Shown here: positions 1-47,934 of the stretch, one piece after another
Layout of the letters: each line of letters opens with the position of its first letter
Numbering within the stretch: the stretch's first letter is position 1
Source of the DNA: a virus
Lineage: Duplodnaviria > Heunggongvirae > Uroviricota > Caudoviricetes
Direction: 5' to 3' (one strand)
IMG/VR virus record: IMGVR_UViG_2778261630_000003
Length of the DNA: 47,934 nt
Translations under genes and position numbers: made by a program
Notes under the pieces: model-generated
What the model saw: the letters and a program-made list of their open reading frames with translations, nothing else
Database searches by the model: none
What the model was told of the DNA's origin: nothing

Positions 1-2
1 AG

Positions 3-335
3 GTGCTGGCGCTGAAAGTGGATCCGGAGTCGCCGGAGTCTTTTATGTTACGCCCTAAACGTCGCCGCTGGGTTAACGAAAAGTACACGCGCTGGGTTAA
101 GACGCAGCCGTGTGCATGTTGTGGAAAGCCTGCTGATGATCCCCACCACCTGATAGGTCACGGTCAGGGTGGAATGGGTACAAAAGCGCATGACCTCTTT
201 GTGTTGCCTTTGTGCAGAAAGCATCACGACGAGCTGCATGCGGATACTGTGGCATTTGAAGATAAATATGGCTCTCAACTGGAGCTGATATTTCGTTTTA
301 TCGATCGTGCGCTGGCAACTGGCGTGCTGGCCTGA
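3..335 (+). CDS. DUF968-like phage protein (HNH-like Cys/His motifs), N-terminus probably outside window
   Basis: ORF open to window start; translation carries [21 protein letters not shown] motifs typical of YdfU/DUF968 proteins that sit just upstream of Q in lambdoid prophages. Confidence 0.55.
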
Positions 336-351
336 TTTTGTGGAGAAAGTT

Positions 352-724
352 GATGCGTGATATTCAAATGGTTCTTGAACGTTGGGGTGCATGGGTGGCA
401 AATAATCACGAGGATGTCACTTGGTCGTCTATTGCTGCAGGATTTAAAGGACTAATCCCTTCAAAAGTAAAATCCCGCCCGCAATGTTGTGACGATGACG
501 CGATGATCATTTGTGGGTGTATGGCTCGCCTGAAAAAGAACAACAGCGATTTGCACGATTTATTAGTGGATTACTATGTAGGAGGTATGACATTTATGGC
601 GCTTGCCCGTAAACATGGGCGTTCTGATTGCTGGGTTGGGCGTTTATTGCAAAAAGCGGAAGGAGTAGTTGATGGTATGTTGATAATGCTAGATATTGAA
701 TTGGAAATGGAACGTAAAATTTAG
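352..724 (+). CDS. late-gene antitermination protein Q (Phage_antitermQ type), copy 1
   Basis: ATG at 352 preceded by GGAGAAAG; translation [30 protein letters not shown] matches Q of 82/21-type lambdoid phages; paralog of 42754-43137. Confidence 0.85.
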
Positions 725-983
725 TTATGTTATGAATAAATAAATGCTAATGATTTTTGTAAGATAGCTCATTTTATGTCCATAGGTGATGTATGCATTA
801 ATATGATTAATTTGTCTCCTTATAAAAATAAGATTATGTAAATAATAACAAAGGGTGACATTATTAAGTGTTGCTTTTTCTTAGTAAGTTGTTATCCTAC
901 TTAAGGTTGAATGATATTGTATCGAATAAAGTTGCTTATATAGAATTATTTTTATATTATGGCTTATTGAGTTAGTTAATAGG

Positions 984-1481
984 ATGATTGAATCAATGCT
1001 TTCAAATGTAATTTTAAGTGGAGCTATGTCCACGTTATTGGCTGCATTTCTAATTTTTGTGTTTAAGGAGTATATAAAAAGACCACCTAATTTTTCAGGG
1101 GTGTTTGAGATCGAGTGTAAAACGCTAAAATCATCATATAATTCATATGTAAACCTAACTACATTCTATACATTAGTGTTGATTTGTGATAATAACACTA
1201 TAGAAGGACATATTGAAAAAATAAAAGATATCGAAAATGATGGGTATGAAAGAAAATATATTGGCGTGCATCGCAATATTGGCGATGTCAATGGTGTAAT
1301 TAAAAGAAATTACTTAAGACCTAACCATGCTTCGTTGAATATAAAAATGCATGGTGATAATAGGGATTATACTATTATGCTATATTTTAAGAAGGTGAAT
1401 ACGAAAAATATGAAAGGAACTTTTTTATCTACTGCTGCAGATTCTTCTGGAGATGTTAAGTGGCAGCGAAAAAATTTTTAA
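984..1481 (+). CDS. hypothetical small membrane protein (single N-terminal TM helix), low-GC cargo gene
   Basis: 165-aa ORF in ~30% GC block; hydrophobic segment SGAMSTLLAAFLIFVF; 3' end overlaps next ORF by 22 nt (operon-like); no recognisable motif. Confidence 0.45.
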   Translation: MIESMLSNVILSGAMSTLLAAFLIFVFKEYIKRPPNFSGVFEIECKTLKSSYNSYVNLTTFYTLVLICDNNTIEGHIEKIKDIENDGYERKYIGVHRNIGDVNGVIKRNYLRPNHASLNIKMHGDNRDYTIMLYFKKVNTKNMKGTFLSTAADSSGDVKWQRKNF

Positions 1482-2104
1482 TTTATTTACTGTCGTTGCC
1501 ATATTTAATAATGGCTTCGATTATCATAAAGCTTAAAGTTAAAAGTATAATTGATGATTATGAGAAATGTACTACTTATATTTACTGTAACTCGAAGAAA
1601 TATAATAACATTTCTCCTGTTATGATTGATATATTAAGGTTGGCAGAGGATCATCGACAATTATTGCATAGAGGGATTGACCCCATTGCAATTATTAGAA
1701 CTTTTTATCTGAGGATATTTAAAAATATACACCAAGGAGCGAGCACTATAGAACAGCAGTTTGTGAGAACTATAACTAAAAGATACGAAAAAACAATACG
1801 TAGAAAGATAAGAGAGCAGATATTGGCTATATTGATTAGAAATGTATCAACTCCAGATGATATATGTAAGTGTTATCTTTCTTGTTGTTACTATGGCTAT
1901 GGAACTTATGGGATAGATAATCTTTTAAAAAAGAAACAAAATATCAGTGATTTTGATATTGTTGCAATGATTAAATATCCATTCAGGGGAGAAGTTGTTT
2001 CAGTTACAGAGGAACGATTTAAACATAGGTCGCTCTATCTTTCCACTTTATATAAATTAAATGCACAAAGGGATATGATTTTTTTGCGAAAATATAGTGG
2101 GTGA
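1460..2104 (+). CDS. membrane-anchored GT51-family protein (monofunctional peptidoglycan glycosyltransferase-like)
   Basis: GTG start 7 nt after GGAG; N-terminal hydrophobic anchor FLIYLLSLPYLIMASIII; ordered motifs EDHRQLLHRGID, QGASTIEQQFVR, RRKIREQ, YLSCCYYGYGTYGID matching GT51 motifs EDxxFxxHxG, GxSTxTQQ, RKxxE, YLN..FG..G; alternative ATG start at 1511 would remove the anchor. Confidence 0.6.
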   Translation: MAAKKFLIYLLSLPYLIMASIIIKLKVKSIIDDYEKCTTYIYCNSKKYNNISPVMIDILRLAEDHRQLLHRGIDPIAIIRTFYLRIFKNIHQGASTIEQQFVRTITKRYEKTIRRKIREQILAILIRNVSTPDDICKCYLSCCYYGYGTYGIDNLLKKKQNISDFDIVAMIKYPFRGEVVSVTEERFKHRSLYLSTLYKLNAQRDMIFLRKYSG

Positions 2105-2302
2105 TTATGTTAAGTGTATTTTATTATGTGTCAAAAAGTTTAGTCATCTCTGCTTAATGTATAATCGTGAATGTTTTTATTCAGATTTTATGCATGTCAA
2201 GTTGATGAGTGCCGTCGACATAAGATATGGGGATAATGAATAGTTTACAATCGTAAATAATAGAATATCCTGTTAAAAGTGGTTACTTCTCCACGCAGCT
2301 TA

Positions 2303-2324
2303 AACCCGCCGTCGAGCGGGTTTT
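2303..2324 (+). terminator. intrinsic-terminator-like hairpin within a conserved ~45-bp element upstream of the holin gene (copy 1)
   Basis: AAACCCGC-CGTCGA-GCGGGTTTT; the same element recurs at 44835-44858 upstream of the second holin. Confidence 0.5.
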
Positions 2325-2475
2325 GTCGTTTCTGGGTCTGGGGATTCCTTGGTCCTAGCCTATCCCGCAGTTATCCATTAACTCGGCTTCTTTGACGTTT
2401 CCGCTTCTGATTTGCGGTACATGATGTTTCCTCAATTTGCACCTGCTGTATCAGCGAGGTGAGAGATAACTACAA

Positions 2476-2802
2476 ATGCCTCATAACCCAAATACCTGGC
2501 TGGAGTTGGTCCAGAGCTGGTGGCGTGGAGACACACCACTGGGCGCAGTGATTATGTCGATCGTTATGGCTGGCTTGCGCATTGCCTATTTTGGCGGTGG
2601 TGGTGGCTGGAAGCGAAAAACACTCGAAATTCTACTCTGTGGCGCTCTGACGCTGACTTTTGCATCCGCTCTTGAGTATGTCGGATGGCCTAAATCGCTT
2701 TCTGTTGCCATTGGTGGTGGGGTGGGGCTGATCGGTGTCGATGCTATTCGTGGGGCTGCAATGAGAGTAATCGGTAATAAGTTTGGTGGCTCTAAGGAGT
2801 AA
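2476..2802 (+). CDS. S: holin (lambda S family)
   Basis: 108 aa with three hydrophobic segments and charged C-terminus; architecture and residues align with lambda S; immediately precedes endolysin. Confidence 0.8.
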   Translation: MPHNPNTWLELVQSWWRGDTPLGAVIMSIVMAGLRIAYFGGGGGWKRKTLEILLCGALTLTFASALEYVGWPKSLSVAIGGGVGLIGVDAIRGAAMRVIGNKFGGSKE

Positions 2803-2805
2803 TTT

Positions 2806-3282
2806 ATGCAGGTACTAAATTCCCAGCGTAAAGCTTTCCTCGATATGGTGGCATGGTCAGAAGGAACGGATAACGGGCGACAACCGACACGTAACCACGG
2901 TTATGATGTTATTGTTGGTGGTGAACTGTTCACTGATTACTCCGATCACCCTCGCAAACTTGTCACGCTAAACCCCAAACTCAAATCAACAGCCGCCGGA
3001 CGTTACCAGCTTCTTTTACGCTGGTGGGATGCTTACCGTAAACAGCTTGGCCTGAAAGATTTTTCTCCAGAAAGCCAGGACGCTGTAGCTCTGCAGCAGA
3101 TTAAAGAGCGTGGCGCTTTACCGATGATTGATCGCGGTGATATCCGTCAGGCAATCGACCGTTGCAGCAATATCTGGGCTTCACTGCCGGGTGCTGGTTA
3201 CGGTCAGTATGAACATAAAATCGGTGACCTGATTGCCCGGTTTAAAGAGGCTGGTGGGGTGGTAAATGAAGTTGAGCTATAA
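2806..3282 (+). CDS. R: endolysin, lambda R-type lytic transglycosylase
   Basis: QRKAFLDM.AWSEGTDNGRQ.TRNHGYDVIVGGELFTDYSDHPRKLVTLNPKLKST.AGRYQLL near-identical to lambda R. Confidence 0.92.
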   Translation: MQVLNSQRKAFLDMVAWSEGTDNGRQPTRNHGYDVIVGGELFTDYSDHPRKLVTLNPKLKSTAAGRYQLLLRWWDAYRKQLGLKDFSPESQDAVALQQIKERGALPMIDRGDIRQAIDRCSNIWASLPGAGYGQYEHKIGDLIARFKEAGGVVNEVEL

Positions 3283-3658
3283 GCTGGTTATCGCTGCTTT
3301 CTTCGTTACTGTCATTGGTTCTTTCATCTGGTCAGCCAACCACTACTACAGCAAATATCAGTACGAAAAGAAACGTGCTGATGAGGCTGTACGAAATGCT
3401 GAATCAGCAACTGCCATTACCAATAACGTCCTGCAATCACTACAAATCGTCAATACAGTTCTGGAGGCTAACCAGCATGCAAAACAGCAGATCGCACTGG
3501 AGTCACAGAGAACCCAGGAAGATATCAAAGTGGCTGTTACGGATGATGATTGTGCTTCACGTCATGTGCCTGCTGCCGCTGCTGACCGGTTGCGGAAATT
3601 CGCGGACGGTTTACGTGAGCGCTCCGGTGGCACCACTGCCAGCCAGCCTGACTTCTGA
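3266..3658 (+). CDS. Rz: i-spanin Rz
   Basis: N-terminal TM (VIAAFFVTVIGSFIWSANHY) plus coiled-coil-like periplasmic part; overlaps R end; position after R. Confidence 0.75.
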   Translation: MKLSYKLVIAAFFVTVIGSFIWSANHYYSKYQYEKKRADEAVRNAESATAITNNVLQSLQIVNTVLEANQHAKQQIALESQRTQEDIKVAVTDDDCASRHVPAAAADRLRKFADGLRERSGGTTASQPDF

Positions 3659-3800
3659 TACTCCTGTACCGTTTATACCTAATCCGCTGACGTATGGTGC
3701 TAGTCTGGAGTTGAATGTGAGTCTGTTGTCTGCGCTGGCTAACTGCAATCGAGATAAAGCTGACATTCGTAAAATAGATTCAGAGAGAACTAACCATTAA
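3543..3800 (+). CDS. Rz1: o-spanin Rz1 lipoprotein, +1 frame, overlapping and extending past Rz
   Basis: lipobox LLPLLTGC in alternative frame inside Rz, proline-rich mature part; exact start uncertain (ATG at 3543, 3546 or 3564). Confidence 0.55.
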   Translation: MMIVLHVMCLLPLLTGCGNSRTVYVSAPVAPLPASLTSDTPVPFIPNPLTYGASLELNVSLLSALANCNRDKADIRKIDSERTNH

Positions 3801-3821
3801 GCAATAAAATTGACAGTTTAA

Positions 3822-4391
3822 TCAGTTGTCAAATGAATATACGTTAAAGGTATATGTCGACATAATTTCACCAATTACCTCAATACATACACTTTTTTTA
3901 TGAAAATTACTGGGAAATGAACTTAGCTCCTCAAGATATTGCACATAAGTGCTGATATCACTTGCATCACGTTCAAGGAATTTCACTTGACCAAAAGAAG
4001 GAGTTTTAATTCTGGTTCTTTGCTGGATTATATGGATAAAGTGTGTAGTTGGTGAAACTATTACTCTTGAAATATCGGAAGTGATATCTTCTTGAACCTG
4101 CCGATAAAGCAAATCTTTTGGGTAATGATGTTTTATCTCGATGGTTGCAACATTGCCATTATGTTCAGGCGTCAATATCGACTGGTTATAAAGTGATATG
4201 TCAACAGCGCCGATACCGAGTTTTGGATGCTCACTTAAAGCAGTTAGTGTGCTGATTTGATTGATTATAACAACTAACTCATCACGTATTTGTGTTTCAT
4301 GTTTGCGATTGTAGAAGTAGCAATTCAGTTCATTTAACTTTTTATGCATCTTATCGTGACTAATTGCTTCGATCAGTAAATCCTGAATCAT
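3822..4391 (-). CDS. hypothetical protein, low-GC cargo gene; possible PD-(D/E)xK-type nuclease signature
   Basis: ORF open to 4451; preferred start MIQDLL at 4391 (GAGAAAAG upstream); segment GIGAVDIS...(about 20 aa)...ATIEIKHH resembles hhhD / ExK strands of restriction-endonuclease-like fold; ~30% GC. Confidence 0.45.
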   Translation of the reverse strand: MIQDLLIEAISHDKMHKKLNELNCYFYNRKHETQIRDELVVIINQISTLTALSEHPKLGIGAVDISLYNQSILTPEHNGNVATIEIKHHYPKDLLYRQVQEDITSDISRVIVSPTTHFIHIIQQRTRIKTPSFGQVKFLERDASDISTYVQYLEELSSFPSNFHKKSVCIEVIGEIMSTYTFNVYSFDN

Positions 4392-4567
4392 ACTTTTCTC
4401 TGAGTAATCCGAATGGTTGTACGTGACAGTATTGTGCTGGCACGCCATCAATATGTAAAGATATTGTTATATAATAGCGAGATGGCGAAGTATAATTGAT
4501 AAAAAACTGTACAGCCCTGATTGAATGTAATTTGCTATAATCACCTCTAAAATAAAGTGAGGTGTAA

Positions 4568-5023
4568 ATGGACGCTACTTATATTGCTTATGAAACTCTT
4601 GTAGCTAACAGAGATGCTGCATTTTGGGCTAAATTTTCTGCTCTTGTGAGTCTGGCGAGTATTGGAGTTACTTTGTTCGCAGGGATTGTGGGTTTTCTCG
4701 CATTAGGGCAATGGAAAAAACAGTATAATGAAGACAAAAAATTGAAATTGATGGATGCTATCATTGAGTATAATAATACTTTGATTTCTATGCCAAAGAA
4801 TTTAGAAAATGATGAAGGTTATGTTAATAGAAAGTTGATTATCAGAGCCTTTAATGAATTGCAATCTAGGTGCAATATTTATCTATCATCTAACTCAAAT
4901 GATGATATTTCTAAAACCATGGATAATTTACGAGAACTTCAAATGGCTTTCTTGGCCGGAAAGGGTTTTAAATCAGAATTGGCCTTGCTTGCAGGGAAAA
5001 TGTTATATATAGATTTAAAATGA
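4568..5023 (+). CDS. hypothetical single-TM membrane protein, low-GC cargo gene
   Basis: TGcTATAAT extended -10 at 4533-4541, GAGG RBS, ATG 4568; TM helix LVSLASIGVTLFAGIVGFLAL; divergent from 3822-4391. Confidence 0.45.
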   Translation: MDATYIAYETLVANRDAAFWAKFSALVSLASIGVTLFAGIVGFLALGQWKKQYNEDKKLKLMDAIIEYNNTLISMPKNLENDEGYVNRKLIIRAFNELQSRCNIYLSSNSNDDISKTMDNLRELQMAFLAGKGFKSELALLAGKMLYIDLK

Positions 5024-5154
5024 AATAGATTGTCTGGATATTCCATATTATTAATGCTGGTTGAACTAATTATCTTTTTTGATGATTAGTTCTCCGGTAT
5101 TTTTATTTGCGAAGTTATAGATAGAACTATAGTAATAATTTAAGAGGTGATTGG

Positions 5155-5505
5155 ATGCCCCCACGAACCCCAAAAGCCTGCCGTGTTCGCGGCTGCCGCT
5201 CTACAACCACGGACCTTTCAGGCTATTGCGAAAGCCACAAAAGCGAAGGCTGGAAGCAATACAAGTCAGGACAATCCCGTCATCAGCGCGGTTATGGTTC
5301 TAAGTGGGATGTTATCCGCGCGCGTGTCCTGAAGCGTGACAAAGGTCTGTGTCAGTTATGTCTGCGTGCTGGTGTGGTACGTGAGGCGAAGACCGTTGAC
5401 CACATCATCCCTAAAGCGCGTGGCGGCACTGATGCCGACAGTAATCTGCAGAGTCTGTGCTGGCCGTGTCATAAGGCGAAGACGGCCCGTGAACGGCTTA
5501 AGTGA
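5155..5505 (+). CDS. HNH endonuclease (terminase-associated)
   Basis: CxxC..C, DHIIPKARGG, N..SLCWPCH motifs; located directly upstream of terminase genes as in HK97-like phages. Confidence 0.85.
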   Translation: MPPRTPKACRVRGCRSTTTDLSGYCESHKSEGWKQYKSGQSRHQRGYGSKWDVIRARVLKRDKGLCQLCLRAGVVREAKTVDHIIPKARGGTDADSNLQSLCWPCHKAKTARERLK

Positions 5506-5630
5506 TAATAACTCTCAACTGTCTGAGGGGAGGGGCGGGTCAAATCTCTGTGACCTGACGTCTTCCGGACTGCCCGCCCCATCGTTTTTTTATACCCGCG
5601 AAAAATGAAATTTAACCAGGAGTGCCGCAT

Positions 5631-6125
5631 ATGGCTGGAACGGCGGGGCGTTCCGGGCGTCGCCCCAAGCCAACGGCGCGCAAGGCGCTGGCCGGAAACC
5701 CCGGCAAGCGAGCCCTGAATAAAGATGAACCTGTTTTTACGCCCATCAAAGGTGTTGAGCCACCGGAGTGGTTCGCTGAAGAAGATCTCCCTCTCGCCAC
5801 GATCATGTGGCAACTGACAACTAAAGAACTCTGCGGTCAGGGCCTGCTGTGCGTGACTGACCTCGCGGTGCTTGAGCGGTGGTGCGTGGCCTACGAGTTC
5901 TGGCGACGTGCCGTGAAAAATATTGCCAGACAGGGCAACACCATCACCGGTGCAATGGGCGGTATGGTCAAAAATCCGGAGCTGACCGCCAAAAAAGAAC
6001 AGGAGTCCGAGATGAGCAGTACGGGGGCAATGCTCGGACTCGACCCCAGCAGCCGCCAGCGTCTGATTGGCCTGGCGGGGCAGAAGAAAGCCACTAACCC
6101 GTTTCTGAAAATTATCGAATCATGA
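5631..6125 (+). CDS. terminase small subunit (P27 family)
   Basis: [34 protein letters not shown] typical of P27-family TerS; RBS CCAGGAG 8 nt upstream; overlaps TerL start. Confidence 0.8.
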
Positions 6126-7855
6126 GCCGGAAATCTTACCCCAACGTAAATGCTGCCAATCAGTATGCCCGGGATGTCGTGCGCGGAAAGATTGTGGCCT
6201 GCCAGTTTGTGATTCAGGCCTGCCAGCGCCATCTTGATGACCTGATGGCGGAAAAAAGTAAGTCGTTTCGTTACCGCTTCGACAAGGACCTGGCTGAACG
6301 GGCCGCCAAATTTATTCAGCTGTTGCCGCACACCAAGGGTGAGTGGGCATTTAAGAGGATGCCCATCACGCTGGAGCCGTGGCAGCTCTTTGTGATCTGC
6401 TGCGCGTTTGGCTGGGTCAATAAAGGCTCCCGGCTGCGCCGCTTCCGTGAGGTGTATACCGAAATCCCCCGTAAGAACGGCAAATCGGCAATCTCTGCCG
6501 GTGTCGCCCTGTATTGTTTTGCCTGTGATAACGAGTTCGGCGCGGAAGTGTATTCCGGTGCCACGACGGAAAAACAGGCATGGGAAGTCTTTCGTCCGGC
6601 AAGACTGATGTGTAAACGCACACCCATGCTGACGGAAGCGTTCGGGATTGAGGTTAACGCCTCAAACATGAATCGTCCGGAGGATGGTGCGCGTTTTGAA
6701 CCGCTGATCGGTAACCCCGGTGATGGTTCATCACCCCACTGTGCGGTGGTGGATGAATATCACGAGCACGCCACAGATGCGCTTTACACCACGATGCTTA
6801 CCGGGATGGGGGCGCGACGTCAGCCACTGATGTGGGCTATCACTACCGCCGGGTACAACATTGAGGGGCCGTGCTACGACAAACGGCGGGAAGTCATCGA
6901 GATGCTCAACGGCTCGGTGCCTAACGATGAACTGTTCGGGATCATCTATACCGTTGATGAAGGTGACGACTGGACCGACCCGCAGGTGCTGGAAAAAGCC
7001 AATCCAAATATTGGCGTGTCGGTTTATCGCGAATTTTTGTTAAGTCAGCAGCAGCGTGCGAAAAATAACGCCCGTCTGGCAAACGTCTTTAAAACAAAAC
7101 ACCTCAATATCTGGGTGTCGGCGCGTTCGGCGTATTTCAACCTGGTGAGCTGGCAGAGCTGCGAGGATAAATCACTGACCCTTGAGCAGTTCGAGGGGCA
7201 GCCGTGCATTCTGGCCTTTGACCTGGCGCGTAAGCTGGATATGAACAGCATGGCGCGACTTTATACCCGCGAGATTGACGGTAAAACGCATTACTACAGT
7301 GTGGCCCCGCGTTTCTGGGTACCGTATGACACGGTGTACAGCGTCGAGAAAAATGAAGATCGACGGACAGCCGAACGCTTTCAGAAATGGGTGGAAATGG
7401 GCGTTCTGACCGTTACCGATGGTGCGGAGGTGGATTATCGCTACATCCTCGAGGAGGCCAAAGCGGCGAACAAAATCAGCCCGGTCAGTGAGTCACCCAT
7501 CGACCCCTTCGGGGCGACCGGGTTGTCACATGACCTTGCTGATGAAGACCTGAACCCCATCACTATCATTCAGAACTACACCAACATGTCCGACCCGATG
7601 AAAGAGCTGGAAGCGGCAATTGAATCGGGGCGCTTTCATCATGATGGCAATCCCATCATGACCTGGTGTATCGGCAACGTGGTCGGCAAAACCATTCCGG
7701 GTAACGATGATGTGGTGAAGCCCGTCAAAGAGCAGGCGGAAAACAAAATCGATGGTGCAGTTGCGCTGATTATGGCGGTTGGCAGAGCCATGCTGTACGA
7801 GAAAGAAGACACGTTGTCTGACCACATTGAGTCCTATGGGATCCGCTCGCTTTAA
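6122..7855 (+). CDS. terminase large subunit
   Basis: 577 aa; ATPase and nuclease regions typical of HK97-type TerL; follows TerS. Confidence 0.9.
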
Positions 7856-7866
7856 CTGAGGTAATT

Positions 7867-8049
7867 ATGATCATGCTGATTCTCGCGCCTCTGGTGGGCG
7901 TGCTGGGGGCGCTTTTGCTGGCGTATGGTGCCTGGCTGATTTATCCCCCGGCGGGGTTTGTTGTTGCCGGGGCGTTGTGCCTGTTCTGGTCGTGGCTGGT
8001 GGCGCGATATCTTGACCGTACACAGTCGTCTGTCGGCGGAGGTAAATAG
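7867..8049 (+). CDS. small hydrophobic protein
   Basis: 60-aa ORF, largely one hydrophobic stretch, between TerL and portal. Confidence 0.3.
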
Positions 8050-9290
8050 TGTTCTTTTCGGGATTATTTCAACGAAAAAGTGACGCACCGATGACCACGC
8101 CAGCAGAGCTGGCGGATGCTATCGGGTTGTCCTACGACACCTATACCGGAAAGCAGATCAGCAGCCAGCGGGCCATGCGACTGACGGCGGTTTTTTCCTG
8201 TGTCAGGGTGCTGGCGGAGTCGGTCGGGATGTTGCCCTGCAACCTGTATCACCTGAACGGCAGCCTGAAGCAGAGAGCCACTGGCGAACGTCTGCATAAG
8301 CTGATCTCCACGCATCCCAATGGCTATATGACGCCGCAGGAGTTCTGGGAGCTGGTGGTCACCTGTCTGTGCCTGCGGGGAAACTTTTACGCCTACAAAG
8401 TGAAAGCATTTGGCGAAGTGGCTGAACTGCTGCCCGTCGATCCCGGCTGTGTGGTACCGAAGCTTAACAGTAGCTGGGAGCCGATCTATCAGGTCACATT
8501 CCCGGATGGCTCCACGGATGTACTGAGCCAGGAGAATATCTGGCATGTGCGCACGCTGACGCTGGACGGACTGGTGGGGCTGAATCCCATCGCCTATGCC
8601 CGCGAGGCAATATCGCTGGCAGCTGCGACCGAAGAGCACGGGGCCAGACTGTTCAGCAATGGCGCGGTGACGTCGGGTGTGTTGCGTACAGAGCAGACGC
8701 TGTCAGATCAGGCTTATGAGCGCCTGAAGAAAGATTTTGAGGAGCGTCACACCGGGCTTGGCAATGCTCACCGCCCGATGATCCTTGAGATGGGGCTGGA
8801 CTGGAAGTCGATGGCGCTGAACGCCGAGGACAGCCAGTTCCTGGAAACCCGCAAGTTTCAGCTTGAAGAAATCTGTCGTCTGTTCCGGGTGCCGTTGCAC
8901 ATGGTGCAGAACACCGATCGCGCCACCTTCAACAATATCGAAGAGCTGGGGCTGGGATTTATCAACTATTCACTGGTGCCGTATCTGACCCGCATCGAAC
9001 AGCGGATCAACACCGGACTGGTACGAAAAAGTAAGCAGGGCGTTTATTACGCCAAATTTAACGCCGGGGCGTTACTGCGCGGGGATATGAAGTCCCGTTT
9101 TGAAGCCTACGCCACCGGGATCAACTGGGGAATTTACTCTCCCAATGACTGCCGCGACCTGGAAGATATGAATCCGCGTCCCGGTGGTGATGTCTATCTC
9201 ACACCGATGAACATGACCACGAAACCCTCCGATGGCAGTAAGGCCGGTAAGCAGAAGGATAACGCCAATGCAGACGAAACAACGTCTTGA
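8049..9290 (+). CDS. portal protein (HK97 family)
   Basis: 413 aa, position after TerL, HK97-type portal sequence features. Confidence 0.85.
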   Translation: MFFSGLFQRKSDAPMTTPAELADAIGLSYDTYTGKQISSQRAMRLTAVFSCVRVLAESVGMLPCNLYHLNGSLKQRATGERLHKLISTHPNGYMTPQEFWELVVTCLCLRGNFYAYKVKAFGEVAELLPVDPGCVVPKLNSSWEPIYQVTFPDGSTDVLSQENIWHVRTLTLDGLVGLNPIAYAREAISLAAATEEHGARLFSNGAVTSGVLRTEQTLSDQAYERLKKDFEERHTGLGNAHRPMILEMGLDWKSMALNAEDSQFLETRKFQLEEICRLFRVPLHMVQNTDRATFNNIEELGLGFINYSLVPYLTRIEQRINTGLVRKSKQGVYYAKFNAGALLRGDMKSRFEAYATGINWGIYSPNDCRDLEDMNPRPGGDVYLTPMNMTTKPSDGSKAGKQKDNANADETTS

Positions 9291-9918
9291 TGTACCGCTG
9301 AGTCTGAAATCTGTCAGTGACTCCGGTGAGTTTGAAGGGTATGGCTCCGTCTTTGGTGTAAAGGACAGCCACGATGATGTGGTGATGTCCGGGGCATTTG
9401 CTGCTTCCCTGCGGGCGTGGAGTGACAGAAAAGCGTTACCTGCGCTGCTCTGGCAGCACCGCATGGATGAACCCATCGGTGTTTACACCGAAATGAAGGA
9501 AGACGATGTCGGGCTTTACGTCAGGGGACGGTTGCTTATTGATGATGATCCCCTCGCAAAACGCGCACATGCACATATGAAGGCCGGTTCGTTAACCGGC
9601 CTTTCTATTGGGTACGTCCTGAAGGACTGGGAATACGACCGGACGAAAGAAGCCTTTCTGCTGAAAGAAATCGACCTCTGGGAAGTCAGTCTGGTGACGT
9701 TTCCGTCTAACGACGAGGCGCGGATCAGCGACGTCAAGAACGCGCTGGCCCGCGGGGAAATCCCCGAACAGAAAAAAATCGAAAGAGTCCTGCGTGATGT
9801 CGGACTCTCCCGTACCCAGGCCAAAGCATTCATGGCCGGGGGCTATGGCGCACTGTCCCTGCGCGACGCTGAGGATGTGGGCTCTGCACTGAATGCACTG
9901 AAAAATCTGAACTTCTAA
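9268..9918 (+). CDS. prohead protease (HK97 family)
   Basis: MQTKQRLDVPLSLKS...GYGSVFGVKDSHDDVV typical of HK97 prohead protease; start at ATG 9268 inferred (ORF open from 9232). Confidence 0.8.
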   Translation: MQTKQRLDVPLSLKSVSDSGEFEGYGSVFGVKDSHDDVVMSGAFAASLRAWSDRKALPALLWQHRMDEPIGVYTEMKEDDVGLYVRGRLLIDDDPLAKRAHAHMKAGSLTGLSIGYVLKDWEYDRTKEAFLLKEIDLWEVSLVTFPSNDEARISDVKNALARGEIPEQKKIERVLRDVGLSRTQAKAFMAGGYGALSLRDAEDVGSALNALKNLNF

Positions 9919-9932
9919 TCAGGAGAAATACG

Positions 9933-11138
9933 ATGGCGGTAGATATTAAAGATGTCGAACAGGTCGCGCAGGAGCTGCAGCAGAAGTTTGACGACTTCAA
10001 AGCAAAGAACGACAAGCGCGTGGATGCGATTGAGCAGGAAAAAGGCAAACTTGCCGGGCAGGTGGAAACCCTGAACGGGAAACTCAGCGAGCTGGAAAAC
10101 CTCAAAAGCGATCTTGAAAAAGAGCTGCTTGAGCTGAAACGTCCGGCAGGTGGTGCGCAAAATAAACTGGTCACCGAGCATAAAGAAGCGTTTGTGGGCT
10201 TCCTGCGTAAAGGCCGTGAAGATGGTCTGCGCGATCTGGAGCGCAAGGCATTACAGGTGGGCACCGATGAAGACGGCGGCTATGCCGTGCCGGAAGCACT
10301 GGATCGCAACATTCTCACCCTGCTGAAAGATGAAGTGGTGATGCGCCAGGAAGCCACGGTGATCACCGTTGGTGGTTCCGACTACAAAAAACTGGTGAAT
10401 CTGGGCGGCACGGCTTCCGGATGGGTTGGCGAGACTGACGCGCGCTCCCAGACTGCCACCTCCAGACTGGGGCTGATTGAACCTTTCATGGGGGAAATCT
10501 ACGGTAACCCGCAGGCCACCCAGAAAATGCTGGATGATGCCTTTTTCAACGTGGAGGCCTGGATCAACAGCGAGCTGGCAACTGAATTTGCCGAACAGGA
10601 AGAAATTGCCTTTACCACCGGCGATGGTACCAAGAAGCCGAAAGGGTTCCTGGCGTATGAATCCACGGATGAAACCGATAAGGTCCGGGCGTTCGGCAAA
10701 CTTCAGCATATTGTATCCGGCGACGCGACTGCGGTGACCGCAGACGCCATTATCAAACTGATTTACACGCTGCGAAAGGCACACCGCACCGGCGCGAAGT
10801 TCATGATGAACAACAACAGCCTGTTTGCCATCCGTTTGCTGAAAGACATCGAGGGTAACTATCTGTGGCGTCCGGGGCTGGAACTGGGGCAGCCGTCCTC
10901 TCTGGCGGGTTACGGTATCGCTGAAAACGAACAGATGCCGGATATCGCCGCTGATGCGAAAGCCATTGCATTTGGTAACTTCAAACGGGGTTACACCATC
11001 GTTGACCGTATCGGCACCCGCATTCTGCGTGACCCGTACACCAATAAACCGTTTGTCGGTTTTTATACAACCAAGCGCACCGGCGGGATGCTGGTCGATT
11101 CGCAGGCCATCAAACTGCTGAAGATTGCTGCGGCGTAA
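9933..11138 (+). CDS. major capsid protein (HK97 family) with N-terminal delta/scaffold domain
   Basis: 401 aa; N-terminal coiled-coil region then HK97-fold capsid region; follows protease. Confidence 0.85.
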   Translation: MAVDIKDVEQVAQELQQKFDDFKAKNDKRVDAIEQEKGKLAGQVETLNGKLSELENLKSDLEKELLELKRPAGGAQNKLVTEHKEAFVGFLRKGREDGLRDLERKALQVGTDEDGGYAVPEALDRNILTLLKDEVVMRQEATVITVGGSDYKKLVNLGGTASGWVGETDARSQTATSRLGLIEPFMGEIYGNPQATQKMLDDAFFNVEAWINSELATEFAEQEEIAFTTGDGTKKPKGFLAYESTDETDKVRAFGKLQHIVSGDATAVTADAIIKLIYTLRKAHRTGAKFMMNNNSLFAIRLLKDIEGNYLWRPGLELGQPSSLAGYGIAENEQMPDIAADAKAIAFGNFKRGYTIVDRIGTRILRDPYTNKPFVGFYTTKRTGGMLVDSQAIKLLKIAAA

Positions 11139-11187
11139 TCATTCAGGGGCGCGGAACCGCGCCCCCTGTTCTGACGGGTGAAGAATC

Positions 11188-11388
11188 ATGATCCTGAAAC
11201 AAGATCTGAAATGGTCACCGGACGGTATGCGTGTTGAGGTCATTCGGGCCGGTGAGTATGACGACGGGGCGCTTCCTGCCCGGGTGCAGGAGATTGCACT
11301 TCAGGCCGGGTTAGCAGAGCGCGGAACCAGTGCAAAAAGCAGTAAAGCGGCAAAAGAGAAAAAAGCCACGACCAGTAAAGAGGGCTGA
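11188..11388 (+). CDS. hypothetical small protein
   Basis: 66-aa ORF with lysine-rich tail between capsid and connector genes. Confidence 0.3.
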   Translation: MILKQDLKWSPDGMRVEVIRAGEYDDGALPARVQEIALQAGLAERGTSAKSSKAAKEKKATTSKEG

Positions 11389-11390
11389 GT

Positions 11391-11714
11391 ATGCTTCTGA
11401 CAATGGAAGAGATTAAAGCCCAACTCCGGCTGGATGAGGATTTCGATGCTGATGACCGCCATCTGCAACTGCTGGCCTGTGCGGCGCAAAAGCGGACGGA
11501 AACGTATCTGAACCGGAAGCTCTATGCACCGGATGAAACCATTCCGGACAGCGATCCGGACGGGCTGCACCTGCCGGATGATATTCGTCTGGGGATGCTG
11601 ATGCTTATCAGCCATTTTTACGAAAACCGCTCGTCGGTTACGGAAGTGGAGAAACTCGACATGCCGCAGAGTTTTGGCTGGCTTGTCGGCCCGTACAGGT
11701 ACTTTCCGCAATGA
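11391..11714 (+). CDS. head-tail connector protein (gp6-like)
   Basis: size, position and sequence character of gp6-like connector. Confidence 0.65.
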   Translation: MLLTMEEIKAQLRLDEDFDADDRHLQLLACAAQKRTETYLNRKLYAPDETIPDSDPDGLHLPDDIRLGMLMLISHFYENRSSVTEVEKLDMPQSFGWLVGPYRYFPQ

Positions 11715-12121
11715 AAATTCGTCAGGCGCAGACCAGCGCAACCTACATTCTGCCGGACCCCGGTGAACTGAATAAACGCGTCCTGATCCGCCAGCGGGTG
11801 GATATGCCCGCGGATTACTTTGGCGTGGAGTCTCAATACCCGGTTACGTTCCGGACATGGGCGAAGGTTATCCAGACCAGTGCCACCACCTGGCAGGAAA
11901 CCGCGCAGACCGGGGACGCCATCACCCATTACATCACCATTCGCTACCGCCGGGGGATCACCGCTGATTATGAGGTGGTCTGCGGTGACAGTGTGTACCG
12001 GGTGAAACGTCAGCGCGATCTGAACGGGGCGCGGCGCTTTCTGCTGCTGGAGTGTACGGAACTGGGCGAATTTACGCAGAGTCACGGAGGCAGCAATGGC
12101 GACTCCCTTTTTTCACGTTGA
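11711..12121 (+). CDS. head closure / head-tail adaptor protein
   Basis: 136 aa, overlapping-stop gene order in head completion cluster. Confidence 0.5.
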   Translation: MKIRQAQTSATYILPDPGELNKRVLIRQRVDMPADYFGVESQYPVTFRTWAKVIQTSATTWQETAQTGDAITHYITIRYRRGITADYEVVCGDSVYRVKRQRDLNGARRFLLLECTELGEFTQSHGGSNGDSLFSR

Positions 12122-12602
12122 TGTTCAGCAGCCCGCGGAGATGCGCTTTAACCGTGCCCGTGTCCGGCGGGCGTTTGTCACGATTGGGCAGCGTCATATG
12201 CGTGATGCCCGTCGGCTGGTGATGCGCCGTGCGCGGTCGGCACCGGGTGAAAACCCCGGTTATCAGACCGGACGCCTGGCTCGTTCGATTGGTTACATGG
12301 TGCCGAGAGCCAGTAAAAAGCGAGCCGGTTTTATGACACGCATTGCCCCTAACCAGCGCAACGGGAAGGGGAACCGGATGATCTCTGGTGACTTCTATCC
12401 GGCGTTTCTGTTTTTTGGTGTCCGGGGAGGAGCAAAGCGTCGTCGCAGCCATCATCGTGGTGCATCCGGTGGCAGCGGCTGGCGACTGGCTCCACGTAAT
12501 AACTTTATGGTGGAAACGCTTGAAAAGAACCGCAGCTGGACACGCTATTTTCTGGCGCGGGAATTGCGTAAATCACTGAAGCCGGAGCGACGACACAGAT
12601 GA
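12096..12602 (+). CDS. HK97 gp10-like head-tail joining protein
   Basis: 168 aa, basic, position in head completion cluster. Confidence 0.45.
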   Translation: MATPFFHVDVQQPAEMRFNRARVRRAFVTIGQRHMRDARRLVMRRARSAPGENPGYQTGRLARSIGYMVPRASKKRAGFMTRIAPNQRNGKGNRMISGDFYPAFLFFGVRGGAKRRRSHHRGASGGSGWRLAPRNNFMVETLEKNRSWTRYFLARELRKSLKPERRHR

Positions 12603-13159
12603 AACTGACGCCTGTTATTGCTGCACTGCGTGCCCGCTGTCCGTATTTTGAAAACCGGGTTGCAGGCGCGGCCCAGTTCAAAAATCTGCCGGAGGTCGGA
12701 AAGCTGAAACTCCCGGCGGCATATGTTGTACCGGGTGATGATTCTCCGGGAGAAAACAAAAGCCAGACCGACTACTGGCAGGAGCTGAAAGAGGGTTTCT
12801 CCGTGGTTGTCATACTGAGTAACGGGCGTGATGAGCGCGGTCAGTTTGCCTCGTATGATGTGGTGGACGATGTCCGGCAGATGCTCTTTAAGGCTCTGCT
12901 GGGCTGGAACCCGGAGGCGTGCGGTAACCCGATTACCTATGACGGCGGCACGCTGCTGGATCTGAATCGTCATGAGCTGATTTATCAGTTCGATTTTTCG
13001 GTCATCAGCGAGCTGACTGAAGACGATACCCGCCAGCAGGATGATCTGAACAGTCTGGATGAACTGCAAACGCTGGCGATTGATGTTGATTATCTCGAGC
13101 CCGGTAACGGGCCTGACGGCGATATCGAACATCACACCGAAATAACCCTTCCTTCCTGA
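12599..13159 (+). CDS. putative tail completion / neck protein
   Basis: 186 aa, position between head completion genes and tail sheath. Confidence 0.4.
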   Translation: MKLTPVIAALRARCPYFENRVAGAAQFKNLPEVGKLKLPAAYVVPGDDSPGENKSQTDYWQELKEGFSVVVILSNGRDERGQFASYDVVDDVRQMLFKALLGWNPEACGNPITYDGGTLLDLNRHELIYQFDFSVISELTEDDTRQQDDLNSLDELQTLAIDVDYLEPGNGPDGDIEHHTEITLPS

Positions 13160-13167
13160 GGATCCTC

Positions 13168-13338
13168 ATGTTTGTCAAACCTGTTAAAGGGCGGTCAGTT
13201 CCTGACCCTGCCCGCGGCGACCTTTTGCCCGCCGAAGGGCGAAATGTTGACGAGAACAACTACTGGCTGCGCCGTGAAGCAGCGGGTGATATCCGGCGCG
13301 TGAATAAAAAGATGAATACCGATGACGATAAGCTTTAA
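13168..13338 (+). CDS. small protein preceding the tail sheath gene
   Basis: 56-aa ORF (below the supplied ORF track cutoff) with ATG at 13168, overlapping sheath start. Confidence 0.35.
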   Translation: MFVKPVKGRSVPDPARGDLLPAEGRNVDENNYWLRREAAGDIRRVNKKMNTDDDKL

Positions 13339-14818
13339 CACCATTCCGTCGAATACGCTGGTTCCGCTGTTTTATGCGGAAATGGATAACCAGGCGGCGA
13401 ATACTGCACAGGACAGCGGGGCATCGCTGCTGATTGGTCATGCCAATAACGGTGCAGAGATTGTTGCCAACAGTCTGGTGCTGATGCCATCGGCAGACTA
13501 TGCACGCCAGATTTGTGGTGCGGGAAGTCAGCTGGCGCGTATGGTCGAGGCTTATCGCCAGACCGACCCGTTTGGTGAACTGTATGTGATTGCCGTTCCT
13601 GAATCCACGGGCGCGGCGGCAACAGTTACGCTGACGGTGACCGGCGCGGCAACCGAAACCGGCACGGTGAATGTTTATGTGGGACGTACCCGCGTGCAGG
13701 CACCGGTGACCAACGGCGATAACGTCGCGACGATTGCCAGCAGTATCAAAGATGCCATCAATGCCGTTCCGGCCCTGCCGTTTACGGCCTCATCTTCGGC
13801 TGGCGTGGTCACACTGACCGCGCGTCATAAGGGGCTTTGCGGGAATGAAATTCCTGTCAGCCTCAATTACTACGGCTTCGGTGGGGGAGAAGTGCTGCCT
13901 GCGGGCGTACAGATTGCCGTGGCGGCGGGGACCGCCGGAACGGGCGCTCCGGTTCTCACCGGCGCGGTGGCTGCAATGGCGGATGAGCCGTTTGATTATA
14001 TCGGTCTGCCGTTCAACGACACGGCCTCCCTTAACACGCTGGTGACCGAGATGAACGATACCAGCGGTCGCTGGAGCTATGCGCGTCAGCTGTATGGCCA
14101 TGTGTATACGGCAAAGATCGGCACGCTGTCAGAACTGGTGACCGCAGGTGACCAGTTTAACCAGCAGCACATTACCCTGGCGGGGTACGAAAAAGACACC
14201 CAGACGCCTGCCGATGAGCTGGCGGCAAGCCGTACCGCCCGCGCAGCGGTGTTTATCCGCAACGATCCGGCACGTCCCACGCAGACCGGTGAGCTGGTGG
14301 GTATGCTGCCTGCGCCGAAGGGGAAACGGTTCACGATGACCGAACAACAGACCCTGCTGTCTCATGGCGTGGCAACGGCGTATGTCGAAAGCGGGGTACT
14401 GCGCATTCAGCGTGATGTCACCACGTACAGGAAAAACGCTTACGGGGTTGCGGATAACAGCTACCTCGACAGCGAGACGTTGCATACCAGCGCGTATGTG
14501 CTGCGCAAACTGAAATCCGTCATTACCAGTAAGTACGGGCGTCACAAGCTTGCCAGCGACGGTACCCGCTTTGGTCCCGGTCAGGCGATTGTTACCCCGG
14601 CGGTGATCAAAGGGGAACTGCTGGCAACCTACCGTCAGCTTGAGCGTGCGGGGATCGTGGAAAACTACGAACTGTTTAAGCAGTACCTGGTTGTGGAGCG
14701 TGATGCCAGCGATCCGAACCGCCTGAACACGCTGTTCCCGCCTGACTATGTTAACCAGTTGCGTGTCTTTGCCGTGGTTAACCAGTTCCGTCTTCAGTAT
14801 TCAGAGGAGTCTGCATAA
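13322..14818 (+). CDS. tail sheath protein (Mu-type contractile tail)
   Basis: 498 aa, first gene of sheath-tube-chaperone-tape measure order. Confidence 0.65.
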   Translation: MTISFNTIPSNTLVPLFYAEMDNQAANTAQDSGASLLIGHANNGAEIVANSLVLMPSADYARQICGAGSQLARMVEAYRQTDPFGELYVIAVPESTGAAATVTLTVTGAATETGTVNVYVGRTRVQAPVTNGDNVATIASSIKDAINAVPALPFTASSSAGVVTLTARHKGLCGNEIPVSLNYYGFGGGEVLPAGVQIAVAAGTAGTGAPVLTGAVAAMADEPFDYIGLPFNDTASLNTLVTEMNDTSGRWSYARQLYGHVYTAKIGTLSELVTAGDQFNQQHITLAGYEKDTQTPADELAASRTARAAVFIRNDPARPTQTGELVGMLPAPKGKRFTMTEQQTLLSHGVATAYVESGVLRIQRDVTTYRKNAYGVADNSYLDSETLHTSAYVLRKLKSVITSKYGRHKLASDGTRFGPGQAIVTPAVIKGELLATYRQLERAGIVENYELFKQYLVVERDASDPNRLNTLFPPDYVNQLRVFAVVNQFRLQYSEESA

Positions 14819-15174
14819 TGGCCCGTATCGGGGGAACCTGTTATTTCAAAATTGACGGTCAGCAGCTATCGCTGACCGGCGGCATTGAGGTGCCCATGAA
14901 CAGGACGGTTAATGATGACATCATCGGCCTGGACGGTTCAGTGGACCGCAAGGAAACTCACCGTGCGCCTTATGTCAAAGGGACCTTCAAGGTGCCGAAG
15001 AATTTTCCGGTGGGCAAAATCACCTCGTCTGATGAGATGACCATCACTGCCGAGCTGGCGAACGGTCAGGTCTATGTACTGTCGTCTGCCTGGCTGCACG
15101 GCGAAGCGAACCATAATGCCGAAGAAGGCACGGTTGATCTTGAGTTCCACGGTGAAGAAGGGGATTACCAGTGA
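14818..15174 (+). CDS. tail tube protein
   Basis: 118 aa directly after sheath. Confidence 0.6.
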   Translation: MARIGGTCYFKIDGQQLSLTGGIEVPMNRTVNDDIIGLDGSVDRKETHRAPYVKGTFKVPKNFPVGKITSSDEMTITAELANGQVYVLSSAWLHGEANHNAEEGTVDLEFHGEEGDYQ

Positions 15175-15494
15175 TTGAGCTTGTACTTAAAAAACCGATC
15201 ATCGCCCACAAAGAAACACTGCATGTGCTGGAAATACGTGAGCCTACGTATGACGAGATTGAGGCGCTGGGGTTCCCTTTCTCTGTTTCGCCTGATGGTG
15301 GTATGAAAATGGACAGTCAGGTGGCGCTGAAATATATCCCGCTTCTGGCCGGGATCCCGCGTTCGTCTGCAGCGCAGATGACGAAGCTGGATATTTTCAA
15401 GGCAGGCATGATTGTAATGCGTTTTTTTACCGGCTTGGAGACGGAAGAGACCTCAGGAAGCGATTCTACAATGTCGCGTGGTTCTGGAAATTAA
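15171..15494 (+). CDS. tail assembly chaperone
   Basis: 107 aa immediately upstream of tape measure gene; contains candidate -1 frameshift site. Confidence 0.6.
   Translation: MIELVLKKPIIAHKETLHVLEIREPTYDEIEALGFPFSVSPDGGMKMDSQVALKYIPLLAGIPRSSAAQMTKLDIFKAGMIVMRFFTGLETEETSGSDSTMSRGSGN
15422..15428 (+). other. candidate programmed -1 ribosomal frameshift heptamer T_TTT_TTT
   Basis: X_XXY_YYZ heptamer in zero frame of chaperone gene; -1 frame then stays open for 53 codons to 15586, overlapping the tape measure start. Confidence 0.45.
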
Positions 15495-15578
15495 ACCCCC
15501 TTGAACTTCGCCGGACGGCTATTTCCCACTTTGCTGATCTGGAGGCAGAGGCCGTCCGTATAAATGAGGAGATGAAGC

Positions 15579-17486
15579 ATGGCTGATAATTTTCAGCTGA
15601 AAGCCATCATCACCGCCGTTGACAGGCTATCCGGCCCGCTTAAAGGTATGCAGCGTCAGCTTAAGGGATTTCAGAAAGAAGTCTCCAGCCTTGCTCTGGG
15701 CGCTGCCGGGGCGGGTACTGCAATAATGGGGGCACTGGTACTCCCTGTAAAATCAGCCATCACCCTTGAATCGAAGATGGCTGATGTCCGCAAAGTGGTG
15801 GACGGTCTGGATACGCCGGATGCGTTTAAGGCCATGACGGAGCAGGTACGCGCTTTGTCTACTGAGCTTCCCATGTCTGCAGACGGGATCGCGGAAATTG
15901 TGGCGGCTGGCGGTCAGGCCGGGATTGCACGTGATGAACTGATGCAGTTTGCCACTGATGCGGTGAAGATGGGCGTGGCCTTTGATACCACGGCTGAAGA
16001 GTCCGGGCAGATGATGGCCCAGTGGCGTACTGCGTTTAATATGACGCAGGATGAAGTGGCCGGGCTGGCTGACAAAATCAACTACCTTGGTAATACCGGC
16101 CCGGCGAATGCGAAGAAAATCTCCGATATTGTTACGCGTATTGGTCCTTTAGGTGGTGTTGCAGGTGTGGCTTCCGGCGAAATCGCGGCAATGGGAGCAA
16201 CCATTGCCGGGATGGGCGTGGAGTCAGAAATTGCCGCCACAGGGATCAAGAACTTCATGCTTTCCCTGACCGCGGGAAATTCCGCGACAAAATCGCAGAA
16301 ACAGGCATTGCGTTTTCTGCGGATCAATCCGAAGAAATTAGCTGCTGATATGCAGAAAGATGCCCGGGGCACCATGCTGTCTGTACTGGATGCGATGGCT
16401 AAAGTGCCTAAAGAAAAACAGGCAGCTGTGCTGAATGCCCTGTTCGGGAAAGAGTCTCTGGGCGCGATAGCACCTCTGCTGAATAACCTTGATTTGTTGC
16501 GTACCAACTTCAGGCGGGTTGCGGATTCCCAGCAGTATGGCAGTTCGATGCAGAAGGAATATGCTTCGAGGGCAGCGACGACGGAAAACCAGCTTTTACT
16601 TCTGCAAAATCAACTTGATGCCATTTCTTCCACGCTGGGGGAAACGTTTCTTCCTGAGGTTAATGATGGTCTTGAAGCGGTAAAACCGCTCCTTGAGGAA
16701 GTGAGAACGTTTGTCCGTGAAAACCCGGATCTCGTTAAGACCATTGCTAAAATCGGTCTGGCCTTACTGACGGTGGGAGCCGCTGCAGGCTCTTTGTCCA
16801 GAATTATGAAAGTTCTCGGCGGTGTGATGAATATGACGCCTGCTAAGGGGCTGATTGCTCTTCTGGTTGGTGGCGCTTACCTCATTATTGATAACTGGGA
16901 AACCGTAGGTCCTGTCATAAAAAAAGTTTGGCACGTGGTGGATGAAACGGCGCAGGCGATGGGGGGATGGGAAACTGTTCTGAAAGCGATTGCCCTGTTT
17001 ATGGCAACCAAATGGGTTGCTGACGTTACCAAATCCATTACCGCAGTGACCAGAGAGATGCGTACGCTGGGGAAGGTATCGGCAGAAACGGGATTGATGG
17101 GGAAAGGCCGAGGCTTTATCGGGAAGGCCGGGGTATATGGTTTTCTGGGAACCCTGATGTATGAGCCGGTTAAAGATACTCTGGAAAGTGTTGTTCCTGA
17201 AGATACGGTTAACTGGCTGGATAATAAAGGGCTGTTTCTGGCTTCAGACTGGACGCCTTTTTTTGATCGTAAAGAGTACGAGCAGTATCAGGCCAGCCTG
17301 AGTCAGTACAAACCCAATGTTCCGCTGTTGAATCCATCTTCTTCCATGACACAGCACAGCGAGCTGAAAGTCACGTTCGAGAATGCTCCGCCAGGTATGA
17401 AGATAATTGATGTACCGGGCAAAGCCGATCCCCTGATGAAAATCACGCACGATGTGGGGTATTCCCCTTTTCGTTTTCCACGATAA
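15579..17486 (+). CDS. tail tape measure protein
   Basis: 635 aa, Ala/Gly-rich with hydrophobic central segments; position after chaperone. Confidence 0.8.
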   Translation: MADNFQLKAIITAVDRLSGPLKGMQRQLKGFQKEVSSLALGAAGAGTAIMGALVLPVKSAITLESKMADVRKVVDGLDTPDAFKAMTEQVRALSTELPMSADGIAEIVAAGGQAGIARDELMQFATDAVKMGVAFDTTAEESGQMMAQWRTAFNMTQDEVAGLADKINYLGNTGPANAKKISDIVTRIGPLGGVAGVASGEIAAMGATIAGMGVESEIAATGIKNFMLSLTAGNSATKSQKQALRFLRINPKKLAADMQKDARGTMLSVLDAMAKVPKEKQAAVLNALFGKESLGAIAPLLNNLDLLRTNFRRVADSQQYGSSMQKEYASRAATTENQLLLLQNQLDAISSTLGETFLPEVNDGLEAVKPLLEEVRTFVRENPDLVKTIAKIGLALLTVGAAAGSLSRIMKVLGGVMNMTPAKGLIALLVGGAYLIIDNWETVGPVIKKVWHVVDETAQAMGGWETVLKAIALFMATKWVADVTKSITAVTREMRTLGKVSAETGLMGKGRGFIGKAGVYGFLGTLMYEPVKDTLESVVPEDTVNWLDNKGLFLASDWTPFFDRKEYEQYQASLSQYKPNVPLLNPSSSMTQHSELKVTFENAPPGMKIIDVPGKADPLMKITHDVGYSPFRFPR

Positions 17487-17510
17487 CGCAGTCCTTTTTG
17501 AGGTCAGTCT

Positions 17511-18887
17511 ATGGATTTATCCTCATTTCCCACCCGACCTTCATTACTTTCGTCGTCTTCAGGCTGGCGTGACAGACTTCAGGACGCGTCATTTCGCGGC
17601 GTGCCGTTTAAGGTTGAAGAAGAAAGTGCGGGAACCGGTCGTCGTGTGGAAACACACGAATATCCGAACCGCGACAAACCCTATACCGAAGATCTGGGAA
17701 AAGTTACTTTCCGCCCGTCCATCACGGCTTATGTGGTGGGAGATGACTGCTTTGACCAGCGCGATCGCCTGATTGACGCGCTGAATAAACCCGGTCCCGG
17801 CACGCTTGTCCATCCGACATACGGTGAGCTGAAAGTCTGTGTTGACGGGGAAGTTCGGGTCAGCACATCGAAGAATGAAGGGCGTATTGTCCGCTTTGAC
17901 CTGAAGTTTGTCGAAGCGGGAGAACTCTCTTACCCCACTTCAGGTGCGGCGACGGCGCAGACGCTGATGTCATCCTGTTCTGCACTGGATGACTGCATCA
18001 GTGACAGCTTCAGTGGTTTCAGTATCGATGGCGTGGCAGATTTTGTGCAGAACGACGTCGTCGGTAATGCCAGCACAATGCTTGGGTATGTTTCTGATGC
18101 GATGAAAGTGGTGGATTCTGCCGTATCGGATGCCGCCAGGCTGTTGCAGGGGGATATCTCGGTACTTCTGCCGCCGCCATCGTCAGGCAAAAATTTCGTT
18201 GAGCAGGTGCAGAAAATGTGGCGTACCGGGAAACGCCTTTATGGTAACGCCAGCGACCTGGTCACCATGATCAAAACGCTTTCCGGTGTCAGCCTCGGCA
18301 GCGATCTGCAACCGCGCGGCGTCTGGAAAACGGACAGTAAAACCACCGCCACGGCGACGCAACAGCGTAACGTGGTTGCCAGCACCCTTCGTACGACCGC
18401 AATCAGCGAAGCGGCGTATGCCGTCACCCGATTGCCTGCGCCAACAACTTCCGCGGTGATGCAGAATGCCGCAGTGGGGCAGGCAACAACACCCGCGCAG
18501 AGCACTGGCTGGCCTTCCGTCACGCATCCGGCACTGAACAATGCACCAGCGGTGAAAAGCACGGTTGACCTGCCGACGTGGGAAGAACTGACTGACATTC
18601 GCGACACACTGAATACGGCAATTGATAAGGAGTTGTCCCGAACAACCAGTGATGCGCTGTTTCTGGCGCTGCGCCGGGTGAAAGCAGATCTGAATGCGGA
18701 TATCAACACGCGCCTTGAACAGTCTGCACGGATCATTCAGCGCACGCCGGATGAGGTCTTACCCGCGCTGGTGCTGGCGGCGACCTGGTTTGATAACGCG
18801 GCGCGTGACGCGGACATTATCCGGCGTAATGCCATTACGCATCCCGGCTTTGTGCCGGTGATCCCTCTGAAGGTGCCAGTGCAATGA
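17511..18887 (+). CDS. DNA circulation protein (Mu gpN-like)
   Basis: N-terminal WRDRLQ.ASFRGVPF...GRR..HEYPNRD.PY.EDLG signature of the Mu DNA circulation family. Confidence 0.75.
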   Translation: MDLSSFPTRPSLLSSSSGWRDRLQDASFRGVPFKVEEESAGTGRRVETHEYPNRDKPYTEDLGKVTFRPSITAYVVGDDCFDQRDRLIDALNKPGPGTLVHPTYGELKVCVDGEVRVSTSKNEGRIVRFDLKFVEAGELSYPTSGAATAQTLMSSCSALDDCISDSFSGFSIDGVADFVQNDVVGNASTMLGYVSDAMKVVDSAVSDAARLLQGDISVLLPPPSSGKNFVEQVQKMWRTGKRLYGNASDLVTMIKTLSGVSLGSDLQPRGVWKTDSKTTATATQQRNVVASTLRTTAISEAAYAVTRLPAPTTSAVMQNAAVGQATTPAQSTGWPSVTHPALNNAPAVKSTVDLPTWEELTDIRDTLNTAIDKELSRTTSDALFLALRRVKADLNADINTRLEQSARIIQRTPDEVLPALVLAATWFDNAARDADIIRRNAITHPGFVPVIPLKVPVQ

Positions 18888-19963
18888 ACGATAACGTCAC
18901 GCTACGGGTAAATGGCCGGGAGTGGAATGGCTGGACATCGGTGCGCATCGGTGCCGGTATTGAACGGCTGGCGCGGGATTTCAGCGTGGAGATCACCCGC
19001 CAGTGGCCGGGAGATGAGGGTATCACCACGCTTCAGCCGCGCATTAAAAATGGTTCAAAAGTGGAAGTGCTGATTGGTGATGAGCTGGTGATCACCGGCT
19101 GGGTGGAGGCGACCCCCGTTCGTTACGATGCCCGTTCGGTCAGCACCGGTATTGCCGGACGTAGTCTGACTGCTGACCTGATTGACTGTGCAGCCGAACC
19201 GACACAGTTTAACGGACGATCGCTGGTACAGATTGCGCAGGCGCTTGCTGCGCCTTTCGGCATTGAGGTGGTGAACAGCGATGCGCCGTCGGGTGTTATT
19301 CCGGATGTCCAGCCTGATCACGGTGAAACGGTGATCGAGGTGATCAACAAAATACTCGGTCAGCAGCAGGCGCTGGCTTATGACGACCCGCACGGCAGGC
19401 TGGTGATTGGTGGTATTGGCTCAACGCGGGCACATACCGCGCTGGTACTTGGGGAAAACATCCTTTCCTGCGATACGGAGAAGAGTATCCGGGAGCGGTT
19501 TTCTGTTTACCAGGTGGCGGGGCAGCGTGCCGGAAACGACAATGATTTCGGTGAGGCCACCACCACCGCGCTGCGGGCCCGCACAGAGGACGCATTTATT
19601 GCCCGTTACCGTCCGATGTATATCAGGCAGACAGGGCAGGCTACGGGGGCAGGCTGTATTGCGCGTGCTGACTTTGAAGCCCGGCAACGGGCGGCGCGGA
19701 CGGATGAAACCACCTATGTGGTGCAGGGCTGGCGACAGGGTAACGGTACGCTGTGGCAGCCCAACCAGCGGGTGATTGTCTTCGATCCGGTCTGTGGGTT
19801 CGACAATACCGAACTGCTTGTCTCGGAAGTCACGTTTACTCAGGACCAGAACGGCACCCTGACGGAAATCCGTGTCGGCCCGCCTGATGCTTATCTGCCT
19901 GAACCCGAAGATCCCGGCGTGCGGAAAAAGAAAAAAGCCAGAGTACAGGAGGACCCGTTCTGA
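18884..19963 (+). CDS. Mu gpP-like baseplate/tail protein
   Basis: 359 aa, follows gpN-like gene in Mu-type order. Confidence 0.65.
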   Translation: MNDNVTLRVNGREWNGWTSVRIGAGIERLARDFSVEITRQWPGDEGITTLQPRIKNGSKVEVLIGDELVITGWVEATPVRYDARSVSTGIAGRSLTADLIDCAAEPTQFNGRSLVQIAQALAAPFGIEVVNSDAPSGVIPDVQPDHGETVIEVINKILGQQQALAYDDPHGRLVIGGIGSTRAHTALVLGENILSCDTEKSIRERFSVYQVAGQRAGNDNDFGEATTTALRARTEDAFIARYRPMYIRQTGQATGAGCIARADFEARQRAARTDETTYVVQGWRQGNGTLWQPNQRVIVFDPVCGFDNTELLVSEVTFTQDQNGTLTEIRVGPPDAYLPEPEDPGVRKKKKARVQEDPF

Positions 19964-20511
19964 TGAGGACGATTGAAGCCATGCAGCGACAACTCCTCGG
20001 CCTGATTGGGCGGGCCGTGGTGAAAAGCATCAGTGCCGCCACGAAATGTCAGACCGTGGATGTGTCCCTGATTGCCGGTGAACCCAAAGCCGGGGTTGAA
20101 CATCTTGAACCCTACGGTTTTACCGCAAGGGCAAACAGCGGTGCGGAAGCGGTGGTGTTGTTTCCGGATGGTGACCGTTCTCATGCGGTGGTTGTTACGG
20201 TGTCGGACCGGCGCTACCGCCTGAAAGGGCTGCAGACGGGTGAGGTGGCGGTCTATGACGATCAGGGGCAGTCCGTGACGCTGACCCGGGAGGGGATCGT
20301 GGTGGACGGTGCAGGTAAAACGATCACGTTTCGCAATGCACCTGAAGCACGTTTTGAAATGGACCTGGAAGTGACAGGACAGGTGAAAGACCTGTGCGAC
20401 TCCGGCGGCACCACCATGTCAGCGATGCGGCTTGCCTATAACGGGCATCGTCACAGAGAGAACGGTCAGGGCAGTAACACCGACAAACCTGATAAAGCGA
20501 TGGAGGCATGA
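19963..20511 (+). CDS. baseplate assembly protein V (spike)
   Basis: 182 aa, gpV-like OB-fold region, Mu-type order. Confidence 0.65.
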   Translation: MRTIEAMQRQLLGLIGRAVVKSISAATKCQTVDVSLIAGEPKAGVEHLEPYGFTARANSGAEAVVLFPDGDRSHAVVVTVSDRRYRLKGLQTGEVAVYDDQGQSVTLTREGIVVDGAGKTITFRNAPEARFEMDLEVTGQVKDLCDSGGTTMSAMRLAYNGHRHRENGQGSNTDKPDKAMEA

Positions 20512-20936
20512 TGGAACTGTGGCTGACGGTGAACGGTAAACGCACCTGCGCCAGCGCACCGCTGGATCCGCTGACCCGCGCCGTGGTGATTTCCCTGTTT
20601 ACCTGGCGGCGGGCGGAGCCTGATGACAACGCCGACGTCCCGATGGGATGGTGGGGGGATACCTGGCCTGCGGTACAGAATGATCGTTACGGCTCCCGAC
20701 TGTGGCTGCTTCAGCGCAGCAAACTGACCAATCAGCTGGTGCAGACGGTAAGGGGGTATATCCGCGAATGCCTGCAATGGATGATTGATGACTGCGTGGT
20801 GTCCCGTATTGATCTGGATATCCGCCGCACCGGGATTAATGAACTGGGTAACAGTATCACTCTCTGGCGTCGTGACGGACCGGTAATGATTTCTTTTGTT
20901 GATCTGTGGAGTGCGATAACGCATGGCGGACAGTGA
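20508..20936 (+). CDS. baseplate protein (Mu gp46-like)
   Basis: 142 aa, overlapping stop/start coupling with neighbours. Confidence 0.55.
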   Translation: MMELWLTVNGKRTCASAPLDPLTRAVVISLFTWRRAEPDDNADVPMGWWGDTWPAVQNDRYGSRLWLLQRSKLTNQLVQTVRGYIRECLQWMIDDCVVSRIDLDIRRTGINELGNSITLWRRDGPVMISFVDLWSAITHGGQ

Positions 20937-21974
20937 ATTTCAGCGTCCGACGCTGGCAGAAAATATCAGTATGCTCCGTAACGATTTATTCGCCAGGCTG
21001 GACGTCAGCGACACGCTCCGGCGCATGGATGAAGACGTGCGGGCAAAGGTGTATGCGGCGGCGCTGCATACGGTTACATCGATTATCTGGCAATGAACAT
21101 GCTGCCTGACCTGTGCGATGAGTCCTGGCTGGCGCGACATGCTGCGATGAAACGGTGTCCGCGCAAGGGGGCCACGGCTGCCAGCGGGTATATGCGCTGG
21201 GAAGGTGTCAGCGATGGCCTGAAGGTGACCGCCGGGAGTGTTATTCAGCGCGATGACCTGGTTCAGTACACGGCAACTGCCGATGCAACCAGCGCCGGTG
21301 GTGTCCTGCGCGTGCCGATCGCCTGCTCAAGTGCAGGCGCGGTCGGTAATGCTGACGACGGTACGTCATTAATCCTGGTCACGCCGGTGAATGGTCTGCC
21401 GTCTTCTGGCGAGGCAGATACCCTGACAGGTGGATTTGATACTGAAGAGTTGGAAACGTGGCGCGCCCGCGTCATTGAGCGGTATTACTGGACGCCTCAG
21501 AGCGGGGCTGACGGGGACTATGTTGTCTGGGCTAAAGAAGTTCCCGGCATTACCCGCGCATGGACATACCGACACTGGATGGGAACGGGGACTGTCGGTG
21601 TGATGATAGCCAGCAGTGACCTGATTAACCCCATTCCGGAAGAATCAACGGAAACGGCAGCAAGACAACATATCGGGCCACTGGCCCCGGTGGCAGGCTC
21701 TGATTTGTATGTATTCAGGCCGGTGGCGCATAAAGTGGATTTTCATATCCGCGTGACGCCGGACACACCGGAAATACGGGCTGCCATCACCGCCGAGTTG
21801 CGTTCGTTCCTGCTGCGTGATGGTTATCCGCAGGGAGAACTGAAGGTGTCGCGTATCAGTGAGGCGATTTCCGGTGCGAACGGGGAATACAGCCATCAGT
21901 TGCTTGCACCGGCGGACAATATCTCCATTGCAAAAAATGAACTGGCGGTACTGGGGACGATTTCATGGACGTGA
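20922..21974 (+). CDS. baseplate J-like protein (Mu gp47-like), reading frame apparently interrupted; ORFs 20922-21095 and 21093-21974
   Basis: 57-aa ORF starting where gp46 ends stops at 21095; a second frame opens just upstream and continues 293 aa; the pair together equals a typical baseplate J length. Confidence 0.5.
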
Positions 21975-22549
21975 CAAACGATGATTACATCCATCTGTTG
22001 TCGGCACTGTTGCCCCCCGGTCCGGCGTGGTCAGCCAGCGATCCGGCGATTGCCGGTGCGGCACCGTCATTAACCCGCGTTCATCAGCGTGCGGATGCCC
22101 TGATGCGGGAGCTGGATCCGCGCACCACCACCGAACTGATAAATCGCTGGGAGCGTCTGTGCGGCCTGCCGGATGAATGTATTCCCGCAGGAACGCAGAC
22201 CCTTCGCCAGCGTCAGCAACGACTGGATGCGAAGGTTAACCTGGCGGGCGGCATCAACGAGAATTTTTATCTTGCACAGCTTGCTGCCCTGGGCAGACCA
22301 GACGCTACCATCACGCGATACGACAAAAGCACGTTCACCTGCTCATCGGCCTGTACTGACGCGGTGAACGCGCCTGAATGGCGGTATTACTGGCAGGTCA
22401 ACATGCCAGCCGCCACCAACACCACCTGGATGACATGTGGTGATGCCTGTGATTCCGCACTGCGCTTCTGGGGGGACACCGTTGTCGAATGTGTGCTTAA
22501 CAAACTCTGTCCGTCTCATACCTACGTAATTTTTAAATATCCGGAGTAA
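21965..22549 (+). CDS. tail protein (Mu gp48-like, DUF2313/YmfQ-like)
   Basis: 194 aa, position between baseplate J and tail fibre. Confidence 0.6.
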
Positions 22550-22552
22550 TCC

Positions 22553-23296
22553 ATGCATCGCATAGACACGAAAACCGCGCAGAAGGATAAGTTCGGCGCG
22601 GGTAAGAACGGTTTTACCCGTGGTAACCCCCAGACCGGCACGCCTGCCACCGATCTGGATGATGACTACTTTGACATGTTGCAGGAAGAGCTTTGTGGCG
22701 TGGTGGAGGCATCCGGTGCCAGCCTGGAGAAGGGGCGAAACGACCAGTTGCTTACCGCGCTTCGTGCGCTGCTGTTAAGCCGCAAGAATCCGTTTGGTGA
22801 TATCAAATCGGATGGCACGGTGAAAACGGCTCTCGAAAACCTTGGTTTAGGAGAAGGCTCAGCATTGCCTGTTGGCGTACCTGTTCCGTGGCCCTCAGCC
22901 ACTCCGCCAACAGGCTGGCTGAAATGCAATGGTGCGGCTTTTTCTGCTGAAGAATACCCGGAACTGGCAAAGGCTTACCCGACAAATAAATTGCCAGATT
23001 TACGTGGTGAGTTTATTCGTGGCTGGGATGATGGGCGCGGCGTTGATTCAAGGCGTGCGGTGCTGTCAACACAAGAGCCAACTGTAGGTACTTTTTATGT
23101 GGGGCTAGCTATCATCTCGGGAACTTTGAGCGGCTCAGGTGCTAAATTTACCGATTCAGTAGGGATTGGATCAACCAGTAGTAACATTACCGTTAGCAAC
23201 GGTAATGACCAGTCCGTGTCGGGTACAGTGGCCGTTAACCCCGTCGATACCCGTCCACGCAACATTGCATTTAACTATATCGTGAGAGCAGCATAA
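22553..23296 (+). CDS. tail fibre protein; C-terminal part lies inside the invertible segment
   Basis: crossover site at 22830-22855 lies inside the ORF (...ENLGLGEG...); variable C-terminus downstream. Confidence 0.7.
22830..22855. repeat. invertase crossover site, left (gix/hix-like, 2-bp core TT)
   Basis: CTCTCGAAAACC-TT-GGTTTAGGAGAA; about 18 of 26 positions match the reverse complement of the site at 24757-24782. Confidence 0.7.
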
Positions 23297-23898
23297 TGGA
23301 TAAAGCAATATTAAATAGTGGACTTGTTGCTACAAAGGCAGGGGATATTACCGTTTATAACTATGATGGTGAAACTCGGGAATATATTTCCACTTCAAGT
23401 GAATATCTTGCCGTTGGTGTTGGTATCCCGGCATATTCCTGTCTGAATGCACCAGGTATACATAAGGCGGGTTATGCTATCTGTCGTTCTGTGAATTTAA
23501 ATTCATGGGAATATGTGCCAGACCATCGCGGTGAAATCGTCTATAACACCGAAACGGGAGAATCAAAACAAATCACAGCACCGGGTGATTACCCCGAAAA
23601 TACAACCACTATTGCCCCATTAACGCCATACGATAAATGGGATGGTGAGAAATGGGTGACCGATACTGAGGCACAGCATAGCGCCGCAGTAGACGCGGCA
23701 GAAGCACAGCGTCAGTCACTGATTGATGCTGCAATGGCTTCCATCGGTCTGATTCAGCTGAAATTACAGGCCGGACGGAAGCTGATGCAGGCAGAAACAA
23801 CCCGGCTTAACGCTGTGCTGGATTACATTGACGCGGTGACGGCAACAAATACCAGCACAGCGCCGGATGTCATCTGGCCTGAACTGCCGGAGGCGTAG
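23296..23898 (+). CDS. tail fibre assembly protein (orientation currently expressed)
   Basis: 200 aa, conserved C-terminal Tfa region ...TSTAPDVIWPELPEA. Confidence 0.7.
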   Translation: MDKAILNSGLVATKAGDITVYNYDGETREYISTSSEYLAVGVGIPAYSCLNAPGIHKAGYAICRSVNLNSWEYVPDHRGEIVYNTETGESKQITAPGDYPENTTTIAPLTPYDKWDGEKWVTDTEAQHSAAVDAAEAQRQSLIDAAMASIGLIQLKLQAGRKLMQAETTRLNAVLDYIDAVTATNTSTAPDVIWPELPEA

Positions 23899-24313
23899 GC
23901 CATTCAATATCTGGAGCACTGGAGGTATCAACCAGTTCCAGTGCGTCCAGATAATCCAGCCACAAATTATATTGCGCCAGTTCCTCACTTTTCAGACGAC
24001 CAATCGCCGCTTTGCCAGGCCACTGATGGGTATTGATGTAGGTATTGACTTCAGAAACCAAAGATATTTTTTTCATTTCAGCCGTCAACACCTCATCCTC
24101 TTTTGAAGGGGGTGGGGAATTAATCCATACTGGCCGTCCTGAACTGTCAGCGCCAATTTCTTTCCCTTCTGGATGCAGCCCAAGAAATTGCTCATATGTT
24201 TCTCTGGTAATTTCAATAACATCATCAGGAAGCGTTCCCGCATCCTCATATTCTGGAAACAATTCTTGCAGATAAAAACTTTTACTTCCGGGTGAAAAGA
24301 ATACTGAGTTCAT
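23870..24313 (-). CDS. tail fibre assembly protein (alternative, inverted)
   Basis: 147 aa, C-terminus ...TSSAPDIEWPTPPAVQAR parallels the + strand Tfa; convergent with it. Confidence 0.65.
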   Translation of the reverse strand: MNSVFFSPGSKSFYLQELFPEYEDAGTLPDDVIEITRETYEQFLGLHPEGKEIGADSSGRPVWINSPPPSKEDEVLTAEMKKISLVSEVNTYINTHQWPGKAAIGRLKSEELAQYNLWLDYLDALELVDTSSAPDIEWPTPPAVQAR

Positions 24314-24315
24314 TA

Positions 24316-24768
24316 TTACCGTCCAATGATTAATGCTGAGACGCTGGTATCTGAAGGAAAGGCTGCATTCAGTGGTTTGTCGACTTTGAACACAATCGTA
24401 TTATTCCCCCTGACAGCGGCAAAAGAACAAACCGCAGTCGCGTATGAACCTGTAATATTACTGGATACACCACCATAAGCTGTTGTTGATACCAGAGGGA
24501 TAACGCCCAGCACCTTATTAGGAAATACAAAGGGCAATGTGGCTGTGGCAATATAAGACTTATTAGAACCTGTGATGGCATAAGCATTATCAGTCATTCC
24601 ATTCATCGCCACTGGGCCGCTTATACTTACAGTAACCATCTGAATGATTAGCCCGTCAGGTTGACGAATCACAAAATTTCCATTGCCACCAGTAACCGTC
24701 CAGAAAGACATATCAGGGATTTGGTTTTCCCCGTTGCCCACATTCCGTTTTGCCGCTTCTCCCAAACC
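24316..24768 (-). CDS. alternative tail-fibre C-terminal variable segment (expressed only after inversion)
   Basis: reads from crossover site (..VGLGE..) on minus strand; no own start within the segment; ORF track shows it open to 24810. Confidence 0.6.
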   Translation of the reverse strand, partial: GLGEAAKRNVGNGENQIPDMSFWTVTGGNGNFVIRQPDGLIIQMVTVSISGPVAMNGMTDNAYAITGSNKSYIATATLPFVFPNKVLGVIPLVSTTAYGGVSSNITGSYATAVCSFAAVRGNNTIVFKVDKPLNAAFPSDTSVSALIIGR

Positions 24769-24782
24769 AACGTTTATAAAAA
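24757..24782. repeat. invertase crossover site, right
   Basis: TTCTCCCAAACC-AA-CGTTTATAAAAA, inverted relative to left site. Confidence 0.7.
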
Positions 24783-24836
24783 TGCATAAATAACGAGCAA
24801 ATGGCATCATTCCTGCTTTTGTCAGGGAGATCTACC

Positions 24837-25391
24837 ATGCTTATTGGCTATGTACGTGTGTCAACAAATGACCAGAACACAGATCTACAACGTAATGCGC
24901 TGAACTGTGCAGGATGCGAGCTGATTTTTGAAGACAAGATAAGCGGTACAAAGTCCGAAAGGCCGGGACTGAAAAAACTGCTCAGGACATTATCGGCAGG
25001 TGATACGCTGGTGGTCTGGAAACTGGACCGACTGGGGCGCAGTATGCGGCATCTTGTCGTGCTGGTGGAGGAGTTGCGCGAACGAGGCATCAACTTTCGT
25101 AGTCTGACGGATTCAATTGATACCAGTACCCCAATGGGGCGCTTTTTCTTTCATGTGATGGGTGCCCTGGCTGAAATGGAGCGTGAACTGATTGTTGAAA
25201 GAACAAAAGCTGGACTGGAAGCTGCTCGCGCACAGGGACGAATTGGTGGACGTCGTCCCAAACTTACACCAGAACAATGGGAACAGGCCGGACGATTAAT
25301 TGCATCAGGAGTTCCTCGCCAGAAGGTGGCGATTATCTATGATGTTGGTGTGTCAACTTTGTATAAGAGGTTTCCTGCAGGGGATAAATAA
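24837..25391 (+). CDS. pin: serine DNA invertase Pin
   Basis: MLIGYVRVSTNDQNTDLQRNAL...GRRPKL; matches remembered E. coli e14 Pin over essentially its full length. Confidence 0.95.
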   Translation: MLIGYVRVSTNDQNTDLQRNALNCAGCELIFEDKISGTKSERPGLKKLLRTLSAGDTLVVWKLDRLGRSMRHLVVLVEELRERGINFRSLTDSIDTSTPMGRFFFHVMGALAEMERELIVERTKAGLEAARAQGRIGGRRPKLTPEQWEQAGRLIASGVPRQKVAIIYDVGVSTLYKRFPAGDK

Positions 25392-25497
25392 AGTTAAAGA
25401 CACTTTGTGTACAAAAGAAAGTAAAACAACAGCAACTTGTTGCAATTTTATCAATAAAAGTAGTATTGTCGTGAAAAATTGATTAAAGATTAATATT

Positions 25498-26331
25498 ATG
25501 CATGTTTTTGATAACAATGGAATTGAACTGAAAGCTGAGTGTTCGATAGGTGAAGAGGATGGTGTTTATGGTCTAATCCTTGAGTCGTGGGGGCCGGGTG
25601 ACAGAAACAAAGATTACAATATCGCTCTTGATTATATCATTGAACGGTTGGTTGATTCTGGTGTATCCCAAGTCGTAGTATATCTGGCGTCATCATCAGT
25701 CAGAAAACATATGCATTCTTTGGATGAAAGAAAAATCCATCCTGGTGAATATTTTACTTTGATTGGTAATAGCCCCCGCGATATACGCTTGAAGATGTGT
25801 GGTTATCAGGCTTATTTTAGTCGTACGGGGAGAAAGGAAATTCCTTCCGGCAATAGAACGAAACGAATATTGATAAATGTTCCAGGTATTTATAGTGACA
25901 GTTTTTGGGCGTCTATAATACGTGGAGAACTATCAGAGCTTTCACAGCCTACAGATGATGAATCGCTTCTGAATATGAGGGTTAGTAAATTAATTAAGAA
26001 AACGTTGAGTCAACCCGAGGGCTCCAGGAAACCAGTTGAGGTAGAAAGACTACAAAAAGTTTATGTCCGAGACCCGATGGTAAAAGCTTGGATTTTACAG
26101 CAAAGTAAAGGTATATGTGAAAACTGTGGTAAAAATGCTCCGTTTTATTTAAATGATGGAAACCCATATTTGGAAGTGCATCATGTAATTCCCCTGTCTT
26201 CAGGTGGTGCTGATACAACAGATAACTGTGTTGCCCTTTGTCCGAATTGCCATAGAGAATTGCACTATAGTAAAAATGCAAAAGAACTAATCGAGATGCT
26301 TTACGTTAATATAAACCGATTACAGAAATAA
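25498..26331 (+). CDS. mcrA: 5-methylcytosine-specific restriction enzyme McrA (HNH)
   Basis: 277 aa MHVFDNNGIELKAE...HHVIPLSSGGADTTDNCVALCPNCH; matches remembered e14 McrA. Confidence 0.95.
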   Translation: MHVFDNNGIELKAECSIGEEDGVYGLILESWGPGDRNKDYNIALDYIIERLVDSGVSQVVVYLASSSVRKHMHSLDERKIHPGEYFTLIGNSPRDIRLKMCGYQAYFSRTGRKEIPSGNRTKRILINVPGIYSDSFWASIIRGELSELSQPTDDESLLNMRVSKLIKKTLSQPEGSRKPVEVERLQKVYVRDPMVKAWILQQSKGICENCGKNAPFYLNDGNPYLEVHHVIPLSSGGADTTDNCVALCPNCHRELHYSKNAKELIEMLYVNINRLQK

Positions 26332-26564
26332 AATTATTTATTAAAGTCACATTTAAGACGTAATACCCTACAGGGTAAAAATTTTTTCTGATCTTAACTT
26401 CTGCAAATGTTAACTGCTATTTTTATGCTAAAAATGGTTATCAAAACTCAAAAACACATGTTTATAATCAATGAGTTATAGAAATGCTAAGGGCTAATGA
26501 GTTATATGCAAATTAGTAAAATTATGTTGCTATGTCAAATAGTTACGATTTAGTCATCTAACTA

Positions 26565-26729
26565 ATGCTGCGCCATATGGGCTGGACTGAAGCCGCAGAC
26601 CTGATTGTTAAAGGTATGGAAGGCGCAATCAACGCCAAGACCGTAACCTATGACTTCGAACGTCTGATGGAAGGCGCTAAACTGCTGAAATGCAGCGAGT
26701 TTGGTGACGCGATCATCAAGAACATGTAA
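26565..26729 (+). pseudogene. icd: isocitrate dehydrogenase 3' fragment (icd C-terminal 54 codons), attachment-site-associated
   Basis: [54 protein letters not shown]; in-frame stop immediately upstream, so only the 3' end is present. Confidence 0.9.
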
Positions 26730-26742
26730 TCTCTACATGTGT

Positions 26743-26770
26743 TAAATATTATAACGGGCGTATAACACGC
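26743..26770 (+). terminator. intrinsic terminator after icd fragment
   Basis: AACGGGCGT-ataac-ACGCCCGTT followed by GTTTT. Confidence 0.7.
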
Positions 26771-26786
26771 CCGTTGTTTTATGATG

Positions 26787-26822
26787 ATGTAAAATCTTCC
26801 CCAAAACTTTCCCCAAAACCCT
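26787..26822 (+). repeat. three tandem TTCCCCAAAAC repeats in the att/int-proximal region
   Basis: units at 26787-26797, 26799-26809 and 26812-26822, between the icd terminator and the int 3' end. Confidence 0.8.
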
Positions 26823-26842
26823 TCCCCAAAACTGGCTATTTT

Positions 26843-27985
26843 CTATGCTGTTTTGATATCTACGATAATCCAGTCTTTACCACGATCATCATTGTATCGG
26901 TCGGTCATTTTTCTGGATTTATGGCCTAACAACTTTTGCGTATCCAGACCCTGTTCCCGATATAACCGTTCTGACAGAGATCGCTGCTCATGAAATGTGG
27001 GCGCAGTTCCTTGCTCCCATTTTATGCCACATTTTTCCCTGGCCTTTTTAAAAGCCGTTGTCAGAGTATTCGCAGAAACCTGGTCTCCTCTGTTTGCTTG
27101 AGAGGTTGTGTGACGGTAATGGACCAGATATTTACTAACAACAGCATCCCTGCACTGAGATATAACTTCACGAAGGGTAATATTCAGAGCATCGCATTTC
27201 AGGTTAAGCGGAATAGCAAGTTTTGAACCGGTTTTTTCCTGAGTAATGTGCAACATGTCGTCCTAGATATCAGAGAATTTCAAATTGCAGATATCGCCTA
27301 AACGTTGTCCAGTGACAAGAGCAAGTAGCATCCCGCATTTTAAATAGGGCTGCCGTCTGCTTACGCTGTCAAATATTGCCTGCCATTCGGGCAGTGATAA
27401 TCTTTGGCGGTTTACTCGATTTCGCGGTTGTTTTGTTGCCTGCGCTGGGTTAAATCCTGGCGGAACATGTCCTGCGTGTTGTGCTTCTTTGAAGACGTCG
27501 ATTAACACCATTCTCACGACTTGCGCCATCCTGTTATGACCTTCAGCCTTTACAGCATCAATTATTTCGGCAATATCAAGTGCGGTAATATCCTTGAGGT
27601 GTTGCATTCCACAATGCTCACGGAAAAGACGAATGGGTTTGCCTTTTTGCCGATAGGAGTTGGGTCTTAGTTCATTATGTTGCAGCCTGTCCTCCTGGAT
27701 AGAAATATATTTATCAAGCCATTCTGTCACCGTAATGTCTGAGCGCCTGCCTTTCATTCTTTCCAGACGCTCATTGACGCTTAATATTTGTCGGGTACGT
27801 TGTTCAGCAATAATGGTATTTGCTTCAGTAGCAACTTGTTTTGCTTCATTCTCATCAGTTCCTAAGCTATGAAAACGACCGGATAGTGGATGTTTGTATT
27901 GCCAATATACCTTTCCGGTTCGCTTATCTAATTTGCAATATAAATTGGGTATAGAGATTTTGTGAGATCGGGGTCTAGCAGCCAT
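26843..27985 (-). pseudogene. int: tyrosine integrase (lambda Int family) interrupted by a single in-frame amber codon
   Basis: ORFs 27263-27985 and 26843-27256 are in the same frame separated only by TAG (plus-strand CTA at 27263-27265); C-terminal part has HEQRSL...LLGHKS...RYNDDRG catalytic motifs. Confidence 0.85.
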
Positions 27986-28211
27986 CAGCGATTATCCGTT
28001 GGAGTTTTGGGTTTGCGTTTATTGGGAGTTGCGGTTCTGCAAGCGTTCCTACAAAACGGGAATTTCGGTCAATCATCCAGTAGCGACCAACTTTTATAGC
28101 GGGTGGGGCCATCATTTTCCCTTGCGCGTATTTTTTCAGAACTCGCTCACTTGGTGCTAAGTCCCCAAATTCTTCTTTAGCCCAGTCCTGTAAAGTGATT
28201 AGTCGAGACAT
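27975..28211 (-). CDS. xis: excisionase
   Basis: small basic protein with LITLQDW and PPAIKVGRYW resembling lambda Xis; overlaps int start. Confidence 0.7.
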   Translation of the reverse strand: MSRLITLQDWAKEEFGDLAPSERVLKKYAQGKMMAPPAIKVGRYWMIDRNSRFVGTLAEPQLPINANPKLQRIIADGC

Positions 28212-28350
28212 TTGTCCTCCTCTTAGCTGCTGAGGGAGTTTGTGACCGATATATCTGACATGATATTAAGCTCATGGCAGGTACATCTCTTGACTGGTCA
28301 TAGAGATAAAATTAATGCTGAGAAATGCAGTATTGAATTTATCAATTTTT

Positions 28351-28590
28351 CTATTTCCTGCGTATGGCACGTAACTTCTTAATGTGTTCTGCCGTTTCGA
28401 TCTCTTCTGCTATCCGATCTGCATCAGCTTTATTCACAGGTTCAAAGTCATGATTAAAGCGGAACATGCTGGCGATACATGTTCTGCCTTTTCGGATGTA
28501 GTGAACTTTGTTGTGGGTAGAACGCAGGATTTTGCAGGGAGTGCCGTGGTGGTCGACGTACCAGGTGTTAGGAAAAATGATTCTGAACAT
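28351..28590 (-). CDS. hypothetical early-left protein
   Basis: 79-aa ORF in the xis-exo accessory region. Confidence 0.4.
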   Translation of the reverse strand: MFRIIFPNTWYVDHHGTPCKILRSTHNKVHYIRKGRTCIASMFRFNHDFEPVNKADADRIAEEIETAEHIKKLRAIRRK

Positions 28591-28637
28591 TTTTACACCT
28601 CAGTTGGACGATGTTGAAATTTGCTGCTTTGAGGCCA

Positions 28638-28856
28638 TCACAGTCCCCATTGTTTGTTCTTAAGTTCGATCTCCTCCTGGCAACTTGCACAAGTCCGACA
28701 ACCCTGAACGGCCAGGCGTCTTCGTTCATCTATCGGATCGCCACACTCACAACAATGAGTGGCAGATATAGCCTGGTGGTTCAGGCGGCGCATTTTTATT
28801 GCTGTGTTGCGCTGTAATTCTTCAATTTCTGATGCTGAATCAATGATGTCTGCCAT
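28638..28856 (-). CDS. TraR/DksA-family C4 zinc-finger protein
   Basis: CCECGDPIDERRR...CRTCASC four-cysteine motif. Confidence 0.7.
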   Translation of the reverse strand: MADIIDSASEIEELQRNTAIKMRRLNHQAISATHCCECGDPIDERRRLAVQGCRTCASCQEEIELKNKQWGL

Positions 28857-28954
28857 CTTTCATTAATCCCTGAATTGTTGGTTAATACGCTTGAGGGTGA
28901 ATGCGAATAATAAAAAAGGAGCCTGTAGCTCCATGATGATTTTGTTTTTCATGT

Positions 28955-29170
28955 TCACCGTTCCTTAAAGACGCCGTTTAACATGCCGATCGCCAGGCTT
29001 AAATGAGTCGGTGTGAATCCCATCAGCGTTACCGTTTCGCGGTGCTTCTTCAGTACGCTACGGCAAATGTCATCGACGTTTTTATCCGGAAACTGCTGTC
29101 TGGCTTTTTTGATTTCATAATTAGCCTGACGGGCAATACTGCGAAGGGCGTTTTCTTGCTGAGGTGTCAT
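28955..29170 (-). CDS. lambda early-left small ORF homolog
   Basis: MTPQQENALRSIARQ... resembles a lambda b-region/early-left small ORF; start at internal ATG inferred. Confidence 0.5.
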   Translation of the reverse strand: MTPQQENALRSIARQANYEIKKARQQFPDKNVDDICRSVLKKHRETVTLMGFTPTHLSLAIGMLNGVFKER

Positions 29171-29246
29171 TGAACAAGTCCCATGTCGGCAAGCATAAGC
29201 ACACAGAATATGAAGCCCGCTGCCAGAAAAATGCATTCAGTGGTTG

Positions 29247-29438
29247 TCATACCTGGTCTCTCTCATCTGCTTCTGCTTTCGCCACCATCATTTCCAGCTT
29301 TTGTGAAAGGGATGTGGCTAACGTATGAAATTCTTCGTCTGTTTCTACTGGTATTGGCACAAACCTGACTCCAATTTGAGCGAGGCTATGTGCCATCTCG
29401 ATACTCGTTCTTAACTCAACGGGAGATGCTTTGTGCAT
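29247..29438 (-). CDS. lambda orf63-like protein
   Basis: [39 protein letters not shown]. Confidence 0.6.
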   Translation of the reverse strand: MHKASPVELRTSIEMAHSLAQIGVRFVPIPVETDEEFHTLATSLSQKLEMMVAKAEADERDQV

Positions 29439-29593
29439 ACAGCCCCTCGTTTATTATTTATCTCCTCAGCCAGCCGCTGGGCTTTCAGTGGATTTTGGAT
29501 AACAGAAAGGCCGGGAAATACCCAGCCTCGCTTTGTAACGGAGTAGACGAAAGTGATCGCGCCTACCCGGATATTATCGTGAGGATGCGTCAT
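29411..29593 (-). CDS. lambda orf60a-like protein
   Basis: [26 protein letters not shown]...; overlaps neighbours. Confidence 0.55.
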
Positions 29594-30270
29594 CGCCATT
29601 GCTCCCCAAATACAAAACCAATTTCAGCCAGTGCCTCGTCCATTTTTTCGATGAACTCCGGCACCATCTCGTCAAAACTCGCCATGTACTTTTCATCCCG
29701 CTCAACCACGACATAATGCAGTCCTTCACGCTTCATACGCGGGTCATAGTTGGCAAAGTACCAGGCATCTTTTCGCGTCACCCACATGCTGTACTGCACC
29801 TGGGCCATGTAAGCCGACTTTATGGCCTCGAAACCACCGAGCCGGAACTTCATGAAATCCCGGGAGGTAAACGGGCATTTCAGCTCAAGGCCATTGCCGT
29901 CACTGCATAAACCATCGGGAGAGCAGGCGGTGCGCATACTTTCGTCGCGATAGATGATCGGGGATTCAGTAACATTCACGCCGGAAGTGAATTCAAACAG
30001 GGTTCTGGCGTCGTTCTCGTACTGTTTTCCCCAGGCCAGCGCCTTAGCATTAACTTCCGGAGCCACACCGGTGCAAACCTCAGCCAGCAGGGTGTGGAAG
30101 TAGGACATTTTCATGTCAGGCCACTTCTTTCCTGAGCGGGGCTTTGCTATCACGTTGTGAACTTCTGAAGCGGTGATGACGCCGAGCCGTAATTTGTGCC
30201 ATGCATCATCCCCCTGTTCGACAGCTCTCACGTCGATCCCGGTACGCTGCAGGATAATGTCCGGTGTCAT
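29590..30270 (-). CDS. exo: exonuclease (Red-alpha)
   Basis: 226 aa, matches remembered lambda Exo almost residue for residue ([50 protein letters not shown]...). Confidence 0.95.
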
Positions 30271-31052
30271 GCTGCCACCTTCTGCTCAGTGGCTTTCTGT
30301 TTCAGGAATCCAAGAGCTTTCACTGCTTCGGCCTGTGTCAGTTCTGACGATGCGCGAATGTCGCGGCGAAATATCTGGGAACAGAGCGGCAATAAGTCGT
30401 CATCCCATGTTTTATCCCGGGCGATCAGCAGAGTGTTAATCTCCTGCATGGTTTCATCGTTAACCGGAGTGATGTCGCGTTCCGGCTGACGTTCTGCAGT
30501 GTATGCGGTATTTTCGACAATGCGCTCGGCTTCATCCTTGTCATAGATACCAGCAAATCCGAAGGCCAGACGGGCACACTGAATCATGGCTTTATGCCGT
30601 AACATCCGTTTGGGATGCGACTGCCACGGTCCCGTGATTTCTCTGCCTTCGCGGGTTTTGAATGGTTCGCGGCGACATTCATCCATCCACTCGGTAACGC
30701 AGATCGGATGATTGCGGTCCTTGCGGTAAATCCGGCATGTACAGGATTCATTGTCCTGCTCAAAGTCCATGCCATCAAACTGCTGGTTTTCATTGATGAT
30801 GCGGGACCAGCCATCAACGCCCACCACCGGAACGATGCCGTTCTGCTTATCAGGGAAGGCGTAAATTTCTTTCGTCCACGGATTAAGGCCGTACTGGTTG
30901 GCGACGATCAACAATGCGATGAACTGCGCATCGCTGGCATCACCTTTAAATGCCGTCTGGCGAAGAGTGGTGATCAGTTCCTGTGGGTCGACAGAATCCA
31001 TGCCGACACGTTCAGCCAGCTTCCCTGCCAGCGTTGCGAGTGCTGTACTCAT
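30267..31052 (-). CDS. bet: recombination protein Bet (Red-beta)
   Basis: 261 aa [66 protein letters not shown]..., lambda Bet. Confidence 0.95.
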
Positions 31053-31057
31053 CCGTT

Positions 31058-31354
31058 TTATACCTCTGAATCAATATCAACCTGGTGGTGAGCAATGGTT
31101 TCAACCATGTACCGGATGTGTTCTGCCATGCGCTCCTGAAACTCAACATCGTCATCAAACGCACGGGTAATGGCTTTTTTGCTGGCCCCGCAGCGTTGCA
31201 AATGATCGATGCAGAGTGATTCAAACAGGTGCTGTGGAAGACCTTTTTCCATGTCGTCTGCCAGTTCTGACTCTTTCTCTTCACGGGCGATCTGCTGGTA
31301 GTGACGTGCCCAGCTCAGAGCCTCAAGACGATCCTGAATGTAATAAGCGTTCAT
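31058..31354 (-). CDS. gam: Gam (RecBCD inhibitor), short form
   Basis: 98 aa [56 protein letters not shown], lambda Gam. Confidence 0.95.
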
Positions 31355-31429
31355 GGCTGAACTCCTGAAAATGGCTGTGAAAATATCGCCCGCGAAATGC
31401 CAGGCTGATTAGGAAAACAGGAAAGGGGA

Positions 31430-31720
31430 TTAGTGATTCAGGCCGTTACCGCGTCCGTCGAGAAAAACTTCCACGAGCAAATCACGGGTATAAGTGCGCT
31501 CGATGCCGCGATGCAGATAAAGCCGTCCGCGTAAATTAGCTGATGCAGTCCAGGTACCATCTTTGTGTTTGACCAGCATTCCTGGCATGACCGCGCCGCG
31601 ATTAACGGTCTGCGTTCCGTAATGTTGATGAACCATAAAAACTCCTGCCCGTAAGCTGGGCTGCTGAACATATAGAGACTTCTGCGCGTATTCAGGCGGT
31701 GGATGGCCGCCGGTTGTCAT
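31430..31720 (-). CDS. hypothetical early-left protein
   Basis: 96-aa ORF in the position lambda uses for kil/cIII; no recognised motif. Confidence 0.35.
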
Positions 31721-31927
31721 AACTAAGCCGCCTCGTTGAAGCGACTAAGGTATGAAATGTTGAGTTGATTTCAGCTGGTCACACCGACGTTCACGCGTCC
31801 GTTTCACCCCTCGCACTCCCCGAAGCCTGCTGAAATTCAAACTGCGGATCTAAGCGGTCATCGCAACGGTGAATCAGGTAGTTGCCGTATCGTTGTGTTG
31901 TTGCGATGAATCTATTTAAAACTATAG

Positions 31928-31990
31928 TTGTTTTATCGTCAAAAACAAAAGTTGTTTTATTGGTTGTTTTAGATATAACTGGTTGTATTT
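31928..31990. promoter_or_regulatory. cluster of GTTGT(T/A)TT repeats, candidate left operator/promoter (OL/pL-like)
   Basis: four copies at about 31928, 31951, 31963, 31982, one as palindrome TTGTTTT-atcgtc-AAAACAA; motif shared with the cI-cro operator palindrome. Confidence 0.35.
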
Positions 31991-32079
31991 AGGATGGATT
32001 TATTTTGTGACTTGAATCGCATAGCGATAACTGAAGCGAGGTTATGGTGGTTTTTTTAACGGTGTGTGTGATGAGGGGA

Positions 32080-32110
32080 GGGCAAAAGAAAACCCGGCAC
32101 GGTGACCGGG
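32080..32110 (-). terminator. intrinsic terminator downstream of cI (minus strand)
   Basis: plus-strand AAAAGAAAA then CCCGGCACGGTGACCGGG; on the minus strand this is a hairpin followed by a U-tract. Confidence 0.5.
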
Positions 32111-32231
32111 ATTCTTACGCCGTTAGGTAAAGATATTATTGCGGTGGCTTAATATTACTACCTAGAGCAAAGATAGGAATTAGTTCTTTACTGAATGAGC
32201 ACAATGCCCAGTTGATAATTTTTAATTGGTA

Positions 32232-32921
32232 CTACCCATGCTTCCTATATGTCTGCGGCATGCTCCCAATAACCTTACCGAAGATGAACACCCGGTTCAT
32301 CTCGTCTTTCTCGATCGGGTCCCACGGTGAGTAGCTTTTGTTATCAGAGATGACCAGCAGCTTATCCTTCATCATTTGCAGGCGCTTTACATGGGCTGTG
32401 TCGTCGTACAGAAACGCATAGATACCATCACCGTCGAAAGATTTAACTGTGATATCAACGAACAGCAGATCACCTGGTTCGATCGTTCCTGACATGCTGT
32501 CACCACGCACGTTAATGATGCGGATATTTTCCGCCTTCCTACCATCGAACATGTGACGAGCATCGTCAAACGAGTACTCAACCGAGCGTAGAACTTCTAC
32601 AAACTCACGGTTGATGACTCCCGGCCCAGCACTGACTTCTATATCAAGAACGTCAATCTTGAAGTATTTGGAATGGCTGACAGTTGATTGTATTGGTTGC
32701 ACTGTACTGTCTGACATATTTCCAACGCCAGAAGATAACCATTCTGCGCGCACACCCAAAGCGTTCGCGATCTCCACGATTTTAGTTGTTTGATTAGCTT
32801 TCCCTGTTTCGATTTTCTGAATAGCAGCCTGGCTAACCCCGACCAAATCCCCAAGCGCCTTTTGTGTAAGGCCTCGCGCTAATCTGGCTTCTTTAAGTCT
32901 TTCTGAGAGTGTTGTTTTCAT
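32232..32921 (-). CDS. cI: CI-like repressor (HTH plus S24 LexA-like peptidase)
   Basis: HTH LARGLTQKALGDLVGVSQAAIQKIE; C-terminal RGDSMSGTIEPGDLLFVD and HVKRL; start at MKTTLSERL inferred (ORF open to 32987). Confidence 0.85.
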   Translation of the reverse strand: MKTTLSERLKEARLARGLTQKALGDLVGVSQAAIQKIETGKANQTTKIVEIANALGVRAEWLSSGVGNMSDSTVQPIQSTVSHSKYFKIDVLDIEVSAGPGVINREFVEVLRSVEYSFDDARHMFDGRKAENIRIINVRGDSMSGTIEPGDLLFVDITVKSFDGDGIYAFLYDDTAHVKRLQMMKDKLLVISDNKSYSPWDPIEKDEMNRVFIFGKVIGSMPQTYRKHG

Positions 32922-32962
32922 AGTCCAAATGTACAACCAAGGTTTTATTCCATCAAACGAAA

Positions 32963-32987
32963 ATGGTTGTTGATTAAAAACAACCAT
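32963..32987. promoter_or_regulatory. operator palindrome between cI and cro
   Basis: ATGGTTGTT-gattaaa-AACAACCAT perfect 9-bp arms; related half-sites at about 32934 and 33011. Confidence 0.55.
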
Positions 32988-33025
32988 AGTTTTAATCTTG
33001 ATTCAAATTAACCACGGAGGTTGTT

Positions 33026-33256
33026 ATGAACCCAGCTATCAAAACAGCGATCAATATCGTTGGTTCACAAAAGAAACTGGGCGCTGCTTGCGAAGTTTCA
33101 CAGCAGGCCGTCTATAAGTGGCTTCACAACAAAGCAAAGGTATCCCCTGAACATGTCGGCAGCATTGTTACGGCTACTGGTGGAGTAGTGAAGGCATACC
33201 AGATTCGCCCGGATCTTCCGAAGTTGTTTCCACACACCGAAAAGAACGCAGCTTAA
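33026..33256 (+). CDS. cro: Cro-like HTH regulator
   Basis: 76 aa, divergent from cI, GGAGG RBS, HTH KKLGAACEVSQQAVYKWL. Confidence 0.7.
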   Translation: MNPAIKTAINIVGSQKKLGAACEVSQQAVYKWLHNKAKVSPEHVGSIVTATGGVVKAYQIRPDLPKLFPHTEKNAA

Positions 33257-33480
33257 ATTTCCATTTCACGCTCTTTAACAATAAGCAATCAACTTAACAG
33301 TCAATTCAAACTAAAGGAGTCAATTATGCAACCACTTACATACCAACAGACTAGCGGATTTAGCCCGACTGCGGTGATAAATCGTTCTCAAACAAAACAG
33401 GCGCCAGGCCACGAAAAATCCGTGATGCCGTTCGCGCCTGGTCGGCTGCAGATAATCAGGATGTTGTTGCCGCACTCATT

Positions 33481-33864
33481 GTGAATGAGTATCGGGAGCA
33501 GGGCGGCGGCACCATCGATTTCCCTGATGATGTCAGCCGTGCACGCCAGAAGCTGTTCCGCTTCCTCGATAACAAATTCGATTCTGAAAAATACCGAAAT
33601 AACGTGCGTGAACTGACCCCGGCAATTCTGGCGGTACTACCGCTGGAATATCGCGGCCACCTGGTTGAGCAGGATAGCTTCATGGCTCGGCTGGCTGAAA
33701 TGGAAAAGGAACTCAGTGAGGCAAAGCAGGCGGTCATTCTCAACGCACCACGCCACCAGAAACTGAAGGAGATGAGTGAAGGCATTGTGTCGATGTTTCG
33801 TGTGGACCCGGATCTGGCTGGTCCATTAATGGCGATGGTTACCACCATGCTGGGGGCAATATGA
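33481..33864 (+). CDS. YdaT-like protein (CII-position regulator family)
   Basis: NEYREQGGGTIDFP and TPAILAVLPLEYR resemble Rac YdaT; annotated from GTG 33481 but similarity seems to extend upstream in the same frame without a start; an RBS-led ATG at 33326 is in another frame. Confidence 0.5.
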   Translation: MNEYREQGGGTIDFPDDVSRARQKLFRFLDNKFDSEKYRNNVRELTPAILAVLPLEYRGHLVEQDSFMARLAEMEKELSEAKQAVILNAPRHQKLKEMSEGIVSMFRVDPDLAGPLMAMVTTMLGAI

Positions 33865-33950
33865 CAGGTTCAGAAATGGCGAAAGCCGGTCTGCGGGAAC
33901 AGAGCCGACTTTCAGGTGCAAATCGTAACGCACTCATTGCGGAAGGAATT

Positions 33951-34880
33951 ATGGCAAACACTGCTGAGATATTCAATTTTCCAGTGCCGGATGAGGCACA
34001 AAAGGAGCCGCGCGTGGCAGATCTCGATGATGGTTATACGCGCATTGCAAATGAGTTGCTGGAAGCTGTGATGCTGGCCAGATTAACACAGTACCAGCTT
34101 CTGGTCTTCCTGGCTGTCATGCGCAAAACATATGGCTTTAATAAAAAACTGGATTGGGTGAGCAACGAGCAACTTTCCGAGTTGACCGGGATATTGCCGC
34201 ACAAGTGTTCTGCTGCAAAAAGTGTTCTGGTAAAGCGTGGGATTTTTATTCAGAGCGGGCGGAATATCGGCATTAATAATGTGGTCAGTGAATGGTCAAC
34301 ATTACCCGAATCAGGTAAGAAAAATAAAGTTTACCTGAAAGAGGTAAATTTACCTGAATCAGGTAAGAAAAGTTTACCCAAATCAGGTAAAGACGTTTAC
34401 CCGAATCAGATAAACACAAAAGACAAACTAACAAAAGACAATATAAAACCTTTTTCGTCCGAGAATTCTGGCGAATCCTCTGACCAGTCAGAAAACGATC
34501 TTCCTGTGGTGAAACCGGATGCTGCAATTCAGAGCGGCAGCAAGTGGGGGACAGCAGAAGACCTGACCGCCGCAGAGTGGATGTTTGACATGGTGAAGAC
34601 CATCGCGCCATCAGCCAGAAAACCGAATTTTGCAGGGTGGGCTAACGATATCCGCCTGATGCGTGAACGTGACGGACGTAACCACCGCGACATGTGTGTA
34701 CTGTTCCGCTGGGCATGCCAGGACAACTTCTGGTCCGGTAACGTGCTAAGTCCGGCCAAACTCCGCGACAAGTGGACCCAACTCGAAATCAACCGTAACA
34801 AGCAACAGGCTGGCGTGACAGCCGGAAAATCAAAACTCGACCTGACAAACACTGACTGGATTTATGGGGTGGATTTATGA
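33951..34880 (+). CDS. O: replication initiation protein O
   Basis: N-terminus ..RVADLDDGY.R...LLEA and C-terminal half EDLTAAEWMFDMVKTIAPSARKPNFAGWANDIRLMRERDGRNHRDMCVLFRW... as in lambda O. Confidence 0.9.
   Translation: MANTAEIFNFPVPDEAQKEPRVADLDDGYTRIANELLEAVMLARLTQYQLLVFLAVMRKTYGFNKKLDWVSNEQLSELTGILPHKCSAAKSVLVKRGIFIQSGRNIGINNVVSEWSTLPESGKKNKVYLKEVNLPESGKKSLPKSGKDVYPNQINTKDKLTKDNIKPFSSENSGESSDQSENDLPVVKPDAAIQSGSKWGTAEDLTAAEWMFDMVKTIAPSARKPNFAGWANDIRLMRERDGRNHRDMCVLFRWACQDNFWSGNVLSPAKLRDKWTQLEINRNKQQAGVTAGKSKLDLTNTDWIYGVDL
34303..34411 (+). repeat. replication origin iterons inside O (about five copies of TTACC(C/T)GAATCAGGTAAG) followed by AT-rich tract
   Basis: palindromic repeats at about 34303, 34329, 34348, 34371, 34394; AT-rich tract then GAATTCTGGCGAATCCTCTGACCAG as in lambda ori. 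Confidence 0.75.
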
Positions 34881-35578
34881 AAAACATCGCCGCACAGATG
34901 GTTAACTTTGACCGTGAGCAGATGTGCCGGATCGCCAATAACATGCCGGAACAGTACGACGAAAAGCCGCAGGTACAGCAGGTAGCGCAGATCATCAATG
35001 GTGTGTTCAGCCAGTTACTGGCAACTTTCCCGGCGAGCCTGGCTAACCGGGACCAGAACGAACTGAACGAAATCCGCCGCCAGTGGGTGCTGGCTTTCCG
35101 GGAAAATGGGATCACCACAATGGAACAGGTTAACGCAGGAATGCGCGTAGCCCGTCGGCAGAATCGACCATTCCTGCCATCACCCGGGCAGTTTGTTGCC
35201 TGGTGCCGGGAAGAAACATCCGTTACCGCCGGGCTGCCAAACGCCAGCGAGCTGGTTGATATGGTTTACGAGTATTGCCGGAAGCGTGGCCTGTATCCGG
35301 ACGCAGAGTCTTATCCATGGAAATCAAACGCGCACTACTGGTTGGTTACCAACCTGTACCAGAACATGCGGGCCAATGCGTTGACTGACGCGGAATTACG
35401 GCGCAAGGCTGCCGATGAACTGGCCTGTATGACCGCGCGAATTAACCGTGGTGAGGCTATACCTGAACCAGTAAAACAACTTCCTGTCATGGGCGGTAGG
35501 CCTCTAAATCGTGCACAGGCTCTGGCGAAGATCGCAGAAATCAAAGCTAAGTTCGGGCTGAAAGGAGCGATGAAATAG
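34877..35578 (+). CDS. P: replication protein P (helicase loader)
   Basis: 233 aa MKNIAAQMVNFDREQM.RIANNMPEQYDEKPQVQQVAQIINGVFSQLLATFPASLANRDQNE, lambda P. Confidence 0.95.
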   Translation: MKNIAAQMVNFDREQMCRIANNMPEQYDEKPQVQQVAQIINGVFSQLLATFPASLANRDQNELNEIRRQWVLAFRENGITTMEQVNAGMRVARRQNRPFLPSPGQFVAWCREETSVTAGLPNASELVDMVYEYCRKRGLYPDAESYPWKSNAHYWLVTNLYQNMRANALTDAELRRKAADELACMTARINRGEAIPEPVKQLPVMGGRPLNRAQALAKIAEIKAKFGLKGAMK

Positions 35579-35827
35579 AGCTAAAGTATTAGCTTAAAAA
35601 TAAAGTATACCTAGCGAATATAATCTAGGACTAGTTGTAACGCCCGAAATGATTGATTGCGTGAGCAACAAAATTTTTCTTCCATTGTTGTGAAATCATT
35701 TAGCCATAAAGTTTATGCAGAGATTTTATTTTATTTTTGAGTTGATTTTTTTGTAACGAGCTGTATATTTCGCGCCTCTTGTCATACCAGTTATTTTTTT
35801 CATTATATTCATAACGTTGATTGAACT

Positions 35828-38800
35828 ATGACCACTGTGAATAAAAAGTTAAAAAAAACTGCATCTGGCGCGATTACATGGTCGGTAATTGTTACCCAGA
35901 TATTATCTCCAGTTTCTCTTTCTTTGATCCCAGCAAACAGTTTTGCATCTTCTGGTAATAAAGATGTTACGCAAACTTATGCCAGCGATGAGCATGCAAA
36001 TAAAGTGGCCTCATTTGCAGCAAGTGCAGGTCAGAGCCTGGCGAATAATAATGCAAGTAGTTTTGCTGTAAATACTTTATCAACTCAGGCGACAAAAGAG
36101 GTCGTCGACTGGTTGCAACAATATGGCAATGCGCGCATCAAGCTTAATGTCGATGATTCTTTTTCCTTGAAGGATTCATCATTCGACTTTTTATATCCAT
36201 GGCTGGATACTCAGGATTATGTGCTATTCAGTCAGACATCACTACATCGTACTGATGACCGAAATCAGACCAATATTGGTTTGGGGATTCGTCATTTCAC
36301 TCCTGATAACGCAATGTTGGGTGCGAATGTTTTCTATGATTACGATTTAAGTCGCAGTCACTCTCGTGCAGGTTTTGGGGTTGAGTACTGGAGAGATTAT
36401 TTCAGGCTTGGTGTAAATACCTATTTTGGTTTGTCTGACTGGAAGAACAGTCGGGATATTGATGATTATCTGGAAAGACCCGCAAATGGCTGGGATTTTT
36501 CTGCTGAAGGATGGCTACCTGCTTATCCGCAATTAGGGGCATCCATTCAGTTTGAAAAATATTATGGTAAAAATGTCGGGTTATTTGGAAGCGATAATCT
36601 GCAGGAAAACCCTTACGCAGTTACTGGGGGAATTTCTTATACACCAGTTCCTCTGATTAAGTTTTCTGCACAGCATAAGCAAGGACAGAGCAACGTTCAC
36701 GATACAACCTTCGGTGTTGAGTTTAATTATCGCCCGGGCGTTTCCCTGGCTGAACAGCTTAGCAGCGATAATGTTGCAGTTATGCGAGAAGTCCAGAATC
36801 GGCGTTATGATTTTGTTGAACGAAATAACAACATTGTTCTGGAGTACAAGAAGAAGCATGCACTGAAAATCAGTTTGCCAGAGTCTGTTCAGGGGGAGGG
36901 GGAATCAATCATCCCTGTAACACTGACAATCAACAATGCTAGTGGTGGTATCAAGTCTGTACAGTGGAATGATAGTGCATTCACTGCGGCTGGCGGCAAG
37001 ATCAGTGGAAATGGCACATCATGGCAGATCACTTTACCGGCTTATAAAAGCGAAGGTGTAAATTCGTGGAATGTTGGAGCCACAGTCCAGGATAACAGAG
37101 GCAATGTTTCCAACTATGCCGTTATGAATATCAGCGTTAATAATAGTGGTGTCTCGACAGCGGATTCATCTTTTACGCTGGATGGGGATTCGTCTCCGAC
37201 GATCTCTGCTGATGGTCAATCCACTTATCCAATAGTATTAAGCCTGAAAGACAGTAACGGTAAGGCATTAACCGGACTGGCTGATGACATTGAAATGTCT
37301 GTGGAATTTACTGCGGATAGCAATAGTGCTCGACAGCGTGAAACGGTAACTGCTCCGTCATTAGGCGCGGTAGAGGAAATCTCTGCTGGTGTATATCGCT
37401 CTGTTCTGGCTGCTGGTTCGCAGGCTGGGACGGTACGTGTAACTGCAAAAGTTCAGGGAAAAACCTTTACTCTGAATATTAAGCAGGCAGCCGTTATTGA
37501 TAGTGATGTATCGACAGCGGATTCATCTTTTACGCTGGATGGGGATTCGTCTCCGACGATCTCTGCTGATGGTCAATCCACTTATCCAATAGTATTAAGC
37601 CTGAAAGACAGTAACGGTAAGGCATTAACCGGACTGGCTGATGACATTGAAATGTCTGTGGAATTTACTGCGGATAGCAATAGTGCTCGACAGCGTGAAA
37701 CGGTAACTGCTCCGTCATTAGGCGCGGTAGAGGAAATCTCTGCTGGTGTATATCGCTCTGTTCTGGCTGCTGGTTCGCAGGCTGGGACGGTACGTGTAAC
37801 TGCAAAAGTTCAGGGAAAAACATTTACTCTCAGTATTAAGCAAACAGCAGCAACAGAACCTGATTCTGAGGTCAGTGCTGTTTTAACCGCTGCACCAGCA
37901 GAACAGGTAGTTGGTTACAATATCAATCTACAACTGGCAGTGAAGGATTCACAAGGAAATGCAATCACTGGTGATAACACTCTGAGCTTTTATGCTCTTA
38001 ACCAGGCAGAAGGAGTCGAGTTTGGGACTGTAACGGAAAAAGACGGTGTCTATAGCGCGACAGTAACTTCAAAACGAGCTGGTAAGATTACTATCGGTGT
38101 TAAATCTGATAGTCATGATTTCTCAGGTGTTAAGAAAGAAATCACCTTTATTGAGGACCGGCAGCAGGTTACATTCTCTCAGTTTGAAGCCAGCCAAAAT
38201 AATGCATTGGCTGATGGAAAACAGAGAAATATGGTAACTGTAAGCCTTGCGGACCGTTTCGGCAATGTTGTTCCTGGTTATGCTGTCACATTGTCTTTAC
38301 CAGCAGGGATAACTCAAGTTGGTGGTGAACATGCTGTTTCAACTGACGAAAATGGTAATGCTATTTTTGCGTTAATAAGCTCCACTCCGGGGTCTTACGT
38401 GATTACAGCTCATGCTGGTTCTCAGATGTCTACTGAGTTAACAGTGACCTTTGCATCAAATATGACCGGAGCTTCACTGTCACTGACGCCTGAAAGCAGT
38501 AGTTTAATTTCCAATATTCCTGCTAATGGTAAGGATGCAGCGGTATTAGATGTGCAGCTGACAAATACGAATGCGTCGGTCAATGGGCAAAAGATTCAGC
38601 TCATCACCTCATCTGAAGGATTATCTGTACCAACAAATATCGTGACTGATTCAACAGGGCATGTTTCTGTTCCGCTTACAACGGTGAAAGCTGGTGAGTA
38701 CACGGTGACTGCACGGGTGACTGACGGTTCCCATAGCGTGGAATCTGGCAGCGTTAAGTTAACTTTTGTGCCCGATGTTGCTTCTGCAGAACTTACTATG

Positions 38801-47934: not shown

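What the first reader, a model, noticed from the sequence alone, without database searches (positions are those of the whole stretch)
3822..5023. Second low-GC cargo: divergent gene pair with a possible PD-(D/E)xK nuclease signature between Rz/Rz1 and HNH/terminase
Immediately after the spanin genes the GC content drops to about 30% for about 1.2 kb. Two genes are transcribed divergently from a 115-bp AT-rich intergenic region with TATAAT-like boxes on both strands. The minus-strand protein (about 189 aa) has a GIGAVDIS strand followed about 20 residues later by ATIEIKHH, resembling the hhhD and ExK core of restriction-endonuclease-like nucleases. The plus-strand protein (151 aa) has one TM helix. 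This slot, where lambda carries bor, frequently hosts defence or exclusion cargo in lambdoid phages, so this may be an uncharacterised nuclease-based abortive-infection or exclusion pair.
Basis: inference. Interest (0 to 1): 0.65.

Follow-up and report, generated by a model that had tools for sequence, protein, structure and literature searches.

The report
Prophage cargo: stand-alone nuclease, unrelated membrane gene
A 1.35-kb AT-rich insert between the lysis and packaging genes of an E. coli prophage carries an uncharacterised small nuclease of the restriction-enzyme fold, probably an anti-phage gene, next to an unrelated membrane-protein gene that is a separate cargo module and not its partner.

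Summary
Window 3801-5154 is 33% GC against 49-55% in the flanks. It fills a slot that is only 26 bp in an 'empty' relative. It carries a minus-strand 189-aa gene (3822-4391) and a plus-strand 151-aa one-TM gene (4568-5023).

The 'pair' reading is not supported:
- In 5426 E. coli genomes the nuclease gene occurs in 80, nearly always with a different 111-aa gene, and the 151-aa gene occurs in 1.
- A remnant of the 111-aa gene's 3' end survives at about 4480-4517.
- The nuclease is the only gene in the slot in Proteus-type prophages.
- The 151-aa gene occurs without the nuclease in Enterobacter.
- No methyltransferase is consistently linked.

Distant relatives sit inside type I R-M operons and beside WYL regulators. 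The best reading is an autonomous, lysogen-expressed defence nuclease of a new family. Its function and its way of sparing host DNA are untested.

The parts
3801..5154 (.). AT-rich cargo insert (33.4% GC) between the Rz1 stop (3800) and the HNH start (5155). The same junction is 26 bp in an empty-slot relative.
3822..4391 (-). 189-aa PD-(D/E)xK-type nuclease gene, antisense to the phage late operon. The true start is the ATG at 4391, not the TTG at 4451.
4296..4304 (-). Codons K30 (4302-4304) and E32 (4296-4298), in helix alpha1. This is the family-invariant N-x-K-x-E motif and the candidate motif I.
4200..4202 (-). Codon D64 (GAC), immediately before strand beta2. Motif II, invariant.
4131..4139 (-). 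Codons E85 (4137-4139) and K87 (4131-4133), in strand beta3. Motif III (ExK), invariant.
4431..4459 (-). Promoter-like TTTACA-17-CACAAT upstream of the nuclease gene, also present in the other E. coli alleles. In other genera a perfect TATAAT lies about 40 nt before the ATG.
4480..4517 (-). Remnant of the 3' end of the 111-aa gene that neighbours the nuclease in other E. coli prophages. Similarity to those prophages ends at about 4517.
4533..4541 (+). Extended -10-like TGcTATAAT upstream of the 151-aa gene (TACAAT in the Enterobacter homologue).
4542..4565 (+). Hairpin CACCTC-N11-GAGGTG that pairs the Shine-Dalgarno sequence of the 151-aa gene (-8.3 kcal/mol, z -3.3). An equivalent hairpin is present in Enterobacter.
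4568..5023 (+). 151-aa protein: one N-terminal TM helix followed by a helical bundle, which the positive charges after the TM suggest is cytoplasmic. PHROG 6169, unknown function. A separate cargo module.
5024..5154 (.). 27.5% GC spacer at the right end of the insert. Similarity to other E. coli prophages resumes at the HNH start codon (5155).

Best explanation
The region holds two independent single-gene cargo modules ('morons'), not a two-gene system.

Module 1 (3822-4391, minus strand) encodes a 189-aa enzyme of the PD-(D/E)xK restriction-endonuclease-like fold. It belongs to a small family that no domain database describes. Inferred steps:
- It is transcribed from its own promoter, antisense to the late operon, and is therefore made in the lysogen.
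- It acts as a Mg2+-dependent DNA endonuclease, with E32, D64, E85 and K87 forming the active site.
- It cuts DNA of superinfecting phages or other invading DNA, which benefits both prophage and host.
- It needs no dedicated partner. How host DNA is spared is unknown. Candidates are sequence, structure or modification specificity, or low expression.

Module 2 (4568-5023, plus strand) encodes an inner-membrane protein with one TM helix and a four-helix bundle that the charge distribution suggests is cytoplasmic. It replaced the nuclease's usual 111-aa neighbour in this lineage. Its function is unknown; a membrane-level superinfection-exclusion role is the best guess.

What is shown: cargo status, the fold, the invariant triad, the independence of the modules, and the defence-island association of distant relatives.

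What is inferred: catalysis, expression in the lysogen, and the anti-phage role.
For: Cargo status:
- GC is 0.33 against about 0.5 in the flanks.
- The empty slot is 26 bp in E700025.
- The slot holds different cargo in other prophages, including KilA-N, DUF2441, DUF6979 and GrlR-like genes, or nothing.

Nuclease identity:
- The AF2 model has pLDDT 84 and pTM 0.84, with elements H29-46, E50-53, E65-68, E80-89, H97-107 and E117-127.
- K30, E32, D64, E85 and K87 are the only invariant residues across 33 homologues.
- Family member P0079 passes the Pfam PDDEXK_4 gathering score (24.1 against 22.3 bits).
- Other members give weak hits, all to PD-(D/E)xK families: HSDR_N, PDDEXK_9, DUF234, DpnII-MboI, SduA at 1e-5 and REase_II.

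Selection: dN/dS is 0.16-0.29 against other E. coli alleles, and 59-72% identical orthologues occur in five other genera.

Autonomy of the nuclease gene:
- It is the sole gene between HNH and the spanin in L073.
- Its neighbours differ: a 111-aa gene in E. coli, a 75-aa gene in Enterobacter, a 103-aa secreted protein in Proteus, and none of these in 23 IMG/VR loci.
- A TATAAT about 40 nt upstream is conserved in three genera.
- It is always antisense to the lysis and terminase genes.

No linked methyltransferase: the Q-holin slot varies among carriers (MTase, metallophosphoesterase, caspase+TIR, KwaB-like, nothing), and the nin-region MTase of GF60 is frameshifted.

Defence association: distant members lie directly upstream of, or inside, type I R-M operons alongside PDDEXK_4 and REase-ARP genes, or beside WYL/WCX, cpYpsA and SocA_Panacea genes.

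Independence of the 151-aa gene.
Against: - No biochemical or phenotypic data exist for any family member.
- The window protein itself hits no Pfam, NCBIfam or PADLOC model.
- Foldseek against the PDB gave nothing significant.
- A profile comparison with a small PDDEXK_4 alignment was not significant.
- An isolated Shedu nuclease core is toxic in E. coli (Gu et al., bioRxiv 10.1101/2023.08.10.552793, read). An unregulated 189-aa nuclease therefore needs some unexplained safeguard.
- In E. coli the nuclease is almost always next to the acidic 111-aa gene (79 and 80 genomes), which could still modulate it.
- Expression in lysogens was not tested.
- One distant member (Acinetobacter) sits among housekeeping genes.
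Confidence: 0.5

Rival explanations
1. The nuclease and the 151-aa membrane protein form one two-gene abortive-infection or exclusion system. One version has the membrane protein sensing infection or tethering the nuclease, a split analogue of the membrane-bound nuclease SNIPE.
For: The genes are adjacent and divergent, in one AT-rich insert. The same arrangement recurs at about 99% identity in GF60 and in two IMG/VR contigs. SNIPE shows that membrane anchoring can keep a defence nuclease from attacking host DNA (PMC13190303). The charge distribution of the 151-aa protein suggests the same N-out, C-in orientation as SNIPE.
Against: The genes co-occur in 1 of 80 E. coli carriers and 2 of 53 IMG/VR loci. 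The 151-aa gene occurs without the nuclease in Enterobacter and, as a distant homologue, in Salmonella phage 118970_sal3. The nuclease occurs alone in the slot. The junction keeps a remnant of the displaced 111-aa gene. Each gene carries its own -10 box.
Confidence: 0.06
2. The nuclease is the toxin or effector of a toxin-antitoxin-like or immunity pair. Its inhibitor is the small acidic protein encoded just upstream: the 111-aa protein (pI 4.6) in E. coli and the 75-aa protein (pI 4.7) in Enterobacter. The window would then carry an orphaned toxin.
For: The nuclease gene and the 111-aa gene occur in 80 and 79 of 5426 E. coli genomes, and every sampled carrier except GF60 has both. In the same upstream, co-directional position Enterobacter has a 75-aa acidic protein. 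An isolated PD-(D/E)xK core can be toxic.
Against: The two upstream proteins are unrelated, and the third (Proteus) has a signal peptide. A 90-100 bp gap with its own promoter-like sites separates the genes. The nuclease is intact with no upstream partner in the window, in GF60, and in the solitary Proteus-type loci. The 111-aa gene also occurs without the nuclease in Enterobacter.
Confidence: 0.1
3. It is an orphan type II-like restriction endonuclease. Host DNA would be protected in trans by a methyltransferase elsewhere, either a prophage methyltransferase or the host's own Dam or Dcm, which I recall are widespread in enterobacteria (not checked here).
For: The best structural matches are type II enzymes. 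Single members give weak hits to REase_II and DpnII-MboI models. L002 and L003 carry a DNA methyltransferase in the nearby Q-holin slot. The close clade is confined to Enterobacterales.
Against: No methyltransferase is consistently linked. The nin-region methyltransferase of GF60 is frameshifted while its nuclease is intact. No significant sequence match to any restriction-enzyme family was found for the window protein.
Confidence: 0.12
4. It is a selfish free-standing homing-type endonuclease, or a nuclease that serves the phage's own lytic cycle (recombination, host-DNA degradation or counter-defence), rather than a host-protective gene.
For: The distribution is patchy, at a fixed intergenic position with empty alleles in related phages. 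PD-(D/E)xK homing endonucleases exist (own knowledge: I-Ssp6803I).
Against: The gene sits in the same slot of prophages whose flanking lysis and terminase genes are unrelated (P27-type TerS with HNH, Terminase_2, ParB-like), which does not fit sequence-specific homing. It is always antisense to the late operon. A RusA resolvase is already present in the GF60 relative. Distant relatives lie in R-M and WYL contexts rather than in phages. No sequenced phage in INPHARED carries it.
Confidence: 0.1

Closest known systems
Type II restriction endonucleases of the PD-(D/E)xK fold (best structural match R.SwaI, PDB 5tgq; also BglI, EcoRV, HincII)
   Different: No detectable sequence similarity. No adjacent or consistently linked methyltransferase. 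Any recognition site is unknown.
Shedu (SduA, DUF4263), a single-gene defence nuclease
   Same: A single-gene PD-(D/E)xK nuclease found in defence islands and prophages. It has the same motif order: E (I), D (II), ExK (III). One distant family member hits the PADLOC SduA model at 1e-5 over the catalytic core.
   Different: SduA has N-terminal sensor and linker domains that hold the nuclease inactive. The 189-aa protein is core only. The window protein and 32 of 33 family members do not hit SduA models. The motif IV glutamine is not conserved across the family.
Pfam PDDEXK_4 (PF14281), often embedded in type I R-M loci
   Same: One family member (P0079) passes the gathering score. Distant members sit next to PDDEXK_4 genes in or beside type I R-M operons.
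   Different: The window protein does not match the model. A profile-profile comparison with three PDDEXK_4 neighbours was not significant.
Lambdoid phage morons: lambda bor (own knowledge) and HK97 gp15 (cited in PMC10884400)
   Same: An AT-rich, independently transcribed extra gene in the late region of a lambdoid prophage, in a slot that is empty in relatives. The nuclease gene is antisense to the late operon, as I recall bor is after Rz/Rz1 in lambda (own knowledge, not checked here). gp15 is a small inner-membrane exclusion protein, so it is an analogue in kind for the 151-aa protein.
   Different: No sequence or fold relationship to Bor or gp15. Function has not been demonstrated.
SNIPE (PD-lambda-1), a membrane-bound GIY-YIG defence nuclease (PMC13190303)
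   Same: The concept of a TM anchor plus a nuclease that cuts incoming phage DNA. The SNIPE anchor is N-out and single-pass, the orientation that charge distribution suggests for the 151-aa protein.
   Different: SNIPE is one polypeptide with DUF4041 and a GIY-YIG domain. Here the two features are on separate, non-co-inherited genes, and the nuclease has a different fold.

Membership tests
PD-(D/E)xK nuclease superfamily | alpha-beta-beta-beta-alpha-beta core fold | tested here: met
   AF2 model with pLDDT 84.2 and pTM 0.84. Elements H29-46, E50-53, E65-68, E80-89, H97-107, E117-127.
PD-(D/E)xK nuclease superfamily | Conserved D at the start of strand 2 and (D/E)xK in strand 3, plus an acidic residue in helix 1 | tested here: met
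   D64, E85, K87 and E32 (with K30) are the only invariant residues in 33 homologues down to about 20% identity, and they lie on the expected elements.
PD-(D/E)xK nuclease superfamily | Structural similarity to solved members | tested here: inconclusive
PD-(D/E)xK nuclease superfamily | Significant match to a curated family model of the clan | tested here: inconclusive
   The window protein gives no hit. Family member P0079 passes PDDEXK_4 (24.1 against 22.3 bits). Other members give only sub-threshold hits to clan families. hhalign against three PDDEXK_4 proteins was not significant.
PD-(D/E)xK nuclease superfamily | Metal-dependent phosphodiester cleavage | not testable with these tools
   Needs purified protein and D64A, E85A and K87A controls.
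Type II restriction-modification system | Cognate methyltransferase encoded next to the endonuclease | tested here: not met
   There is none in the insert. Within +/-4.5 kb, carriers have a methyltransferase, a metallophosphoesterase, caspase+TIR, a KwaB-like gene or nothing. The solitary-gene loci have none.
Shedu (SduA) | Match to the DUF4263/SduA model | tested here: not met
   No PADLOC or Pfam hit for the window protein. Only 1 of 33 family members hits SduA, at 1e-5.
Shedu (SduA) | N-terminal regulatory or sensor domain ahead of the nuclease core | tested here: not met
   The protein is 189 aa and the core starts at about residue 28. Only two short helices precede it. Compare the Shedu architecture read.
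Two-gene defence pair (nuclease + 151-aa TM protein) | Co-inheritance of the two genes across related elements | tested here: not met
   The pair occurs in 1 of 80 E. coli carriers and 2 of 53 IMG/VR loci. Each gene is found without the other.
Type II toxin-antitoxin module | Conserved adjacent antitoxin gene, tightly coupled to the toxin gene | tested here: not met
   The upstream neighbours are unrelated (111 aa, 75 aa, 103 aa secreted) or absent. A 90-100 bp gap separates the genes.
Prophage moron (independently transcribed accessory gene) | Present or absent between conserved genes, with deviant composition and its own promoter and terminator | tested here: met
   Presence/absence and composition are met. 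Conserved -10 boxes travel with each gene. In Enterobacter, GC-rich hairpins followed by T runs flank the 151-aa gene in the sequence. Promoter activity itself was not testable.

The most novel reading that the evidence does not exclude
The 189-aa protein would be a minimal, sensor-less defence nuclease that tells self from non-self by an unconventional route. One route is to rely on the host's own Dam or Dcm methylation, so that it needs no methyltransferase of its own. Another is for this lineage to have recruited the 151-aa membrane protein, making a split SNIPE-like nuclease that cuts DNA at the point of injection.
Probability: 0.1. Interest if true: 0.75.

Novelty: new member of a known kind. 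Interest (0 to 1): 0.4.

Why it matters
If the nuclease protects lysogens, it adds a very small single-gene system (570 bp) to the anti-phage repertoire. It also raises a sharp question: how does a bare PD-(D/E)xK core, with no methyltransferase and no sensor domain, avoid killing its host?

The locus also documents that the Rz1-HNH junction of these P27-terminase-type prophages is a mix-and-match cargo hotspot. Three unrelated small genes occur there in every pairwise combination. That pattern is useful for mining further candidates.

If the gene has no phenotype, this is simply one more uncharacterised moron.

Tried and rejected
- Pfam, PADLOC and NCBIfam on the window proteins gave no hits. 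PHROGs gave only unknown-function families 12494 and 6169.
- Sequence searches of the PDB, with the single protein and with the family profile, found nothing.
- Foldseek against the PDB gave no hit below E 0.03.
- The afdb50 library was unavailable.
- tblastn of the nuclease against 50,697 phage genomes gave no match.
- hhalign of the family against three PDDEXK_4 neighbour proteins was not significant (probability 0.5%).
- A literature search for the RefSeq accessions and PHROG ids found no papers. The DefensePredictor supplements contain none of the accessions.
- The search for related loci with the full 33-sequence alignment failed for lack of a conserved stretch. The narrower alignment found only 4 species-representative genomes.
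- The count of 535 E. coli records came from flank matches. It was replaced by gene-only searches.
- The type II R-M, Shedu, toxin-antitoxin and homing-endonuclease readings were considered and rated low, for the reasons in the membership table and the rival explanations.

Full report
**1. The observation**

The window drops from about 0.49-0.55 GC to 0.334 over 3801-5154. This is exactly the interval between the Rz1 stop (3800) and the HNH start (5155).

Two ORFs lie there. The minus-strand ORF runs 3822-4451 from a TTG. All homologues start at the ATG at 4391 (M1-I2 invariant), and RefSeq annotates 570 bp, so the protein is 189 aa. The plus-strand ORF is 4568-5023 (151 aa).

The divergent intergenic region is therefore 176 bp, not 115 bp.

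The GIGAVDIS and ATIEIKHH strings are present at residues 58-65 and 82-89. The 151-aa protein has one strong hydrophobic segment.

Three perfect TATAAT boxes lie on the + strand and only near matches on the - strand. The generic promoter scan is not above shuffled expectation.

A related E. coli prophage (strain E700025) has only 26 bp between Rz1 and HNH. Other relatives carry inserts of other sizes and contents, or nothing. The interval is therefore real cargo in a variable slot.

**2. The minus-strand protein is a PD-(D/E)xK-type nuclease of an undescribed family**

It matches no Pfam, PADLOC or NCBIfam model. Its only match is PHROG 12494, of unknown function.

Close homologues (59-95% identity) are confined to Enterobacterales. 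An exhaustive profile search of 1.8 billion representatives found only 42 proteins. A second profile search found 65, including members from Flavobacteriaceae and Acinetobacter.

Across 33 members down to about 20% identity, the only invariant residues are K30, E32, D64, E85 and K87.

The AlphaFold2 model (pLDDT 84.2, pTM 0.84) gives H29-46, E50-53, E65-68, E80-89, H97-107 and E117-127. This is the canonical alpha-beta-beta-beta-alpha-beta core. E32 lies in helix 1, D64 lies just before strand 2, and E85-x-K87 lies in strand 3. The motif order matches motifs I-III as defined for Shedu (E204, D249, E264/K266; Gu et al., bioRxiv 10.1101/2023.08.10.552793).

Some sequence-level support comes through other family members. 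P0079 passes the PDDEXK_4 gathering score. Others give weak hits, all to PD-(D/E)xK families, plus SduA (1e-5) and REase_II.

The gene is under purifying selection (dN/dS 0.16-0.29 within E. coli). I rate the nuclease-fold assignment at about 0.85.

**3. The two genes are not a pair**

Gene-only searches of 5426 complete E. coli genomes find:
- the nuclease gene in 80 genomes;
- the 151-aa gene in 1 genome, strain GF60, which has the window's arrangement;
- a different, co-directional 111-aa gene in 79 genomes. It is next to the nuclease in every sampled carrier except GF60.

Aligning the window with such a locus shows similarity running through the nuclease gene and its 5' region into the last about 35 bp of the 111-aa gene. 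It then breaks at about 4517. The 151-aa cassette therefore replaced the 111-aa gene in this lineage.

In Enterobacter the 151-aa gene (72% identity) occurs with the 111-aa gene and without the nuclease. A 36%-identical homologue follows Rz in Salmonella phage 118970_sal3.

The Enterobacter nuclease orthologue has an unrelated 75-aa gene upstream. The Proteus orthologue has a secreted 103-aa protein upstream. The Yersinia orthologue has other neighbours.

The 53 IMG/VR loci break down as follows:
- 2 have nuclease + 151-aa gene;
- 23 have nuclease + 111-aa gene, and 3 more have a truncated nuclease with the 111-aa gene;
- 1 has the 75-aa gene;
- 23 have none of these;
- 1 is at a contig edge and cannot be judged.

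In L073 the nuclease is the only gene between HNH and the spanin.

Wherever the flanks are recognisable, the nuclease is antisense to the lysis and terminase genes. A perfect TATAAT about 40 nt upstream of its ATG is conserved in Enterobacter, Yersinia and Citrobacter.

The similarity around the 151-aa cassette starts about 45 bp upstream of its ATG. That stretch includes a -10 box and a hairpin that pairs the Shine-Dalgarno sequence. The similarity ends just after the stop codon.

Each gene is therefore an autonomous module.

**4. What the nuclease probably does**

No methyltransferase is consistently linked. The nearby Q-holin slot holds a methyltransferase, a 1050-aa metallophosphoesterase, caspase+TIR, a KwaB-like gene or nothing. 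The nin-region methyltransferase of GF60 is frameshifted.

Context of distant relatives:
- One lies directly upstream of HsdM-HsdS-PDDEXK_4-HsdR (Salinimicrobium).
- One lies inside HsdM-HsdS-...-REase-ARP-PDDEXK_4-HsdR, with a WYL regulator nearby.
- One lies beside WYL/WCX, cpYpsA and SocA_Panacea genes.
- Another is followed by a PDDEXK_4 gene.
- An Acinetobacter member, fused to DUF6508, sits among housekeeping genes.

Three lines of evidence point to a defence nuclease expressed in the lysogen: the antisense orientation with its own promoter, the position in a prophage cargo hotspot, and the association of relatives with defence loci. This is inference (about 0.5).

The open problem is self-protection. 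An isolated Shedu nuclease core is toxic in E. coli. SNIPE without its membrane anchor attacks host DNA (PMC13190303). Yet this 189-aa core is stably carried with no constant partner.

**5. The 151-aa protein**

The positive charges after the TM segment suggest that the C-terminal domain is cytoplasmic (sequence).

It matches PHROG 6169, of unknown function. A membrane-level exclusion role, like that of HK97 gp15 (cited in PMC10884400), is a guess and nothing more.

**6. Comparison with known systems, and verdict**

The protein has the fold and motifs of a restriction-type nuclease. It fails the membership tests for:
- a type II R-M system (no methyltransferase);
- Shedu (no model hit, no regulatory domain);
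- a toxin-antitoxin module (no conserved partner);
- the proposed two-gene system (no co-inheritance).

It is best filed as a new family within the PD-(D/E)xK superfamily, carried as a single-gene prophage moron.

The finding is real. The nuclease inference is right and the pairing is wrong. Interest is moderate, because candidate single-gene nucleases in prophage hotspots are common. This one has not been described, and the lack of any visible safeguard is the interesting point.

Noticed in passing
window 725-2475: A first low-GC island (31% GC) lies between the Q antiterminator and the holin. It holds a 165-aa TM protein (984-1481) and an overlapping 214-aa protein (1460-2104) with a GT51 peptidoglycan glycosyltransferase domain (Pfam Transgly 1.6e-23; NCBIfam PBP1A-family 1.3e-23). 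That is an unusual cargo for a prophage. In related E. coli prophages the same slot holds a DNA methyltransferase, a 1050-aa metallophosphoesterase, caspase+TIR, a KwaB-like gene or nothing.
   Followed up: partly
window 4542-4565: The Shine-Dalgarno sequence (GAGGTG) of the 151-aa gene is paired in a hairpin, CACCTC-N11-GAGGTG (-8.3 kcal/mol, z -3.3). The Enterobacter homologue keeps an equivalent hairpin with sequence changes (-9.6 kcal/mol, z -3.5). This may be translational control.
   Followed up: partly
L003 4791-5126 (minus strand); remnant at window 4480-4517: A 111-aa acidic protein (pI 4.6, no family hit) is the usual neighbour of the nuclease in E. coli (79 genomes). It also occurs next to the 151-aa gene in Enterobacter. 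The nuclease, the 151-aa gene and the 111-aa gene thus occur in all three pairwise combinations in this slot.
   Followed up: partly
L081, L082, L083 (IMG/VR): Only the first 38 codons of the nuclease gene remain. They are followed directly by a second copy of TerL/TerS/HNH, which suggests a rearrangement or an assembly junction inside the nuclease gene.
   Followed up: no
L028 6001-12651; L029 1149-12074; L017 795-1487: Distant relatives of the nuclease (Salinimicrobium and metagenomes) sit directly upstream of or inside type I R-M operons and are repeatedly followed by a PDDEXK_4 protein. This may be a two-nuclease module embedded in type I R-M loci.
   Followed up: partly
P0088-P0095, P0101; L027 6001-6936: Acinetobacter members of the family are about 310 aa long, with a C-terminal DUF6508 (PF20118) domain. 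The one locus examined is among housekeeping genes.
   Followed up: partly
L073 6180-6794 (minus strand): A 204-aa protein lies upstream of the holin in a Proteus-type prophage. After its TM segment it has 'AWHALKQNYK', which resembles 'GQWKKQYNED' of the 151-aa protein. It may be a distant relative in the other cargo slot.
   Followed up: no
L013 5080-5802 (minus strand) and 6602-7222: In Yersinia frederiksenii the nuclease orthologue is flanked by a divergent 240-aa protein and a co-directional 206-aa protein. Neither has a Pfam or PADLOC hit.
   Followed up: partly

Follow-up and report, generated by a model that had tools for sequence, protein, structure and literature searches.

An Orphan icd 3' Fragment between mcrA and int as the Probable Seam of Two icd-Targeting Prophages

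The stretch of DNA analysed here, of 47,934 nucleotides and called the window throughout, carries a short copy of the icd 3' end between mcrA and a lambda-family integrase gene. It is very probable that this copy lies at the seam of two icd-targeting phages, where a dead 21-type remnant had already rebuilt icd before an e14-family phage entered it. The order of the two events, with the 21-type remnant first and the e14-family phage later, is also likely, and it rests on parsimony across only four genomes. The site as such belongs to long-established biology: e14 and 21 use the same icd site and tandem occupancy occurs. The current understanding is unchanged.

The Orphan icd Fragment and Its Terminator

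The fragment is an open reading frame of 54 codons whose product matches the NADP-isocitrate dehydrogenase model NCBIfam NF005425 at positions 363-416 of 416 (E=5e-25). The coordinates of this and the other features are given in Table 1. By nucleotide comparison, the 218-bp block 26565-26782 is matched at every position (0 differences) both by the intact icd of strain A3, at its 3' end, and by the orphan fragment of strain H22. It departs from the icdC of K-12 at 16 positions and from the K-12 icd 3' end that is carried by e14 at 33. A preliminary description of this DNA had proposed an icd 3' copy between mcrA and int, and the comparison confirms it; a mismatch between the fragment and the icd 3' end at the nucleotide level, which would have spoken against that proposal, was looked for against A3 and none was found over the 218 bp.

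The same description had placed the fragment at 26565-26770 with a terminator of its own. The terminator is there, as a stem-loop at 26751-26777 followed by a T-tail, with a folding energy of -20.1 kcal/mol (z=-4.4); 0 of 200 shuffled sequences folded equally well. The right end has to be moved, since the homology block reaches 26782, the position at which the similarity to K-12 icdC stops. No evident promoter or ribosome-binding site was found for the 54-codon ORF, and RefSeq labels the equivalent fragment a partial pseudogene in H22 and 82.0311. The ORF is best treated as a non-expressed icd pseudogene and att relic. The icd terminator in the window is now positioned 3' of mcrA.

Two properties of the encoded peptide were considered as markers and dropped. 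The exact 54-aa peptide does not mark the tandem, since it is also a common chromosomal icd tail adjoining iraM, and for the same reason the C-terminal ending IIKNM is not a sign of phage-21 origin.

Table 1. Features of the window that bear on the icd junction, with the evidence for each.
Feature	Position	Strand	Evidence or remark
Q antiterminator gene, e14-like phage	311..616	+	direct repeat of the 21-type Q at 42711-43017
Late-operon leader, e14-like phage	2241..2461	+	direct repeat of 44775-44992
mcrA, final gene of the e14-family prophage	25498..26331	+	full-length PADLOC mREase_IV match, E=6.5e-203; HNH domain
e14 right arm (P arm of the e14-type att site)	26332..26564	+	233 bp, 99.1% identical to the K-12 mcrA-icdC spacer
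mcrA terminator-like hairpin	26364-26377		within the e14 right arm
e14-type arm site GTTATCAAAAC	26437..26447	+	exact match, ~127 nt 5' of the core; putative Int site
Putative crossover (core) region, ATGCTGCGCCA	26565..26575	+	first block conserved across all att variants
Orphan icd 3' fragment, pseudogene	26565..26729	+	54 codons and TAA stop, ATG start
icd intrinsic terminator and end of the 218-bp att identity block	26751..26782	+	terminator scan, RNA fold, homology end
Three direct TTCCCCAAAAC repeats, putative 21-type P' arm sites	26797..26832	+	at +232, +244 and +257 from the core
21-type integrase pseudogene, lambda family	26843..27985	-	codon 241 is TAG at 27263-27265; TGG in intact alleles
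Excisionase xis	27975..28211	-	overlaps int; identical to phage 21 Xis (exact sequence in the UniRef100 cluster represented by VXIS_BPP21); Pfam Exc
In-frame fusion of lysozyme N-terminus and tail-tip protein J	45213..47934	+	open for 907 codons to the contig end

Structure of the Hybrid att Junction

Left of 26565 the window tracks the e14 arm; beyond that point, 4421 nt starting at 26565 match the attL of A3 without a difference. Judged by these alignments, the region 26332-26843 is a hybrid of an e14-type attR and a 21-type attL. This agrees with the earlier proposal that two elements at icd share one att junction, the e14 arm running to 26564 and the 21-type attL starting at 26565. The att cores were also aligned, as had been suggested, and the block starting ATGCTGCGCCA is common to all variants; the first common block in these alignments is (A)TGCTGCGCCA, which icd, e14 and the 21-type attP have in common.

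On the e14 side, K-12 e14 has the GTTATCAAAAC motif at an equal distance from the core, and so does H22, whose right arm is otherwise divergent and unrelated but keeps GGTTATCAAAAC at about -126. On the 21-type side, TTCCCCAAAAC has only three matches in the window, which the A3 attL and the attP of the free phage 4A7 share. It was possible to read the whole order of such a site in the 4A7 attP: a P arm with TTTCCCCAAAAT, the core CTGCTGCGCCATATGGG, the 218-bp icd tail with its terminator, three TTCCCCAAAAC repeats and then int. By comparison, three TTATCAAAA motifs are present in the e14 left arm of both K-12 and H22, at +233/234, +244/245 and +257/258. The arm-type sites of the two systems thus occupy the same positions and differ in sequence, being TTATCAAAA in e14 and TTCCCCAAAA in the 21-type element. 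The K-12 IntE and the 21-type Int are 60% identical.

From these sequences, the e14 and 21 systems appear to have a common target and different specificity, with an equal att geometry and different arm sequences, and each Int would presumably bind its own class of arm repeats. The preliminary description had attributed the same integration specificity to both elements; that stands for the target and fails for the integrases and the arm sites. The title of Wang et al. 1997 states the same point for 21 and e14, a common target and not a common specificity.

The lambda attP has the arm sites P1/P2 and P'1-P'3, and the lambda Int has an N-terminal arm-binding domain. The site described here resembles it in the Arm-DNA-bind_1 domain of Int, in the three tandem P' sites beside int and in a P site located about 130 nt 5' of the core. 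It differs in that the core and the P' sites are split by the icd replacement segment of about 218 bp, which leaves the P' sites at +232 to +257.

The e14-Family Prophage on the Left

The segment 24756-26782 of the window is 97.5% identical over 2027 nt to the pinE-mcrA-icdC region of K-12. The pin gene of the window gives Resolvase and HTH_7 matches, and pin, mcrA and the right arm are collinear with K-12 e14. The mcrA-type right arm was found in 337 of 5426 complete genomes, mostly K-12 laboratory derivatives. The exact McrA protein was tried as a marker of the tandem and dropped, its sequence being very widespread.

The late genes of this e14-like element are apparently uninterrupted. They comprise Q, holin, lysozyme, HNH, terminase, portal, protease and capsid genes, and further on those for the sheath, tube, tape measure, baseplate and fibres, with an invertible segment adjoining pin. 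The element looks complete, as a full-size relative of the K-12 e14. Its intE and xisE genes would be at the icd-proximal end, outside the window; in H22, where this end is present, the intE is 97% identical to the K-12 IntE. A PADLOC scan gave no match for four unannotated ORFs of the e14-like late region or for an alpha/beta-hydrolase gene, and Rfam and tRNA scans were empty over the whole window, with no sRNA or tRNA target known there. In the related prophage NC-SV, the svsR sRNA sits in cI, outside 26332-27985 (PMC12803456).

The closest described counterpart of this side of the junction is the e14 attR of K-12 (pinE-mcrA-icdC), from the work of Hill, Gray & Brody 1989 as it is cited in PMC6379469 and PMC13626634. 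Both sites have the same pin-mcrA order, a 233-bp arm (99% identical), a 165-bp icd' ORF starting at ATGCTGCGCCA and the same hairpin. In K-12, however, iraM comes next after the fragment, which is the chromosome's own original tail; in the window, the next features are three 21-type repeats and a 21-type int. The elements themselves are also different, considering that K-12 e14 is a 15-kb remnant and that the one in the window has lysis, terminase, capsid, sheath, baseplate and fibre genes.

The 21-Type Remnant on the Right

The right-hand element is, as far as its Xis, holin, Int and attP layout indicate, a phage-21-type lambdoid prophage. The holin encoded at 44998-45213 belongs to the family "Bacteriophage P21 holin S". 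Without its stop codon, the Int would be 100% identical to the Int of the free lambdoid phages 4A7, Lambda_4C10, 1W, 3W, Perceval and PhiR47_2; the 21-type identity of Int is drawn from such free phages with the same attP structure.

In the preliminary description this gene was given as the integrase of a lambda/21-like element. The assignment to the 21 type holds, but the gene is not intact, an in-frame TAG having been overlooked. On translation, this stop (W241*) is the only amino-acid difference from the intact Int of strain 82.0311. The truncated product of 240 aa has the Arm-DNA-bind_1 and central domains and lacks the catalytic domain PF00589, so that a functional integrase was not found in the 21-type prophage of the window. 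In A3 and H22 the int gene is annotated with an "internal stop".

The structural genes of this element are also affected. Directly after the holin, the fusion ORF has a Pfam Phage_lysozyme match at residues 34-83 and then GpJ domains; A3 and H22 have this lysozyme::J junction in their annotation as well. The fusion is the scar of a deletion that took the remaining lysis genes together with those for packaging, head and tail shaft. None of the packaging, head or tail-shaft genes was found for the 21-type element in the window, and with lysozyme::gpJ following the holin a complete virion and lysis gene set is absent from it. The 21-type element is a grounded deletion remnant. In the closed relatives A3 and H22 the remnant measures about 29 kb and ends with sitABCD.

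Distribution in E. coli Genomes

The block formed by the icd tail and int is present in about 1627 of 5426 complete E. coli genomes, and in nearly all of these it is the expressed end of an intact icd. The exact 65-mer with the W241* mutation (27229-27293) is much rarer, being found in 3 of the 1659 complete genomes with this int, namely A3, A26 and H22. In A3 and A26 the remnant is by itself, flanked by an intact icd on one side and on the other by a displaced icd tail adjoining iraM, with the same stop and the same lysozyme::J junction. The alignment of 26565-47934 to A3 has no gaps and 12 mismatches in 21,370 positions. A comparison with strains that hold one element only had been recommended in the preliminary description; A3 and A26 hold the same remnant alone, and the e14 of K-12 matches the left side at the 97.5% given above.

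H22 is the closest closed relative with both elements. Its layout is icd, an e14-like element with intE/xisE, an icd' fragment, the 21-type remnant with sitABCD, a second icd' fragment and iraM, about 70 kb in all, in line with the composite island of more than 48 kb that had been predicted. Compared with the window, H22 has an identity of 99.906% in the remnant but of only about 97% in the e14-like part, where the last gene is a DUF262 gene and not mcrA.

The exact combination of the e14 mcrA-type arm, icd' and the 21-type arm was found in 4 of 5426 complete genomes, which are two clonal pairs (82.0311/82.0312 and PEC131/165). Tandems with a variant arm were found in H22 and DAM among the complete genomes, and a further tandem in CP057347 from a wider collection. 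In all of these (H22, 82.0311/82.0312, PEC131/PEC165, DAM and CP057347) the order is an e14-family element, an icd' fragment and a 21-type int, and the right-end cargo of the e14-like element varies between a DUF262/GmrSD-like gene, a GIY-YIG gene with a partial mcrA, and an acyltransferase gene. Unlike the window, 82.0311 and CP057347 have an intact 21-type Int. The natural tandems of MS1657 and VTB96929v have the reverse order, so there is no fixed order. The tandem is uncommon but not surprising.

The reverse-order tandems, which also include the engineered K-12 strains CP174267/8, likewise have one hybrid junction with an orphan icd tail. In them the 21-type element is icd-proximal and e14 follows, and the junction consists of a 21 P arm, the core, an e14-type icd tail and the e14 P' sites.

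The icd site is also known from lone lysogens. The 21-type attL of A3, A26 and 536, and of NC-SV in NC101 (PMC12803456), is the same as the window sequence that starts at 26565 and takes in int, xis and the early region. The difference is in what precedes it: in those strains the block is joined to the 5' part of icd and is expressed, and in the window it is joined to the e14 arm and orphaned. Lambdoid "PAI-icd" Sit islands of ExPEC have been described at icd (PMC7545054), and the NC-SV prophage occupies the same site (PMC12803456). In the ExPEC PAI-icd the sitABCD genes are at the distal end, as in the remnants of A3 and H22; the corresponding region of the present element would be beyond the end of the window. 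A full-text literature search for e14, phage 21, icd and integrase together gave no match.

Order of Integration

The history that we favour would have the following steps. The attP of each icd-targeting phage would carry a replacement copy of the icd tail of about 218 bp with its terminator, so that integration would keep icd functional and move the older tail to the distal end of the inserted prophage. The lineage would first have held a 21-type lambdoid prophage, with its icd tail, terminator and three P' sites directly after icd. This prophage would then have decayed in place, through the W241* change in Int and the lysozyme::J deletion, which would have taken all the virion genes. Later, an e14-family phage would have used the rebuilt icd as its attB and given it a new tail, located outside the window, and the 21-derived tail would have been pushed to a place 3' of mcrA, the last gene of the newcomer.

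The structure of the junction alone cannot give the order, because both orders yield the same junction, and for this reason the comparison between lineages was used. The remnant is near-identical in strains where it lies beside differing e14-like phages with variable cargo, which argues that the remnant was the resident and the e14-family phage came later. Besides, an element without a functional Int and without virion genes could not have integrated by itself. The position of the elements is consistent with this order: in engineered K-12, where e14 is the known resident, the 21-att insert is on the icd-proximal side of e14, which fits a newcomer that takes the icd-proximal position.

The opposite chronology was weighed against the same data. 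According to it, an e14-like prophage was the resident, a functional 21-type phage entered the core of the e14 attR (icdC) and decayed later, and A3 and A26 lost their e14-like prophage by precise excision. The final junction would be exactly the one observed, given that a 21-borne icd tail always ends adjoining int. Natural tandems are known in both orders, and e14 does excise precisely, with repeated loss in evolution experiments (PMC13626634). Nevertheless, this chronology needs a vacated site in A3 and A26, and H22 and the window hold clearly different e14-like phages (about 97% identical, with other cargo), the remnant being meanwhile 99.9% identical throughout. In the K-12 that has e14 and a 21-att insert the newcomer did not go to the e14 attR. 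Furthermore, to the left of the core at the e14 attR there is a phage arm and not icd, so that the left core-type site may be missing. Taking these points into account, we regard the opposite chronology as unlikely.

The entry of the e14-family phage beside a resident remnant, which we prefer, could be extended to a more general model, in which the icd site behaves as a stack: each newcomer would take the icd-proximal position with a new tail, the orphan tails would lie in chronological order, and a dead resident could interfere through its truncated Int. If this were true, the 240-aa Int could bind to the core and to the three P' sites that adjoin the attR of the newcomer, and modulate or block the excision of the e14-like element. 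We consider this extension quite improbable.

An error of assembly would change the picture in another manner. The window is the whole 47,934-bp contig of a draft assembly (NLTD01000026.1, GCA_002232835.1), and the icd copies are identical over about 60-68 nt right after the core, so a chimera could be imagined through the repeated icd tail, in which the mcrA arm really abuts the icd fragment beside iraM. Both elements are icd-flanked and icd is a single locus, and consequently they would be in tandem anyway, with any error confined to their order. Closed genomes, among them H22 of the same W241* lineage, show this order and junction too, and the contig is unbroken for more than 21 kb on either side of the join. 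An artefact of this kind is hardly credible.

Excision and Recombination between the Elements

The preliminary description had noted homologous Q and leader sequences in the two elements, and these were recovered. The Q genes are 86.3% identical over 307 nt, with a longest exact run of 38 nt, and both proteins match PF06530. The late leaders are 72.5% identical over 222 nt, with a longest exact run of 29 nt. The repeats are in direct orientation and spaced by about 42.4 kb.

It had been proposed from these features that recombination between the prophages or their co-excision is plausible. As to recombination, the Q and leader repeats could support a rare homologous deletion, dependent on RecA, but an inefficient one at such divergence, with an identity of 86% in Q. 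Co-excision of the pair by an Int is unlikely, because the outer arms are of mismatched types and the 21-type Int is dead; the absence of virion genes from the remnant also counts against the proposal. Each of the two systems, 21 and e14, reportedly excises the prophage of the other very poorly (Wang et al. 1997 are said to have found this).

The idea that both elements form a single mobile unit, either because one integrase excises them together through their common cores or because recombination at the Q and leader repeats regularly yields a hybrid phage, is scarcely tenable: the core is indeed common to both elements and the exact runs in the direct repeats could allow a rare deletion of about 42.4 kb that leaves a hybrid prophage, but the outer sites are an e14-type attL (TTATCAAAA P') and a 21-type attR (TTCCCCAAAA P) with arms mismatched for either Int, the 21-type Int is without its catalytic domain, the remnant is without packaging, head and tail-shaft genes, and the identity of the Q genes is low for efficient homologous exchange.

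With two separately inserted prophages, as we propose, probably only the e14-like element could still excise, and its excision by its own Int and Xis would restore icd by rejoining it to the 21-type tail. This expectation comes from the repeated precise loss of e14 in K-12, in which icd recombines with icdC (PMC13626634).

Consequences for Annotation

For annotation, the 54-codon ORF is to be labelled an icd pseudogene and att relic, and int a nonsense pseudogene. The two prophages are to be annotated separately, as an apparently complete e14-family phage and a grounded 21-type remnant, and not as one island. The case shows that the att sites of e14 and 21 are alike in geometry and unlike in their arm-site sequences, and it is a natural example of the reuse of a site held by another phage, by phages that bring a replacement gene tail with them. 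Public genomes already contain such arrangements in annotated form.

Deletion and cargo in the 21-type remnant

The holin gene of the 21-type remnant is followed by an open reading frame in which the N-terminus of a phage lysozyme (about 66 aa) is joined in frame to the tail-tip protein J. This fusion is a deletion scar, and the genes lost from the 21-type prophage were those of the lysis-distal region, packaging, head, and tail shaft. Opposite the J coding sequence, the minus strand holds an ORF of 625 aa (46005-47882), which looks like an antisense artefact of J because its translation, inspected by eye, is Arg/His-rich. A gene coding for an inverse autotransporter was located between replication gene P and the nin region, and it is cargo of the remnant. 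It contains an internal tandem duplication, whose two copies (37135-37434 and 37492-37791) are 99% identical at a spacing of 357 nt; the gene in H22, a closed genome with the tandem prophages, is 15 codons shorter than the copy in the window. In the 99.9%-identical remnants of H22 and of A3, a strain carrying the remnant alone at an intact icd, the annotation gives a frameshift in the YdaT-domain gene downstream of cro. This frameshift, as annotated in those two remnants, would add to the signs of decay in the 21-type element.

Coordinates of features in the window
Feature	Position	Strand	Remarks
Tail-fibre and fibre-assembly segment	22837-24810		Adjoins pin (24801-25391)
Function-unassigned ORFs, e14-like late region	984-2104	+	
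	3822-4391	-	
	4568-5023	+	
ydaT-like gene	33456-33864 region		Counterpart of the A3/H22 gene annotated as frameshifted
Inverse autotransporter (intimin/invasin-like), 1302 aa	35828-39736	+	IAT_beta domain and several Big_1 domains
Lysozyme::J fusion ORF	45213-47934	+	Downstream of holin (44998-45213)

Invertible segment and late region of the e14-like element

When the fibre segment next to the Pin invertase was compared with e14 of K-12, part of its match was on the opposite strand (22837-23050 and 23252-23974). From this comparison, the invertible segment appears to differ from that of K-12 in its orientation or arrangement. The late region of the e14-like phage has several inserted ORFs, which lie either between Q and the holin or in the stretch from the lysis genes to HNH/terminase. 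One of them has a transglycosylase domain (PF00912). None of these inserted ORFs was matched by the defence models of PADLOC; they may be moron cargo.

Window ends, icd tails, and distribution of McrA

In both length and gene content, the window is identical to contig NLTD01000026.1 of a draft assembly (GCA_002232835.1), taken as a whole. Its left end interrupts a DUF968 gene and its right end interrupts gpJ, as is typical of the contig breaks that repeats induce between prophages.

The expressed icd tail of H22 was compared with 26565-26782 of the window. For about 68 nt after the core it matches the resident (21-type/A3) allele; its distal part and its terminator are e14-type. In this comparison the tail is a mosaic of both types, which points to gene conversion between the icd tails or else to an e14-like phage whose tail allele is different.

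McrA proteins identical to that of the window over all 277 aa are extremely widespread. In many contigs that carry the identical protein, mcrA has icd upstream of it at a distance of only about 3.9 kb, and this distance implies that they hold a tiny remnant formed by icd, pin, mcrA, and the displaced 3′ fragment icd′. Downstream of the tiny remnant there are a DUF3626 gene and genes for pertussis-toxin-like S1 and S2/S3 subunits.

Follow-up and report, generated by a model that had tools for sequence, protein, structure and literature searches.

A premature amber codon in the integrase gene of a defective lambdoid prophage beside icd in Escherichia coli

Results

One amber codon interrupts an otherwise open integrase frame

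The int gene of the window, by which we mean the whole 47,934-nucleotide stretch of DNA that was analysed, is very probably a loss-of-function W241stop allele in a grounded cryptic lambdoid prophage, which occupies the phage-21/e14 site at the 3' end of icd. According to this reading, a G>A transition in TGG stops Int translation after residue 240, and the truncated Int keeps the arm- and core-binding domains together with the first catalytic arginine but is deprived of the rest. The element would then be unable to excise itself and would be "grounded", where the stop is one of several decay lesions in the remnant and was inherited in an E. coli lineage. The type of event is well known, as defective recombinase genes are a recognised route to prophage grounding according to a review (PMC6379469), and PGAP/RefSeq already flags the gene as a pseudogene with an "internal stop" in two of the complete E. 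coli genomes that carry it, A3 and H22. The features of int and the adjoining xis are as follows.

26843-27985, minus strand: int pseudogene, W241amber tyrosine recombinase, 380 codons (ORF reading, CFT073 alignment, alignment to lambda Int 1z1b, Pfam, PGAP)
27263-27265, minus strand: premature TAG (amber) in place of TGG for Trp241 (TGG in CFT073, in 38 of 38 IMG/VR contigs, and in both species-representative genome matches)
27266-27985, minus strand: N-terminal 240-aa ORF with the arm-binding domain, the core-binding domain, and the start of the catalytic domain including R228, which is R212 in lambda (ORF, Pfam, lambda alignment; 136 contigs)
26843-27256, minus strand: C-terminal 137-aa ORF from Met244, two codons past the stop, with K251, H332, R335, H355, and Y364 (Phage_integrase profile positions 57-168; predicted ORF)
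27975-28211, minus strand: xis, intact excisionase gene of 78 aa, overlapping the int start by 11 nt (Pfam Exc, E=6.7e-6; WP_000088653.1 annotated in A3 and H22)

A preliminary description of this DNA had presented the gene as an integrase of about 380 codons that was conserved apart from a single in-frame amber codon, and this was borne out by the reading frame. The ATG at 27985 starts a 240-codon ORF, which is closed by TAG at 27265-27263 (plus-strand CTA at 27263-27265), and the peptide around the stop reads CNLKFSDI*DDMLHITQEKTG. Past the stop, the frame continues with D-D-M and then 137 more codons up to the TAG at 26845-26843, and the TAG at codon 241 is the only in-frame stop within the 380 codons before the terminal one. 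The downstream catalytic motifs, which had been described as intact, are present as HEQRSL (H332, R335), LLGHKS (H355), and RYNDDRG (Y364). The preliminary description had proposed a comparison with related int genes to identify the original codon, and when we aligned the gene with the intact CFT073 allele (WP_000741334.1), the ancestral codon 241 proved to be TGG (Trp241), which one G>A transition, at gene position 722, had turned into the stop. The gene is of the lambda-Int type and is intact except for this one nonsense change.

The stop separates one catalytic arginine from the other catalytic residues

To describe the protein family, we used the Int sequence with codon 241 repaired. Lambda Int (1z1b) aligned with the whole of the repaired Int (E=2.4e-55), and Pfam assigned residues 1-71 to Arm-DNA-bind_1 (PF09003, E=1e-28) and residues 200-367 to Phage_integrase (PF00589). 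Comparing the catalytic residues of the two proteins, R228, K251, H332/R335, H355, and Y364 of this Int correspond to R212, K235, H308/R311, H333, and Y342 of lambda Int, respectively, and residue 241 aligns to Val225 of lambda, a position that is non-catalytic and not invariant. Between lambda Int (PDB 1z1b, 1z1g, 1ae9) and the window Int, the arm-binding domain and each of the six catalytic positions are therefore conserved, whereas the window Int has its att in icd and not at attB-lambda, lambda has Val225 at the position of residue 241, and the window product ends after 240 residues.

The arm-binding domain and the R-K-H-R-H/W-Y catalytic residues that characterise the lambda-Int type are thus encoded, but not on one uninterrupted polypeptide, as the TAG parts R228 from the other five. 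The preliminary description had held that the stop inactivates int, and this is supported by the position of the catalytic residues, five of six lying past the stop and R228 alone being kept in the 240-aa product. Considering the mechanism of tyrosine recombinases, this product is predicted to be incapable of cutting or rejoining DNA and of carrying out strand exchange, because the lysine, the His-x-x-Arg, the second histidine, and the tyrosine nucleophile are missing. Judged from its sequence, int of the window is a lambda-Int family member by descent, but a pseudogene.

The prophage remnant lies at the icd attachment site in tandem with a myovirus

The region between the two prophages of the window and the remnant that owns int contain the following features.

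26565-26729, plus strand: icd', the last 54 codons and the stop codon of isocitrate dehydrogenase (aligns to the K-12 e14 start inside icd, L003:1710)
26751-26787, plus strand: terminator-like hairpin (26751-26777) and T-run after the icd' stop codon
26797-26832, plus strand: three exact tandem copies of TTCCCCAAAAC, candidate arm-type Int binding sites (pattern match; function assigned from position only)
26565-47934, no strand assigned: defective lambdoid (phage-21-site, NC-SV-like) prophage remnant with the int pseudogene (99.94% identity to A3 and 99.91% to H22; annotation there)

Insertion at the icd 3' end with a duplicated 3' segment of icd was evident, as icd' stands beside int in the window and full-length icd adjoins int in A3. 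The two prophages meet at position 26565, where the homology to A3 also begins. Since this breakpoint coincides with the annotated start of K-12 e14 inside icd, the two elements share one crossover point and lie there in tandem. TTCCCCAAAAC has three matches between icd' and the int stop codon, all within 36 nt, which are the only ones in the whole window. From this placement, the repeats are likely to be the arm-type Int sites of a 21-type attachment region.

The DNA to the left of 26565 belongs to a different prophage, an SfV/SfIV/e14-family myovirus that ends with pinE (24801-25391) and mcrA (25498-26331). Its late region at 1-26564 is apparently complete, with terminase, portal, capsid, sheath, tape measure, baseplate, and tail fibres, and its best phage match was vB_EcoM-720R4 (97.3% over 80%). 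Beside pinE, at 22553-25391, both strands carry ORFs for tail fibres and their assembly, an arrangement typical of a Pin-invertible host-range segment such as that of e14. The exact mcrA-icd'-int junction had no match among complete E. coli genomes. In H22, the same tandem layout was found, with a myovirus of about 97% identity and a DUF262 gene in place of mcrA, and in A3 and each of the ten contexts that were obtained through an exact match to the 240-aa product, the remnant is a single prophage beside intact icd without a myovirus neighbour.

From 26565 to the window end, the remnant differs from A3 by 12 mismatches with no gaps, and its alignment with H22 contains one gap. It carries xis, exo-bet-gam-kil, cI/cro, a frameshifted ydaT, O/P, cargo, the nin region, quuD, essD, and a truncated gpJ. 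The holin gene essD abuts the truncated gpJ (44998-45213 onward to 47934), as it also does in A3 and H22, and, by the annotation of these two genomes, none of the other lysis genes and no head or tail genes are left. A 625-aa ORF on the minus strand of this part (46005-47882) looks like an antisense artefact of gpJ. The ydaT-like gene (about 33326-33864) is frameshifted at matching positions in A3 and H22. The int gene thus combines a stop that is absent from functional orthologues with other decay in the same element (ydaT and essD/gpJ), as is found in a pseudogene of a cryptic prophage. In three other carriers of the int stop (L048, L050, and L055), ydaT is intact (179 aa), which suggests that the int stop is older than the ydaT frameshift or that recombination has occurred since.

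The cargo of the remnant spans 35828-44408. One of its genes encodes an invasin/intimin-like inverse autotransporter of 1,302 aa and contains a stretch of about 355 nt that is repeated in tandem (37132-37485 and 37488-37842). Two others, both on the minus strand, encode an alpha/beta hydrolase (39773-40816) and an OmpC-like porin (43326-44408). Because the prophage has no morphogenesis genes, loss of Int would affect its excision only and not phage production. It had been suggested in the preliminary description that loss of int would stabilise the defective prophage; this is in line with our analysis, according to which an element that has lost Int should stay where it is. The loss may have been neutral, or it may have been favoured for locking in the cargo genes.

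The stop allele is rare, real, and inherited

Of about 1,660 complete E. coli genomes with the int segment, only three contain an exact match to a 71-mer centred on the stop, namely A3 and A26, both from Australian wildlife, and H22, from a Czech human; the stop is thus carried by about 0.2% of complete-genome orthologues and absent from about 99.8%. In a 15-billion-protein collection (NCBI, ENA, and Logan), the exact 240-aa product was present on 136 contigs and the 137-aa ORF on 173 contigs, where the latter count is a computational gene-caller prediction and not a measure of expression. Among the ten DNA contexts that we fetched by the exact 240-aa product and read directly, nine have TAG and one has TGA. 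No base of int differs between the window and A3, a complete genome, or any of eight contigs from drafts or metagenomes (L046-L049 and L051-L054), and int of H22 has the same TAG and one further SNP. In a pattern scan with N at the position of the codon, codon 241 was TGG in all 40 viral and representative matches, which comprise 38 IMG/VR contigs, the E. albertii type strain, and one gut MAG, and the TAG allele was found in none of the viral contigs or species-representative genomes scanned. Among the viral and representative contigs that were fetched, 35 of the 36 full-length int copies are intact.

The host flanks of the carriers, taken as 9.2 kb from icd to roxA, are 0-78 SNPs apart (up to 0.85%), with 36-78 SNPs between those that have diverged. 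The carriers also differ in later lesions, with ydaT intact or split, exo truncated in some, and the adhesin gene broken in some. Because the host flanks have diverged, the int stop, as judged from these comparisons, is an inherited lesion of an E. coli lineage and not a fresh one. It is young only in the sense that int has gained almost no more changes (one SNP, in H22). As such, the "recent inactivation" of the preliminary description holds with regard to inactivation, whereas "recent" applies only in a relative sense, considering that more than 100 assemblies from Australia and Europe share the allele and that the flanks differ by 0.4-0.85%.

Other codons of int have also become stops

Codon 241 is a stop in more than one sequence context. 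In L050 (10721-10723), TAG at codon 241 stands on another synonymous background with 8 differences, one of which is a single base upstream of the stop codon, and in L055 (10410-10412), codon 241 is TGA. The ATA-TGG sense parent of L050 and L055 seems to be common in complete genomes, given the many one-mismatch matches. These contexts suggest that codon 241 was hit independently at least twice and probably three times, while the stop of L050 could conceivably have come from a short gene-conversion patch instead of a new mutation.

The look-up by exact product could detect codon-241 stops only, and as a control, we looked up ten other predicted transition-accessible nonsense products. Six of them exist: W89*, W201*, Q212*, Q227*, Q277*, and W323*. 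Single in-frame stops were confirmed in DNA for W201 (TAG in L059-L061) and W89 (TAG in L062; TGA in L063 and L064), and stops at Q212, Q227, Q277, and W323 probably also exist. There are 42 G:C>A:T routes to a stop in int, distributed across 36 codons, with two of these in codon 241. Considering these 42 routes and the very deep sampling, recurrence at Trp codons is as expected from mutation. W241* was found on 136 contigs against at most 19 for each other nonsense allele tested, and this abundance reflects clonal spread, W241* being no more than the allele that happened to be carried by the most successful lineage. The notion of codon 241 as a special or selected site is countered by the control alleles at W89 and W201 and by the number of stop routes. 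A Dcm (CCWGG) deamination hotspot was also ruled out, since inspection of the context TCTGGGAC revealed no CCWGG.

Discussion

The window differs from the common allele by a single base, as would be the case if a sequencing or assembly error had replaced a true TGG. Such an error is very unlikely, because the identical allele occurs in many independent assemblies, including three independently assembled complete genomes, and because the exact product is found on contigs from NCBI, ENA, and Logan, whose ten inspected contexts all have a stop (nine TAG and one TGA); we therefore ruled it out, the residual probability being negligible. The preliminary description had also raised conditional expression, in which int would be expressed only in an amber-suppressor (supE/supF) host and excision would be host-dependent. 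The stop is indeed amber, and insertion of Gln or Tyr might be tolerated at residue 241, which is Val225 in lambda and Trp in IntE. However, ARAGORN detected no tRNA genes in the window, and when the proposed check for host suppressor alleles was run on six Gln and Tyr loci of the carrier A3, which has the identical prophage, none of them was mutant: the anticodons of the tRNA-Gln genes glnU/W/V/X were CTG/CTG/TTG/TTG and those of tyrT/V were GTA/GTA, all wild type. A3 is therefore neither supE nor supF. In addition, the stop is not conserved, being absent from nearly all orthologues (about 99.8%), the sister allele at codon 241 is TGA, which is unreadable by an amber suppressor, and the other alleles (TAG and TGA at W89, TAG at W201) form the pattern of random knock-out rather than that of a designed amber site. 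Strong amber suppressors are a feature of laboratory strains. With the wild-type Gln and Tyr anticodons of A3 and a tRNA-free window, we decided against a suppressor host, and conditional expression of int seems highly improbable. Low-level natural read-through of the UAG is conceivable.

The truncation itself might have been selected, with the 240-aa fragment kept as a DNA-binder, for example as a dominant-negative on arm sites against 21-type phages, or with the halves 1-240 and 244-380 reassembling as a weak split recombinase. Such selection would fit the three contexts that have a stop at codon 241 (two synonymous backgrounds with TAG and one with TGA), the status of W241* as by far the commonest nonsense allele tested, and the intact candidate arm-type repeats beside int. 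Furthermore, Met244 comes just after the stop, and the G>A change, by which UGGGAC becomes UAGGAC, improves a Shine-Dalgarno-like AGGA that lies four nt upstream of the Met244 AUG, so that translation might restart at Met244, two codons past the stop, and the C-terminal fragment might be made. Against this, the look-up was limited to codon-241 stops and the controls show that truncation length is unconstrained, the abundance of the allele is that of clonal spread with 2 of 42 transition routes in codon 241, and both fragments are known as predicted ORFs only. SfV/e14-family phages are still integrated beside the remnant in the window and H22, which is a weak argument, as a different Int is expected for them. 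We consider selection for the truncated form unlikely, with a small chance of being correct. The chance is slim that the truncation is not neutral in the sense that the fragment, alone or with the restarted 137-aa piece, acts on the intact TTCCCCAAAAC repeats and thereby holds the remnant or interferes with 21-type phages; if true, this would explain the three-context stop at codon 241 and the commonest allele. In the case of the tandem neighbour, an SfV/e14-family prophage could supply Int in trans, by which the remnant's own int would be dispensable and the remnant mobile. An e14-family phage does stand in tandem at the same icd crossover point in the window and H22, and IntE of K-12 is 60% identical to the window Int. 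However, A3 and the ten exact-product contexts (nine TAG and one TGA) are single prophages with no such neighbour, the left att of the tandem remnant is a hybrid with a foreign arm, and int of the upstream phage lies beyond the window. Int/Xis of 21 and e14 reportedly excise each other's prophage only poorly. Supply of Int in trans thus has a faint chance.

The loss-of-function allele in a grounded prophage, which we prefer, can be placed among known elements. The isolated phages ev017 and PhiR57_1 have an Int with 100% identity to the repaired protein, the Int of 4A7 and Perceval reaches 99.7%, and matches at ≥95% were obtained for 28 phage records. Over int-xis-icd, the DNA shows 99.7% identity to E. 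coli NC101, whose NC-SV prophage is described as intact and lying at the phage 21 site in icd (PMC12803456); the link to phage 21 is made through this description of NC-SV and the DNA identity to NC101. The icd-site lambdoid phages (NC-SV and Escherichia phages ev017, PhiR57_1, 4A7, and Perceval) share with the window the order icd 3' end, int, xis, whereas in the window codon 241 is a stop and the prophage is devoid of lysis and morphogenesis genes. The svsR sRNA of NC-SV was considered for its relevance and set aside, as it sits at the cI 3' end, away from int.

IntE of the K-12 element e14 uses the same icd crossover point, is 60% identical to the window Int, and has Trp at the equivalent of residue 241, and both genes reside in cryptic elements. 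In contrast with the window int, intE is intact in K-12, and ymfD, ymfE, and lit lie between intE and icd. Both e14 and the element upstream in the window are members of the SfV-like myovirus family, which does not include the lambdoid remnant that owns int. When compared with the grounded cryptic prophages that have been reviewed (PMC6379469), the window likewise has a defective recombinase gene in a decaying prophage that is kept with its cargo, and nothing essential differs; what is additional here is that several independent single nonsense mutations have arisen in this int across E. coli.

In practice, int should be treated as a pseudogene and the element as a fixed cryptic prophage with an adhesin-like autotransporter, a hydrolase, and a porin, which matters little beyond annotation. 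A modest added value is that the same int was knocked out independently several times by single G>A changes in the Trp codons W89, W201, and W241, with both TAG and TGA as outcomes. This series of nonsense alleles is a clean natural example of grounding, and it could serve to test for selection on the loss of integrase.

Some minor observations concern the carriers and their labels. The adhesin gene is fragmented in the carriers L049, L054, and L055. The int gene was also present on a contig of a MAG named "uncultured Sutterella sp." (L006, USAL01000018.1), and short, partial int proteins were labelled Staphylococcus aureus and Salmonella Oslo (P0030; P0054); these three labels are probably binning or contamination artefacts.
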